In this document: positions 1-64,000 of the stretch, in pieces
Numbering within the stretch: position 1 is the stretch's first letter
How the letters are laid out: the number at the start of each line of letters is the position of its first letter
Source of the DNA: Macrostomum lignano
Lineage: Eukaryota
Direction: 5' to 3'
NCBI GenBank assembly: GCA_002269645.1
Contig: NIVC01000730.1
Coordinates: 1 to 64,000 of the forward strand
Length of the DNA stretch: 64,000 bases
Program-made: the position numbers and the translations under genes
Notes under the pieces: generated by a model
What the model saw: the letters and a program-made list of their open reading frames with translations, nothing else
The model's database searches: none
Told to the model about the DNA's origin: nothing

Positions 1-711
1 ATCAGACCTCAATCTACCTGCTAGTGACATTAGAATGTTGATGTTTATAGATACGAGATATTCGTAAATACTCGTAAAAGAAGTTTTAGATTCGAACTCA
101 GGGACAATTTAAGCTCCGTGTTGTTCTAGTTCAGTTGCAGTTTTCCGGTTTTCAAATATTTAGTGTGCTAAGAGCTAAGAGCTATCACCGGTCAGTCTGT
201 CATATTAGTTTCTATGGCTCAAACTGATCTCTGAGTAGTAATCGCTGCTATAGTAAAAAAGGCTAACATTGAAGAATGAAAATCACTAAAATACAAGCAG
301 AAAATGCTTTGGGAGAAAGCTAAAAAACAGGCAAAAGCTTTTCTAAAATGTTTTAGTAAACTTTTAAAGATACAGCACAGACAGGAGCTAAGCTTCCTGT
401 GCAGTGACCTGTGACTCGCGTCAAAACGCAGCCTTCGCTTCCCACGCATCAGTCGCCACGCGATCAAGCACAATGGAGCTCAACAAGAATTTCTTTATTC
501 AAGCGACCATTGTTTCCTTGCTAAGGCAGTTCAGTGGAAAACCTAATGCAGAAACGCCAGCAGCTCAATGCTCAACACTTTCTGCTGCTTCCTCATTTGT
601 CTGAAAAGTTTTATTGTCTAAAACTTTTCCTTACAGAAAGTCAAGCGCTTGAGAGAGCAGAAAGGGAACTGGCCTCTCATCCAGCTGCAGAGGAAGTACT
701 GGCCGCAGAGA

Positions 712-1943
712 TGGCGCCAGCTATAGGGGGCGCCAGCTACAGAGAGGTCGCCAGCAACAGAGGGGTCGCCAGCAACAGAGGGAGCGCAAGCTTCAGAGGG
801 GGCGCCAGCTACACAGGGGGCGCCAGCTACAGATGGGGCGCCAGCTACAGATGGGGCGCCAGCTACAGAGGGGGCGCCAGCTACAGATGGGGCGCCAGCT
901 ACAGAGGGGGCGCCAGCTACAGATGCGGCGCCAGCTACAGAGGGGGCGCCAGCGCCAGCTACAGAGGGGTCGCCAGCTACAGAGGGGGCGCCAGCTACAG
1001 AGGGGCGCCAGCTACAGAGGGGGCGCCAGCGCCAGCTACAGAGGGGTCGCCAGCTACAGAGGGGTCGCCAGCAACAGAGGGAGCGCCAGCTTCAGAGGGG
1101 GCGCCAGCTACAGAGGGGGCGCCAGCTACAGAGGGGGCGCCAGCTACAGATGGGGCGCCAGCTACAGAGGGGGCGCCAGCTACAGATGGGGCGCCAGCTA
1201 CAGAGGGGGCGCCAGCTACAGATGCGGCGCCAGCTACAGAGGGGGCGCCAGCTACAGATGGGCGCCAGCTACAGAGGGGGCGCCAGCTACAGATGCGGCG
1301 CCAGCTACAGAGGGGGCGCCAGCTACAGAAGGGGCGCAGCTACACAGGGGGCGCCAGCTACACAGGGGGGCCAGCTACAGAGGGGGCGCCAGCTACAGAA
1401 AGGGCGCCAGCTACAGAGGGGGCGTCAGCTACAGAGGGGGCGCCAGCTACAGAGGGGGCGCCAGCTACAGAGGGGGCGCCAGCTACAGAGGGGGCGCCAG
1501 CTATAGAGGGGGCGCCAGCTACAGAGTGGGGCGCCAGCTACAGAGGGGGCGCCAGATACAGAGGGGGCGCCAGCTACAGAGGGGGCGCCAGCTATAGAGG
1601 GAGCGCCAGCTACAGGGGGGCGCCAGTGCCAGCTACAGAGGGGGCGCCAGCGCCAGCTACAGAGGGGTCGCCAGCTACAGAGGGGGCGCCAGCTACAGAG
1701 GGGGCGCCAGCTACAGAGGGGGCGCCAGCTACAGAGGGGGCGCCAGCTACAGAGGGGGCGCCAGCTAAAGAAGGGGCAGCAGCTACAGAGGGAGCGCCAG
1801 CTACAGAGGGGGCGCCAGCGCCAGCTACAGAGGGGGCGCCAGCGCCAGCTACAGAGGGGTCGCCAGCTACAGAGGGGGCGCCAGCTACAGAGGGGGCGCC
1901 AGCTACAGAGGGGGCGCCAGCTACAGAAGGGGCACCAGCTACA
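712..1943. repeat. 18-bp GC-rich minisatellite (GGGGGCGCCAGCTACAGA)n
   Basis: Direct tandem units are visible. They generate the spurious APATEG / GASYRG / RQLQRG ORFs in all three plus frames. Confidence 0.97.
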
Positions 1944-2555
1944 ATCCTAAAAAGGATTGAGCAAGCTACAATGAGCAGTTCGCGTCAGTGAGTCAGCTCA
2001 TAAATATAAGCTTGTGAGCAACAATCCTTTTTTGATAATATTCAGGACCAGGTGGGAAAACCTCTCATGCCACGCAGCACATCGTAGCATGCAAAAATGC
2101 AAAAGAGGAACCCTGAACACAGACAGTTTCAGCTAAATCCAGTCGAGCTGTGAATATTTATGATGCTAACAAAACAACAAAAGGAACACATACAATGCTC
2201 TGTTTATTAGGCCTATCAATAAGCAAGTTAAAGAATCTGCACTGTACAATCTGATAAATCAATTTCTACTGCAAAGGCTATCACAGCTACTGACAGTAGC
2301 CAACCCTGAACAAAATATCCAAAACCGATTCATGAGATAGCAAGCGACCCCGAATCAACGTCAGAGCCATCCTCAGCAATCGCAGTCACCAGCCACTGTC
2401 GGCGGTCAACATCAAAGCGAAGCCGCAACTTGCTGGCCAAACTACTGCCAGAAGGCGGCGGCAACTTCAAACGAATCGGCGGCTCGGCAAAGTGACCAAA
2501 GAAGGTCAATTCCAAATCCGCGCCCAACGGCACATCGAACGGCTCTCGATCAATG
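1944..2555 (-). pseudogene. Truncated duplicate of the sirtuin 3' end (last ~75 codons plus 3' flank)
   Basis: 2330-2555 matches 14181-14405 with only 2 substitutions seen (F>L, E>K). 1944-2330 matches ~13815-14180 with more substitutions and indels. Homology stops abruptly after GGCTCTCGATCAATG at 2555. Confidence 0.9.
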
Positions 2556-2842
2556 GGCTGCGGTTTGCGATGGGTTTGCACTTGAGCAAACCGGCTTTAG
2601 TGCCCAAGCGCGCTCCTTCTGTGCGCCCCCCGCGTGTGTACATTCTGTTTCGTGTTGGTTAGGTGGGCACCCACTCCTTCGCCGGCTGGGGAGGGTATTT
2701 TATTCCAGCCGCGCTGCTGAGCAGGCAGTTTTTTGCCGCTTTTTTATCCCTGTTTTTTATGTGCCCAGAAATATAAGGATAGAGGTCTCGCTGCTGCTTT
2801 CGCTTTCGCCAACATCGCGTCTTCGTGTTTTTCTTTGGGGCA

Positions 2843-3038
2843 TGTAGTGTAGTTCAGTGCGATGTACGAGCGTACAATATTGGCGCGCAAATATTATTAG
2901 TCACGTGTTGCAATGTATTACGTAAGACTCACGCGCACTTACTCTTCACATATATAAATATACTTGCAGGGCAAGTCGGCCCATTTCTAAGATTCTTCGT
3001 GCACTCGCAAACCCTCCGATTTTGTCTGAGTCACTACA
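2843..3038 (+). repeat. 5' LTR (196 bp)
   Basis: TGTAGTG...CACTACA, identical by eye to 7300-7495; internal TATATAAATA. Confidence 0.95.
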
Positions 3039-3105
3039 TGGCGTCGCAAGCAAACTATTGACTGATCATCACTCTCTAACCCAGCGCGGTTCCAGCCACA
3101 CAAAC

Positions 3106-6100
3106 ATGGCCCAAGCTTTGCAACTCACTGCACCAGATGCATTTGATATCGATAGCGATCCACTCACACGAGCCCAGAGATGGAAGACTTGGGCACGGAG
3201 GTTCAATAGCTACATTCGCGCTGCTGGCATCACAGATGCGACACAACAGCTGGAGTTGCTGGTCTACACAGCGGGAGAGAAGTTGGAAGACTTTATGGAA
3301 GACAACAGTGTTCAAAAAGGAAAATCTACAAACGAGCTCATCCAAAAGCTACAAGAGATCTTCGACCAGAAAAACAGCGTCGTCTTCCTCCGGTACCAGT
3401 TCGAGACCTGCAGACAGGAGGAGGGGGAGTCCATCGATGCGTGGTACCATCGGCTGCGCAAGGCCGCGGATCAATGCGAATTCGGAGAACTACGGGACTC
3501 TCTCATCAGGGACAAGGTGGTCGCCCACTACCGATCGGAGAAGATCAGAAGGGAGCTCCTTCAGCTGAACGATATCTGTCTAGCTGACGTACTGAAGCGA
3601 ATCCGAGCAAGGGAAGCTGCGGAGCAACAGGCTCAGGCCATGGAAGAAAACAGCTCAGGTGGCGCCGCCGCCATGACGACCGCGAACGTGGCTGTTGCTC
3701 CGTTCTCGCCCACCCCGAGCACGACCGTCGCAGCCATTCAGAAGGGATCCTGCAATGAAGGACGGTGGCATCAGCTGCGAGCGCTGCGGACGGCCGGGTC
3801 ATCGAACGTGCGAGGCTGCTAGAGACAAGGCATGTCGACGCTGCGGTAAGATTGGCCATTTCGCCCGGGCATGTCGGGGAACGTCCAGAATACCCGTGAG
3901 AGCTGTCAACGAACCGGACGATCGCTCCTACGGGCAAGTCGAATATCTGCAGGACAACTCCACTGAGCACGAGCTTTTCAGCCTCCGAAATAGCGGATCA
4001 GCATGGACTCAAGCCACCGTCAACGGATTCAAGACAACCCTGCTTATCGACAGTGGAGCGGCCTGCAACATCATCGACAGGGAGGCCTTCAAAAGGATGC
4101 CACAGAAGGCCAGGCTCCAAGCAGCCAGTGATCGGGTCTATCCCTATGGAAGCCAACAGCCACTGAAGCTGCTCGGCAAGACCGACCTACAGGTCAGCGT
4201 TTTCGGTTGCCAGGAGACGCTTCCGTTCCTGGTGCTGGACGGAAAGGGTGCTTGCATAATAGGCCGCAGGAGCGCGGAAGACCTAGGAGTTCTGCGAGTC
4301 GGCCCGGAAGACAAGGCAGCGTGTGAGCTACGCTCGGAGTGTCCGACTGACAGGCTGCTAGCCGGCGTTCCAAAAGACCTTCGGCAGTCCCCAGGTGCTC
4401 CATCTTTAGACGAAATCCTCAAGGAAAATGCACAGGCCTTCGACGGAATCGGCTGTCTTAAGAACTACGCAGCCCGCATCTTCCTGGAAGAGGGCGCAAG
4501 ACCAGTGTGCCATCCACCATCAAGAGTGCCAATTCACCTCGCCCCAGCAGTGGACGCCGAGCTCCAGTACCTAGAAGAACAAGGCATCATTGAGCCAGTG
4601 GAGGGACCCTGCCCGTGGGTTTCTCGTATCGTCGTCGTCCCCAAAGAAGCTCCTGGCGAGATCAGGATCACTCAGGATCTGAGGGAGCTAAACAAGTCTG
4701 TCGTCAGGGAGCGACACCCAATACCGACCTTTGAGGAGGTAACAGGCGACATGGCAGGAGCGACGCTGTTCTCAGAGTTGGACGTCGCAAAAGCATTCTA
4801 TCAAATCCCTGTGTCAGAGGAGTGCCGGCATCTTCTAACTTTTTCAACGCCTCGAGGTCTTCGGCGGCTGACGAGACTCTGCATGGGGCTATCAACGGCG
4901 CAGGAAATTCTTCAAGCTGTTATGTCATCCGTGCTGGCTGGACTTTCAAAAGTAAAATGGATCCACGATGACATTATTGTCTATGGCCACAGCGTGGCGG
5001 AGCATCACAACAATCTGCGGGAGTGCCTCCAGCGGCTGGCGCAGCACGGACTGACGCTCAACCCGGCCAAGTGCAAGCTGGCGCGAACGCAAGTCACCTT
5101 CATGGGGATGCGACTGTCGAGGGCGGAGTCAGGCCAACCGAGTCAAAGCTAGAGGCAGTTAATGCATTTGCAGAGCCAACGAATGTCACGGAGGTGCGCT
5201 CGTTCTTGGGACTTGTCAACTACCTGGCCGCATTCACCCCGAGGCTGGCGGACCTGGCAAAGCCGCTGCGCAACCTGACAAGGAAGGGCCAGCCCTGGGC
5301 ATGGGCCGATCTGGAAAGACAAGCCTTCAGCGACATCAAGTCTCAAATCGCGTCAAGTGGCTCTCTTGCCTTTTTCAACCATCGCCTTCCGACGCAACTC
5401 ATTGTCGACGCTGGGCCAGCGGGGCTGGGTGCAATCCTGTCACAGACACAATCGGACGGAACCAGGCGGCCCATCGCATACGCTAGCCGGACACTGTCGG
5501 ACGTTGAGCAACGCTATTCCCAAACAGAGAAAGAGGCGTTGGCCGTGAAGTTCGGCTGTTTAAAGTTTCAATTCTACCTCCACGGCGCGCCGATGTTCAC
5601 GGTGCAAACCGACCACAAGCCACTGGTTGCTCTGTTCGGCAGCAGTTCGAGACCCCCTCCGAGAATCGAAAGGATGGCATTGCGCATTCAGCATATGAAA
5701 TTCACAGTCGAGTACCAGCCGGGCCCGCTCAACCCGGCAGACGTGCTCAGCCGACAGCCACTGCCGACACCCGCACCGAATGTGGGCGAAGAGCTGGATG
5801 CACTTTCCATCGCCGCTGTTGTACAGGCGGCCGTACCAAATGCGCTGTCACTGACCAGCGTACAGAACAGCTCGCAAAAGGACGCAACAATTCAAGCGGC
5901 GATTCGCGTCTTAGAGACAGGGCGGTGGAGCCTGGAGTCAGCAGAACTGCGGTCGCTGCATGCGCTGCGTCACGAACTGTCGGCAGTGGACGGGGTGCTC
6001 CTACGGGGCCAGCGGATCATCGTCCCGGTGGCGCTCCGACGGCTTGTACTGGATCTAGCGCACCGGGGGCACCAGTGCACACGTAAGACGCTGGACCGGC

Positions 6101-7152
6101 TGAACACCAAGGTCTGGTGGCCAAGGATGCAACTGGAGACGGAGCGCTTCATAGCCACGTGCCGGGCCTGCATGGCGACCTCGCATGCCGCTGACGTGAC
6201 TGCATCACCGCTAAAGCCGACGCCCATCCCGAAGGCGGCCTGGCTGACGCTCGGGGCGGATCTGCTAGGACCCATTCAAGGCAGCATGCTGCTAGTCTGC
6301 GTCGATCAATACTCCCGATTTCCCGAGGTGGAGGTTGTCCAGACCACGACGGCTGAGGCGCTAATCCCTCGACTGAGGAGTTCATTCGTCCGGTTTGGAA
6401 TCCCTCAAACGTTAGTTACTGACAACGGCCCACCGTTCTCTTCAGCCCAGTTCAAGAGCTTCCTGGACAGCTACGGAATTCGGCAGCGCCTCATCACACC
6501 GTTACATCCACAGGCCAACGGCGCCACCGAGCGTTTGAATCGTTCCATCAACAAGGTGGTGCGCGCTGCGATCGCACAGAAGCGCGACTGGAGAGCGGCC
6601 CTTGACGAGTGGCTGCTGGCCTATCGGTGCACGCCTCAGCGAACAACTGGACGGGCGCCTGCCGAGCTCCTCATGGGTCGCGTGCTGAACGACTCCATCC
6701 CGTCGGTCAGACCGTCGAGACCGGTGGCCATCGCAGACCGGCAGCTTCGGCAGCGCGACGCACTTCGAAAGGCGCAAGGCAAGCTCTACACAGACCGGAA
6801 GCGACTGGCGAGACCGCACAAGCTCAAGGTTGGCGACACAGTGCTGCGGCGGCGACTGAATCCGCTCAAGGGAGACACGCCGTTCGAGTGGGACCCCTGG
6901 CTCATCGAGGAGATCAAGGCGGACTCGGCGACGATACGACAGGGTGCCAGAGTTTGCAGGCGGCACTGCACCGACCTAAAGCGAGTGGCACCGGAGTCCG
7001 AGCCTGACAATCTGGGCGAGCTGGCAGCGATGCCGCAACCGGAAGTGAATGCGCCTCCGCCGCAGCCAGCCGCAGGCGAGCGAGCGGCCTCGCCCATTGC
7101 GTTGCGGCCACATCCCCGGGCGGCGAAGGTGAACGTGAACTACAAGGCTTGA
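3106..7152 (+). CDS. Gag-Pol polyprotein with two compensating frame breaks (~3740 and ~5120)
   Basis: Gag starts MAQALQLTAPDAF at ATG 3106. Zn knuckles CERCGRPGHRTC and CRRCGKIGHFARAC; protease LIDSGA; RT WIHDDII; RNase H LIVDAG, YSQTEKEALA, TDHKPL; integrase HHCC (AHRGH...CRAC), GADLLG, VTDNG, ERLN. Frames run 1 > 2 > 1. Confidence 0.92.
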
Positions 7153-7299
7153 AAAAGGTTTTTGTTAAACGGTAGCATCTGATTTTTTGTATTTTTTGCT
7201 GGACTTTTGCTAAAATTGTAACAGAATGAAATTTAACAAAAACAGATTTTTTTAAACCCAACTTTAAAAGTTTGCTTTTAAGCCGTATTTGAGGAGAGA

Positions 7300-7495
7300 T
7301 GTAGTGTAGTTCAGTGCGATGTACGAGCGTACAATATTGGCGCGCAAATATTATTAGTCACGTGTTGCAATGTATTACGTAAGACTCACGCGCACTTACT
7401 CTTCACATATATAAATATACTTGCAGGGCAAGTCGGCCCATTTCTAAGATTCTTCGTGCACTCGCAAACCCTCCGATTTTGTCTGAGTCACTACA
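7300..7495 (+). repeat. 3' LTR (196 bp)
   Basis: Exact repeat of 2843-3038, preceded by the PPT. Confidence 0.95.
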
Positions 7496-7569
7496 TGGCA
7501 CTAAATTGAATTTGAACAGTTTAAAGTTAAACAGTTTAAAGTTGAACTTAGCGAACTGTTTAAGAATGC

Positions 7570-8215
7570 AATATTCCTGCACGCTCGTGTTCTTGCCATA
7601 GACACGAATTGTCGTACAGGAAGAGCATTGTCTTTTGACCATAGACAAAGTCATTCCTGCACGGCAAGTTAAACGAGAAACGAAAAGAGACGAAAAGTTT
7701 GAGGAGGGGTTGGAAATTTTTATAAAAGCTCAAATTCAGCTTCAACGATGGCTTCTGTCATCGAATTGTCTCGGAATCCGGAACTACTCGTAATTGATAT
7801 GCGCTACGCAACAGTGTTTGGATGTAGTGAAGAAGAAATGTCAATCGAAGCTACTTCTAGCAGTTTAGATCGAGAGGGCGAGCGATGAACTAACTGCACT
7901 GGTAGCGTATTGCACGTTTGACAAAGAATTAGAAAGACTTGTCAGCTCGGATCCGGAAAATATGTGTACCCTGATGGATTAGAAAGTCTGGCCGCCCAAC
8001 TGGCTTTGATCAACCGCTTCACGACCTGGTTGGCATGCAGAGAGCAATTTAAAGCTGAATTACGCGACTGCCCCGGTCAAAGAAATAGCCAAATGGATCC
8101 GTTGTACTCTTATGCGTCTCAGCGCAAGTCGGGTGGCAGGTTCTATTCGCCCAATACTATTGTCAGAATGCGAGCCGCACTATTCAGATACTTTATGAAA
8201 TTGCGTGGACTTAAC
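7570..8215 (+). mobile_element. 5' fragment of a Crypton-like tyrosine-recombinase transposon (degenerate N-terminal/core-binding domain)
   Basis: Translation FTTWL...LYSYASQRKSGGRFYSPNTIVRMRAALFRYFMKLRGLN fits the F..WL / RK.G..YS..T...RAAL.RY pattern that precedes DUF3504 in Crypton YRs. Putative ATG at 7748 with frameshifts. 7638-7870 is repeated at 12222-12445. Confidence 0.6.
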
Positions 8216-8480
8216 ACTGGACTTATCCTGAGAAGGTCATTGATTCCTCCTGTCGAAGACGATGGAGTCCGGGGGCTTGTTGCTAGCGATCCGAGATACT
8301 GGAAGTCCTGTATTGCGCAGGTTGACCACCAGCCCCACCCGATCGCCCTCCTCACAGAGCTGGGAAAGAGCGCGCTGGGCAGCAGCTGGGTCGCGACAGA
8401 GGAGCGTGATGTGATCAGCATACACGAGAGCAGGCAGCCGAACAGCAGGAACAGAGGAACAGCAGAACAACATTTAATAT
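8215..8480 (-). mobile_element. Degenerate non-LTR (RTE-like) reverse-transcriptase fragment
   Basis: LVYADHITLL...AQRALSQLCEEGDRVGLVVN resembles the YADD domains 5-6. A second frame gives DFQYLGS. The fragment interrupts the Crypton-like ORF. Confidence 0.8.
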
Positions 8481-9120
8481 TTATATAAACCAGTATTAAC
8501 AAAAGTTGGTGTTTGCGATAACAAAAATAAACAGCTTGAAAGCCAGAAGACCTGCTATAGTATACATTAGCTGGCACAATATATAATAGATCGTATAATA
8601 TAGAAACTGATAGATAGATGTATTACTCCTTTTTAAATCAAGCAATAAGCAAAGTTATTTAAATTTAGAAATCTTATGCTGTCAATAATTTCCTCGAAAA
8701 TGTCCGTAAAGTGTAACCCAAAGATGTTGGGTTGGGGTTTAAATAGAGGTTAAACAAAATATCTAAAAGAAGTGACTATACTACTAGCTGCATTGTACTA
8801 CTGCAGGAAAGAATCTAAAAAGTGTGCTTTAAGGTATGCTGCCACACTTACCACTATATTAATATTATTAATAGATAAATAGATATAACTATATAGATAA
8901 TAAAAATGACTGCGACATCTCGATAACAACAAGGAATTAAAAACATACTAACAACTTTTGCAAACTTCTGGGGACACAAAGTTTAACATCATTATAGAAA
9001 AATGCCCCCCCCCATGGTATCCACTTCACATAAAGTCTTTAAGAAGAAGTTAATTCTAGTCGTAAAAATAGTCAAGCTCTGGTTTTTCAAACTCTTCCTC
9101 TTTAATTAGACGTCCTTGGC

Positions 9121-10999
9121 TCAGCCCATCGAGCAGTAGTCCTGCAGCAGCTGGAACTCCGATCCTGTGAGGCTCCGACTGCTCATACCGTAGCAACGGA
9201 TTAAGCCTTTGAAACTCCAATCATTTCTCAGGCTATAGCCAAGTTTCAGACACCCGAAGCGACTGGCGGCAGCGCTCCCAATGCTTCCATTTCGAGTTGG
9301 TTCAGCGTACGAGATGCTTCCGTTGAAATAAAATTTCACACTTTCAGCGTTGGCGGCGTACGCATAGCCAACTGAGATTAACTTGATTGAGTCATCGTTG
9401 GTAAACAGGTTGTAAGCTGACCAACGTTGGTACCGGAAATATCCGTTCATCCAATGAAAATACGCGTACATCGTGCGACTATTTTTTGCCCAAGTGTTGG
9501 ACGACTTGGTTCCGTTGCACTGTTGAATCCGGTGGTAGAAATTGTAGCTGAAAGTTTAATCGGGATGTACGGTGTAGAAATTTGTCAGATAGTTTTCTTC
9601 AAACAAACTTTACACCATGGAAGTGTCCCCCACCTCACCTTCTGCCCAGTCCCCTCCTCACTCCCTGCCCCAGCCTCCTCCTCACTCCCTGCCCCAGTCC
9701 CCCCTCCTCACTCCCTGCCCCAGTCCCCTCCTCACTCCCTGCCCCAGTCCCCTCCTCACTCCCTGCCCCAGTCCCCTCCTCACTCCCTGCCCCAGTCCCC
9801 TCATCACTCCCTGCCCCAGTCCCCCTCCTCACTCCCTGCCCCAGTCCCCTCCTCACTCCCTGCCCCAGTCCCCTCCTCACTCCCTGCCCCAGTCCCCTCA
9901 TCACTCCCTGCCCCAGTCCCCCTCCTCACTCCCTGCCCAAGTCCCCCTCCTCACTCCCTGCCCCAGCCCCCACCTCACTTCCCCTCCTCACTCCCTGCCC
10001 AAGTCCCCCTCCTCACTCCCTGCCCAAGTCCCCCCGCCTCACTCCCTGCCCAAGTCCCCGCCTCACTCCCTGCCCAAGTCCCCCGCCTCACTCCCTGCCC
10101 CAGTCCCTTCCTCACTTCCTGCCCCAGCCCCCCCTCACTTCCCCTCCTCACTCCCTGCCCAAGTCCCCCTCCTCACTCCCTGCCCAAGTCCCCCTCCTCA
10201 CTCCCTGCCTAAGTCCGCCTCCTCACTCCCTGCCCAAGTCCCCCACCTCACTCTCTGCCCTAGTCCCCTCCTCACTTCCTGCCCCAGCCCCCACCTCACT
10301 TCCCCTCCTCACTCCCTGCCCAAGTCCCCCTCCTCACTCCCTGCCCAAGTCCCCCTCCTCACTCCCTGCCCAAGTCCCCCTCCTCACTCCCTGCCCCAGT
10401 CCCCTCCTCACTTCCTGCCCAGCCCCCACCTCACTTCTCCTCCTCACTCCCTGCCCAAGTCCCCCTCCTCACTCCCTGCCCAAGTCCCCCTCCTCACTCC
10501 CTGCCAAAGTCCCCCTCCTCACTCCCTGCCCCAGTCCCCTCCTCACTTCCTGCCCCAGCCCCCACCTCACTTCCCCTCCTCACTCCCTGCCCAAGTCCCC
10601 CTCCTCACTCCCCCTCCTCACTCCCTGCCCCAGTCCCTCCAGGTCCTTATTTTCTGCTCCACTTATATCTACATTACTTTTTTTGTATCCTAATTGATCT
10701 CTACCCAAATAAACGATTGTCAAGATAATTTTGAAATATTGTCTCACCCGCTCGTCATGTTATGCCTAGCTAGCATATAGAATGAATAATTTCTATTAAA
10801 GTCCAAATCTTGCTCAAGGCCAGGCGTCTTAGCAATCAGATAGGAGTCGTTGTGCCCCATCAGCTGGGCACCGTCGGTCCCAAGGTTCACGTTGCGAGCG
10901 GTGAGGCAATACTGCTTGGATTCACCTCGTTCAGTAAGCCGCTGTGCGTGAATCGGTAAAACAATTTCATCTGCAGCTGACCTAGTAAACCAGAGTTTT
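9121..10999 (-). CDS. Partial gene: LamG/concanavalin-A-like (pentraxin-type) domain protein
   Basis: Exons 10999-10748 and 9547-9121 are joined by a phase-2 GT..AG intron. Motifs GAQLMGHNDSYL, LDFNRNYSFYML, VKFYFNG, LKLG, FKGLIRCYGMSSRSLT. The 5' exon(s) were not resolved. Confidence 0.5.
9625..10640. repeat. ~24-25-bp C-rich minisatellite (CCCTCCTCACTCCCTGCCCCAGTC)n in an intron
   Basis: Tandem units; source of the PPHSLPQS / LLTPCPSP ORFs. Confidence 0.95.
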
Positions 11000-12215
11000 C
11001 TGAAATTATTCAAGAGGAATACGTTGCGACAGCGGCTCTATGCGTGGGGAAGTGTAGAGTCAGATGATCCTCTGGGTTTCTTTCCGCTGACCAAGAAGCG
11101 ACATCAAATCTTGTACAAGTTGGGTTTCTTCGTCTTCAAATTGACACACCAACGACAGATAACTGAGTTTCTGAGCATCTTCTCACACAAATTGGCTTGC
11201 TGAAGCAACAATGCTTTGAATTTTTTTGAATCAAGAATATCGATGGGTCAGACGTGCACGAGTCAGTGTCGCTTTCTACTCAGCAAAAGAGCCTTCCATG
11301 GCAGGTTCAATTCGTGCTAGTCACTTACTAGAAGCCGCCGTATGCTGAAACGTGTCGCAGCTTCCAGACGTCCATTGTTCCTCTGTCGACCACGAGTCGC
11401 CAGTGTAGCACAGCCGAGTGCCCGGGTCAAAAGTGGAAGGCGTCACAAAGCGGCTTCAGGCTGCAGTGCACCGAGCACTCAGCATTGCTGCCAACATTAC
11501 GACGCCGCAACCACTGCAGCGTCGGTGGGGCAGAGCGATGTGCGTTGGAATGTCAGACTGTCCGTTTGGAGTTGAGAGTAGAAGACAGTTGGCACCAGCA
11601 TGTCATTAGCATGGCAATCGATAGACATAACTTTGTAATTATCGTGTAGCGATGCATTTCTACAGCTTGTACTCGTAACAAGGGTTGAGACAGAATATTG
11701 ACACGATGGACTGAGAGTCCGGGCCTGAGCTCCATCCTATTTTATCGGCACTGGGCTTCTTTCATGTGGGGGGGAATGTAGCTGATATTCTATTGGCTCT
11801 TCGTCTTCTTGGCATGCTTACGGAAGCTGCCTTACAAACCCACACTTGAGTTCACTGCATCTCCCGCGTGTTTGCTCTCAGACAATACTTCAGTTGTTTT
11901 CCCTGAGGAAATCGAATTTGCTCGGGAGTATCTGCATGCTTCCACTGACATCGCGACTACAATATGACAGGCCTAAAATCTACATGAACTTGACTTACCT
12001 CATGACTTTGCTGCAGAGAGCTCCGGGCATCCGGATACAGGGGTCAATACAGACGCCTATTCCCCTGGCGACCACAGGCAACTAGTGCTGCGGTGTAGCG
12101 CAGGGAGATCCGGTGGTGCCGGTGTCCACTAGCCTGGTCCGCTTCCGGAGAGTCCAGGAGGTGGATGATCGCTCGCCCGGTAGCCCTTAGATGGCGGCAG
12201 GAATATGGCACGAGT

Positions 12216-12841
12216 GATTTTGCCATAGACAAAGTCATTCCTGCACGGCAAGTTAAACGAGAAACGAAGACGAAAATTTCGGAGTGAGGGGTTGGAAAGG
12301 TTTATAAAAGCTTAATTCAGCTTTAACGATGGCTTCTGTAATCCACTTGTCTCAGAATCCGCCATTAATTGATTTGTGCTACGCAACAGTGTGTGATGTA
12401 GTGAAGAATGTCTATCGAAGCTACTTACAGCAACTTAGAGAGGTCCCAAGGCGAGCTTTTGTATTCTAGGTTACGGTTTTCATTACATATTTGTGTTGAA
12501 GTTTGTTTACATACAGCTAAGACGTTATTAACGTTTACTTTAATCAACAGAATGGCGCAGCGCAACGCTCTGACTGGAACAATTCGCCGGAGTCAAGTTA
12601 TACCTTAGACGAAGCATCTGAAAGGCGGCTGTTGCGACTACGAGTACCATCCCGTTTGGATCAGCGTCAATTTCAACTGTCAAGAAGTCATTCGTTGTTA
12701 AAGAGTCATCAATTACCACTAGCAGCTGCTTCAAATAGGCGGATGAATATTTAGGCAAATGGCGAAACAAATGTTTTGCAGTTCAATCCCACTGCAGAGC
12801 AGAATCAAGCGTGCAGAATCGATTTTGTCTATGGCAAAATC
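12216..12841. mobile_element. Non-autonomous TIR element (MITE) related to the Crypton-like fragment
   Basis: Left GATTTTGCCATAGACAAAGTCATTCCTGCACG (12216) versus reverse complement of the right end GATTTTGCCATAGACAAAATCGATTCTGCACG (12810-12841). The internal 5' part is homologous to 7638-7870. More inverted motif copies continue to ~13040. Confidence 0.75.
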
Positions 12842-13646
12842 TCCTTTAGGTCTAATGAATCATACATGTAGTAGGTGCAGGATTGAAATTTATTTTTACA
12901 AATTGAAAAGACAACAAAAATAAAGTGCAGGATTGATTTTGTCTATGTTTGAACTTCATGGTCTATAATTAAGATACTCGTAGAATCAATTAAGAATGAG
13001 ATTCATGAACGCTAACTCGGGCGTCTATGGCAAAAATGACGCTTTTGCCAATGACGCACTCGTTAGCATTATAGAATCTACATTTTCAAATAGATTTCGA
13101 GAAAGATTTGAGTGTGGATTAACTATTTGCTTTTTTATTTTCATCTTCTAAGTTTATCTGTTGCTTCTAAAAATTCAATAATCTGACCTTTCAGGAATGA
13201 TTTCTTTATTCCTGCGCGATTAGTTATTTTTTCAAGAGAGTTTTTACCATAAATTCCCGCACGCTTTGGTCAAATGACAATGCAATTTGCTCAGCTTAGA
13301 AGCAAATTTGCAATGTTTTAAACAACCTAAACGAAATAAATTACACGAATATATAACGTCGACAACCATGAAAAACTATTTATATATTTCTGCATCTTCG
13401 AATAATTATAATCTTGATTGGAGTCTGTTAAATTAAATACTTCTACATCTACATGTAGAAAGGTAATTGAGAATCAGGCCTGCCTTCCCCGTTACTAGAA
13501 GTTTATGTTTTTGACAGCTTATAATTTTTATCTCTAGTTCACTGTTAGTCCAAGTTTTTGTTTAAACGTTTCCCTCCAGATGGGTAAACATGCCACGACT
13601 CCTGGTTCCAGTCCACGAGCAGTCACATTCATGATGTTCACATTCA

Positions 13647-13815
13647 GAAGGCGCCAGCTACAGAGGGGCGCCAGCTACAGAGGGGGCGCCAGCTACAGAG
13701 GGGGCGCCAGCTACATGTACACGGGGGCGCCAGCTACAGAAGGGGCGCCAGCTACACGGGGGGTGCCAGGGTACAGAGGGGCGCCAGGTACAGAGGGGCG
13801 TCAGCTACAGAGGGC
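13647..13815. repeat. Short array of the 18-bp GGCGCCAGCTACAGAGGG minisatellite
   Basis: Same unit as 712-1943, at the equivalent position downstream of the sirtuin. Confidence 0.93.
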
Positions 13816-14180
13816 AGCAAACTACAATGAGCAGTTCGCGTCAGTGAGTCAGCTCATAAATATAGACTTGCCAACAATCCTTTTTAGATAAAAAATTGAG
13901 GACCAGATGGGAAAACCTCCCATGCCACGCAGCACGTTGTAGCAAAAATGCGAAAAAAGTAACCCTGAACACAGACAGTTTCAGTTGAATTCAGTCGTGC
14001 AGTGAATATTTATAATGCAAAAAGTGATAACAAAAGAAACACATATAATGCTATCTATTAGGTCTGTCAATAAGCAAGTTAAAGAATCTGCACTTTACAA
14101 TCTGATAAATCTATCTCTAGTGCAAAGGCTATCACAGCTACTGACAGTAGCCAACCCTGAATGAAATATCCAAAACCGGT

Positions 14181-17100
14181 TCATGAGATAGCAAGCGACC
14201 CCGAATCAACGTCAGAGCCATCCTCAGCAATCGCAGTCACCAGCCACTGTCGGCGGTCAACATCAAAGCGAAGCCGCAACTCGCTGGCCAAACTACTGCC
14301 AGAAGGCGGCGGCAACTTCAAACGAATCGGCGGCTCGGCAAAGTGACCAAAGAAGGTCAATTCCAAATCCGCGCCGAACGGCACATCGAACGGCTCTCGA
14401 TCAATGATTGAATTTGAGCTGACTCGAACAGACTTGAGATGACTCAACTGATTCCCAAGGCTGTCTAACGGTTCCAAACGAACCAAAGCTTCGTTGGACG
14501 AGTTGGCCGATTTTAACAAACGAATTCGCCGCTGCACAGACCAATCGGGCACGGGCACCTGCAGCTCGCGCATCAGCATGGACATCAGAGTGTCCGCATC
14601 CGCAAACAGCCGCATTGACGCTTTCAAATCTCTTGGCGTCGGCTGCAGATTGCAAATTATGAGCCGGCCTTTGCCGTCCTGCAGGCACTCCAGAGGCAGT
14701 CGGGCTGCTGGGTTCACGGTGAGCGAAGAGCCGAGCACAAGACACAGGTCGGCCTGCTGGCACCAGCTGCGAGCTTGGCTGAGCACTTCCGGTCGGAGAG
14801 CATAGCCGAACAGCACCAGAGAGTGATGCAGTTTCGGTGCTGAGTTGCTGCCCAACTCCCAGCAGGACCGGCAGACGCGCTCGGTGGTTCGCTGACCCTC
14901 CGGGAGGCCTTGGCGGACTCGGAAGTCGCGAAAATACTCCGTGCCGCAGACGGTGCACCTGGGAGGTTGGCGGGTCAGGAAAGGAAGGAGGATAAAGTGA
15001 GGGAACTTTAAGGTAGATTCTGGTGGTAGTTTATGGTAGATTCTGGTGGTAGTTTATGGTAGATTCTGGTGTAGTTTAATGTAGATTCTGGTGGTATTTT
15101 AATGTAGATTCTGGTGGTATTTTAATGTAGATTCTGGTGGTATTTTAATGTAGATTCTGGTGGTATTTTAATGTAGATTCTGGTGGTAGTTTATGGTAGA
15201 TTGTAATCTATCCATATTAGATTCCGGTGGTAGTTTATGGTAGATTCTGGTGTAGTTTAATGTAGATTCTGGTGGTAGTTTATGGTAGATTCTGGTGGTA
15301 GTTTATGGTAGATTCTGGTGGTAATTTAATGTAGATTCTGGTGGTAGTTTATGGTAGATTCTGGTGGTAGTTTATGGTAGATTCTGGTGGTAGTTTATGG
15401 TAGATTCTGGTGGTAGTTTATGGTAGATTCTGGTGGTAGTTTATGGTAGATTCTGGTGGTATTTTAATGTAGAGTCTGGTGGTAGTTTATGGTAGATTCT
15501 GGTGGTAGTTTATGGTAGATTCTGGTGTTAGTTTATGGTAGATTCTGGTGGTAGTTTATGTAGCTTCTGGTGGTAGTTTATGTAGATTCTGGTGGTAGTT
15601 TATGTAGATTCTGGTGGTAGTTTATGGTAGATTCTGCTGGTAGTTTATGGTAGATTCTGGTGGTAGTTTATGTAGATTCTGGTGTTAGTTTATGTAGATT
15701 CTGGTGGTAGTTTATGGTAGATTCTGGTGGTAGTTTATGGTAGATTCTGGTGGTAGTTTATGTAGATTCTGGTGTTAGTTTATGTAGATTCTGGTGGTAG
15801 TTTATGGTAGATTCTGGTGGTAGTTTATGGTAGATTCTGGCGGTAGTTTATAGTAGATTCTGGTGTAGTTTATGGTAGATTCTGGTGGTAGTTTATGGTA
15901 GATTCTGCTGGTAGTTTATGGTAGATTCTGGTGGTAGTTTATAGTAGATTCTGGTGGTAGTTTATGGTAGATTCTGGTGGTAGTTTATGGTAGATTCTGG
16001 TGGTAGTTTATGTAGATTCTGGTGTTAGTTTATGTAGATTCTGGTGGTAGTTTATGGTAGATTCTGGTGGTAGTTTATGGTAGATTCTGGTGGTAGTTTA
16101 TGGTAGATTCTGGTGGTAGTTTATGTAGATTCTGGTGTTAGTTTATGTAGATTCTGGTGGTAGTTTATGGTAGATTCTGGTGGTAGTTTATGGTAGATTC
16201 TGGCGGTAGTTTATAGTAGATTCTGGTGTAGTTTATGGTAGATTCTGGTGGTAGTTTATGGTAGATTCTGCTGGTAGTTTATGGTAGATTCTGGTGGTAG
16301 TTTATAGTAGATTCTGGTGGTAGTTTATGGTAGATTCTGCTGGTAGTTTATGGTAGATTCTGCTGGTAGTTTATGGTAGATTCTGGTGGTAGTTTATAGT
16401 AGATTCTGCTGGTAGTTTATGGTAGATTCTGCTGGTAGTTTATGGTAGATTCTGGTGGTAGTTTATGGTAGATTCTGCTGGTAGTTTATGGTAGATTCTG
16501 CTGGTAGTTTATGGTAGATTCTGCTGGTAGTTTATGGTAGATTCTGGTGGTAGTTTATAGTAGATTCTGCTGGTAGTTTATGGTAGATTCTGCTGGTAGT
16601 TTATGGTAGATTCTGGTGGTAGTTTATGGTAGATTCTGGTGGTAGTTTATGGTAGATTCTGCTGGTAGTTTATGGTAGATTCTGGTGGTAGTTTATAGTA
16701 GATTCTGCTGGTAGTTTATGGTAGATTCTGGTGGTAGTTTATGGTAGATTCTGCTGGTAGTTTATGGTAGATTCTGCTGGTAGTTTATGGTAGATTCTGC
16801 TGGTAGTTTATGGTAGATTCTGGTGGTAGTTTATAGTAGATTCTGCTGGTAGTTTATGGTAGATTCTGCTGGTAGTTTATGGTAGATTCTGCTGGTAGTT
16901 TATGGTAGATTCTGCTGGTAGTTTATGGTAGATTCTGCTGGTAGTTTATGGTAGATTCTGCTGGTAGTTTATGGTAGATTCTGCTGGTAGTTTATGTAGA
17001 TTCTGGTGTTAGTTTATGTAGATTCTGGTGGTAGTTTATGGTAGATTCTGCTGGTAGTTTATGGTAGATTCTGGTGGTAGTTTATGGTAGATTCTGCTGG

Positions 17101-19683
17101 TAGTTTATGGTAGATTCTGCTGGTAGTTTATGGTAGATTCTGCTGGTAGTTTATGGTAGATTCTGGTGGTAGTTTATAGTAGATTCTGCTGGTAGTTTAT
17201 GGTAGATTCTGCTGGTAGTTTATGGTAGATTCTGGTGGTAGTTTATGGTAGATTCTGGTGGTAGTTTATGGTAGATTCTGCTGGTAGTTTATGGTAGATT
17301 CTGGTGGTAGTTTATAGTAGATTCTGCTGGTAGTTTATGGTAGATTCTGGTGGTAGTTTATGGTAGATTCTGCTGGTAGTTTATGGTAGATTCTGCTGGT
17401 AGTTTATGGTAGATTCTGCTGGTAGTTTATGGTAGATTCTGGTGGTAGTTTATAGTAGATTCTGCTGGTAGTTTATGGTAGATTCTGCTGGTAGTTTATG
17501 GTAGATTCTGCTGGTAGTTTATGGTAGATTCTGCTGGTAGTTTATGGTAGATTCTGCTGGTAGTTTATGGTAGATTCTGCTGGTAGTTTATGGTAGATTC
17601 TGCTGGTAGTTTATGTAGATTCTGGTGTTAGTTTATGTAGATTCTGGTGGTAGTTTATGGTAGATTCTGGTGGTAGTTTATGGTAGATTCTGGCGGTAGT
17701 TTATAGTAGATTCTGGTGTAGTTTATGGTAGATTCTGGTGGTAGTTTATGGTAGATTCTGCTGGTAGTTTATGGTAGATTCTGGTGGTAGTTTATGGTAG
17801 ATTATGGCGGAAGTGTAATGTAAATTCTGGTGGTAGTTTATGGTAGATTTTGGCGGTAGTTTATGGTAGATTCTGGTGGTAGTTTATGGTAGATTTTGGC
17901 GGTAGTTTATGTAGATTCTGGTGTAGTTTATGGTAGATTCTGGCGGTATTTTATGGTAGATTCTGCTGGTAGTTTATAGTAGATTCTGCTGGTAGTTTAA
18001 TGTAGAGTCTGGTGGTAGTTTATGGTAGATTCTGGTGTAGTTTATGGTAGATTATGGTGGTAGTTAAATGTAGAGTCTGGTGGTAGTTTATGGTAGATTC
18101 TGGTGGTAGTTTATAGTAGATTCTGGTGGTAGTTTATGGTAGATTCTGGTGGTAGTTTATGGTAGATTTTGGCGGTAGTTTATGGTAGATTATGGTGGTA
18201 GTTTATGGTAGATTTTGGCGGTAGTTTATGGTAGATTATGGTGGTAGTTTATGGTAGATTTTGGCGGTAGTTTATGTAGATTCTGGTGTAGTTTATGGTA
18301 GATTCTGGCGGTATTTTATGGTAGATTCTGCTGGTAGTTTATAGTAGATTCTGCTGGTAGTTTAATGTAGAGTCTGGTGGTAGTTTATGGTAGATTCTGC
18401 TGGTAGTTTATGGTAGATTCTGGTGGTAGTTTATGGTAGATTATGGCGGTAGTGTAATGTAGATTCTGGTGGTAGTTTATGGTAGATTTTGGCGGTAGTT
18501 TATGTAGATTCTGGTGTAGTTTATGGTAGATTCTGCTGGTAGTTTAATGTAGAGTCTGGTGGTAGTTTATGGTAGATTCTGCTGGTAGTTTATGGTAGAT
18601 TCTGGTGGTAGTTTATGGTAGATTATGGCGGTAGTGTAATGTAGATTCTGGTGGTAGTTTATGGTAGATTCTGGTGGTAGTTTATGGTAGATTCTGGTGG
18701 TAGTTTATGGTAGATTTTGGCGGTAGTTTATGGTAGATTCTGGTGGTAGTTTATGGTAGATTTTGGCGGTAGTTTATGGTAGATTCTGGTGGTAGTTTAT
18801 GGTAGATTCTGGTGGTAGTTTATGGTAGATTCTGGTGGTACATGTAGTTTAAGGTTGATTAAGAGGTCAGTTTAGTGTTATTCTGTACACAAGTTAGGAT
18901 AGATTAGAGAGGATTGCCAGTTGTAGAGGGTCAACTGAGGTCAATTGAGAGTTGATTGTAAGGGCATGTGATTTCAAGAACAATGAAGAGCCTGCAAAAA
19001 ACGCTAGTGCTGATTCTAAGAAACAGTCAGATACGGATTTCCAAGAAACAGTCAGAACGAATTCCAAGAAACAGTCAGATATCGATTCCAAGAAATTCGG
19101 TCAGTTTTCCAAGAAACAATTCGATCAGTCTTCTAAGAAACAATCCGATGCGAATTCCAATAAACAATCTTATCAGTTTACCAGGAAACAACCAGATATG
19201 GATTCCAAGAAACAGTCAGATACAGATTCCAGGAAACAGTCAAATTTTTAAAGTGGGCCGCACGCACCACTCGATAGCCGTGTTGCCATGCAATTCGGCT
19301 AATTTCTCAGGCGGAAAGCCGCTCCTTCGATGCAGCCCGTCGGTGTTCTGGCTGATCAGTCGCTTTAACAGGCCCGCCCGTTCGAGACCTACAAGCGACA
19401 TGTGCGTCAGGCTGGGCGTCAGGCCCAGAGGGTTCCGATACACCGGCTCCTGACAGCCGCGAGCTCGCATAGTCATAATGCCGCCTGCGCCGCGATAATC
19501 CGGCAGCCCCGAAGCGGTGCTGATCCCGGCCCCGGTGAAGGCTACAAAAAATTTGGCCGATCGAATCAGGCTGGCCAGAGACTTGGCCTGGCGGGACAGG
19601 GTGGTCAAGTCTGACCGGAACTCTCGGCTAGACAGAGGCGGGGAGCGGCGTGACTGACTGTAGCCGGGAGGGAAGTTGCTCAT
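14181..19683 (-). CDS. SIRT6/7: Class IV NAD-dependent sirtuin deacylase (SIRT6/SIRT7-like), 397 aa
   Basis: Exons 19683-19268 and 14958-14181 (TG|gt...cag|G gives Trp). Motifs GAGISTASGLPDYRG, SQNTDGLH, ELHGN, Zn ligands CTVC/CRSC, LGSSL, ICNLQPT. The SIRT6 versus SIRT7 assignment is unresolved. Confidence 0.92.
15012..18840. repeat. 3.8-kb array of a 22-23-bp unit (GTAGTTTATGGTAGATTCTGGTG)n in the sirtuin intron
   Basis: Tandem units fill most of the 4309-bp intron 14959-19267. Confidence 0.98.
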
Positions 19684-20450
19684 GACTCACGCTGTGGGAT
19701 AAATATTAAACAAATATGTTTAGATTCGCAAGCTGCTTGTGAGCGCCTTTGGAGACTGACTTCAGAGCTCCGCTGACTCTTGAGAACGTACAAGAGCGCT
19801 AATACTGTACACAGACTCATACACACGCCTACACAGGATGTCCAAAGAGGTCAAGGCTTGGGGGGGAGTTGCTGAGATGTCGAGGCAAATAGGGTTTACA
19901 TAAATAATTTTCGTTCCTTTGCTTATTAGCCGCCCCGAAGGGGGGGGGCACTAGATTGCTAGTCAAGTATACTAAAAATGAGTTGTAATTGTAATTGTGG
20001 GTAGGTATGCGATTGATTTTAGCAAAATTGGCTCAATAATACCAGTAACTTAAATTAAACTTGCGTCATTCCCTGACGGTTGGGATCTTTAAACAAAAAC
20101 ACAACCAAAAAGACATTACGAAGTGATTGAGAACAAAGCAGTTATTAAAGTATATTTTAATTCATATATATAGAAACCGTATCAAAAACACGAGCTGCAA
20201 TGCGTACAGAAATTCTAACCGGAAAAAAGCATGCAAACAAACTTATAAGAATAACGAAGTTTTCTCACACGCAATTAGTAACTCACTATAAAAACTCATC
20301 ATGTTTTAACGTAATGCTATGAAGTACTCGTAAAATCTTTCCAACAGTTGTTTGCAATGACTCTTTAGCGATTCTTGCCACGGCAATGTTTTCACCGGGC
20401 AAGTTAAAGTGCTTTATTTTCTAACTTGCAGTCCACTGACAAACAGGCAG

Positions 20451-23400
20451 TTAAGCGGGCCCAGCACTGTCAGGATTGGCACTGTCTCCCTGTTTCTGCT
20501 CCAACTTTGCTCGCTTTTTCGCCCTCTTTGCTGCGTACTTTTCCCAACGTCGGTGGTCGAGTTCGCGAAAGTCTTCAACATCGGCGATGGCTTCGAGGTA
20601 CTCGGCGATGCGAATCAGCTCCCTGTCGTGCTGGCGATGCTGGTGCGCCTGACGAAACGGTCGGATTCTGAGTCCACTCTGCGGATTCATCGCGAAATTC
20701 CGTCGAATATCGTCAATCATGATGGTGTTGCTGGCCGAGTACTGCGGGTACTGGCCCCAGATCACCGCTAGCGGCTTCACGTTCACATTGGCTTCATCTT
20801 CTTCGCAGTACACGGAGATGCAGGCCAACGAGTCAACTAGTAAACTGATTTTAAACATTTCGCTGGCGAACAGGCGCATTTCGCCCAGCTTAGAATAGAT
20901 CCACTTCATACTGGTGGCCGACCAGATTGCTATGTCGTAGTGCGGATAAGCAACCTGCAGATGAGTAAGAAGTAAGAATTCATATAGACAGGTACTAGAA
21001 TAGCTAGACGCGAATCGCAAAAAAGCTTCATCTCCTAAAAATAAGCCTCGGGTTTTCTACAAGCAGATAATTAAATTAGCATCTTCATCGCGTTTTACGG
21101 ACTCCACATTGCCCCAGACTCAAAATAATTGATTTAAAAAAATGAAATCTTGTTTTTCAAGCAAGAGAGAAAAGGAGGTGGCGCCCCAGCCCCCAGCCAG
21201 GCGGATAAACAGTTTGGCTTTCCTCTTGCTAGGGGGCGACCCAGTCCCGGGCCCGGGCCCGAAAAGTCGGGAATCTCGACGAAAATCGTGGCCCGAACCT
21301 AAAAAAGTTGGGAAATCGGGACAAGTCTTTTTTCCCTAAAGGCACTAACCGCGTGCGAATAAGAATAAAATTATTTTTCAACACATTCACACTAATTTAC
21401 CTTTAATTCCAGCCCCAGGAAAATGCAACTGCAACTGTCTGTGACCGTGAGTGTCAGCCACAGCAGTTTCCACTTTCCAGGAAGATCGGATTTTTTTCCA
21501 GGAAGATAAAATTAAAACAGTTTTGCAATACTTTTTTGCAATATTGATTCCACTTTACACGCTGCAGGCTGCAGCCTAAAAGCAAAAATATGATTCTTTA
21601 AAAAGTTGATTAGTCATTTTTAAGCTTTTGTAAATAACATTTCCTATTTACATTCCAAGAAGTACCTATTAAGGGCCAAGGCAACCATTTTTCCAAGAAG
21701 TTTGCTATCTATCAGTATCAGAGTTTGTAATTGTGTTTGTATTTGTATCGTATTCGTAATCATATTCGTTTAGGTGGGTAGGTGAGCAGGTAGGCAGGTA
21801 TCAGCTAATTACTTGTATTTCCATTGTCTGTTTGCCTGTTCTGTTGAGACAGTTGAGTGTTGTGTTGTGTTGTCACTTCATTTGTGTTCTGCTCTGTTGT
21901 CTTGTCTTGTTGTCTTACTGAATACTGACTGTGTACATGGCTCTTTACATTGAAGCTATGTAAAGGAACTAAAAATTCAAATAAAAGAATCAATCAATTG
22001 ATTTGGTTCTTACTTCCTTACTGCTTCCAATGCCAAGTGCCTTACACTTAATGCTTCAGCTTTTCTTCTTTTTGCTTACTGCCACTGCCAGTGCCAGCCG
22101 CACTGCCGCAGTGCCTGCTTGCCTACCTCACTGCCTGTTAGTGTCATTGTCACTGGCACACACACAGTACTTGTGCCACACAGTGACATTAAATTTGAAC
22201 TATTGAGTATATTGATATTTGAGTATTAAGTCTTTTAATGTAACTCTTATCTATTCTGAAGTCTTAACTAATGTATTAAATAATAATAATAATTATTATA
22301 TTTATATATTATTATATAAATAATGTATTTATATATTATAATATATTTGATGTTTATCATATATTTATTATACATTTAATATATTATATTAAATTTAAAA
22401 ATTCATATATTTATTATATATTTAATAGTAATCCGCATATGCTAAAAGTATTAAGATTTATTATGATTTTTTCCAATTATTGAGCTGTCCTAAAGATCTT
22501 GTCCCGAATTCCCGAGGCCCGACCCGGGCACGAGTCCTCATTCCCGGGCCCGACTTTGGCCGTCCCGGTCGCCCCCTACCTCTTGCCCGCTTGTCTGAGT
22601 TTGACCTCTCTCCTTACTGCTTTCTCATTGGCTGAGCTAGATTTGGCCTGCCCCCAGGCTAAGTTTCGTCCGTCTGACTTGGACCTCTCTCCCTACTGCT
22701 CTCTCATTGGCTGAGCTAGATTGGGCCTGCCCCCTAGTTTGAGTTTCATCTGTCTGACTTTGACCTCTTTCTCCTTACTGCTTTCTCATTGGCTGAGCTA
22801 GATTTGGCCTGCCCCCAGGCTAAGTTTCGTCCGTCTGACTTGGACCTCTCTCCCTACTGCTCTCTCATTGGCTGAGCTAGATTGGGCCTGCCCCCTAGTT
22901 TGAGTTTCATCTGTCTGACTTTGACCTCTTTCTCCTTACTGCTCTCTCATTGGCTGAGCTAGATTTGGCCTGCCCCCAGGCTAAGTTTCGTCCGTCTGAC
23001 TTGGACCTCTCTCCCTACTGCTCTCTCGTTGGCTGAGCTAGATTGGGCCTGCCCCCTAGTTTGAGTTTCATCTGTCTGACTTTGACCTCTTTCTCCTTAC
23101 TGCTCTCTCATTGGCTGAGCTAGATTTGGCCTGCCCCCAGGCTAAGTTTCGTCCGTCTGACTTGGACCTCTCTCCCTACTGCTCTCTCGTTGGCTGAGCT
23201 AGATTGGGCCTGCCCCCTAGTTTGAGTTTCATCTGTCTGACTTTGACCTCTTTCTCCTTACTGCTCTCTCATTGGCTGAGCTAGATTTGGCCTGCCCCCA
23301 GGCTAAGTTTCGTCCGTCTGACTTGGACCTCTCTCCCTACTGCTCTCTCATTGGCTGAGCTAGATTGGGCCTGCCCCCTAGTTTGAGTTTCATCTGTCTG

Positions 23401-24733
23401 ACTTTGACCTCTTTCTTCTTACTGCTCTCTCATTGGCTGAGCTAGATTGGGCCTGCCCCCTAGTTTGAGTTTCATCTGTCTGACTTTGACCTCTTTCTCC
23501 TTACTGTTCTCTCATTGGCTGAGCTAGATTGGGCCTGCCCCCTAGTTTGAGTTTCATCTGTCTGACTTTGACCTCTTTCTTCTTACTGCTCTCTCATTGG
23601 CTGAGCTAGATTGGGCCTGCCCCTCCCGCAGTCTGAGTTTCGTCCGCCTTGCGTTCACTTGTCTACATAGAGTTAAACGCTTGTTGTTCATTATTGGTCC
23701 CATATGCTCCTAAGGCGGGGCTGCCAACCCCGAGAAAGGAAAGAATTTTAGCTGCCACATTTAAATCGCGTTACAATTATCATTCTGTCTCACAGAAGCG
23801 AATGAAAAAAATCAGTCTAATTGCCTTACCGTCAACAGGTGATGAATATACGGCCGAGTCAGCTCGTCAATATGACTACCAACAGACTTGTGATCAAAGA
23901 ATGTGTAATCAATGTCCAGTACTAGCAGCTTCTTGCCAGCCCTGGGAGCTTGCAGCTCGGTAATTTTGTATTCGCGAATTCGGCGCTCAATTTTGTCCAG
24001 ATATTCGGGTCGGTGCTCGAGTTTCACTTCGCCATCGCAGTAGGCTTCATTATCTTCAAGGAATTCAACTGATTCGTGCTTTTCTTCTGTTACCTACAGT
24101 AGGCAGGTGGAGATGGTCAAAGTGCAGTCACATTAATTTGGGACTCAATCGGAATCTCGGCTTGGGTCTGCTCGTGCAATTAGGAGCGCAACTTCCAGAT
24201 TGAGGGCCAACCCCCAAGGCACAGTGAAGTTTACATGCCTAACGATAAATAAAGTTAGGGCCGCTGTACACTCCTGTGTGAGAGTGTGCCTGTGCGTATG
24301 ACTGCGCACGTATCCGCGCGCCTGTGTGCTTGCCTGTTCAGGGGAGTCGGTGGAATGGGCAGTAATGCCTCTCGCCGGTTGTGTGACAATTTCGCTTAAA
24401 GTGCGCACAGCCCCAGCCTCTAATAAAAAATGGCGCAGAAAATTTAGCGCCTATTTTTACCTGTTTAATTTCAGCATCAGGCGTACCAATGAGCATCAGT
24501 TTGCTGCCACTTTTAACGCCAAGCTCACTAAGCTTAGCCAAACTGTCAGACAGATTTTTGCCTTTCAATCCCAGCAGCTTCATGTTATCAGGCGCCACTC
24601 TGGTGGCCTCGTATAGCAGGCTTTGCAGTTGAGCCAGGCTGGAATCTGAGCTCAAACTGTTGATTTGAATCTCTTTGCCGGAGTATTTCACGCTGAAGGC
24701 TATGATGGCCGGTTCTGATGCAGCCGCGGCCAT
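20451..24733 (-). CDS. UBLCP1: Ubiquitin-like domain-containing CTD phosphatase 1, 346 aa
   Basis: Exons 24733-24461, 24093-23830 and 20954-20451, all phase 0. N-terminal UBL (VKYSGKE...KLLGLK), HAD motif LVLDIDYT, WSATSMKWI, MIDDIRRNFAMNPQSGL. Confidence 0.96.
21230..22578. mobile_element. hAT-type non-autonomous element (1349 bp) in UBLCP1 intron 2
   Basis: TIR TAGGGGGCGACC at both ends, an imperfect ~90-bp subterminal inverted repeat rich in CCCG/CGGG, and a perfect 8-bp TSD CCTCTTGC (21222-21229 and 22579-22586). Confidence 0.9.
22587..23645. repeat. Dimeric satellite (79 + 82 = 161 bp) in UBLCP1 intron 2
   Basis: CTCATTGGCTGAGCTAG recurs at 22624, 22703, 22785, 22864 and onward, alternating A/B monomers; the last units are B-type only. 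Confidence 0.93.
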
Positions 24734-26196
24734 GTCGGATTGCACAGGCAGGGCAAATTCGAGGATACAATGAGAAGTGCTCAACTATATATTGAATTCT
24801 CTTCGAAGCATACGCTGAAACATAATTGAAAATTCAACTGAAATTGAGATTAAAAACTTCAGCAAAAACTTGGCTGACAAATTTTTGATAACAAGTGTTT
24901 GCACAAGAACAATGGAGAATACATTTGCTGAAATCAGTTGAGCCATTCTTTCTCTAATCGATCACATAGATACCTACCTACCGAAAAACCATTTTTTTGT
25001 ATATGGATTACAGGTTGAGTAAATATGACGGGGTTCAAGTATTGAATTTGACAAAAAAAGAGTCAAACAGGAGCCTGAAGCATTGTGAGCCTCGATTCCT
25101 ATAATGCCAATCTCTTCATTTGGAGCCAAATAGGTCATGTTATTCCAAAAACTCAACCACTTTAGCATTTAAGGATCTGTATGGGGAGAAATGGGGATTT
25201 CATGTGAACTTAAGGCTTCAGAGTGGTGCCTGAAGCATTGGGTCCCGATTTGGAGCTTCAAATGCTTAAATGACGAGATGACTATGATAAACGCTCTTTT
25301 TATGTTTCTATGAAAAATAGGAGCGATGGTAATGTTAATCCCCCAACCCCAGCTCTCATTGTTTCCCCGCCTTGATGGACACATAGACAGCGTCAATGGG
25401 GGTTTGTATCACACATTTTAGACAGACGATATCTACCTCGACGAAGTGGAAGTTAACCTGACGTTTCGAGACGGATAGTGGTAAACATCATTTTTGCACA
25501 TTTATATCGTGGTGCTAAACTACCTCACAACCATTTCTCCTATAGATTCCCAGATGCTTAAATGGTCGGGTTTTCGGCATAGCCATTGAAAATTTCGGGC
25601 TTCATTTTGACTCTTAAGTTCACATCCTCTTTAAGCAGCAACTTTCACGAAGAGAGCTTCTATGCTAACAGGTCCTACAAGGACATCTGCCTTGTTTTAT
25701 AACAGTATGTTTAACCAGTAATCAATTACATATCATAGGAAGTGTTTAAATTTATAACCAATGTCATTTTAAAGGGCATGAGATCCTTATCATTAAGAGA
25801 CTTTGCGCTAAACACAGTCTGAACTGAACAGGCCTGGGTAGCGGAAGGGCATTAATGTATAGTCAACACTTTCATATCGGCCCACTTGAACCAAATTGTC
25901 GAACCATTTCCTATCGTCACTGCCTTAGCTAGCCCCTAGAAAGACGGTGGAACCACAGATTTGAATTACACAAGTCTGCACTATGACCTATCACGCGATT
26001 TGGTGGAAGCAAACTAAACTTTAAACACAATTGATAAAGCGCACGGAGAGAGGTCTTGGGTGATAATTGCGTAGATAACGCGGGGGACATGTTCCTATAT
26101 AAATAACACGCAATAGTATGGCTGGGTTACTTTGGTCTAGGCAAGCTCATTACCAAACTTTAGACTCCTACATACTAAGACAGAACGAAGGTACAA

Positions 26197-27714
26197 ATGA
26201 TGAAGTTCTCCCTAGTAATTGCCGTTTTTGCCTGCACCTTTTGCCTTGCCGTGAGCGATAAAGTGAAGTTCAAGGACTGCGGTAAGTGGATCTAATAAAG
26301 AAAACTATACTGGAAACTATTTATTTCCTGCTTCTGTGAATTAACTTTTTGGCCGTTCACAATCTTTCGATTTCGACGCAACGATCTCAGTTAGCCAATT
26401 TGTCTGACACAGGACCCTCCATTAGCAGTGTCTATGACCCTCCATTATCCAGTGTCTATGAACCTCCATTAGCAGTGTCTATGACCTTCCATAGCCAGTG
26501 TCGATGACCCTCCATCAGCCAGTGTACGATCCTTAATCAGCTAGTGTATGACCCTCCATCAGCCAGTGTATGACCCTCCATTAGCAGTGTCTATAACCCT
26601 CCATTAGCCAGTGTCTATGACCCGTCATTAGCCAGTCTATGATCCTCCATTAGCCAGTCTGTGATCCTCCATTAGCAGTGTTTCTGAGCACCCATTAGCA
26701 ATGTGTCTGACCCTCCATTAGCAGTGTCTTTGACGCTTTATTTTCCAGTGGCTATGACCCAGCATTAGCAGTGTCTATTACCCTCCATTAGCCAGTGTCT
26801 ATTACCCTCCATTAGCCAGTGTCTATAACCCTCCATTAGCCAGTGTCTATAACCCTCCATTAGCCAGTGTCTATTACCCTCCATTAGCCAGTGTCTATTA
26901 CCCTCCATTAGCCAGTGTCTATAACCCTCCATTAGCCAGTGTCTATGACCCGTCATTAGCCAGTCTATGATCCTCCATTAGCCAGTCTGTGATCCTCCAT
27001 TAGCAGTGTTTCTGAGCACCCATTAGCAATGTGTCTGACCCTCCATTAGCAGTGTCTTTGACGCTTCATTATCCAGTGGCTATGACCCAGCATTAGCAGT
27101 GTCTATTACCCTCCATTAGCCAGTGTCTATGACCCATCATTAGCAGTGTCTAAGACCCGCCATTAGCCAGTGTCTATGACCCTTTATAAGCAGTGTTTAT
27201 GAGCACCCAGTAGCAGTGTCTATGACCCTCCATAAGCCAGTGCCAATATGATCCTCAATTCCGCAGGCTCAACAGCCGGCAAGATCGTCAGCGTGGACAT
27301 CAATCCCTGCCCGAAGATGCCGTGCGAGTTCAAGCGCGGCACTAAAGTTGGCGCAAGCATCACCTTCCAATCCTCGGAAGCGTCCACCGCAGTCAAGTCC
27401 GTGGTGCATGGCATCCTCGGTGGCATCCCGGTGCCTTTCCCGCTACCAGATTCGAACGCTTGCAACACGATGAGCCCGAAATGCCCCCTGGAAACTGGCA
27501 GTCAATACGTGTACACCAACCAGCTAGAAGTACTGCAGTCTTATCCATCGGTAAGAGGCATGCAAAAAACCGCAACTCGTCTCTGTAACCTTCAGTATTA
27601 ACTGTCAATCCTCTCCCACAAACATTCCAGCTCGCCGTGTTGGTCAAATGGGAACTGATTGATCCCAACAGCAAGGATTTGGTCTGCTTTGAGATTCCCG
27701 TCAGGATTGTTTAA
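26197..27714 (+). CDS. NPC2: Niemann-Pick C2 / ML-domain sterol-binding protein, 150 aa
   Basis: Exons 26197-26281, 27267-27550 and 27631-27714. Signal peptide MMKFSLVIAVFAC, VKFKDCG, PCPKMPCEFKRG, VHGILGGIPVPFP, VKWELID...LVCFEIPV. Confidence 0.96.
26415..27240. repeat. ~22-24-bp minisatellite (CCAGTGTCTATGACCCTCCATTAG)n in NPC2 intron 1
   Basis: Tandem units plus an internal block duplication with ~330-bp offset. Confidence 0.92.
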
Positions 27715-28144
27715 TAAGTTGTCGTCGAAAAAGAACTATGTATAAAGCATTGGTTTCTGGGGCATTTCACTTACCGATAATAAACTATAATATCTAGGCT
27801 GACTTCAATTTATCTGGTTTCAGACAATAATTCTAATGACACTCTACCTACTTACAGTATTATATGCAAACTAAAATACACATCATACGAAAAAAACGTT
27901 AAGCTGACAAAACAAAACAACGACTAAAAACTTGACATTATGAACATGTGGGGACAAAATAATAGAAAATATATTTAATGTCGATGCCAGCAATGCACTA
28001 GTTTTCTGCAGTATGACTATATAAACTACGAAAAGCAACGAAGGATGTTTAGTCAAAATACAATGATCTAATTAGCTGACGAGGCATTGTAATCATAGTT
28101 GTACTCAAGCCGTTTACCTTAATATTAAAATGCAAGCTATAGAA

Positions 28145-30746
28145 TTACACAGGAACATTGGCATACTTGGCATAGGCCTTATTATTAATCTTCTGAAGAA
28201 TATAGCCCAATTGTTGACCGGGACCAACTTCGTAGACGTTTGGTTGCGGCGTATCGGAGCGTCGTCTAGTGAGAGAGGTGACTATCTGGTGCCATTTCAC
28301 ACTGGAGTGCATCTGCTTCACCAACAGCTTTGCTATGGACTCAACTGTGCGGGGCGGTTTCACAGCTACATTTGAGTAAACTGGAATTCTAGGCACCCGA
28401 ATAGTGCACTTGTTCAGAGCTCGGGTCAGAGTCTTGGCTGCCGGGTACATCAGATCCGTGTGGAAAGCGCCGCTCACTTCTAGCGGCTTGCAGGAGGCGA
28501 TGCCAAAGTCTTTATGATGCTGTTGGATGTACTGCATTGCCTGGTGTGAACAGTGTTAATAGTATTCGGTAAGCTGAGATGCCATGGCTCAATGGGGGAG
28601 CTGCTGAGATGCCAGGGCTCAATGGGGGAGCTGCTGAGATGCCATGGCTCAATGGGGGAGCTACTGAGATGCCATGGCTCAATGGGGGAGCTGCTGAGGT
28701 GCCATGGCTCAATGGGGGTTGCTGAGATGCCATAGACTCAAGGGGGGTTGCTGAGATGCCATAGACTCAAGGGGGGTTGCTGAGATGCCATAGACTCAAG
28801 GGGGTTGCTGAGATTCCATAGACTCAAGGGGGGTTGCTGAGATGCCATAAACTCAAGGGGGGTTGCTGAGATGCCATAGACTCAAGGGGGGTTGCTGAGA
28901 TGCCATAGACTCAAGGGTAGTTGCTGAGGTACCATGGCTCAATGGGGGGTTGCTGAGATGCTATAGACTCAGGGAGAGCTGCTGAGATGCCATAGACTCA
29001 AGGGGGGGGGGGTTGCTGAGATGCCATAGACTCAAGGAGTTGCTGAGATGCCATAGGCTCAAGAGAGAGTTGCTGAGATGCCATAGACTCAGTGGGAGTT
29101 GCTGAGATGTCATAGACTCAAGGGGAGTTGCTGCGATGGAATAGACTCAGGAAGAGTTGCTGAGATGCCATAGACTCAAGGGGGTTGCTGAGATGCCATA
29201 GACTCAAGGGGGGTTGCTGAGATGCCATAGACTCAAGGAGGAGTTGCTGAGAGGTCATAGGCTCAAGAGAGAGTTGCTGAGATGCCATAGACTCAAGGGG
29301 AGTTGCTGCGATGGAATAGACTCAGGAAGAGTTGCTGAGATGCCATAGACTCAAGGAGGAGCTGCTGAGAGGTCATAGGCTCAAGAGAGAGTTGCTGAGA
29401 TGCCATAGACTCAGGGAGAGTTGCTAAGATACCATGGCTCAAGCGGGGCGCTGACTAAAGCCTTGAATGTCTTTGAAAATGCTGTTTTATGCTTTAAGTA
29501 CCAGTATCTTTCCTTTTTCTTTCTACTGTAATTGAAATTTAACAAAAGTGATTTTGAGCATTATACAGCTTAAGGCAATACCCATACCTCTCGATGACCA
29601 GCCAGCACAACACACCTGGCATACAGGTGGCTAGCCACATTGCACACAGGCCGAATCATGGCGTGTTTAGTCTGGCAGTGGTCTCTGGCAGCTTTCATTG
29701 CTTTGCCAATATCGGCGTCAGCTGTCAGCAGGCAGGTGGTCATGCCGCCAGGGATTTGATCGCTCACCGATTGCATGGCCTGAGCTCGGACCTGTACTAG
29801 GCGAAGGCCTGTGGGAGATGGGAGAGGCAAAGAGATGAGGATAGATTGGACTACAATACAAATAAAGATATACATGTATTAGACTACGAATAAAGACAGA
29901 TTAGACTAAGAATAAAGACAGATTAGACTAAGAATAAAGACAGATTAGACTACAAATAGTGACAGATTAGACTACGAATAATGGGATTAGACTCCGAATA
30001 GACAGATTAGACTACGAATAATGGGATTAGACTACGAATAATGGGATTAGACTACGAATAAAGACTAATTAGACTAAAAAGGATTAGACTATAAAAATCC
30101 TATTATTTTAGGTTAAGACTACTTTTATGCTATATAGTTACACTACGAAAGCACAACACAAAAAGGCATCTGATGGAGAATGCAACCAGAACTCACCCTC
30201 TTCAAAGGTGAAAGTACCAGCAAAAGTGTAGGCGGCAAACTCTCCCACACTGAATCCAGCGGTGCCAATGCACCTGGGCACAGCATCCGGATGGAGCTCC
30301 TCCAGAGCCAGCAAAGCAGCCATTGAGGTGACAAAAATGGCCGGCTGACTAAACTGAGTCAAGGCTAATTTACGCTCGGGCCCAGACAGGCACAGTTTGA
30401 GCAGATCGTACTTCAACACCTCGCTAGCGTGCTCAAATACCTCTTTAGTTCGGGGAAATTGCAACAGTTTAGATCCCATGCCGACGAACTGACTGGCCTG
30501 GCCAGGGAACAGAATGTAGCTGGTGTCTGCCGGGTCCACGCCTTCGGGACCGCGGTAAACAAAATCCGTGTGCGCTTCGTACTGAGGCCCGGTTGGCTTC
30601 GCTTCTGCGCTACTGCTGTCGTTGCTAGGGACGCTGGTTTCAGTTGCTAAGCAACGCTTTGTCGAGTTAAATATGCCGGGAAATCGGCATGCTGCGCAAA
30701 ATAATCGGCGACTTATTGCTGTCGAGGCCATTGGTAATTCTCTCAT
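28145..30746 (-). CDS. MCAT: Mitochondrial malonyl-CoA:ACP transacylase
   Basis: Exons 30746 (or 30731)-30197, 29808-29588 and 28540-28145 are phase-consistent. Motifs LFPGQASQFVGM, QPAIF, AGFSVGE (catalytic Ser), VSGAFHT, YEVGPG; N-terminal presequence-like region. Confidence 0.95.
28572..29450. repeat. ~29-30-bp minisatellite (GCTGAGATGCCATAGACTCAAGGGGGGTT)n in MCAT intron 2
   Basis: Tandem units are visible. Confidence 0.93.
29858..30095. repeat. ~21-bp degenerate minisatellite (GATTAGACTACGAATAAAGACA)n in MCAT intron 1
   Basis: Tandem units are visible. Confidence 0.85.
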
Positions 30747-30780
30747 CAATTTGAAGGTCAACTAAAGTGAAAGGTCTGGC

Positions 30781-31820
30781 AAAATCGCCCCTCAAACACC
30801 CTCTGGAATCGCCCCTGAAACAGCCTCTGGAATCGCCTCTCAAGCACCCTCTGAAATCCCCCTAAAACACCCTCTAGAATCGCCCCTCAAACACCCTCTG
30901 GAATCGCCCCTGAAACACCCTCTGGAATCGCCTCTCAAGCACCCTCTGAAATCCCCCTAAAACACCCTCTAGAATCGCCCCTCAAACACCCTCTGGAATC
31001 GCCCCTGAAACACCCTCTGGAATCGCCTCTCAAGCACCCTCTGAAATCCCCCTAAAACACCCTCTAGAATCGCCCCTCAAACACCCTCTGGAATCGCCCC
31101 TGAAACACCCTCTGGAATCGCCTCTCAAGCACCCTCTGAAATCCCCCTAAAACACCCTCTAGAATCGCCCCTCAAACACCCTCTGGAATCGCCCCTGAAA
31201 CACCCTCTGGAATCGCCTCTCAAGCACCCTCTGAAATCCCCCTAAAACACCCTCTAGAATCGCCCCTCAAACACCCTCTGGAATCGCCTCTCAAGCACCC
31301 TCTGAAATCCCCCTAAAACACCCTCTAGAATCGCCCCTCAAACACCCTCTGGAATCGCCCCTGAAACACCCTCTGGAATCGCCTCTCAAGCACCCTCTGA
31401 AATCCCCCTAAAACACCCTCTAGAATCGCCCCTCAAACACCCTCTGGAATCGCCTCTCAAGCACCCTCTGAAACCCCCCTAAAACACCCTCTGGAATCGC
31501 CCCTCAAACACCCTCTGGAATCGCCCCTCAAACACCCTCTGGAATCGCCCCTCAAACACCCCCTGGAATCGACTTTGAAACACCCTCTGGAATCGCCACT
31601 CAAACACCCTCTGGAATCGCCCCTCAAACACCCTCTGGAATCGCCCCTAAAACACCCTCTAGAATCGCCACTCAAACACCCTCTGGAATCGCCACTCAAA
31701 CACCCTCTGGAATCGCCCCTCAAACACCCTCTGGAATCGCCCCTCAAACACCCTCTGGAATCGCCCCATAAACACCCGCTGGAATCGCCTCATAAACACC
31801 CTCTGAATCGCCACCCCCAA
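30781..31820 (+). repeat. 24-bp minisatellite (GAATCGCCCCTCAAACACCCTCTG)n, left arm of an inverted pair
   Basis: Tandem units with a 95-bp higher-order repeat (24+24+24+23) in the outer part. Confidence 0.96.
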
Positions 31821-32001
31821 ACATCCTGTCTGTCTGATGTCATACGTATGTGTAGATAAAAGTTAAATCAAAGTTAAAGATTTAAGCTGAGTTAAACTTC
31901 AGACGCAAATGCCAGTTTAATATTATATTTACAACAAAAGACAATTATCAATCGACGATTCGAGCGTTCACAAAACTGCCAAAAACGAATGCATTTAAAA
32001 A

Positions 32002-32319
32002 TCAATCTTTCCAAACGAAGGCGCACTTGGCGCATCGATACTTGGTAGTCATGGGCTCGTCAGCTGATCTAGTTTGCATCTGAACAAAGTAGCACTGCAT
32101 GTGAGAGCATTCCGGACAGCGCTCTTCTGTGGTAGCCGCATTCTTCCAAGCATCCTCGCCGCCGAGAATATCATCAATCTCTTTCAATTGTGGGTATTTT
32201 GTCTGCTCCATCGCGCACAGCACGTTGTAGATGTAGGGGCAGGAGCTGCAGGCGAATCTGTAGCACCGATCGCCCAGCTCCAGCCGGAGCAGATTTGAGC
32301 AGTTTGGACAAAAGTGCAA
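32002..32319 (-). CDS. POLR3K: RNA polymerase III subunit RPC10/C11
   Basis: HFCPNCSNLL...FACSSCPY, EIDDILGG, CPECSH, QMQTRSADEPMT, YRCAKC. The first codon at 32319 is TTG directly after the acceptor TTTTAG, so the initiator Met must be supplied by splicing or by non-AUG initiation. Confidence 0.95.
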   Translation of the reverse strand: MHFCPNCSNLLRLELGDRCYRFACSSCPYIYNVLCAMEQTKYPQLKEIDDILGGEDAWKNAATTEERCPECSHMQCYFVQMQTRSADEPMTTKYRCAKCAFVWKD

Positions 32320-32329
32320 CTAAAATGAG

Positions 32330-33205
32330 AGGTGTTTGGCGATTCCAGAGGGTGTTTGAGGGGCGATTCCAAAGGGTGTTTGAGTGGCGATTCCAGGGTG
32401 TTTGAGGGGCGATTCCAGAGGGTGTTTGAGGGGCGATTTCAGAGGGTGTTTGAGTGGCGATTCCAGGGTGTTTGAGGGGCGATTCTAGAGGGTGTTTGAG
32501 GGGCGATTCCAAAGGGTGTTTGAGTGGCGATTCCAGGGTGTTTGAGGGGCGATTCCAGAGGGTGTTTGAGGAGCGATTCCAGAGGGTGTTTGAGTGGCGA
32601 TTCCAGGGTGTTTGAGGGGCGATTCCAGAGGGTGTTTGAGGAGCGATTCCAGAGGGTGTTTGAGTGGCGATTCCAGGGTGTTTGAGGGGCGATTCCAGAG
32701 GGTGTTTGAGGAGCGATTCCAGAGGGTGTTTGAGGGGCGATTCCAGGGGGTGTTTGAGGAGCGATTCCAGAGGGTGTTTGAGGGGCGATTCCAGAGGGTG
32801 TTTGAGGGGCGATTCCAGGGGGTGTTTGAGGAGCGATTCCAGAGGGTGTTTGAGGGGCGATTCCAGAGGGTGTTTGAGGGGCGATTCCAGAGGGTGTTTG
32901 AGGGGCGATTCCAAAGGGTGTTTGAGGGGCGATTCCAGAGGGTGTTTGAGGGGCGATTCCAGGGGGTGTTTGAGGAGCGATTCCAGAGGGTGTTTGAGGG
33001 GCGATTCCAGAGGGTGTTTGAGGGGCGATTCCAGAGGGTGTTTGAGGGGCGATTCCAGAGGGTGTTTGAGAGGCGATTTTAGAGGGTGCTTGAGGGGCGA
33101 TTCCAGAGGTGTTTGGCGATTCCAGGGGAGTTTGAGGGGCGATTCCAGAGGGTGTTTGAGAGGCGATTTTAGAGGGTGCTTGAGGGGCGATTCCGGAGGG
33201 TTTGA
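32330..33205 (-). repeat. Same 24-bp minisatellite in inverted orientation (CAGAGGGTGTTTGAGGGGCGATTC)n, right arm
   Basis: The unit is the reverse complement of the 30781-31820 unit. Confidence 0.96.
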
Positions 33206-33467
33206 GTCGTGATACCAGGGGTTGTTACTCAGCTGACGGGGTTGCTCAGTTACGCATTAAATAATTGACAAAATCGTATATAATTTGCACAAACTTTGTA
33301 AGTTGTTTGAACCGAATATATTTTTAAAGAAGGAACTAAGAAGTTGACACCAATAAAGATGAACGATAGTGACAAAAATTAATTGTGAACTGAATTTTGT
33401 GACATTGATAATTATACACAAAAATGCTTTTACAATTTTGTAACCGAAACATTTATGAACCTTTTTT

Positions 33468-33607
33468 CCCGATGAAAACGGTACCTAAGACTAAGAAGTG
33501 TCTCAGGCCACTCAACTGTCGCATTACAGGCCTTTGAGTCGTTAAAAAGTGACAAAAGCCGCTAGTGAGTTGTTAGCGATTCTGGTCACGATAACGTTTT
33601 CAACGGG
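33468..33607. mobile_element. 140-bp MITE with 13-bp TIR CCCG(A/T)TGAAAACG
   Basis: Left CCCGATGAAAACG at 33468; right CGTTTTCAACGGG ending at 33607. The same left end recurs at 42671. Confidence 0.65.
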
Positions 33608-33660
33608 TTAGTGTTTGAACAACAAACTAAGACAATAAATTATAACAAATCAATCCAGAT

Positions 33661-34158
33661 TTAGCTAGTAGGCAGTTCACTCAGCATTACCGACAGCTGG
33701 TGAATGAGTTGAGAATTGCCGGATGCTAAACGTTTTATAACAGCATTCAACTGGTTGACCTGCTCAATCAGCTGTTTCGCTTCGCCGGTTTTTGCAGCGG
33801 AAGCGGCTTCAATAGATTCTGGTGCCTGCTCGTCTGGAATGTCACCTTCTAGAGGCAGCAATCTGATGGGATCAGGCTGGGCCACTTGCTTACTAGCCGC
33901 TGCAACTCTGGTGTACACAACTCGAAGTCGCTTTAGTTTTTGCTCTAACGAGTTAACCAGATCGGTGAGAGCTTGCCGCTGCTGATGAAGCGGAGCCTGA
34001 GACTGTTGAGAACCACCAGTGAGACTGCTCTGGGTCGGTCGATAGAATGAGCAAATATCCGACACCGATTGAAGTATTTCAAAGACCAGATCGCTGCCTT
34101 CTTGACAGAGTGCGCCCGATTCAATCAGGTTCAGTGGAGCCGGCTGGTCTGTTGCCAT
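33661..34158 (-). CDS. MED30: Mediator subunit 30 (intronless)
   Basis: ALCQEGSDLVFEIL, KLKRLRVVYTRV, LLPL and QLIHQLSVML align from memory with MED30 motifs (SLCRIGQETVQDIV, FRKLRLVY, LIPY, LIWDINAML). An alternative in-frame ATG lies at 34182. Confidence 0.8.
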   Translation of the reverse strand: MATDQPAPLNLIESGALCQEGSDLVFEILQSVSDICSFYRPTQSSLTGGSQQSQAPLHQQRQALTDLVNSLEQKLKRLRVVYTRVAAASKQVAQPDPIRLLPLEGDIPDEQAPESIEAASAAKTGEAKQLIEQVNQLNAVIKRLASGNSQLIHQLSVMLSELPTS

Positions 34159-34244
34159 GGCAATTAAGGATTTAAGTGTCATGAAATGAGGCAAAAATTA
34201 TAGATCGATCTAAGACCCAATAATATTTATAATAATTGATTAAA

Positions 34245-34603
34245 CCTGCCCTAATTGGCAGATGTGCAACCGACAGCTCAGCCGCAGCTATTGCGCAGCG
34301 CATCTGAAGGTTGCGTACGGCTGTTCAGTCCAAGGACTGGGGGGGGGGTGGTCGCCAACACACACCCTCAGTTATCCCAGCTAATGCTGGCACCCATTTT
34401 GCAGCTGGGTGAGCTGAAGCAATGCAGAGCTACGTGTCTTGCTCAAGGATACAAACTGTTACAGTGGGATCGGGAATCGAACCCCCGACCTTTAAGTCGT
34501 GAGTCCGACGCTCTAACCACTAGGCTACAACCCCCTTTGTTCCAATGGGATCGGGAATCGAACCCCCGACCTTTAAGTCGTGAGTCCGACGCTCTAACCA
34601 CTG
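34245..34603 (-). mobile_element. tRNA-derived SINE with a tandemly duplicated head
   Basis: On the minus strand, A box TAGCCTAGTGG and B box GGTTCGATTCC, followed by a central TATCCTTGAGCAAGACAC...CACCCAGCTGCAAAATGGGTGCC block typical of conserved-core SINEs. The head is repeated at 34546-34603. Confidence 0.85.
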
Positions 34604-34960
34604 GGCTTTGTTTCATTCATTTTCACTTGAAGTATCGAATACTTAATTTTAAAATACTTGAAACTCTTGAGACCTCCAGACTTATAAAGTGGAGATCGCA
34701 AATTATCTACAACTTCTGCGTGTGGGTCAGAGGGGCTCTGCAGTGTAGAGGGTAAGGTAGAGACTACGAAACCAGCTTCTATCACAACCTACTTAGGAAT
34801 GTATCAAGTTGCAACAAATAATAACCAAATTAAACACTAAAACAGAATTTCTCATACAGTTTTAAACACAATCAGCTCTTATATTTGAATAAAATTGAAC
34901 TACGAGAACTAACATCAGTTTCTACAGTCAGTCTTAGGATTGTTTAGCATTACAGACAAT

Positions 34961-36167
34961 CTAAAACTTCGGCTTAATGTTGCCGCCCGACTTGATATCA
35001 ATTTTAGCCAGCAGATCCGCATGGTAACCAGAGCGTCTGGCTAATTTCAATTGCTGTTCAATTTTCTGAACCGGATCAGAGCCAAACGTGCGCAGCTTCA
35101 TATGATGCAGCTGCTCTTGAAATTCTGCTTCTTTCTTCTTCTCCCGCAGCAGGCGTTTATCGCGCAGCATTGCCGCGCAACGCTTGCGAAACTTCTTCAA
35201 TTGGTGGCGTTTCATTCTGCGGCGCCGGTTGACAATGTCCAGGTGACCGCGGGGCCAGATTATGGTTCTGGTAGGCTGGGTCATTGCTGCGGCTGCTTCT
35301 AGTAGCAACCGATTGGGTCTCGGCTGGATTGGACTGCAGCAAATTGAGGAATATTGTCGAGAAATTGTTGACGCCAGGCCCAGCTGTGGCTTTGTTGAAA
35401 GGCCTGTGAAAATTATTTGATTTATGCGTTTATAGTTATTAGGAAATTATTAAGAATATTGAAGTAGGTATGACTATTTAGTTAGCAAACCTCCACAATC
35501 CTCAAATCTTCGCACCCCTCAAATCTTCGCAATACCCAAATCTTCGCAATACCCAAATCTTCACAATACCCAAATCTTCACAATACTCAAATCTTCACAA
35601 TCACTTAAATCTTCACAATCACTTAAATCTTCACAATCACTCAAATCTTCACAATCACTCAAATCTTTACAATTACAATCCCTCAAATCTTCAAATCCCT
35701 CAAATCTTCACAATCCCTCAAATCTTCACAATCACTCAAATCTTTACAATTACAATCCCTCAAATCTTCACAATCCCTCAAAATCCTTACAATCCCCAAA
35801 CTTTCACAATTTCCCAAATCTTCACTATCTCAAACTCTTCACAATAGTCAAACCTTAAAAATCCTTTAATTCTTCACAATCCGCAAATCTTCACAATCCC
35901 TCAAAGCTTCAAAAATCCTTCAAATATTTGAAATCCCCCAAATCTTCACAACCCCTCAAATCCCGACTAACTAAAATTGGATGCATTCGAACATGACGAT
36001 GCGTGAAGTTTTTGCTGTTGCTGGCACACTAGAAGGCCCTGCTGCATGCAGATGGTTGGCCTCTCAAATATGACGGCACTGCCCATTGCTTGCTGGTTGC
36101 CAAATGCTAGTGCTGAAGAAGCACTGGTCAATAGTCGAGACGCTGTCAAACGTGCTGCAGCAAGCAT
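34961..36167 (-). CDS. AURKAIP1: Mitoribosomal protein mS38 / Aurora kinase A-interacting protein, 212 aa
   Basis: Exons 36167-35972 and 35403-34961 (phase 1). Presequence MLAAARLTASRLL; DUF1713-type basic motif IVNRRRRMKRHQLKKFRKR...REKKKEAEFQEQL. Confidence 0.82.
35495..35962. repeat. ~18-bp minisatellite (CAAATCTTCACAATCCCT)n in the AURKAIP1 intron
   Basis: Tandem units are visible. Confidence 0.88.
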
Positions 36168-37190
36168 AATTACAGCTGCACGCCTCACTGCAAAAGATAT
36201 TGATTTTATACATTTATATGAGATGCATTGCATCTGACAAGTGTGTTTAGAAGACACCGATATATTACTATTAATAATTGCTAGATTTTTGCTACGGATA
36301 TGCCTACATATATTATTATGGGCATGCTTATTACCCATCCATATCTAGAGCTCTTGATTTTATGGATGGGAGAGGGGTAGAGTGGAGTTTGAAATTTCCA
36401 GAGATTGGGAACTCAAACAACAGAGATTTTCGATTTCACATGGGATTCTTTAAATTGCATAAGGGTTATGGGCAGCTTGGCACAATGCCTTTGATGAAAT
36501 TTTCTAACAACCAATGCTAAGAAACATGAAGTTTACAATAGCTTTGACATTCTAATTTTCAGGCATATGCGCACACTGGGCCTTGGGATTGGCCCTCATG
36601 AGTGTGAATTGCACAACAACCCTCCCAGCCTTTTTGAGAACAATCCTTAATGCATCCAACCATGCATCCAACTTAAAGGTTAGGTTTAACTACTCAACTA
36701 CTATTAGTTGATTTGCTCGCTATGAGCGATTACCATTTTGTTAGCTTATTTAAGTTTCTTAAATTTCTAAAATAGCTTGTGCTTAAAAGTTTATGTCAAT
36801 ATTATTAGTGAAAATTAACAATATAACTATCTACAAATTAAAGTTATATAACAAATCCTAGGCTTTAGTTATTTTTTTCTTTTGGTTTAGATAAGTTTCT
36901 TACTTTAAATTATGGATCTATTATTTTGAAAAGATTAAAATCAAATTATAAATTACTTCTTATATATCATATCTATGATACATACTCCTAAATATATTTT
37001 TGGGAAAACTCTCATATGCAACAAGGTCCCAGGCAGTCTAGTACTGCCTGCATAGTCATGCATAGTTGCAATGATATTTTGAAGTAAGTATCTTACAATA
37101 ATATTGCAATATATATGTTAACTTTATATATATATGTGCCATGTCAGACATTATTGATATTTCTATTCCATAAGATACTTTTGCTTCATA

Positions 37191-37478
37191 CATGTGCAAC
37201 AGTTGGCCGAGTCAGCCGATCTGGCTGACCGATTTGGCGGCCAACCAAGGAAGTCGCAAAAATGCCCACCCAAAAAAACACCAAGTAGTAGTACTAAGTA
37301 GCTGATGAGGCACTTTGGCTTTATAAGACAGTTATAGTTACTCCTGCTGTTTACCAAAAGTTGCGTTAATTTTGCTTTTGGGTTTTTTACATGTAAGTTG
37401 CATTTTTGGCCAAAAACTACATCGCATTTTTGGTAAAACTAAGTTGCACGGCCGACCAAATTTTGAAAGTTGCGCATA
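37191..37478 (+). mobile_element. MITE, CATGYGCAAC-TIR family, copy 1 (TA-flanked)
   Basis: Aligns along its full length with 61032-61319. Confidence 0.85.
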
Positions 37479-37777
37479 TAGGTTTTGCTTCATGCAGATG
37501 CAGCATGCTGACAAAGTAATTTTTATTTAAATTTTTGCATTGTTTGATTTAAAGTTCATTTCTAATTTTAGATTTCTTGACTTTTGTATTGATTAATTTA
37601 TATTGCACTGATTATAGTTGCAGCAATAGCATTAGCATTGATTGATTTCAATATTATTTAGGAATTTTAAAGGTGAGATAGAGTCAAAAAAATTTTCATT
37701 GTCATGTCAGCATCAGAAAGATCATTAGACTCTGAATAAAGCAACTTGGGCAAGGGCAGAAGATAGTTGCAGCCATA

Positions 37778-40291
37778 TATGTGCAACCTTGGGAATCACT
37801 TGGCTGTTTCTATTGGCAACATGCACATTAAGTTGCTATTGGCTGAGAGCAGTCATGTGACTACTATTCTGTCCAATAGTAACTTACATGTGTGTTGCCA
37901 ATAGAAATGGCCAGGTGAATCCCTAGGTTGCGCCCAAGCATGGCTGCAGCAACAATGTCAATAAGAAGCAACAACAATAACAAAGTCAACATCAAAGCTT
38001 GGCTGATCAAATGGAAAGAGACTATCAACAATAAACTTTTTGCTTTATTACTAACCTCACCACTAGTCACAACCACTATATTATATTTATCTTTAGAGTT
38101 TGTTTATATATTATAAAAACAGTTGCTTTTATACATATTTTCCTAATTTGTTATATTATATACATTGTTTTGTTTAATTCAACATTTAAATTTTTTGGTC
38201 TTTAGGCTCTTATTATAGTCCAAAATGTCTATTTTCTTTAGACATACTATAAATATTATAAGTATGTCCATCAGAATCAGATCACTAAAAGTTAGTTTGT
38301 TGGCCTAACAAATAGTTAAAGTTTTTTAAGGCTAAATGTTTAGCTTTATAATTTTATAGGTACTATAGCCACTATTAGTCTTATCACAAAGCCTCTTCCT
38401 TACTGAAGTTATTGAACTTACTAAAATGAAACAGTGAAACCTATTTAATAATTAAGATTAATAGAATTTGACTTTACATTGAAATTATAATCAGATATTT
38501 ATAAAATGATTTACTCCTTGTCCAATTTCTCCTTTAATCTCAACAATTCTTCCATTCATAGCATTCTCAGTCTTGATGGCTAAGGCCAAGGCGAATCAGC
38601 CTAGGCAGGCCAACCAAGGTTGCATTCAAAAGGGGAAAGGCAATGATTGCCAATCTACTAAGGAGTCATAATATCAGATCCATATTACTGTCTAAATTGT
38701 CTAGAAGCTAGGAAACTTACACACAAATGTAATATAGTTTGAGGCAACAAATCAACCCTTAAGCATCATCAAGATACATGGCATAAAATGACAAAGCCTC
38801 CCAAGTTTGCTCAATAAAAGCACCCTTATATATAGGGCCTTCTGCAGGTGAGAAACTTTTGACTTCATACAGGGAACTTGACACTTAAATTTGCATATTA
38901 CAACTATAATAGTATTATTAGAGTGTGTGTAGTTTAGTCTGTGTAGTTTTTCTTATTTTTATCATTTAACCTTAGAGAAACAACAACTATATGAGACCAT
39001 TTTGGAAGTATGCAAACATAGCCTATGCCACTAGCCTATCAATTGATACAGCCCAAGCTTCTAGCCTATCAACAAGAACAGCTAGTACACTTGTAATGGA
39101 ATAGCTAGTGCCTGGCTTAAGTACTAGCAACATCATGCAACTTTTTTATGCTGTGAGTCATCAAGCAACAGCTGGACAATCCGATAGGCACATTCTACAT
39201 ATCAGGCAGCAAATCAGTCAACATTGCTGCTAGTCAATCATAGTCGCAAGTCAATGTCAAGAACAAGAAATGTGGCCAAGTTGCTAATCTACAAGCATTC
39301 TGAATCATGCAAGATAGACAATTTTATTTATTGTGTCATGTTTTACACTTGCTTAACAGCTTTATCCATTTAATGTCAATTGCTTTATTGCATATTCAAT
39401 TATAGCATACATGAAGAAAGGCACCTGCATTAGCAATGGCATAGCAAAGTACATTCTTGCTATTGTCATAAATGAAACTACTATTATGAAGCTCTTTGTA
39501 GCCAAGGATATTCTGGCCATGAAGGAGTTCACTGTTATCTAAGGTTTGACTCTTTATACAGATAGCAATAAGCTATTAATACCTAGAGCTATTTTCTAGT
39601 CTCTTGTATAGACAATAAACAATCTTTTTTATATATGACAAATAGGCTCCTAAATACTTTAATGCCCAAAATCCCTTTAACCTTCCAAAAACCCTGTCCT
39701 AACATTGCTGCTTAATCTCTCAGCTTACTAAAAAGTGACTTAATTAGACTTCTAAATATTGATCCCATTCAACTGTTTTGGCAAGCGCCTAGAAAAAGTA
39801 TATGCATATAATTTGCAAGGTTATATAGTCTAGAAATGGCTAGGATAACTGGCTATCAGCACTAGTTAATGGCACTATTGTTGCCATGGTAGTCATGAAA
39901 AGGCCTGCATCTTGAGGTAAAAAAACAGTCTGGCAGTCATATGATGATATAGCTAAACAAGGCTATGATCAATATATCAGTGTATAATGATCCAAAGTTT
40001 TATAGAGCCACTTGCCAAGAAAAATATTGGCTTCTCAGCTTTATAATCTATTGGGATAGCAGTAGTAGGTCAAATATGTTTGAAATATTTATTGTCTACT
40101 TTCATTCCTAAGTGTATCCAAAGCATGCTTGGGTGCAACCTCGGGATTCACTTGGCCGTTTCTATTGGCAACACACACATGTAAGTTGCTATTGGACGGA
40201 ATAGTAGTCGCGTGACTGCTCTCAGCCAATAGCGACTTACATTTATGTGTTGCCAATAGAAATGGTTGAATGAATCCCAAGGTTGCACATG
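37778..40291. mobile_element. 2.5-kb element with ~165-bp terminal inverted repeats, each itself palindromic
   Basis: Arm 37778-37942 is the reverse complement of arm 40124-40291. Outer ends are TA|TATGTGCAACC and GGTTGCACATG|TA. The interior is AT-rich with no intact ORF. Confidence 0.7.
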
Positions 40292-40978
40292 TATGATCCA
40301 AAGCAGAACTCTGTCTCCTATACCTATAGTCAAGAAAGTGGCCTATGCCATAGAAAATTCTAGTGCACAAAAGGGGTCCTTGGTATACTTGGTGCACAAA
40401 AGTGGAGCACACAGGTCCCAAATATGTGATGCACAATTATGGTATATACTTATAGTCACTAAAATATTTGGCACATATTAACATGACTTGGTCACTATGC
40501 TTTATGATTCACTGTATCTACACTTATGCAGTGTATTTGCAATAGAAGTTTGCAATTGGATACTGTACAGTAAAACAAACTGTTCTAAATAATTCTTTTT
40601 AGAAAAATAAAATACCATTTAAAACAAAAAATTCCTTTTCTGTTTCTTTTTTAAATGACTCAGAGCAATTTTTAGTTACTATAATTTATTCAAAATATTT
40701 TATATTCATTTTCATTTACTTACAAGTTACAATATTTATTATTGTATAGAATATAGAAATTAGCATATAGATAGTATACAAATAGCATAAAATGACCAGT
40801 GCAGAAATGGCATACAAATTTTTTCCTAAAGTTATTCCAGTGCACACTGTGCTACTTTCCTGACTATGGTCCTATAGCAATACCTTGTCATTCTAAAAAG
40901 CCATGGTAAAATCATTCTATACCATGATACATTTTTAGCAGATGCATAGAGGACAAAAATGACACCCTCCAAAACATA

Positions 40979-41233
40979 CATGCGCAACCCCCCTGATTTA
41001 CACTGGCCATGTGACTTACTTTTTGACCAAAAATGCAACTTACCTGTAAAAGAAACCCTAATGATTTTTGTGTAAACGGCAGGAGTAAATATGACTATCT
41101 TATAAGGGCTAAATGCCTCGTCATCTAATTAGTACTATATCTATTCTTTAGGCTAGGCATTTTTGCAACTTACCCCTGGTCCACCACAATTTATGGTGGC
41201 CAGATCGGCCAGGTTGGCCAGCAGTTGCGCATG
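40979..41233 (-). mobile_element. MITE, CATGYGCAAC-TIR family, copy 2 (inverted, more diverged)
   Basis: TA|CATGCGCAAC...GTTGCGCATG|TA; the interior is a reverse-complement match to copies 1 and 3. Confidence 0.8.
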
Positions 41234-42670
41234 TATGCTCCAAAAGGCACAAAAAGCTGCAATGAATATTGCCACCTGTTAGGAATAGACTGCAAGGGTA
41301 TCTTTAAAAAGGATGTCTATAAATACTTTAAAGATATAGCAAGTAGCAATAGCATGAATGCCCATTATAAAAATCAAAATATTCAAGCTATTAGGCCTAC
41401 CTACAACTTTAATAAGGTAATTAATAGGCCTAACTAGTCAGTGTCCATTCATATTGCCCATTTATTGACTGCTCAAAAAGATAAAAATTGACTAAGAGGA
41501 CCTGCCCCATAGTCAAGATCATGGCACATTTGCACTAGAACAAATCCTCTTTAAAAAATTTGATTATGCCATGTACTTGAATAAATCCTATGAAAAAAAT
41601 TTCTTGTGCCATGCACCAAAATTATTATTATCAAAAAAGTTTGTTTGTGCAGTGTGGTATGCAACTTTTTAAAAAATGCAAAATTGGTAATTTTCCATTT
41701 AAAAAAATACTAGGCCTAGTAAAACTTGTATCGGAAATGTTTTATAAAAATGCAATGTTAATGTGAAATTTTGTAAATTAGGCTCTAATTTTTTAATTTT
41801 AAAATGCCATCAATACATGGGCAAGCAAAAATTGCTAATAAAAGTAAATTACATGCTAATATTCTGTCAGAGAAAATACTGTCTAGTCTTATCAAGGTAA
41901 TATTTTTTTGGATTTGGCAAGACAAATTTTATATGCAATAGCCAAGCCAAATATATCCTATTTTTTAGTTTTAAAGCTTAGAAATTAGCTTTAATAGCTT
42001 TAAGAAAAAATCTTTTATAACCAAATAAATAAAACTTTTGCAATGCAGCAATGCCAATATAAAAGTCTGCTTAGTGACCTTTTAGAAATGGAACAACTTT
42101 CTTTTATACTTTACTGTACTAAATGACTATAGCATGTCCTAATTTTTATAGGCCTTATTGAGCATTATTCAGCATATAAAATTTGTTTCCTGACTGAGGT
42201 AACAAAGCTAGGGCCTAACCTGCTAAAAAAGCCATACAAAGTTGATTAGGCTAAAGACAAAGAATTGAAAAAAAAATTTAAGTCGCCCCAACGCTTAGGA
42301 CTAGGCCCTAACAATAACATGTGTGGTACTTTTTTACAAAGACTAGCAACTACTATCGCTCCGTTAAGCTTCGGATGCGTAGATGATTCATTGGAATGGA
42401 TAGAAGATTTTGTGGGCCATGGTGGCTCGTGGGGGTTAGGCAGGGTCTCAGATGACGTGCACTCGAGACGCAAATTTAAATTTAAATCGGGCGCCCTGCG
42501 CCAGTGAATTTCCAGGAACGGGTCACCTTGTTAAAACAAACCCTGTACCTGTACCATCTGCGAAAGACCCGATGTAGAGATTTCCAAGTTGAGAAAAGTA
42601 ACTAAACCGAGAGCTAGGTGATACATATAGATGCATTTTTACATTAGCTACAGTAGTAGTCCCTACCATG

Positions 42671-43243
42671 CCCGATGAAAACGGTACTCAGCCTCCCAGG
42701 CCAAGAAGCGTTCCGGAGTCACTTGCGTCGCCCCAGAGTCGTTTCAGACGCGTTGCAGATGACATAGGTTAAATAGGAAAGAAGTGATTCTAAACGCCTC
42801 TAAAAGCGACGAGATGTCACGGTACAAGTCGCCAAAAAGTCGTCAAAGAGTTGCCCCAGAATCACTTTGAAGCGTTTTATTTGCCTGCGCTACTCTGAAA
42901 AGATTCCTGGCGCGACGCAAGTGATTTTGGCGCGACTCTAGTGACTCTAGGGCGACAGTATAACGATTCTGGAGCCGTAAAGTCGTATTTGAGGCGTTCC
43001 AGAGTCGCATTGGAGTCGCTGAGTTGCGTTTGAAGTGCATTTGCGTCGCTTAATGAATTAGGGGCTCGTAGAGTCACTTTTCCGGCGTTTCAGCGGCGTT
43101 CTGCAGTCGCTAAAAAGTAGCAGAAGAAGCGACTTTAGCGTCACTGTAGAATCGTTACTGCGTCACTTCCGAGGCACTCTAGACGCGTTACGGAGTCTTT
43201 AACGGCCTTATTAAAAAAAGACTGCTGGATCGTCATTTCTGGG
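42671..43243. mobile_element. Longer member of the CCCGATGAAAACG family with dense GAGTCGC/GCGACT motifs in both orientations
   Basis: 17-bp identity CCCGATGAAAACGGTAC with 33468. The right end is only a weak match (CGTCATTTCTGGG). Confidence 0.5.
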
Positions 43244-44369
43244 GGGCGAATAGAAAATTCATGCTTATCGTCTGAGAAGTGATGCACTAACAATTTTACT
43301 TACAATGACAACTAAAGCGCTTCTTTTGCGACTTTTAGGCGACTTGTATGTGCCCATTACTCTAGCTGCTGCGTTCAGTGGCTTGCCAGTACGAGCTATG
43401 TACGCGGGGGTGGAGAAATGGGGTTTAAACTGTACATTGTACAAAAGTTACGAGCAATTTTATATTTTTATTTCGTTAAAAAAATAAGTGCAAAGAGTAC
43501 GAGAGCGCAAAGGCCGCGCGGCAGCAAAAATCGACAGACCTCCCTCCTCAGGAGTCAGTTTGCCCTCCCTTTGATGCTTTGCTGCGGTGTCGCCGCCGAT
43601 CTTGCTCGCCAAACGAAGCGCTTTGCTTGCAGCTCTTTGTCTGTCCATCCTCATGATTTAACCGTGACATCTCGTTGTTAATTTAGAGTCGTTTAGAATC
43701 ATTTCTTTCCTATTTGACCTAGGCTTGGCGACATGATAGTTTGAAAGAAACTCTAATCCATTAATTCCTAGCACTCCTCCATTACTTACATGTAGTAGCA
43801 CTGCTGCAAGAACTAACAGGTCTACGAGATTATCTGCGAGTATATTTACCAGACTAACAATTGCTTCTGGACACAAGTATATTAGTCTTTCTCAATTGTT
43901 GCAAGTTAATGCCTTGATTGCGTAAAAGTCTACTAAAGCCGTGAGAAAGGCTACATCAGTTTTTTCTCTCCAGGGCCTACGCTACTCGTAAATATGGAAG
44001 CTTATTTTCGTGACAATAAGCGCGGTGGTACTGGTTTGAGCAGGATTGTGCTGCTGCTGCAATCAGCGTACATGTACTCATTTGAAGCAAAAAACCAGTT
44101 CCAATTAGACCGTCAAGACTCAAGACGTCGTGTACTTAATTCTAGCCAAGGCGGAAGTATTTTTATTGATAAGAGTTTGGGAAAAATAGCTCCTGGTGGT
44201 CCTACATGGTACGTGACAAAAGCTGAAAACTCCGTAATACCAGCCAGCATAAAAATGTAGCGACCTTTAGCCAATAAACAATTCGAATTCGAAACAACGG
44301 AAGGTAGCTAAGAATAGTTATCGTTAACAAGTTTTAAGTCGCATTGAGTCTCAAAAACTGGCTTTCAAG

Positions 44370-45916
44370 GCAAAATTAGCCTCGATTTTGCTGCTATGTA
44401 GCCTCATTGGCTGCGTTGCTAGCTGTAAGTGCATCTTTGATTTCCTGTCGTTACATGCATCTACTCAGCAACATTGAAAAGTCGCCATCACAGAAGATTC
44501 CGTCTGTGGTCGTCACTTTTGAGAGTGCAGGTAAAGTGTATCAATCTTTGCGAGTGACGCAACTTAGCTACGGTGGGAGCTATGGTAGGAGCGGTGTGCG
44601 AGGGTTGGACGGATCAAAGCTACCCCGATCAGAATTTTCTCGTATCTTTTATTCAGAATAGTCCAAGAGAAATTGCTCACTGGCGCATAGAGTGGCGACT
44701 TTTCAATTTTGCTGAGTTATACTTTCAGTTGCGTTTCGACGTTAAAGTGATTTTAATCATAGCATGGCTTCACAAGCTTTCTTGTTTACGGTGTAGATTG
44801 CCCTCAGGGCAGCGAGTGGATCGAGTACAATGGCAACTGCTACTATTGGTCAAGGACTATCGTCGAGAATTGGTTCCGAGCCGAGCTCACCTGCCAGAAA
44901 TCGGGAGGTCACCTGGTTTCCATTGGCAGCCTGAGTGACAGAAACTTCCTGCTACGGCTCACGCAGTGCAGGGTTGCCTTCTGGATCGGACTGGTGAACA
45001 CTGTTCACTCGCTGAAGGCTCAGCACAGAGGCTACGAGTGGTGGGACCATCGGCAGCACAACTACACCGCCTTGAATCCGAGATCGAACAGCTACTACGA
45101 TTGCGTCTTCTCAGACCATGTTGGAAAGTGGTATAACTACTTTTGTCAGACCAGCTATACATTCGTGTGCATGGCTCCTGCTTCCCGTCCGAGCTCACAA
45201 GTAGAGGAAACTCACATCCAAACACCCGCGTCACTCGCCAGCCAACCGGATGTCGAGTACGAACAAGCTGACTACTCTCTACTGAGCAACTCAACTCAGG
45301 CAGTTGTCACAACTCCCAGACCAACTTTAGCCCCGATTAGGGTAATAAAAATATGAAACCAATTCAAGTTAATTACAAATTAAACGAACTTGTTATATTG
45401 TCCAATTCCAAACAGTGTCCATCGGGCTGGCAGCTCCTTGACAACAGCTGCTACTACGTGACGTTTAACAAGACAAACTACTTCAACGCTCAAATGTCGT
45501 GCCAGGCGATGGGAGCCACCGTGACGAGCATCCTGACGCCGAGGGAGCACACTCTGCTGACGGTGGCCATCGGCTGCAATGCGCCTACTTGGATCGGTCT
45601 GGAGAAAGCGAGACCGTGCTTCTGGCAGCCCAGTAAGCCATCAAAGTCAATCAACCGCAGCCTCATGCATTTTACGACATATCGTCACGTTTTCGCACTT
45701 TCAGACAGAGACCACTGCTGGGTGTGGATGGACCGGAGTCCCGCTGTTCACTTCGACTGGGCCTCCGGTCAGACTGTTGACAGGCGGGATGCCGAGTGCG
45801 TGATTCTCGACGGTCAGTGGAAGGTCGTGAACTGCTACGCTCAGTACGGATACATCTGCAAGAGACACTCGTACGACCTGGCCAAGGATGTCAGCGAGGA
45901 GAACAGCAAACAGTGA
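44370..45916 (+). CDS. Multi-domain C-type lectin (at least two intact CTLDs, S/T-rich linker)
   Basis: Exons 44797-45341, 45416-45632 and 45705-45916. CPQGSEW...CYYW...AELTCQKSGGHLVSI...FWIGL; CPSGW...SCYY...AQMSCQAMGA...WIGL...C...W...C...YICK. The 5' end (44370-44700) has a hydrophobic leader and a degenerate CTLD-like part and is unresolved. Confidence 0.82.
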
Positions 45917-46714
45917 ATCCTATTGGTTTTCGTGGAGGTGGACGTGAAATTGTTGACAAACTTAAAATGAAACCTGAACTGAAAATATTCATAAAGGGCA
46001 TCATCGGCAAGTTGAAAGTACACTTAGCTATGCAAGCATAAACCTCTAGTGTCGTGGCTAATTAAGAGTTAAGACAATCTTGAGCATATTATCTAATGTT
46101 TTATTGTAATTATGTTTCAGATTTTTCTTCTAAAGTATTGATGCATTCATTAGAATTTATGCTGCAGCTTACATGCTGCAGAAGCCTCATATTTACATGC
46201 AAATGTTAGTGTATACCGGAAGTTAGAGTTTATCTTCAGATTGCAAGCACTCCCCAAGTGTAATATTACTCGTATTCCGGAAGTCAAAGTTGGTCCTCAC
46301 CAAAAGTAATTCTATAGCTCCTACGTTTATTGTAGCGAAATGCAGATATACGAGGTAAATACCTAACTACATGTACTATAGTAGATCACCCTCAGACTGC
46401 CCCCATTGGATACAGCATATGATTGGCGGTTTGATTCCACGAGAGAGCATAAGCTTGCACCTGTATAGGAGCTAGAAATGGTGAAGATACATTTGAACAG
46501 CGCTTCTACCTGTTAGGCTCACGGTTAAGCTTCACATTGTGCATCTGCATTGAAGGTTTCATCCTTATTGCATTGTAAGTAATACATCTGGTTATTTATT
46601 AAACCAGAACGTATCCATGACTTTGACGAAAACGTGTATTATACTACGCAAAATTTCTGCATAGACCGAACTTCAAACCCTAATTTTAAGAAACATTTTT
46701 ATTCAACCTGGAAA

Positions 46715-47664
46715 ATGTTCTCATTAAGAATTGTTCTTCAAATCGTCATCTGCTCTATCGTGTCTGTCGCGGTTCAAGGATTCATAGGTGGCATTGTAGA
46801 AGAAGTCCTGGAAACTTTTTCTAGCCAGACGTCATCTCATCATCAGCCCACGGAGCCGCGGCTGCATCAGCCAATCAGCAACCTGTCGCAATATTCGACG
46901 AGATCAAAGGTGTCGATTGCGTTAACAAAAGATTCATTGCAACCGTTCAGCAAGTTCCAACGGCTGCAGCAGGCCAACCTCGTTGCGACCCTCGACAGTG
47001 CAGTCTGGCCTGCGCACCTCGACCTGACTGCGTCGCATTTCCTTCAATCGACACCCGGCCTGGCCGGCCACCCTGCAGATGCCGACTGTTCATCCTACCA
47101 CCTCGCGGACAGCGCGCCTGCTCCGCCGACCATTCTGGACCACCGATTCAAGTTCAAGATGAAGAGTACTGCAACCAATTGAAGACCATCTACGTACGCC
47201 GTTTGCCAGGCGTGTCACCCGGTAAGCTCTGTCCATCCAGCTACTATGGCTCTGCCGGCTACCGAGGACCGTACGGGACTGCTTACAGAGCTGTCACTGG
47301 CAATCTTAACTGGAAAAGCGCCTTACAAAAATGCTCCGCTAATGGCGGCCTTAGTGTCGGTCTAGCTGAGGCTCCAACTGCCGAGCATCTGAAGGTGTTG
47401 CTTAAGATAGCGGCTGAAAAATCTGAAAAGACCTTTTTCATCGGAGGCAGGCAGCTGTTTTATACAAAGTATGAGTGGCGTTGGCACAGCTGCAACAACT
47501 CGGTGGCAAATGGGCTTTGGGAGACGCGACAGCCGGATGGTGCCGGCTACCCCAGTGGAAACGGATGTCTCAGTGTCGATAGCTCCTTTTCCGGAGGACT
47601 CGATGACTACGGCTGTACAAATGCCATTGGCTACATTTGCGAGTGTCTGTCGATTTTTGATTAA
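46715..47664 (+). CDS. Secreted PAN/Apple-like + C-type lectin protein
   Basis: Signal peptide MFSLRIVLQIVICSIVSVAVQG at ATG 46715. A second frame is open from 46825 to 47664, with CSLACAPRPDCVAF...CRLF followed by a CTLD (WKSALQKC, FFIGG, WETRQPD, C...DDYGC...YICE). One frame discontinuity lies near 46790-46860. Confidence 0.72.
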
Positions 47665-49212
47665 CAAAACTATACAATAACTCGTTACCATAGTTACCTT
47701 AGTTACCTTTAGCATTCAAAAAAAAGCAGAGCAACAAAACAGGCTTAAACAATTTTTTTTCTTTGTCCATGATATTTAGATGACTGTCTGAGCTACCAAA
47801 TCTTCTTTTAAGAAACTGAACTTTCTGAACACCTCAAACGACGGCAGATATGTAACACTACTTAAAATTGTTGTCTGTCTGTCCAAACAAAGCTGAATGC
47901 TATAAAGGCTTCGAAGCAAAATAATGCACTATCTTTCCTGGAATTTTAATGCCAGTCAAAAAAAACTTTTATCGATTGCATACGTTTTATCACAATGGTA
48001 TCGCAACAAATACTGCTAAAGGAATACTGCTTCAGAAATCTGGCCTTTTACGTTCTAACTTGCTTTGACAGTAACTAAAGCTTTTAGGGCAACTGCATAA
48101 AAAACTGGGGGCTTTTAAAATGAGTTGGTGAAATTTTGCACTTCCCCTATTAGCTCACGTGGAGATTTATGTTTGTATCAACACAAGCAACACATGCATG
48201 CCATGTAGGGGGTGACACACCTTGGGAGAAAGAATAAGAATCCTAATATCCATTCACCTGTGACGTCGAAAGTAAAATGGATCCCAGAGTTCGTCAGTCA
48301 GTCAGGTCTCCCTGAGAGTCAAAACCAGCAAGAAAAGTCAAGCCGTCAGTCGCCGTCAAGAGGCCTCGATCCATGGGGCGAGCGGAGCAGCCCAGACGGT
48401 AAACCGGACATGCCGGACGATTTGAAAGTCAACGGGCCGGCTGTACACCCCGTGTGAGCGTGTGTGCAGCTGAGTACAGTATTGCGAACATACAGTATGT
48501 GTTCAGGATTCAAGCGGAATGGCCGCAGAACTGGTTGTGAGAAGATTACGGCGAAATTGTTGCACCAGCGAGCTCACTGTGGCGGTACCTACGGTGTAGC
48601 TTGTATATATATCCAAATCAAAATAATTTAAGTTGCACACTTGTACATCTGCAATACATTTATAATTTAGTAAAAAGCAAAAATCTAGCTAAAATGTTTA
48701 TGTTTAAGATATTCGTAGCATCAAGAATAGAAAAAAAAATCTTGGATAATCTGAAGAATACCAAACCACATCAGCCAATACATTTGGAATGCATAAATTA
48801 AACACAATTGGCGCCGTGAATACACTGGGATCTTCAAAATACACGCATCTACTGGTTAAGAATAACTATAAATTTTGTTACATAAATTTTTAGATACAAT
48901 TTCGTATTAAATATGAATATGAAGAATTTAAAAAAATAAATTAAAACAAAATAAAAATGTTAAAATAATAAAATACTGGCTACAGCGGATAAAAAGTTTC
49001 ACAAAAATGGTAAAAATACAAGCGATAAATAATATTTGTTTTACTTTTGAATAACTAGTTCTATATCAGACGCAAAAAGATGATATTTAGTGCCGAAAAA
49101 AATAGTTTTTTATATTTTTTGTTTTTCTAGGCTAGTAGTCAATTTTGAATTTGTGCCTTGCGAGAAATAAGTCGATTATTGTTTAAAATTCAAAAGTGCG
49201 CGTCTCAGTCAG

Positions 49213-51851
49213 TCACAGGTACACCGGCGGGCTGTACGGTGGAGGCGGCTGCGATGATGTCGCAGTGGACGAACCCGACGGTCCTTCAGCAGCGGCAGCT
49301 GCACGCGGCAGCTCCGGCTGGGATGTGTACGGCGGTGGCGGTTGTTGAAGCTCCTCGCCGGACACCTTCAGCGACACAGTCGGCACTGGCAAAGCTTCAC
49401 TGTTGTAGAACGCAGCCGATCCGTACGCGGGCGCCGACGGCTCCGACGCGATGCCGAATATGCCGACGCCGCAACGACGGAAGCTGGAGGTCAGGCGGGA
49501 AGCGAAGCTCGTCTGAGTTGCCGCAGGGGCTGAGGCTGCGGCGGCGGTGGTGGCGGCTGCTGCTAATCGCTTCTTTTTGCACCGGATGGCGCAGATGATG
49601 GCGATGATAGCCGACACGGCAAGGACGATGAAAACCGACAAGCAGCCGAGCACGATCGCGAACGGCTTTGGTGGATAATCGTCTATGATAATTCCTGGAT
49701 TAGCGAGGCCAGGGGATGGGGGATTATTGCGAAAGTAAACATAGACTTCATTGATTCGTAGTTTTCTTTTATTGTTACTACAAGTAGGTTTTAAAGAAAA
49801 TGTAGATCTAAAATAACTACTGTACTTCTGTCTTCAAAAGCCAACAACACCTAATTCGTCGGTTGCTCGAATCGCAATTAAGTGAATCTAAGTAAATTTA
49901 AAGGTGAGGGGCGCCAGCACCAGTGGCGCCAGCACCAGGGGCGCCAGCACCAGGGGCGCCAGCACCAGGGGCGCCAGCACCAGGGGCGCCAGCATCATGG
50001 CGCCAGCACCAGGGGCGCCAGCACCAGGGGCGCCAGCACCAGGGGCGCCAGCATCATGGCGCCAGCACCAGGGGCGCCAGCACCAGGGGCGCCAGCACCA
50101 GGGGCGCCAGCACCAGGGGCGCCAGCACCAGGGGCGCCATCACCAGGGGCGCCAGCACCAGGGGCGCCAGCACCAGGGGCGCCAGCACCAGGGGCGCCAG
50201 CACCAGGGGCGCCAGCACCAGGGGCGCCAGCACCAGGGGCGCCAGCACCAGGGGCGCCAGCACCAGGGGCGCCAGCACCAGGGGCGCCAGCACCAGGGGC
50301 GCCAGCACCAGGGGCGCCAGCACCAGGGCGGGACCATGGGTAATTAACCCACGAGACTAATCAACCGAGCACTCTGGGACTCACTCGGAGTTCCGCAGTT
50401 AGCACCAGTGCAGTTCAGACTCTGCTCTTGTTTCTCGCTGTACGCCTTTGAGCCGAGGCAGGTGTCATCCGAGCCGGCAGTCCAGTGTGTGTACGGACAA
50501 GCGCAGCGACGGTCGCGAGTTCGAATTCGTTTGTACTGTCGGTGAGGCGAGAAGGAACCGTAGCTCCAGGTGCTCCAGTACTCCCAGGGGCACCACACGG
50601 TGTCGTAGTAGGGTTCCGGACTGCAAATTGGGATAGATAGACACTTTCATGTTCGTGTCAGTAGGTCTAGTAGCTACAGAACTTGACACAGTACAGTAAT
50701 AACTGCTCTTTACGACCCTCGCTCCGGTGTTGAGAATGCGGAGTACTTTATTTGTGACTGCATGCTCCGCCCTCACTCAGGACAGGCTCGTGCTTCTACC
50801 TCGGCCCAAACCCGGATCTCTCCGACGTTTTTAGGCCTAAGAATTTCTGCCAGCTTGTCCGCTACCTACATGTAAGGGCTACCGGGCGAGCGACCATCCA
50901 CCTCCGGGACTCTCTGGAGGGGGCCGCGCTGTGGACACCGGCACCACACCGGATCTCCCTGCGCGACAACACAGCACTAGCTTGATTTGTGTTGTCTTAA
51001 ATTCAATGCACTGGAGTGCTTCTGGATGTAGTTTAAGACAAAAAATTGTCTCGGAAGATGCCTCCAGATGAAAGGTTAATGGATCTTTACAAGTGCCTTG
51101 GAAAAACTCAGATATGACGTACCTCAAAAAAGTGTAAGAAAGATTTAGGCTCAAAGGCAACTAGAATTTCCTGGAAGTCTGTTCATGTATCGCGGAGAAA
51201 GTGTCCAGAAGGAGTGTTAGTGTATCAACCATAAAAGCTTGTAGAACACTGATTTAGAAGTGCTCGAGACGTAGGCAGGGAAGGACCAATAGAGTATGCC
51301 TGACTGAAAGGAGGTTCATGAACCACTAAATAGATCGAAGAACCTGGTTCTTATAGAAAACGTCATTAAAGTGCATTGGAGAAAGTTCATAGACTCCTAA
51401 TTAAGGCATCAAGAACTCACACAGGATAGGCAGTGGCGCACGCGTTAACCTTCAAAGAAGTTGAGAAAGTTCTCCAATGAGTCGATCTATTGGCTGGACA
51501 GCTCATGCCTCGATAATAAACAGCTCTAGCCATGTTTTCAATCCATTGCTCGCCGCCTTCTTCCCTACGCCACGAGTCCTTATCTGGTCCCGGACACGAC
51601 TTGGCAGCAGCTGGAGGCTCAGTGTTGCAGCAAAACCGCTTCCTTCGCATCCGGCATTCAACTGTTTCATGCATGTCGGACCAATCATCCGGAGTTCTGT
51701 GAGTCTCGCAAGTCCACGGCAGCCAGTCGCACCAGCCGGTCAGTTCGTCTGCTGTCACTGACGCATCTTTTGCTGCCCCTAGAAGAAGCAGAACAGTTAC
51801 AGCGACCAACATTGCCCGGGAAATCAGCGCTTTAGGCTGCGTATCGGACAT
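49213..51851 (-). CDS. Type I membrane protein: signal peptide, two TSP1-like Trp/Cys repeats, TM helix, two PPPPY motifs (402 aa)
   Basis: Exons 51851-51450, 50865-50777, 50620-50385 and 49694-49213 are all phase-consistent. WCDWLPW...RMRRKRFC; [11 protein letters not shown]...RIRTRDRRC; [31 protein letters not shown]; QPPPPY twice. Confidence 0.8.
49907..50330. repeat. 15-bp minisatellite (GGGGCGCCAGCACCA)n in intron 3 of the TSP1-TM gene
   Basis: Nearly perfect tandem units; source of the GAPAP / RQHQG ORFs. Confidence 0.96.
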
Positions 51852-52454
51852 CGGGCTTTCTGTTATTACACGCGAACTGAGTGAGTTGTTGAACTTGAGC
51901 TGTTCAGGCGAAAAGCTGCGCCCCAGCTTAATAAATATGTTGATGATGATGGGGCGTTGCTAGAGCTAAGTTTTTCTGCTCTCTTGTCTGCCCCCCCGTC
52001 TGCACATGGGAAAGTACATTTACAGCAGAGGATAGAGAGAGAGACAAGTTTCTCTGCACCCCGTACGCGGTTTCTTGCTGCAGCCCTCCGTCGTGGATCA
52101 ATAGCTGAGGTTTGGGGAGGGGGGTACAAGGAGTCGAAATGAATTTCTTCTCGTGAGTACGCGCACAGCGTTATAAATATCCAACAGTTTAGAACAAAAG
52201 ACCCTTGCGCGTCTGCGTTTCTATACTTTGCTTAACTAGATCTCTCTAGCTAGAGTCAAGAGAGTCAAACAAACGAAGCAAAAGGGTCTTAATAGTTCAG
52301 TAGATGAACCAACGTCGGTTAAAGAATTCATGACAGATAACATTTTTAACCAAGTAGCTTTGACTTTACTTTAAGTAGCTGCAGAGCAAAAGTATATTTA
52401 AATTGCAGATGTCACGTGACTGTCCTAGCAGAACGATTCCATGTATCTTTAATT

Positions 52455-52860
52455 GAGTGGCGATTCTATCCTTAATTGAGGGGCGATTCTATCCTTAATT
52501 GAGGGGCGATTCTATCCTTAATTGAGGGGCGATTCTATCCTTAATTAAGGGGCGATTCTATCCTTAATTGAGAGGCGATTCTATCCTTAATTGAGGGGCG
52601 ATTCTATCTTTGATTGAGGGAAGATTCTAACCTTAATTGAGGGGCGATTCTATCTTTGATTGAGGGACGATTCTAACCTTGATTGAGGGGCGATTCTATC
52701 CATAATTGAGGGAAGATTCTATCCTTAATTGAGAGGCGATTCTATCCTTAATTGAGGGGCGATTCCATCCTTAATTGAGGGGCGATTCCATCCTTAATTG
52801 AGGGGCGATTCTATCCTTAATTGAGGGGCGATTCTATCTTTAATTGAGGCTCGATTCTAT
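52455..52860. repeat. 23-bp minisatellite (GAGGGGCGATTCTATCCTTAATT)n
   Basis: Intergenic tandem units; shares the GAGGGGCGATTC core with the POLR3K arms. Confidence 0.94.
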
Positions 52861-53000
52861 CTGTAGCCCAGTCGCTTATCAAGATAAGTAAATATTCAAG
52901 GCCACTAAAGCATCAAATTAACATCGCAATCCGAAAGACTTGACCAGCAATAGTTATTAGTAAGCAAGAAGCGCAGAAGAGCAAAGGTTCATTTAACAGG

Positions 53001-54571
53001 TCACTGCTGCTGCGAGCCAGTCTGGGACAGGTGCCGGATGACGTCAACCCAATCCCAGCCCCTGGGCAGCTCGCCTTTGTTATCTAACCGATCATACAGA
53101 CGCCGCTTCTGCGACTTGGTCATCTGCTCCTGCTTGCCCGCTGCCTGCTGCTGCTTTGCAGAAGAAGCAGACACAACAGAAGGAGCGGCGGCAGCGGCAG
53201 CCGCCGACTGCTGCGCTTGCGGCGACTGAAAATTTGCCGTCAACTCGGCCAGATTGTCCTTCACGTGCTGGAACAGCGTGAAAGTCATTGGAGCGCCCAG
53301 CCAGTTCTCCGCTTCCTTAGCAACCGCTGTTGTCAAGACCGCTTTATCAGCTGCGGCGATGTGCCGATTGTAGAATGCGTCCAGGCTGATGAGGGGCGCC
53401 TCGGATGGGTAGTTGGGGCCCCAGCGGATGTCCAGCAGCAGCGACTTGCTGGCATCATCGGTCTCGAACTGCGAGTTTCCGGGCGATAGGGCATTGTGAA
53501 TTAGGGTTTGGAATCTGGGATCTGGGATCTGGGATCTGTGATCTGGGATCTAGGATCTGGGATCTAGGATCTGGGATCTAGGATCTGGGATCTAGGATCT
53601 AGGATCTAGGATCTAGGATATAGGATCTGGGATCTAGGATCTAGGATCTGGGATCTAGGATCTGGGATCTAGGATCTGGGATCTAGGATCTGGGATCTAG
53701 GATCTGGGATCTAGGATCTGGGATCTAGGATCTGGGATCTAGGATCTGGGATCTAGGATCTGGGATCTAGGATCTGGGATCTAGGATCTGGGATCTAGGA
53801 TCTGGGATCTAGGATCTGGGATCTAGGATCTGGGATCTAGGATCTGGGATCTAGGATCTGGGATCTAGGATCTGGGATCTAGGATCTGGGATCTAGGATC
53901 TGGGATCTAGGATCTGGGATCTAGGATCTGGGATCTAGGATCTGGGATCTAGGATCTGGGATCTAGGATCTGGGATCTAGGATCTGGGATCTAGGATCTG
54001 GGATCTAGGATCTGGGATCTAGGATCTGGGATCTAGGATCTGGGATCTAGGATCTGGGATCTAGGATCTGGGATCTAGGATCTGGGATCTAGGATCTGGG
54101 ATCTAGGATCTGGGATCTGGGATCTAGGATCTGGGATCTAGGATCTGGGATCTAGGATCTGGGATCTAGGATCTGGGATCTAGGATCTGGGATCTAGGAT
54201 CTGGGATCTAGGATCTGGGATCTAGGATCTGGGATCTAGGATCTGGGATCTAGGATCTGGGATCTAGGATCTGGGATCTAGGATCTGGGATCTTGGATTC
54301 AGGATCTGAGATGGGTATAACAACAATGCAATGCAAAACATATGATGCAGAGGCACACCTTGTACTGATAATGATTATCAGCCAGCACAGTGAAGCACTC
54401 GTCACCATCATAGATGCTGAGCAGAACGTCTTTCTCTTCCTGGATAAAATTGATAAGTTGATAAAATTTATTCTAGTAAAATCAGACACAATGCTATTTA
54501 TTATTCATGTAAAAAGTCTATCATCATAAAAAGATTACCATCTGCTCCTGTGTTAGCAGAACCTCTTCCAT
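53001..54571 (-). CDS. RWDD4: RWD domain-containing protein 4, 193 aa
   Basis: Exons 54571-54539, 54439-54359 and 53468-53001. LLSIYDGDECF, YPSEAP, LGAPMTFTLF, MTKSQKRRL, GELPRGWDWVDVIRHLSQTG. Confidence 0.93.
53512..54312. repeat. 14-bp (2x7) repeat (GGATCTGGGATCTA)n in RWDD4 intron 2
   Basis: Highly homogeneous tandem units. Confidence 0.97.
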
Positions 54572-55019
54572 CGCTGCAGGATCAGAGCAGTTCAAATATT
54601 TGGTTTAAACAAAACAGAAAAAAGAAATTGAGAAAGGACAGGTATTTTTAGTTTATCTGATAAATTTGGACAACTAAGAAGCTACTTAAAGTAGAAAGTA
54701 TAACTTTGCGTCTTTTTAATTTAGAGTCAGAGTAATGTATATATTAATATGTAGCACGTATTTACTGTATTACAGCAGTGAATATAGATTGTATTCCAAT
54801 CTAATAAATCAAAAAATTAATTTCAATTGATGATTTTAAATAGTGTCAGTTTACAGGGAGCATGCGGATACTGAATTGCGGATACTGAATTGCGGACACT
54901 TCAAGTAGGTCAGGAAATATACAGACTAAAATAGCATATTAGCACTGGGATTGCTAGCATTTTAGTCAGATCGACTCGCTCTGCAAATCAATAAGCTCTG
55001 AGAACTAGAGCACAATCTG

Positions 55020-55645
55020 CTCTAGAATCTACCAAATTTACTTTAAATCTACCCACACTACTCTAGAATCTACTCAATCTACTCTAGAATCTACCCACTG
55101 TACTCTAGAATCTACCCACTCTACTCTAGAATCTACCCAATCTACTCTAGAATCTACCCACTCTACTCTAGAATCTACCCACTCTACTCTAGAATCTACC
55201 CACTCTACTCTAGAATCTACCCACTCTACTCTAGAATCTACCCACTCTACTCTAGAATCTACTCACTCTACGTACTCTAGAATCTACCCAATCTACTCTA
55301 GAATCTACCCACTGAACTCTAGAATCTACCCACTGAACTCTAGAATCTACCTAATCTACTCTAGAATCTACCCACTCTACTCTAGAATCTACCCAGTCTA
55401 CTCTAGAATCTACCCACTCTACTCTAGAATCTACCCACTCTACTCTAGAATCTACCCACTCTACTCTAGAATCTACCCACTCTACTCTAGAATCTACCCA
55501 CTCTACTCTAGAATCTACCCACTCTACTCTAGAATCTATCCACTCTACTCTAGAATCTACTCACTCTACGTACTCTAGAATCTATCCACTGAACTCTAGA
55601 ATCTACCCACTGTACTCTAAAACCTACCTACTCTACTCTAGAATC
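55020..55645. repeat. 21-bp minisatellite (TACTCTAGAATCTACCCACTC)n
   Basis: Tandem units between LZIC and RWDD4. Confidence 0.94.
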
Positions 55646-55737
55646 AACGCACATACGATTTAAGCACAAACCAATCCACTCAAAAAGCAGTCTGAACCAT
55701 CCATCAGGCAACAGATCAGTTTACAGAAATTAGCCAG

Positions 55738-57169
<1,432 letters not shown>

Positions 57170-57309
57170 CGCTGCTGCTGCCTCTGCACTCTGATTGAGC
57201 AAAATGAGCCGCTGCGCTTGCTGGCCGATAGGCTGAATGCAAATCCAACAGGAAATATGCGGGATAAATTTATGCTGCTGTCCGTCCCCTGTGGCGGCGT
57301 CTGGATCAG

Positions 57310-57311
57310 CC

Positions 57312-57348
<37 letters not shown>

Positions 57349-57505
57349 GCCTGTCTGTCTGTCTGCCTGTCTGTCTGTCTATCTGTCTGTCTGCCTGTCT
57401 GTCTGTCTGTCTGTCTGCCTGTCTGTCTGTCTGTCTGTCTGTCTGCCTGTCTGTCTGTCTGCCTGCCTGTCTGTCTGCCTGTCTGTCTGTCTGTCTGACT
57501 GTCTA
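57310..57505. repeat. (CTGT/CTGC)n microsatellite
   Basis: Directly visible. Confidence 0.95.
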
Positions 57506-57984
57506 TTTTATAGCTACACCACAAAAAACAAGGGCATATTTTTGTCCCTGCTTGGAAAGAATTCTGTACCTACTTTTAAACCCCTAATTTTTCAAGCGAT
57601 TTTTATTACCGGGCTAAAGAAATAAAAATTCAGTAAATCAATAAATTCATAATACAAAAAACCGAGTGCTAAACGTGTATTTGGCAACAGGAAAATGGCA
57701 ATAAAAACAATATTTTATAATCCCTATGAGTATAAGAATTTGACTGGATTCTGTAGACTGTAAACTAAAAAATGCAACAGAAAATGGACTCGAAAAAATG
57801 TAAAACAAAATTCTGTGCGTCTTGGCAGTTACATGTAAACTCAAGAGCTGCGACCTGAAAATGAAAAAAATTACTTCTACAGTAAACAGAAAATGAAGTG
57901 TTGAAGCTCTGCTGCTGCAGACATACTTTTAATGGAGGGCGGACTTGCGGAAGTCAGAAAACGATTCACGCAATAGAACTTTTG

Positions 57985-58850
57985 CTTCTGTGTCTATCTA
58001 CCTGTCTGTGTGTCTATCTGTCTGTGTGTCTATCTACCTGTCTGTGTGTCTACCTGTCTGTGTGTCTATCTGTCTGTGTGTCTATCTACCTGTCTGTGTG
58101 TCTATCTACCTGTCTGTGCGTCTATCTACCTGTCTGTGTGTCTATCTACCTGTCTGTGTGTCTATCTACCTGTCTGTGTGTCTATCTACCTGTCTGTGTG
58201 TCTATCTACCTGTCTGTGTGTCTATCTACCTGTCTGCGTGTCTATCTACCTGTCTGTGTGTCTATCTACCTGTCTGTGTGTCTATCTACCTGTCTGTGTG
58301 TCTGTCTACCTGTCTGTGTGTCTATCTACCTGTCTGTGTGTCTATCTATCTGTCTGTGTGTCTATCTACCTGTCTGTGTGTCTGTCTACCTGTCTGCGTG
58401 TCTATCTACCTGTCTGTGTGTCTATCTACCTGTCTGTGTGTCTGTCTACCTGTCTGTGTGTCTATCTACCTGTCTGTGTGTCTATCTACCTGTCTGTGTG
58501 TCTATCTACCTGTCTGTGTGTCTATCTACCTGTCTGCGTGTCTATCTACCTGTCTGTGTGTCTATCTACCTGTCTGTGTGTCTATCTACCTGTCTGTGCG
58601 TTAATCTACCTGTCTGTGCGTTAATCTACCTTTCTGTGTTTATCTACCTGTCTGCGTGTCTATCTACCTGTCTGTGTGTCTATCTACCTGTCTGTGTGTC
58701 TATCTACCTGTCTGTGTGTCTATCTACCTGTCTGTGTGTCTATCTACCTTTCTGTGTTTATGTACCTGTTTGTGTTTATCTACCTGTCTGTCTGTTTATC
58801 TTCATGTTTTTGTTCCTCTACCTTTTTGTGTTTACGTACCTGTTTATGTG
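57985..58850. repeat. 20-bp minisatellite (TCTATCTACCTGTCTGTGTG)n
   Basis: Tandem units that decay toward 58850. Confidence 0.95.
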
Positions 58851-59053
58851 TGTAAGTGCATAATGGAGAATAACAGAGTACCTTAAGGTGTCTGAGGATG
58901 CGCAGAAAAACATTTTTTGTTATTAATTGTTTTGAAACTACTAAAAGGATACAATTTTATTGATTTCAATGCTTGTAGTTGCAGTTGTTATAGTATATAA
59001 TTATAGAACAGAGAAGCCAAACACCCGATCTTATTATATTTTTGAATCGCAAG

Positions 59054-62000
59054 CTACATCTTCTTATAATCGCCTTTAGCTTCAACACTGCGACCAATTG
59101 TTTTGTCGACAGACTTTGGGCAGCAACGCTGATCTGAACGCGACTTAACAGCGTACACAGCGCAGGTGAACGGTACAACAGAGCCGGCGCATCCAGCGAT
59201 AAACAGCAGCCGCTGGCTGGGTGTGAGAACCTCCAGTATGGGATAGACCCACCAGCCTGTGACACTGTGGATCACGTGAACCCAAGCTATGTAAGCCAGG
59301 CCAAGGCTCATGCTGGTTAGCAACAGAACCCATAGGCGGGGTGAGTCGCGGCTAGGCAGAAGACAGTAATTCACCAGCGAGGCTGCACGGTAGTGGTGGG
59401 CGGAGAGTCAGGTGCTTTGGATTCCTCTTTTATCTCATCTCATGCTGTGTTTATCTCATCTCCCGCTGTGTTTATTTCATCTCCCGCTGTGTTTATCTTA
59501 TCTCATGCTGTGTTTATCTCATCTCCCGCTGTGTTTATCTCATCTCCCGCTGTGTTTATCTCATCTCCCGCAGCGTTTATCTTATCACCCGCTGTGTTTA
59601 TCTCATCTCTTGCTGTGTTTATCTCATCTCCCACTGTGTTTATCTCATCTCATGCTGTGTTTATCTCATCTCCCGCTGTGTTTATCTCATCTCCCGCTGT
59701 GTTTATCTCATCTCATGCTGTGTTTATCTCATCTCCCGCTGTGTTTATCTTATCTCATGCTGTGTTTATCTCATCTCCCACTGTGTTTATCTCATTTCTC
59801 GCTGTGTTTATCTTATCTCCCACTGTGTTTATCTCATCTCCCGCTGTGTTTATCTCATCTCCCGCTGTGTTTATCTCATCTCCCGCTGTGTTTATCTCAT
59901 TTCTCGCTGTGTTTATCTTATCTCCCGCTGTGTTTATTTCATCTCCCGCTGTGTTTATCTTATCTCATGCTGTGTTTATCTCATCTCCCGCTGTGTTTAT
60001 CTCATCTCCCGCTGTGTTTATCGTATGTCACTGTGTTTATCTCATTTCTCGCTGCGTTTATCTTATCTCCCGCTGTGTTTATCATATTATAGGACCAGTA
60101 ACAGGCATTAACATAAGTTACCTGGCAAAATAGCTGTGTGCAAAGCGTGATTATGCCACACAGGTATGTACTCATCTAGCTCAGTTGGATAGACCAACTC
60201 TCGATTAATTAGAAACAGTGTCCAAAATAGAACAAAGACCAACTGAAACGAAAGGCAGGAATAGGATAATGACAGTACCTTGCAAAAGGAAGTGAATTAA
60301 AAGTAAAAGCAATATTAAATAAACAAACATTATTAAAATTCTCACTAAAGAAACAGCCGAACTGGTACCAGCAAGGACTGCATTGAATTTGTGCAGAATA
60401 TTCCTATTGTCTAGGAGGCAGCAGATGACACTGAAGACTAGACAGCCACATAGAAATACCTAAAAAATTAAAATAAAAAATCATGCAGACATGTATTCAC
60501 ATACAATTATTTAAGGTATACAATAGCCATTTTACTTCAATCTAAAATTGAATATAGCATAAATCAGAATATTATTATGTCAAAATAGCTAGTTTATTTT
60601 AAATTATTGCAATACTAATCCATAGTTGGGATTGTATATTAGTGTACCCCAAGTTTAATGCCAGAAAAAATGACAAGACCTCATCTGTAAGCCAGGTTTA
60701 TGCACCAATATACAAAATTTGTCATTTGACTCTCAATGTATCTGCTGTGTCATGTACACTGGGATATACCCTGGTGTATGCAAAAAATGATAAGATCCTT
60801 GTTGTACACCAAGAAATCCCAGCGTACATGTTGCCTTCCAAACTATAGATACTAATATATATACAAAAATTTTACTTGAATATTTCACCTAAAGTCAAAT
60901 TCTACTAGATTCTTATTAGTGTTCCGCCATAGCCGGCAAATATAGTAAAATAGGTGCATATGGCAGCTACTAATACGCCTATGGTAGCTAGCTGCTCTTA
61001 TGGCTACGACTACAGAAATATGGTAGTCATACATGCGCAACAGTCGGCCGAGTCGGCCGATCCGGCCGACCGATTTGGCGGCCAACCAAGGAAGTCGCAA
61101 AAACACCTACCCAAAAAACACCCAAGTAGTAGTACTAAGTAGCTGACAAGGCATTTTTACTTAATAAGACAGTCATAGTTACTCCTGCCGTTTACCCAAA
61201 GTTGCGTTAATTTTGCTTTAGGGTTTTTTACATGTAAGTCGCATTTTTAGCCAAAAACTACGTCGCATTTTTGTTAAAACTAAGTCGCACGGCCGACCAA
61301 ATTTTGGAGGTTGCGCATGTATGATGGTAGTTGCTGTCACATTCCATAGATTCCCATAGCCATAGTTATTAATGTTAAAAATTGAAAAAATACTAGAAAC
61401 AGGTAGAGTAAAACAAAGATCCTTTTAGTAAAATGTATTATCAACCTATAAACTTATAAAATATACCTAAAAATATAATAAAACACTAGAAAATTCTAAT
61501 TTTTATTAATGTGAAAAACTTTAGCGTTAGTACTTTCAATAACAATTAAGTATTGTTGCTCTAAAAAAGACGAAATATAATCTTACAAAGACAATTAAGT
61601 GTTTCTTTTATTTTCTAATTTAATTTGCAGTTGTTTAAGCACTATGTTATCTTCTTGATTCAAAATATTTTGTTTTTTAGACTTTTTGTTAAAACTATGG
61701 CTACAGCTACGGGAACTATAGGAATATCGTAATTTCGGGTCTCTACAGCTATGGAATACACGGCATATGTTGAATTTATGCTAACTATTGCAAGGCAGAC
61801 CAAATGTACGCCGAATATCTTTGGCTATGCCGATGCACACTGGAATTTTTGACGAAAAAAGCTACTTTCCTGACTATGGTGTGCAAGCAATGCAGTTGTG
61901 GCAATGCAACATAGTGCAGGTTGTTATAGAATGTTTAAAAGCACAGTATATCAAATATAATATAAATTGAAATTAAAAATCTATCAAACTACATTTTAAA

Positions 62001-62783
62001 ATATAGAAACTACATAGGCCCATATTATTATTATAAATTACTTTTATTATGAAATTTAAAGAGGCAATATATTTAAATAATCCTAGAAATATGCTACATA
62101 ATAGTGCCAAATATAGCAATAATATATAGTTTATTATAATTAATATATGAAACTAATAAAACAATTTTGAAAACAACATAATTTTTTCAAAAAAATGTGA
62201 GAAAACTATAATTAAAAAAGAGATTTTTTATCTTAAGTTTTTTAGGTTGATTATTGACCTTCTAATGTATGAATTTGAATATTACTTTTAGAAGGCCTGT
62301 TTAAATTACATTGATTACAATTAATTGCTAATGGAACATAAAAAAATACTTATAAAGAACAACAATTATATAAAACCCTAATCAGAAAATGTCTTTACTT
62401 AACAGATAAGATTGAGCATAATAAGAAGTTTGATTAGTTAGACAATAGTATACATTGGCACAAAAGAAAAGGCAAGTTTAATTGGGCAGAACTGCAATAT
62501 CCAGATTAAAAAATTATAACTATACTACAGGTACAAACCAAACACAATTGAACACAGTATACAGTAGGGGCCTAGACTTCATCTTCTACTTAAATATTTA
62601 CTAATAAATAATACAGATACTTACAATGTTCAAATTTGTTAGCATAGTGTACTTTCCAGTAAAAATGCTGCTTTCCGTTAAATCATCTCCAAAGACAATG
62701 TGCTTCTCATTGTAGTAGACAACAAACGAAAAAAATAAGGCTAAAAAGACGCGAATGCACACTGAATTTGACAGTCGCGACAT
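59054..62783 (-). CDS. AIG1: AIG1/ADTRP-family (FAR-17a) membrane hydrolase, 240 aa
   Basis: Exons 62783-62625, 60459-60346, 60242-60122 and 59382-59054 are phase-consistent. GKYTMLTNLN (catalytic Thr region), FWTLFLINRELVYP..LD..IPVWHNHALHT (catalytic His), YIAW...TGWWVYPILE. AIG1 versus ADTRP orthology is not resolved. Confidence 0.88.
59425..60082. repeat. 21-bp minisatellite (TCTCATCTCCCGCTGTGTTTA)n in AIG1 intron 3
   Basis: Tandem units; source of the ISSPAVF / CLSHLPL ORFs. Confidence 0.95.
61032..61319 (+). mobile_element. MITE, CATGYGCAAC-TIR family, copy 3 (best preserved, TA TSD)
   Basis: TA|CATGCGCAAC...GTTGCGCATG|TA, located in AIG1 intron 1. Confidence 0.88.
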
Positions 62784-63805
62784 TTTATTGCTTCTCTGCA
62801 CTTTTAATTCGAAATAAGCCTACGGATTAAAATATTATGCACACATCACCGTCAAAAGAAGCTAACTCTAATTTCTGGTCTGTTGATTTAAATTTCTGAT
62901 ATGAGAGAGAAAACCTGTACGGTAATTCTAGGAAATCACCGTGTTTAAATACTAATATCATGGGCCTGTACATAGCGTTTGTTGTGTACCTTAAAACAAA
63001 TTTATGTAAGCCTGAAAGTTTACAACCACTATTACTGATGCTTTTTTTCCATCAATATACTCATAATTTCAGTTGACTGACTTTAAATTATCTGGTTTCT
63101 CGCTTCTTTCTGCAACATGCAGTGTCATCCGATGACGCTTATTGGGCTCGTTGTTGCCTAATATTAAAACATGTCGTAATTATTGCATGTACTTTTTCAG
63201 AAATTCATTTACACTGCGATATGAGCATGAGTACATATATAATTATAATTTGTCTTACATTGTGCTGAGCATAACCTTTACCTGTACCTTGTACCTTAAT
63301 GCGTCCTTCAATACATCAGATAAATATACATTTATGACATGATTACATGTATGTGCCCGTGACTCAGCCCCAGTGGATAATTTTAAGCAATAAAGTAATG
63401 ATGAATTTTAATTACTGTACAGAATCTTCACTACAGGTACATTTCATAAGCAAAATGAATGGCCACATTAAAGTATAAATTTATTTTATCTAGATAATAT
63501 ATTATAAGAAAGATTAGAAATTTCTGTTCAAGCTAGAATAACAGTATATAATTTGACTGGAATAGTTGGCTTAAGCAGACAAAACGTCAAAAATTGATTT
63601 GGAAGGCACATCGAATAACATACATGCACATCTAAATGTATTTTTCAAGGGAATTATAAAGTTGGATATGCCAATGTGAAAAATTATCTATAATCAGCTA
63701 TAGTGATCTATGAATAAATATAGCTTGTAAGCATCAACTAAATAATTAAGCATCAAACACAAACGAATGTAAAAAATAGCGACAATTTGCTTAACTAAGC
63801 TACTG

Positions 63806-64000
63806 TCAGTAGGCTCGCATCGAAGCCTGATAGATACCGGCAATATCGTCGCGGGTCTGCGGACAGGGCGCAATGCTGCGCAGTCGCTGCTGCGGCAGGA
63901 CACCCTCGACAAGCGAGTCGATGTGCGAAGCGTCAAAGCCCAGTGCCTGAAGGCCGTCGGGCACGTCAAGATCGTGCATAAGCTGGCGCACCTGGTCGGA
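63806..64000 (-). CDS. ADHFE1: Hydroxyacid-oxoacid transhydrogenase, last exon (runs off the window)
   Basis: LMHDLDVPDGLQALGF...LVEGVLPQQRLRSIAPCPQTRDDIAGIYQASMRAY* matches the ADHFE1 C-terminus from memory. Confidence 0.9.
   Translation of the reverse strand, partial: SDQVRQLMHDLDVPDGLQALGFDASHIDSLVEGVLPQQRLRSIAPCPQTRDDIAGIYQASMRAY

What the first reader, a model, noticed from the sequence alone, without database searches (positions are those of the whole stretch)
32300..33270. POLR3K has no in-frame ATG: initiator Met possibly donated by the spliced leader
Seen: the conserved N-terminus begins TTTTAG|TTG CAC TTT TGT (L-H-F-C); orthologs start M-L-x-F-C, so exactly one Met codon is missing. 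The nearest upstream ATG with a donor (ATGC|GTAACT, ~33257) is phase 1 and would put the CDS out of frame. Established: flatworm SL exons end in AUG, which can serve as the initiator. SL-AUG + TTG CAC gives MLHFC precisely. The MCAT acceptor (30761, TTG ACC TTC AAA TTG ATG) and AIG1 acceptor are also in frame with an SL AUG, whereas at AURKAIP1 the AUG would be followed directly by TGA.
Basis: partly seen in the sequence, partly recalled or inferred. Interest (0 to 1): 0.72.

Follow-up and report, generated by a model that had tools for sequence, protein, structure and literature searches.

The report
Flatworm POLR3K borrows its start codon
In the flatworm Macrostomum lignano, two of three genomic copies of the small RNA polymerase III subunit gene POLR3K have a splice-acceptor TAG where the third copy has its ATG, so their start codon is most likely supplied by the AUG at the end of the trans-spliced leader, a mechanism already known in flatworms.

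Summary
The window is Macrostomum lignano Mlig_3_7 scaffold NIVC01000730.1. On the minus strand, 32319..32002 encodes an intact single-exon POLR3K/RPC10 from codon 2 (LHFCPNC…WKD*). An in-frame TAG lies directly upstream and doubles as a good acceptor (cattttAG|TTG).

Two further subgenome copies were found:
- L006 has the same TAG|TTG.
- L002 has a genomic ATG at exactly that position (cattcATG TTG) and no nearby AG.

All 7 coding differences among the three copies are synonymous, and 4 of them lie on the branches of the two start-less copies (P about 0.002-0.008 under neutrality). That argues these copies are translated.

The published M. lignano spliced leader ends in ...TTGCATG. Joined at this acceptor, it gives MLHFC…, identical to the L002 product.

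An extra T in the assembly is excluded, because three contigs read TTGCAC. No ATG|GT lies within 4.4 kb upstream.

No RNA evidence could be reached, so trans-splicing at this site is inferred, not shown. Use of the SL AUG as initiator has been known since Cheng et al. 2006. This is a new example of that mechanism, with an instructive ATG/TAG difference between homeologs. Interest is moderate.

The parts
32002..32319 (-). POLR3K/RPC10 coding exon: codons 2-106 (LHFC...WKD) plus the TGA stop at 32004-32002. Single exon with no genomic start codon.
   Evidence: Identical protein in L002 and L006.
32320..32322 (-). TAG: an in-frame stop and, at the same time, the AG of the proposed SL trans-splice acceptor (ttttAG|TTG). 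The homeolog L002 has ATG at this exact triplet.
32323..32337 (-). Short pyrimidine-rich spacer (ccaaacacctctcattt) between the repeat array and the acceptor. Pyrimidine fraction 0.67 over -20..-3.
32338..33201 (-). Upstream array: 36.7 copies of a 24-bp unit (CCTCAAACACCCTCTGGAATCGCC on the gene strand). It has no ATG and few AG on that strand. Proposed outron / intercistronic sequence.
   Evidence: Only 3 AG between 33229 and the acceptor.
33252..33257 (-). Rejected: phase 1, weak donor (GTAACT), and ACGC in L002.
31813..32001 (-). 3' flank / probable 3' UTR of POLR3K. Nearly identical in the three copies (0-1 substitutions in about 209 nt).
30783..31812 (+). Downstream array of the same 24-bp unit in inverted orientation (43 copies), ending 21 nt before the MCAT acceptor.
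30762..30763 (-). AG of the next acceptor (cactttAG|TTGACC). It opens the MCAT gene on the same strand and is in frame with an SL AUG, but that gene has its own downstream ATG.
33661..34194 (-). Upstream same-strand gene (Med30 domain). It is 1340 nt from the POLR3K acceptor, or 476 nt after subtracting the array.
   Evidence: Operon criterion from PMC8629364.

Best explanation
The window's POLR3K copy, and its near-twin on NIVC01000305.1, is a functional gene with no start codon in the genome. Its pre-mRNA is probably part of a Med30-POLR3K-MCAT polycistronic unit whose spacers are swollen by a 24-bp minisatellite. The precursor is SL trans-spliced at ttttAG|TTG. The 35-nt M. lignano spliced leader ends in ...UUGCAUG, and that AUG, the only one in the leader, lands in frame directly before codon 2. 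The capped mRNA then reads AUG UUG CAC UUU UGU = MLHFC... and yields a full-length 106-aa RPC10.

The third homeolog (NIVC01004936.1) keeps the conventional state: a genomic ATG at the same triplet and no acceptor. The three copies therefore show a start codon exchanged for an acceptor (CATG versus TTAG) with no change in the protein.

Shown: the sequence states, the in-frame fit, the identical proteins and the synonymous-only divergence.
Inferred: that trans-splicing happens at this AG, and that ribosomes start at the SL AUG.
For: (1) TAG|TTG with an intact 105-codon RPC10 ORF.
(2) The same state on an independent contig, L006.
(3) L002 has ATG at that exact triplet and encodes MLHFC...WKD, identical to SL-AUG plus the window exon.
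(4) There are 7 variable codons among the copies and all are synonymous (63.7 synonymous against 251.3 nonsynonymous sites). Four of the 7 lie on the terminal branches of the two TAG copies, giving P = 0.002-0.008 for kappa 1-10. There are no indels in the CDS, although the flanks have them.
(5) The M. lignano SL ends in ATG. About 30% of genes are trans-spliced, with enrichment for conserved genes. The acceptor motif is [T/C]TNCAG, and operon spacers are inflated by repeats with a repeat-adjusted threshold of 1 kb. Here the adjusted distances are 476 and 209 nt (PMC8629364).
(6) SL-AUG initiation is established in flatworms: Cheng et al. 2006, as quoted in PMC9851317 and PMC12582326. Macrostomum workers already treat the terminal ATG as a likely start codon (PMC10468722).
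(7) The acceptor is the first AG after 165 nt (window) or 561 nt (L006) of AG-free pyrimidine-rich sequence.
Against: No RNA evidence was reached. The exact 105- and 106-aa products are absent from the protein collection, and no published table that I could read lists this gene.

The acceptor is TAG, not the preferred CAG. The Kozak context of the SL AUG is poor (U at -3).

The selection test rests on only 4 substitutions. It would be weakened if gene conversion from L002 has kept the TAG copies clean: three window-specific sites cluster at codons 49-68, where L006 equals L002.

A functional ATG-bearing copy exists, so the organism does not strictly need the TAG copies.
Confidence: 0.75

Rival explanations
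1. The window copy and L006 are start-loss, non-functional homeologs in a neopolyploid genome. The ATG was mutated to TAG, and only the L002 copy makes RPC10. The fit with the SL is then a coincidence.
For: M. lignano carries three about 2%-diverged subgenomes, so redundancy is plentiful (PMC10733133). An ATG-bearing copy exists. ATG to AAG is 1 of the 9 possible single-base start-loss changes, so an AG at that spot is not very improbable on its own. No transcript evidence was found.
Against: All 4 substitutions on the TAG-copy branches are synonymous (P = 0.002-0.008). There is no indel or stop in 318 nt in either copy, while the flanks carry indels. The change is three adjacent bases (CAT to TTA) that also lengthen the pyrimidine run into a textbook ttttAG. 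Both TAG copies keep it. L002 is also the copy that lacks MCAT next door, so it does not look like the best-preserved locus.
Confidence: 0.12
2. A cis-spliced upstream exon, not the SL, supplies the ATG. It would be either the reader's ATGC micro-exon or another exon upstream.
For: ATGC|GTAACT is present in both TAG copies and is ACGC in the ATG copy. A few upstream ATGs have phase-0 GT sites.
Against: ATGC is phase 1 and gives a 62-aa out-of-frame product. TTGCAC is read on three contigs, so there is no spurious T. The phase-0 candidates have poor donors (GTCTTA, GTTTTC, GTGTAT, GTGTCA, GTTCAC) and would add 5-34 residues to a conserved N-terminus. One of them is disrupted by an insertion of about 140 bp in L006. 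There is no ATG|GT within 4.4 kb, and the nearest lies beyond two other genes. The count of 5 against about 10 expected is no more than chance. The ATGC/ACGC correlation is a single change on the same branch.
Confidence: 0.05
3. Translation starts at the UUG itself (near-cognate initiation), giving MHFC... without any donated AUG.
For: 3 of 26 orthologues start M-x-F-C, so a protein one residue shorter is tolerable. Non-AUG starts are documented in SL organisms (PMC9851317).
Against: UUG is a weak initiator, and the context here is poor (U at -3, C at +4). If the acceptor is used, an AUG sits directly in front anyway. The homeolog spells out ATG TTG, showing that Leu2 is an internal codon.
Confidence: 0.05
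4. Assembly or sequencing error at the start codon.
For: Mlig_3_7 is a PacBio-based assembly of a repeat-rich polyploid, and 36% of its length is in chimeric scaffolds (PMC10733133).
Against: Two independent contigs carry the identical 40 nt around TAG|TTG. The difference from L002 is a three-base substitution, not the homopolymer indel typical of long-read error.
Confidence: 0.02

Closest known systems
Flatworm SL 3'-terminal AUG used as initiator methionine (Cheng, Cohen, Ndegwa & Davis 2006, J Biol Chem 281:733; called 'slORFs' in PMC9851317)
   Same: The SL ends in AUG. The acceptor lies directly at codon 2 of a conserved ORF. There is no genomic in-frame AUG. The SL AUG restores the orthologous N-terminus. 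PMC9851317 reports that in S. mansoni the SL AUG is in frame in 28% of trans-spliced transcripts and that more than 40 cDNAs require it.
   Different: This is a different species, a free-living basal flatworm in which SL-AUG use has only been remarked on in passing (PMC10468722). The case is inferred from the genome only. It also comes with an internal control, a homeolog that still has its own ATG at the same triplet, which I did not find described in the papers read.
POLR3K / RPC10 (yeast C11), the TFIIS-like RNA-cleavage subunit of RNA polymerase III
   Same: Both zinc ribbons are present, along with the QxRSADEP acidic hairpin, a length of about 106-108 aa and an M-x-x-F-C-P-x-C N-terminus.
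   Different: Only the way the first codon is supplied differs. The protein itself is ordinary.
SL-resolved operons of M. lignano (Ustyantsev & Berezikov 2021, PMC8629364)
   Same: Med30, POLR3K and MCAT lie on the same strand with repeat-adjusted spacers of 476 and 209 nt, below the paper's 1-kb criterion. The spacers are filled by simple repeats, as that paper describes.
   Different: Here the two spacers are the same minisatellite in inverted orientation, bracketing the middle cistron. That feature is not mentioned in the paper.

Membership tests
POLR3K/RPC10 (C11) | N-terminal RPB9-type zinc ribbon (two CxxC pairs) | tested here: met
   PF02150 scores 27.6 bits against a cut-off of 25.2. 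C4, C7, C24 and C27 are invariant in a 29-sequence alignment.
POLR3K/RPC10 (C11) | C-terminal TFIIS-type zinc ribbon with the acidic hairpin (RSADEP) | tested here: met
   PF01096 scores 61.6 bits against a cut-off of 21. Q82, R84, S85, A86, D87, E88 and P89 are invariant.
POLR3K/RPC10 (C11) | Closer to Pol III RPC10 than to RPB9, RPA12 or TFIIS | tested here: met
   Human RPC10 E = 5.6e-40 and yeast RPC10 E = 1.7e-24, against RPA12 at 1.8e-09 and RPB9 at 2.1e-08.
SL-AUG-initiated flatworm mRNA (Cheng et al. 2006 type) | The organism's spliced leader ends in AUG | tested here: met
   The SL sequence from PMC8629364 ends ...TTGCATG, and that is its only ATG. The organism is confirmed as M. lignano.
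SL-AUG-initiated flatworm mRNA (Cheng et al. 2006 type) | An AG acceptor placed so that the SL AUG is in frame with the ORF, with no intervening stop | tested here: met
   ttttAG|TTG CAC; the model transcript translates to 106 aa.
SL-AUG-initiated flatworm mRNA (Cheng et al. 2006 type) | No genomic in-frame AUG able to give the conserved N-terminus | tested here: met
   An in-frame TAG lies directly upstream. The next in-frame AUG is codon 37, past the first zinc ribbon. No usable cis exon was found.
SL-AUG-initiated flatworm mRNA (Cheng et al. 2006 type) | The SL is physically joined at this site in mature mRNA | not testable with these tools
   No M. lignano transcript data were reachable.
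SL-AUG-initiated flatworm mRNA (Cheng et al. 2006 type) | Translation initiates at the SL AUG | not testable with these tools
   There is only indirect support: synonymous-only divergence of the start-less copies.
M. lignano operon (PMC8629364 criteria) | Same-strand neighbours with a repeat-adjusted intergenic distance below 1 kb | tested here: met
   1340 - 864 = 476 nt and 1239 - 1030 = 209 nt (criterion).
M. lignano operon (PMC8629364 criteria) | Downstream genes carry mapped SL reads | not testable with these tools
   The SL-read track is on gb.macgenome.org and is not available here.

The most novel reading that the evidence does not exclude
The three subgenome copies capture a start codon being handed over to the spliced leader. 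After polyploidisation, one lineage converted CATG to TTAG. A possible route is ATG to AAG, a single T-to-A change that destroys the start codon and creates an acceptor at exactly the position where the SL's AUG restores it. Both forms now produce the same protein from differently processed mRNAs. In addition, the inverted minisatellite arrays flanking the cistron, conserved in all three copies, might form a dsRNA stem of about 0.9 kb in the polycistronic precursor and so influence which acceptor is used.
Probability: 0.45. Interest if true: 0.55.

Novelty: new member of a known kind. Interest (0 to 1): 0.38.

Why it matters
**Annotation.** Pipelines that trim the SL, or that require a genomic ATG, will miss or truncate such genes. 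Here an essential Pol III subunit has no full-length protein on record for any of the three copies. The automated call is a 96-aa fragment.

**Evolution.** The ATG/TAG difference between homeologs is a natural experiment. It shows that an SL ending in AUG makes a gene's own start codon dispensable, and that a start codon and an acceptor are mutually convertible by very few mutations. This bears on the long-standing question of why flatworm SLs conserve their terminal AUG.

**Testability.** M. lignano has working transgenesis, so the prediction can be tested directly.

Tried and rejected
**Transcript evidence**
- Exact look-ups of the 105- and 106-aa products were negative.
- The Med30 cluster holds only NCBI genome-derived members, so no M. 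lignano RNA assemblies appear to be in the collection.

**Published tables**
- The supplements of PMC5816591, PMC5730564, PMC5173321 and PMC10733133 contain no POLR3K entry, no neighbouring gene IDs and no scaffold IDs.
- PMC8629364 has no supplements held.
- The primary paper, Cheng et al. 2006, is not held. It is cited through PMC9851317 and PMC12582326.

**Cis micro-exon and other upstream exons:** rejected.

**Extra-T assembly error:** rejected.

**Retrocopy idea (L002's ATG as a relic of a reverse-transcribed SL-mRNA):** considered and dropped. The sequence upstream of L002's ATG is homologous to the window's spacer and repeat rather than to the SL, and there is no poly(A) remnant after the 3' flank.

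**SL RNA gene in the window:** none. Rfam at gathering threshold: nothing.

**Polarising ATG versus TAG with an outgroup:** the only closer relative found (L003/L004) is an unidentified marine organism. It is 74% identical over the 61-aa fragment P0030 and 63% over the full ORF. It has a genomic ATG 5 nt after a ttttcag, but its N-terminus (MVNFC) is too diverged to align at the DNA level. Because every non-trans-splicing eukaryote must encode the ATG, parsimony favours ATG as the ancestral state, but this remains an inference.

Full report
**What is there**

The window is the first 64 kb of NIVC01000730.1 from GCA_002269645.1. Window and record coordinates coincide. [quoted passage not shown] Neighbouring proteins carry M. 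lignano GenBank names.

On the minus strand the sequence reads ...ggaatcgccaaacacctctcattttag|TTGCACTTTTGTCCAAACTGC.... From 32319 down to 32005 there are 105 sense codons, LHFCPNCSNLLRLELGDRCYRFACSSCPYIYNV...AKCAFVWKD, followed by TGA.

The product is unmistakably POLR3K/RPC10:
- Human RPC10 matches at E = 5.6e-40 and yeast RPC10 at 1.7e-24.
- RPA12, RPB9 and TFIIS match far more weakly.
- Both zinc-ribbon Pfam families pass their cut-offs.

The triplet immediately upstream (32322-32320) is an in-frame TAG, so the exon cannot be extended upstream. Between that stop and the first zinc-binding Cys there are only the codons TTG, CAC and TTT. The next AUG in the exon is codon 37, beyond the N-terminal ribbon.

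The software prints the TTG as M because it uses table 11. That is an artefact.

**The two other copies**

M. lignano is a neopolyploid whose assembly holds three subgenome versions about 2% apart (PMC10733133). I found both other versions of this locus.

- **L002 (NIVC01004936.1)** reads ...caccctttcattcATG TTG CAC TTT TGT CCC AAC TGC... It has a conventional genomic ATG at exactly the triplet where the window has TAG. Its nearest upstream AG lies 456 nt before codon 2.
- **L006 (NIVC01000305.1)** was reached through the third Med30 paralogue. It reads ...cacctctcattttAG|TTGCAC..., identical to the window.

The start-less state is therefore present on two independent contigs and cannot be a local assembly error.

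Flank identities give the tree ((window, L006), L002): window-L006 97.4%, window-L002 95.7%, L002-L006 94-96%. The difference at the junction is three adjacent bases, CAT to TTA. It turns ATG into TAG and also extends the pyrimidine run to ttttAG.

**Are the start-less copies alive?**

The three coding sequences differ at 7 codons (5, 16, 23, 36, 49, 52, 68), and every difference is synonymous. The three proteins are identical from Leu2 to the stop.

The CDS has 63.7 synonymous and 251.3 nonsynonymous sites. A random substitution is therefore synonymous with probability 0.20-0.30 for kappa 1-10.
- P(7/7 synonymous) is 1e-5 to 2e-4.
- For the 4 changes on the terminal branches of the two TAG copies (3 in the window, 1 in L006), P is 0.002-0.008.

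Neither copy has an indel in 318 nt, although the flanks do.

This is the main argument that the TAG copies are translated, and so obtain an AUG from somewhere. The caveats are that 4 changes is a small number and that gene conversion from L002 could mimic constraint.

**Where the AUG can come from**

*(a) The spliced leader.* M. lignano has a single 35-nt SL, CGGTCTCTTACTGCGAAGACTCAATTTATTGCATG.
- About 30% of genes receive it, preferentially conserved genes.
- Acceptors carry [T/C]TNCAG.
- About 15% of genes sit in operons whose spacers are inflated by repeats. The mode is about 100 bp after subtracting repeats, with an operational threshold of 1 kb (PMC8629364).

The SL's only ATG is its last three bases. 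Joined at ttttAG|TTG, it gives AUG UUG CAC... = MLHFC...WKD, 106 aa, letter for letter the product of L002.

The context fits an operon. Med30 (33661-34194), POLR3K and MCAT (acceptor at 30761) are on the same strand. The spacers are 1340 and 1239 nt, or 476 and 209 nt after removing the minisatellite arrays. The POLR3K acceptor is the first AG after 165 nt (window) or 561 nt (L006) of AG-free sequence.

Its donor is weak, and L002 has ACGC. Other upstream ATGs have only poor phase-0 donors and would add 5-34 residues. One of them is broken by an insertion in L006. No ATG|GT exists within 4.4 kb, and the nearest lies beyond two other genes.

*(c) UUG initiation.* This is possible in principle, because M-x-F-C N-termini exist. 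However, the context is poor, and the homeolog spells ATG TTG.

*(d) Nothing.* In this reading the TAG copies are dead and L002 does the work. The synonymous-only pattern and the acceptor-improving nature of the three-base change count against it.

My estimates are SL-AUG 0.75, dead copies 0.12, cis exon 0.05, UUG 0.05 and error 0.02.

**What is shown and what is inferred**

Shown:
- the sequence states in three copies;
- the exact positional replacement of ATG by an acceptor;
- the identity of the predicted SL-initiated product with the genome-encoded one;
- the synonymous-only divergence;
- the published SL sequence.

Inferred:
- that trans-splicing occurs at this AG;
- that ribosomes start at the SL AUG.

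I could not reach any RNA data. The exact 105- and 106-aa sequences are not in the protein collection, and the Med30 cluster has only genome-derived members. The supplements of four M. lignano papers do not mention the gene or the scaffolds.

**Comparison with what is known**

That the flatworm SL's 3'-terminal AUG can serve as the initiator methionine was established by Cheng et al. 2006. [quoted passage not shown]
- PMC12582326 calls the terminal ATG a key feature of all reported flatworm SLs.
- The dedicated M. lignano SL paper does not analyse SL-AUG use.

This locus meets every sequence-level criterion of that class. The two RNA- and protein-level criteria could not be tested. I therefore file it as a new member of a known kind.

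What seems worth recording beyond that is the homeolog contrast. A plausible route is TATG to TAAG to TTAG. The single T-to-A step would kill the start codon and at once create an AG at the only position where the SL AUG restores the same protein. All eukaryotes without trans-splicing encode this ATG, and the nearest relative I found (L003/L004, of unknown taxon) does too. ATG is therefore the more parsimonious ancestral state, but the direction is not proven.

**Verdict**

The mechanism is already known. Interest is moderate (0.38), mainly for annotation practice and as a clean, testable example of start-codon outsourcing in a transgenesis-capable model.

Noticed in passing
window 30783-31812 and 32338-33201; also L002:3046-3486 / 4062-4532 and L006:11076-12177 / 12722-13276: The 24-bp unit CCTCAAACACCCTCTGGAATCGCC occurs in the window only as two arrays of about 0.9-1.0 kb in inverted orientation, bracketing the POLR3K cistron. 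Each array ends about 20 nt before a trans-splice acceptor (POLR3K and MCAT). All three homeologs keep this arrangement. A model precursor folds into a long stem that loops out POLR3K (MFE -464 against -265 kcal/mol for shuffles, z = -23). Its function, if any, is unknown.
   Followed up: partly
L002:3850-7490 compared with window 28145-30761: The L002 homeolog has no MCAT (Acyl_transf_1) gene call between POLR3K and the NPC2-like gene, and the window's MCAT 5' sequence is not found there. This suggests gene loss (fractionation) in that subgenome copy. I did not check for remnants.
   Followed up: no
window 30744-30746 compared with L006:13320-13322: The first ATG after the MCAT acceptor in the window (TTG ACC TTC AAA TTG ATG) is CTG in L006. 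The frame from the acceptor stays open in both copies up to the next ATG (CCA ATG GCC). This is compatible with, but does not require, initiation at the SL AUG for MCAT as well.
   Followed up: partly
window 32002-32319, L002:3530-3850, L006:12193-12516: No full-length POLR3K protein is on record for any of the three M. lignano copies. The only call is a 96-aa fragment starting LLRLELG, and L006 has no call at all, whereas the neighbouring Med30 paralogues on L002 and L006 carry GenBank PAA accessions. This looks like an annotation gap caused by the missing or unusual start.
   Followed up: partly
window 34457-34607: An 81-bp unit repeated 1.9 times contains a tRNA-like arm (GGGAATCGAACCCCCGACC). 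It may be a tRNA-derived SINE or pseudogene. Rfam found nothing at gathering threshold.
   Followed up: no
window 26413-27242, 28573-29448, 29878-30076, 35486-35962: There are several further unrelated minisatellite arrays (periods 24, 29, 22 and 18 bp) in and around the MCAT and AURKAIP1-like genes. This illustrates the high tandem-repeat load of introns and spacers in this genome.
   Followed up: no
L003:1-480 (Logan ERR14224704) and L004 (TARA metagenome scaffold): An unidentified AT-rich marine organism carries an intronless POLR3K. It is the closest relative found outside M. lignano: 63% identity over the full length and 74% over the 61-aa fragment P0030. It has a genomic ATG 5 nt after a ttttcag acceptor-like site. 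If its SL also ends in AUG, trans-splicing there would create a short overlapping uORF.
   Followed up: no
window 31813-32001 and the homeologous flanks: The roughly 200-nt 3' flank of POLR3K has only 0-1 substitutions between copies. Synonymous sites of the CDS show about 11% differences and the 5' unique spacer 3-5%. This suggests constraint on the 3' UTR.
   Followed up: partly
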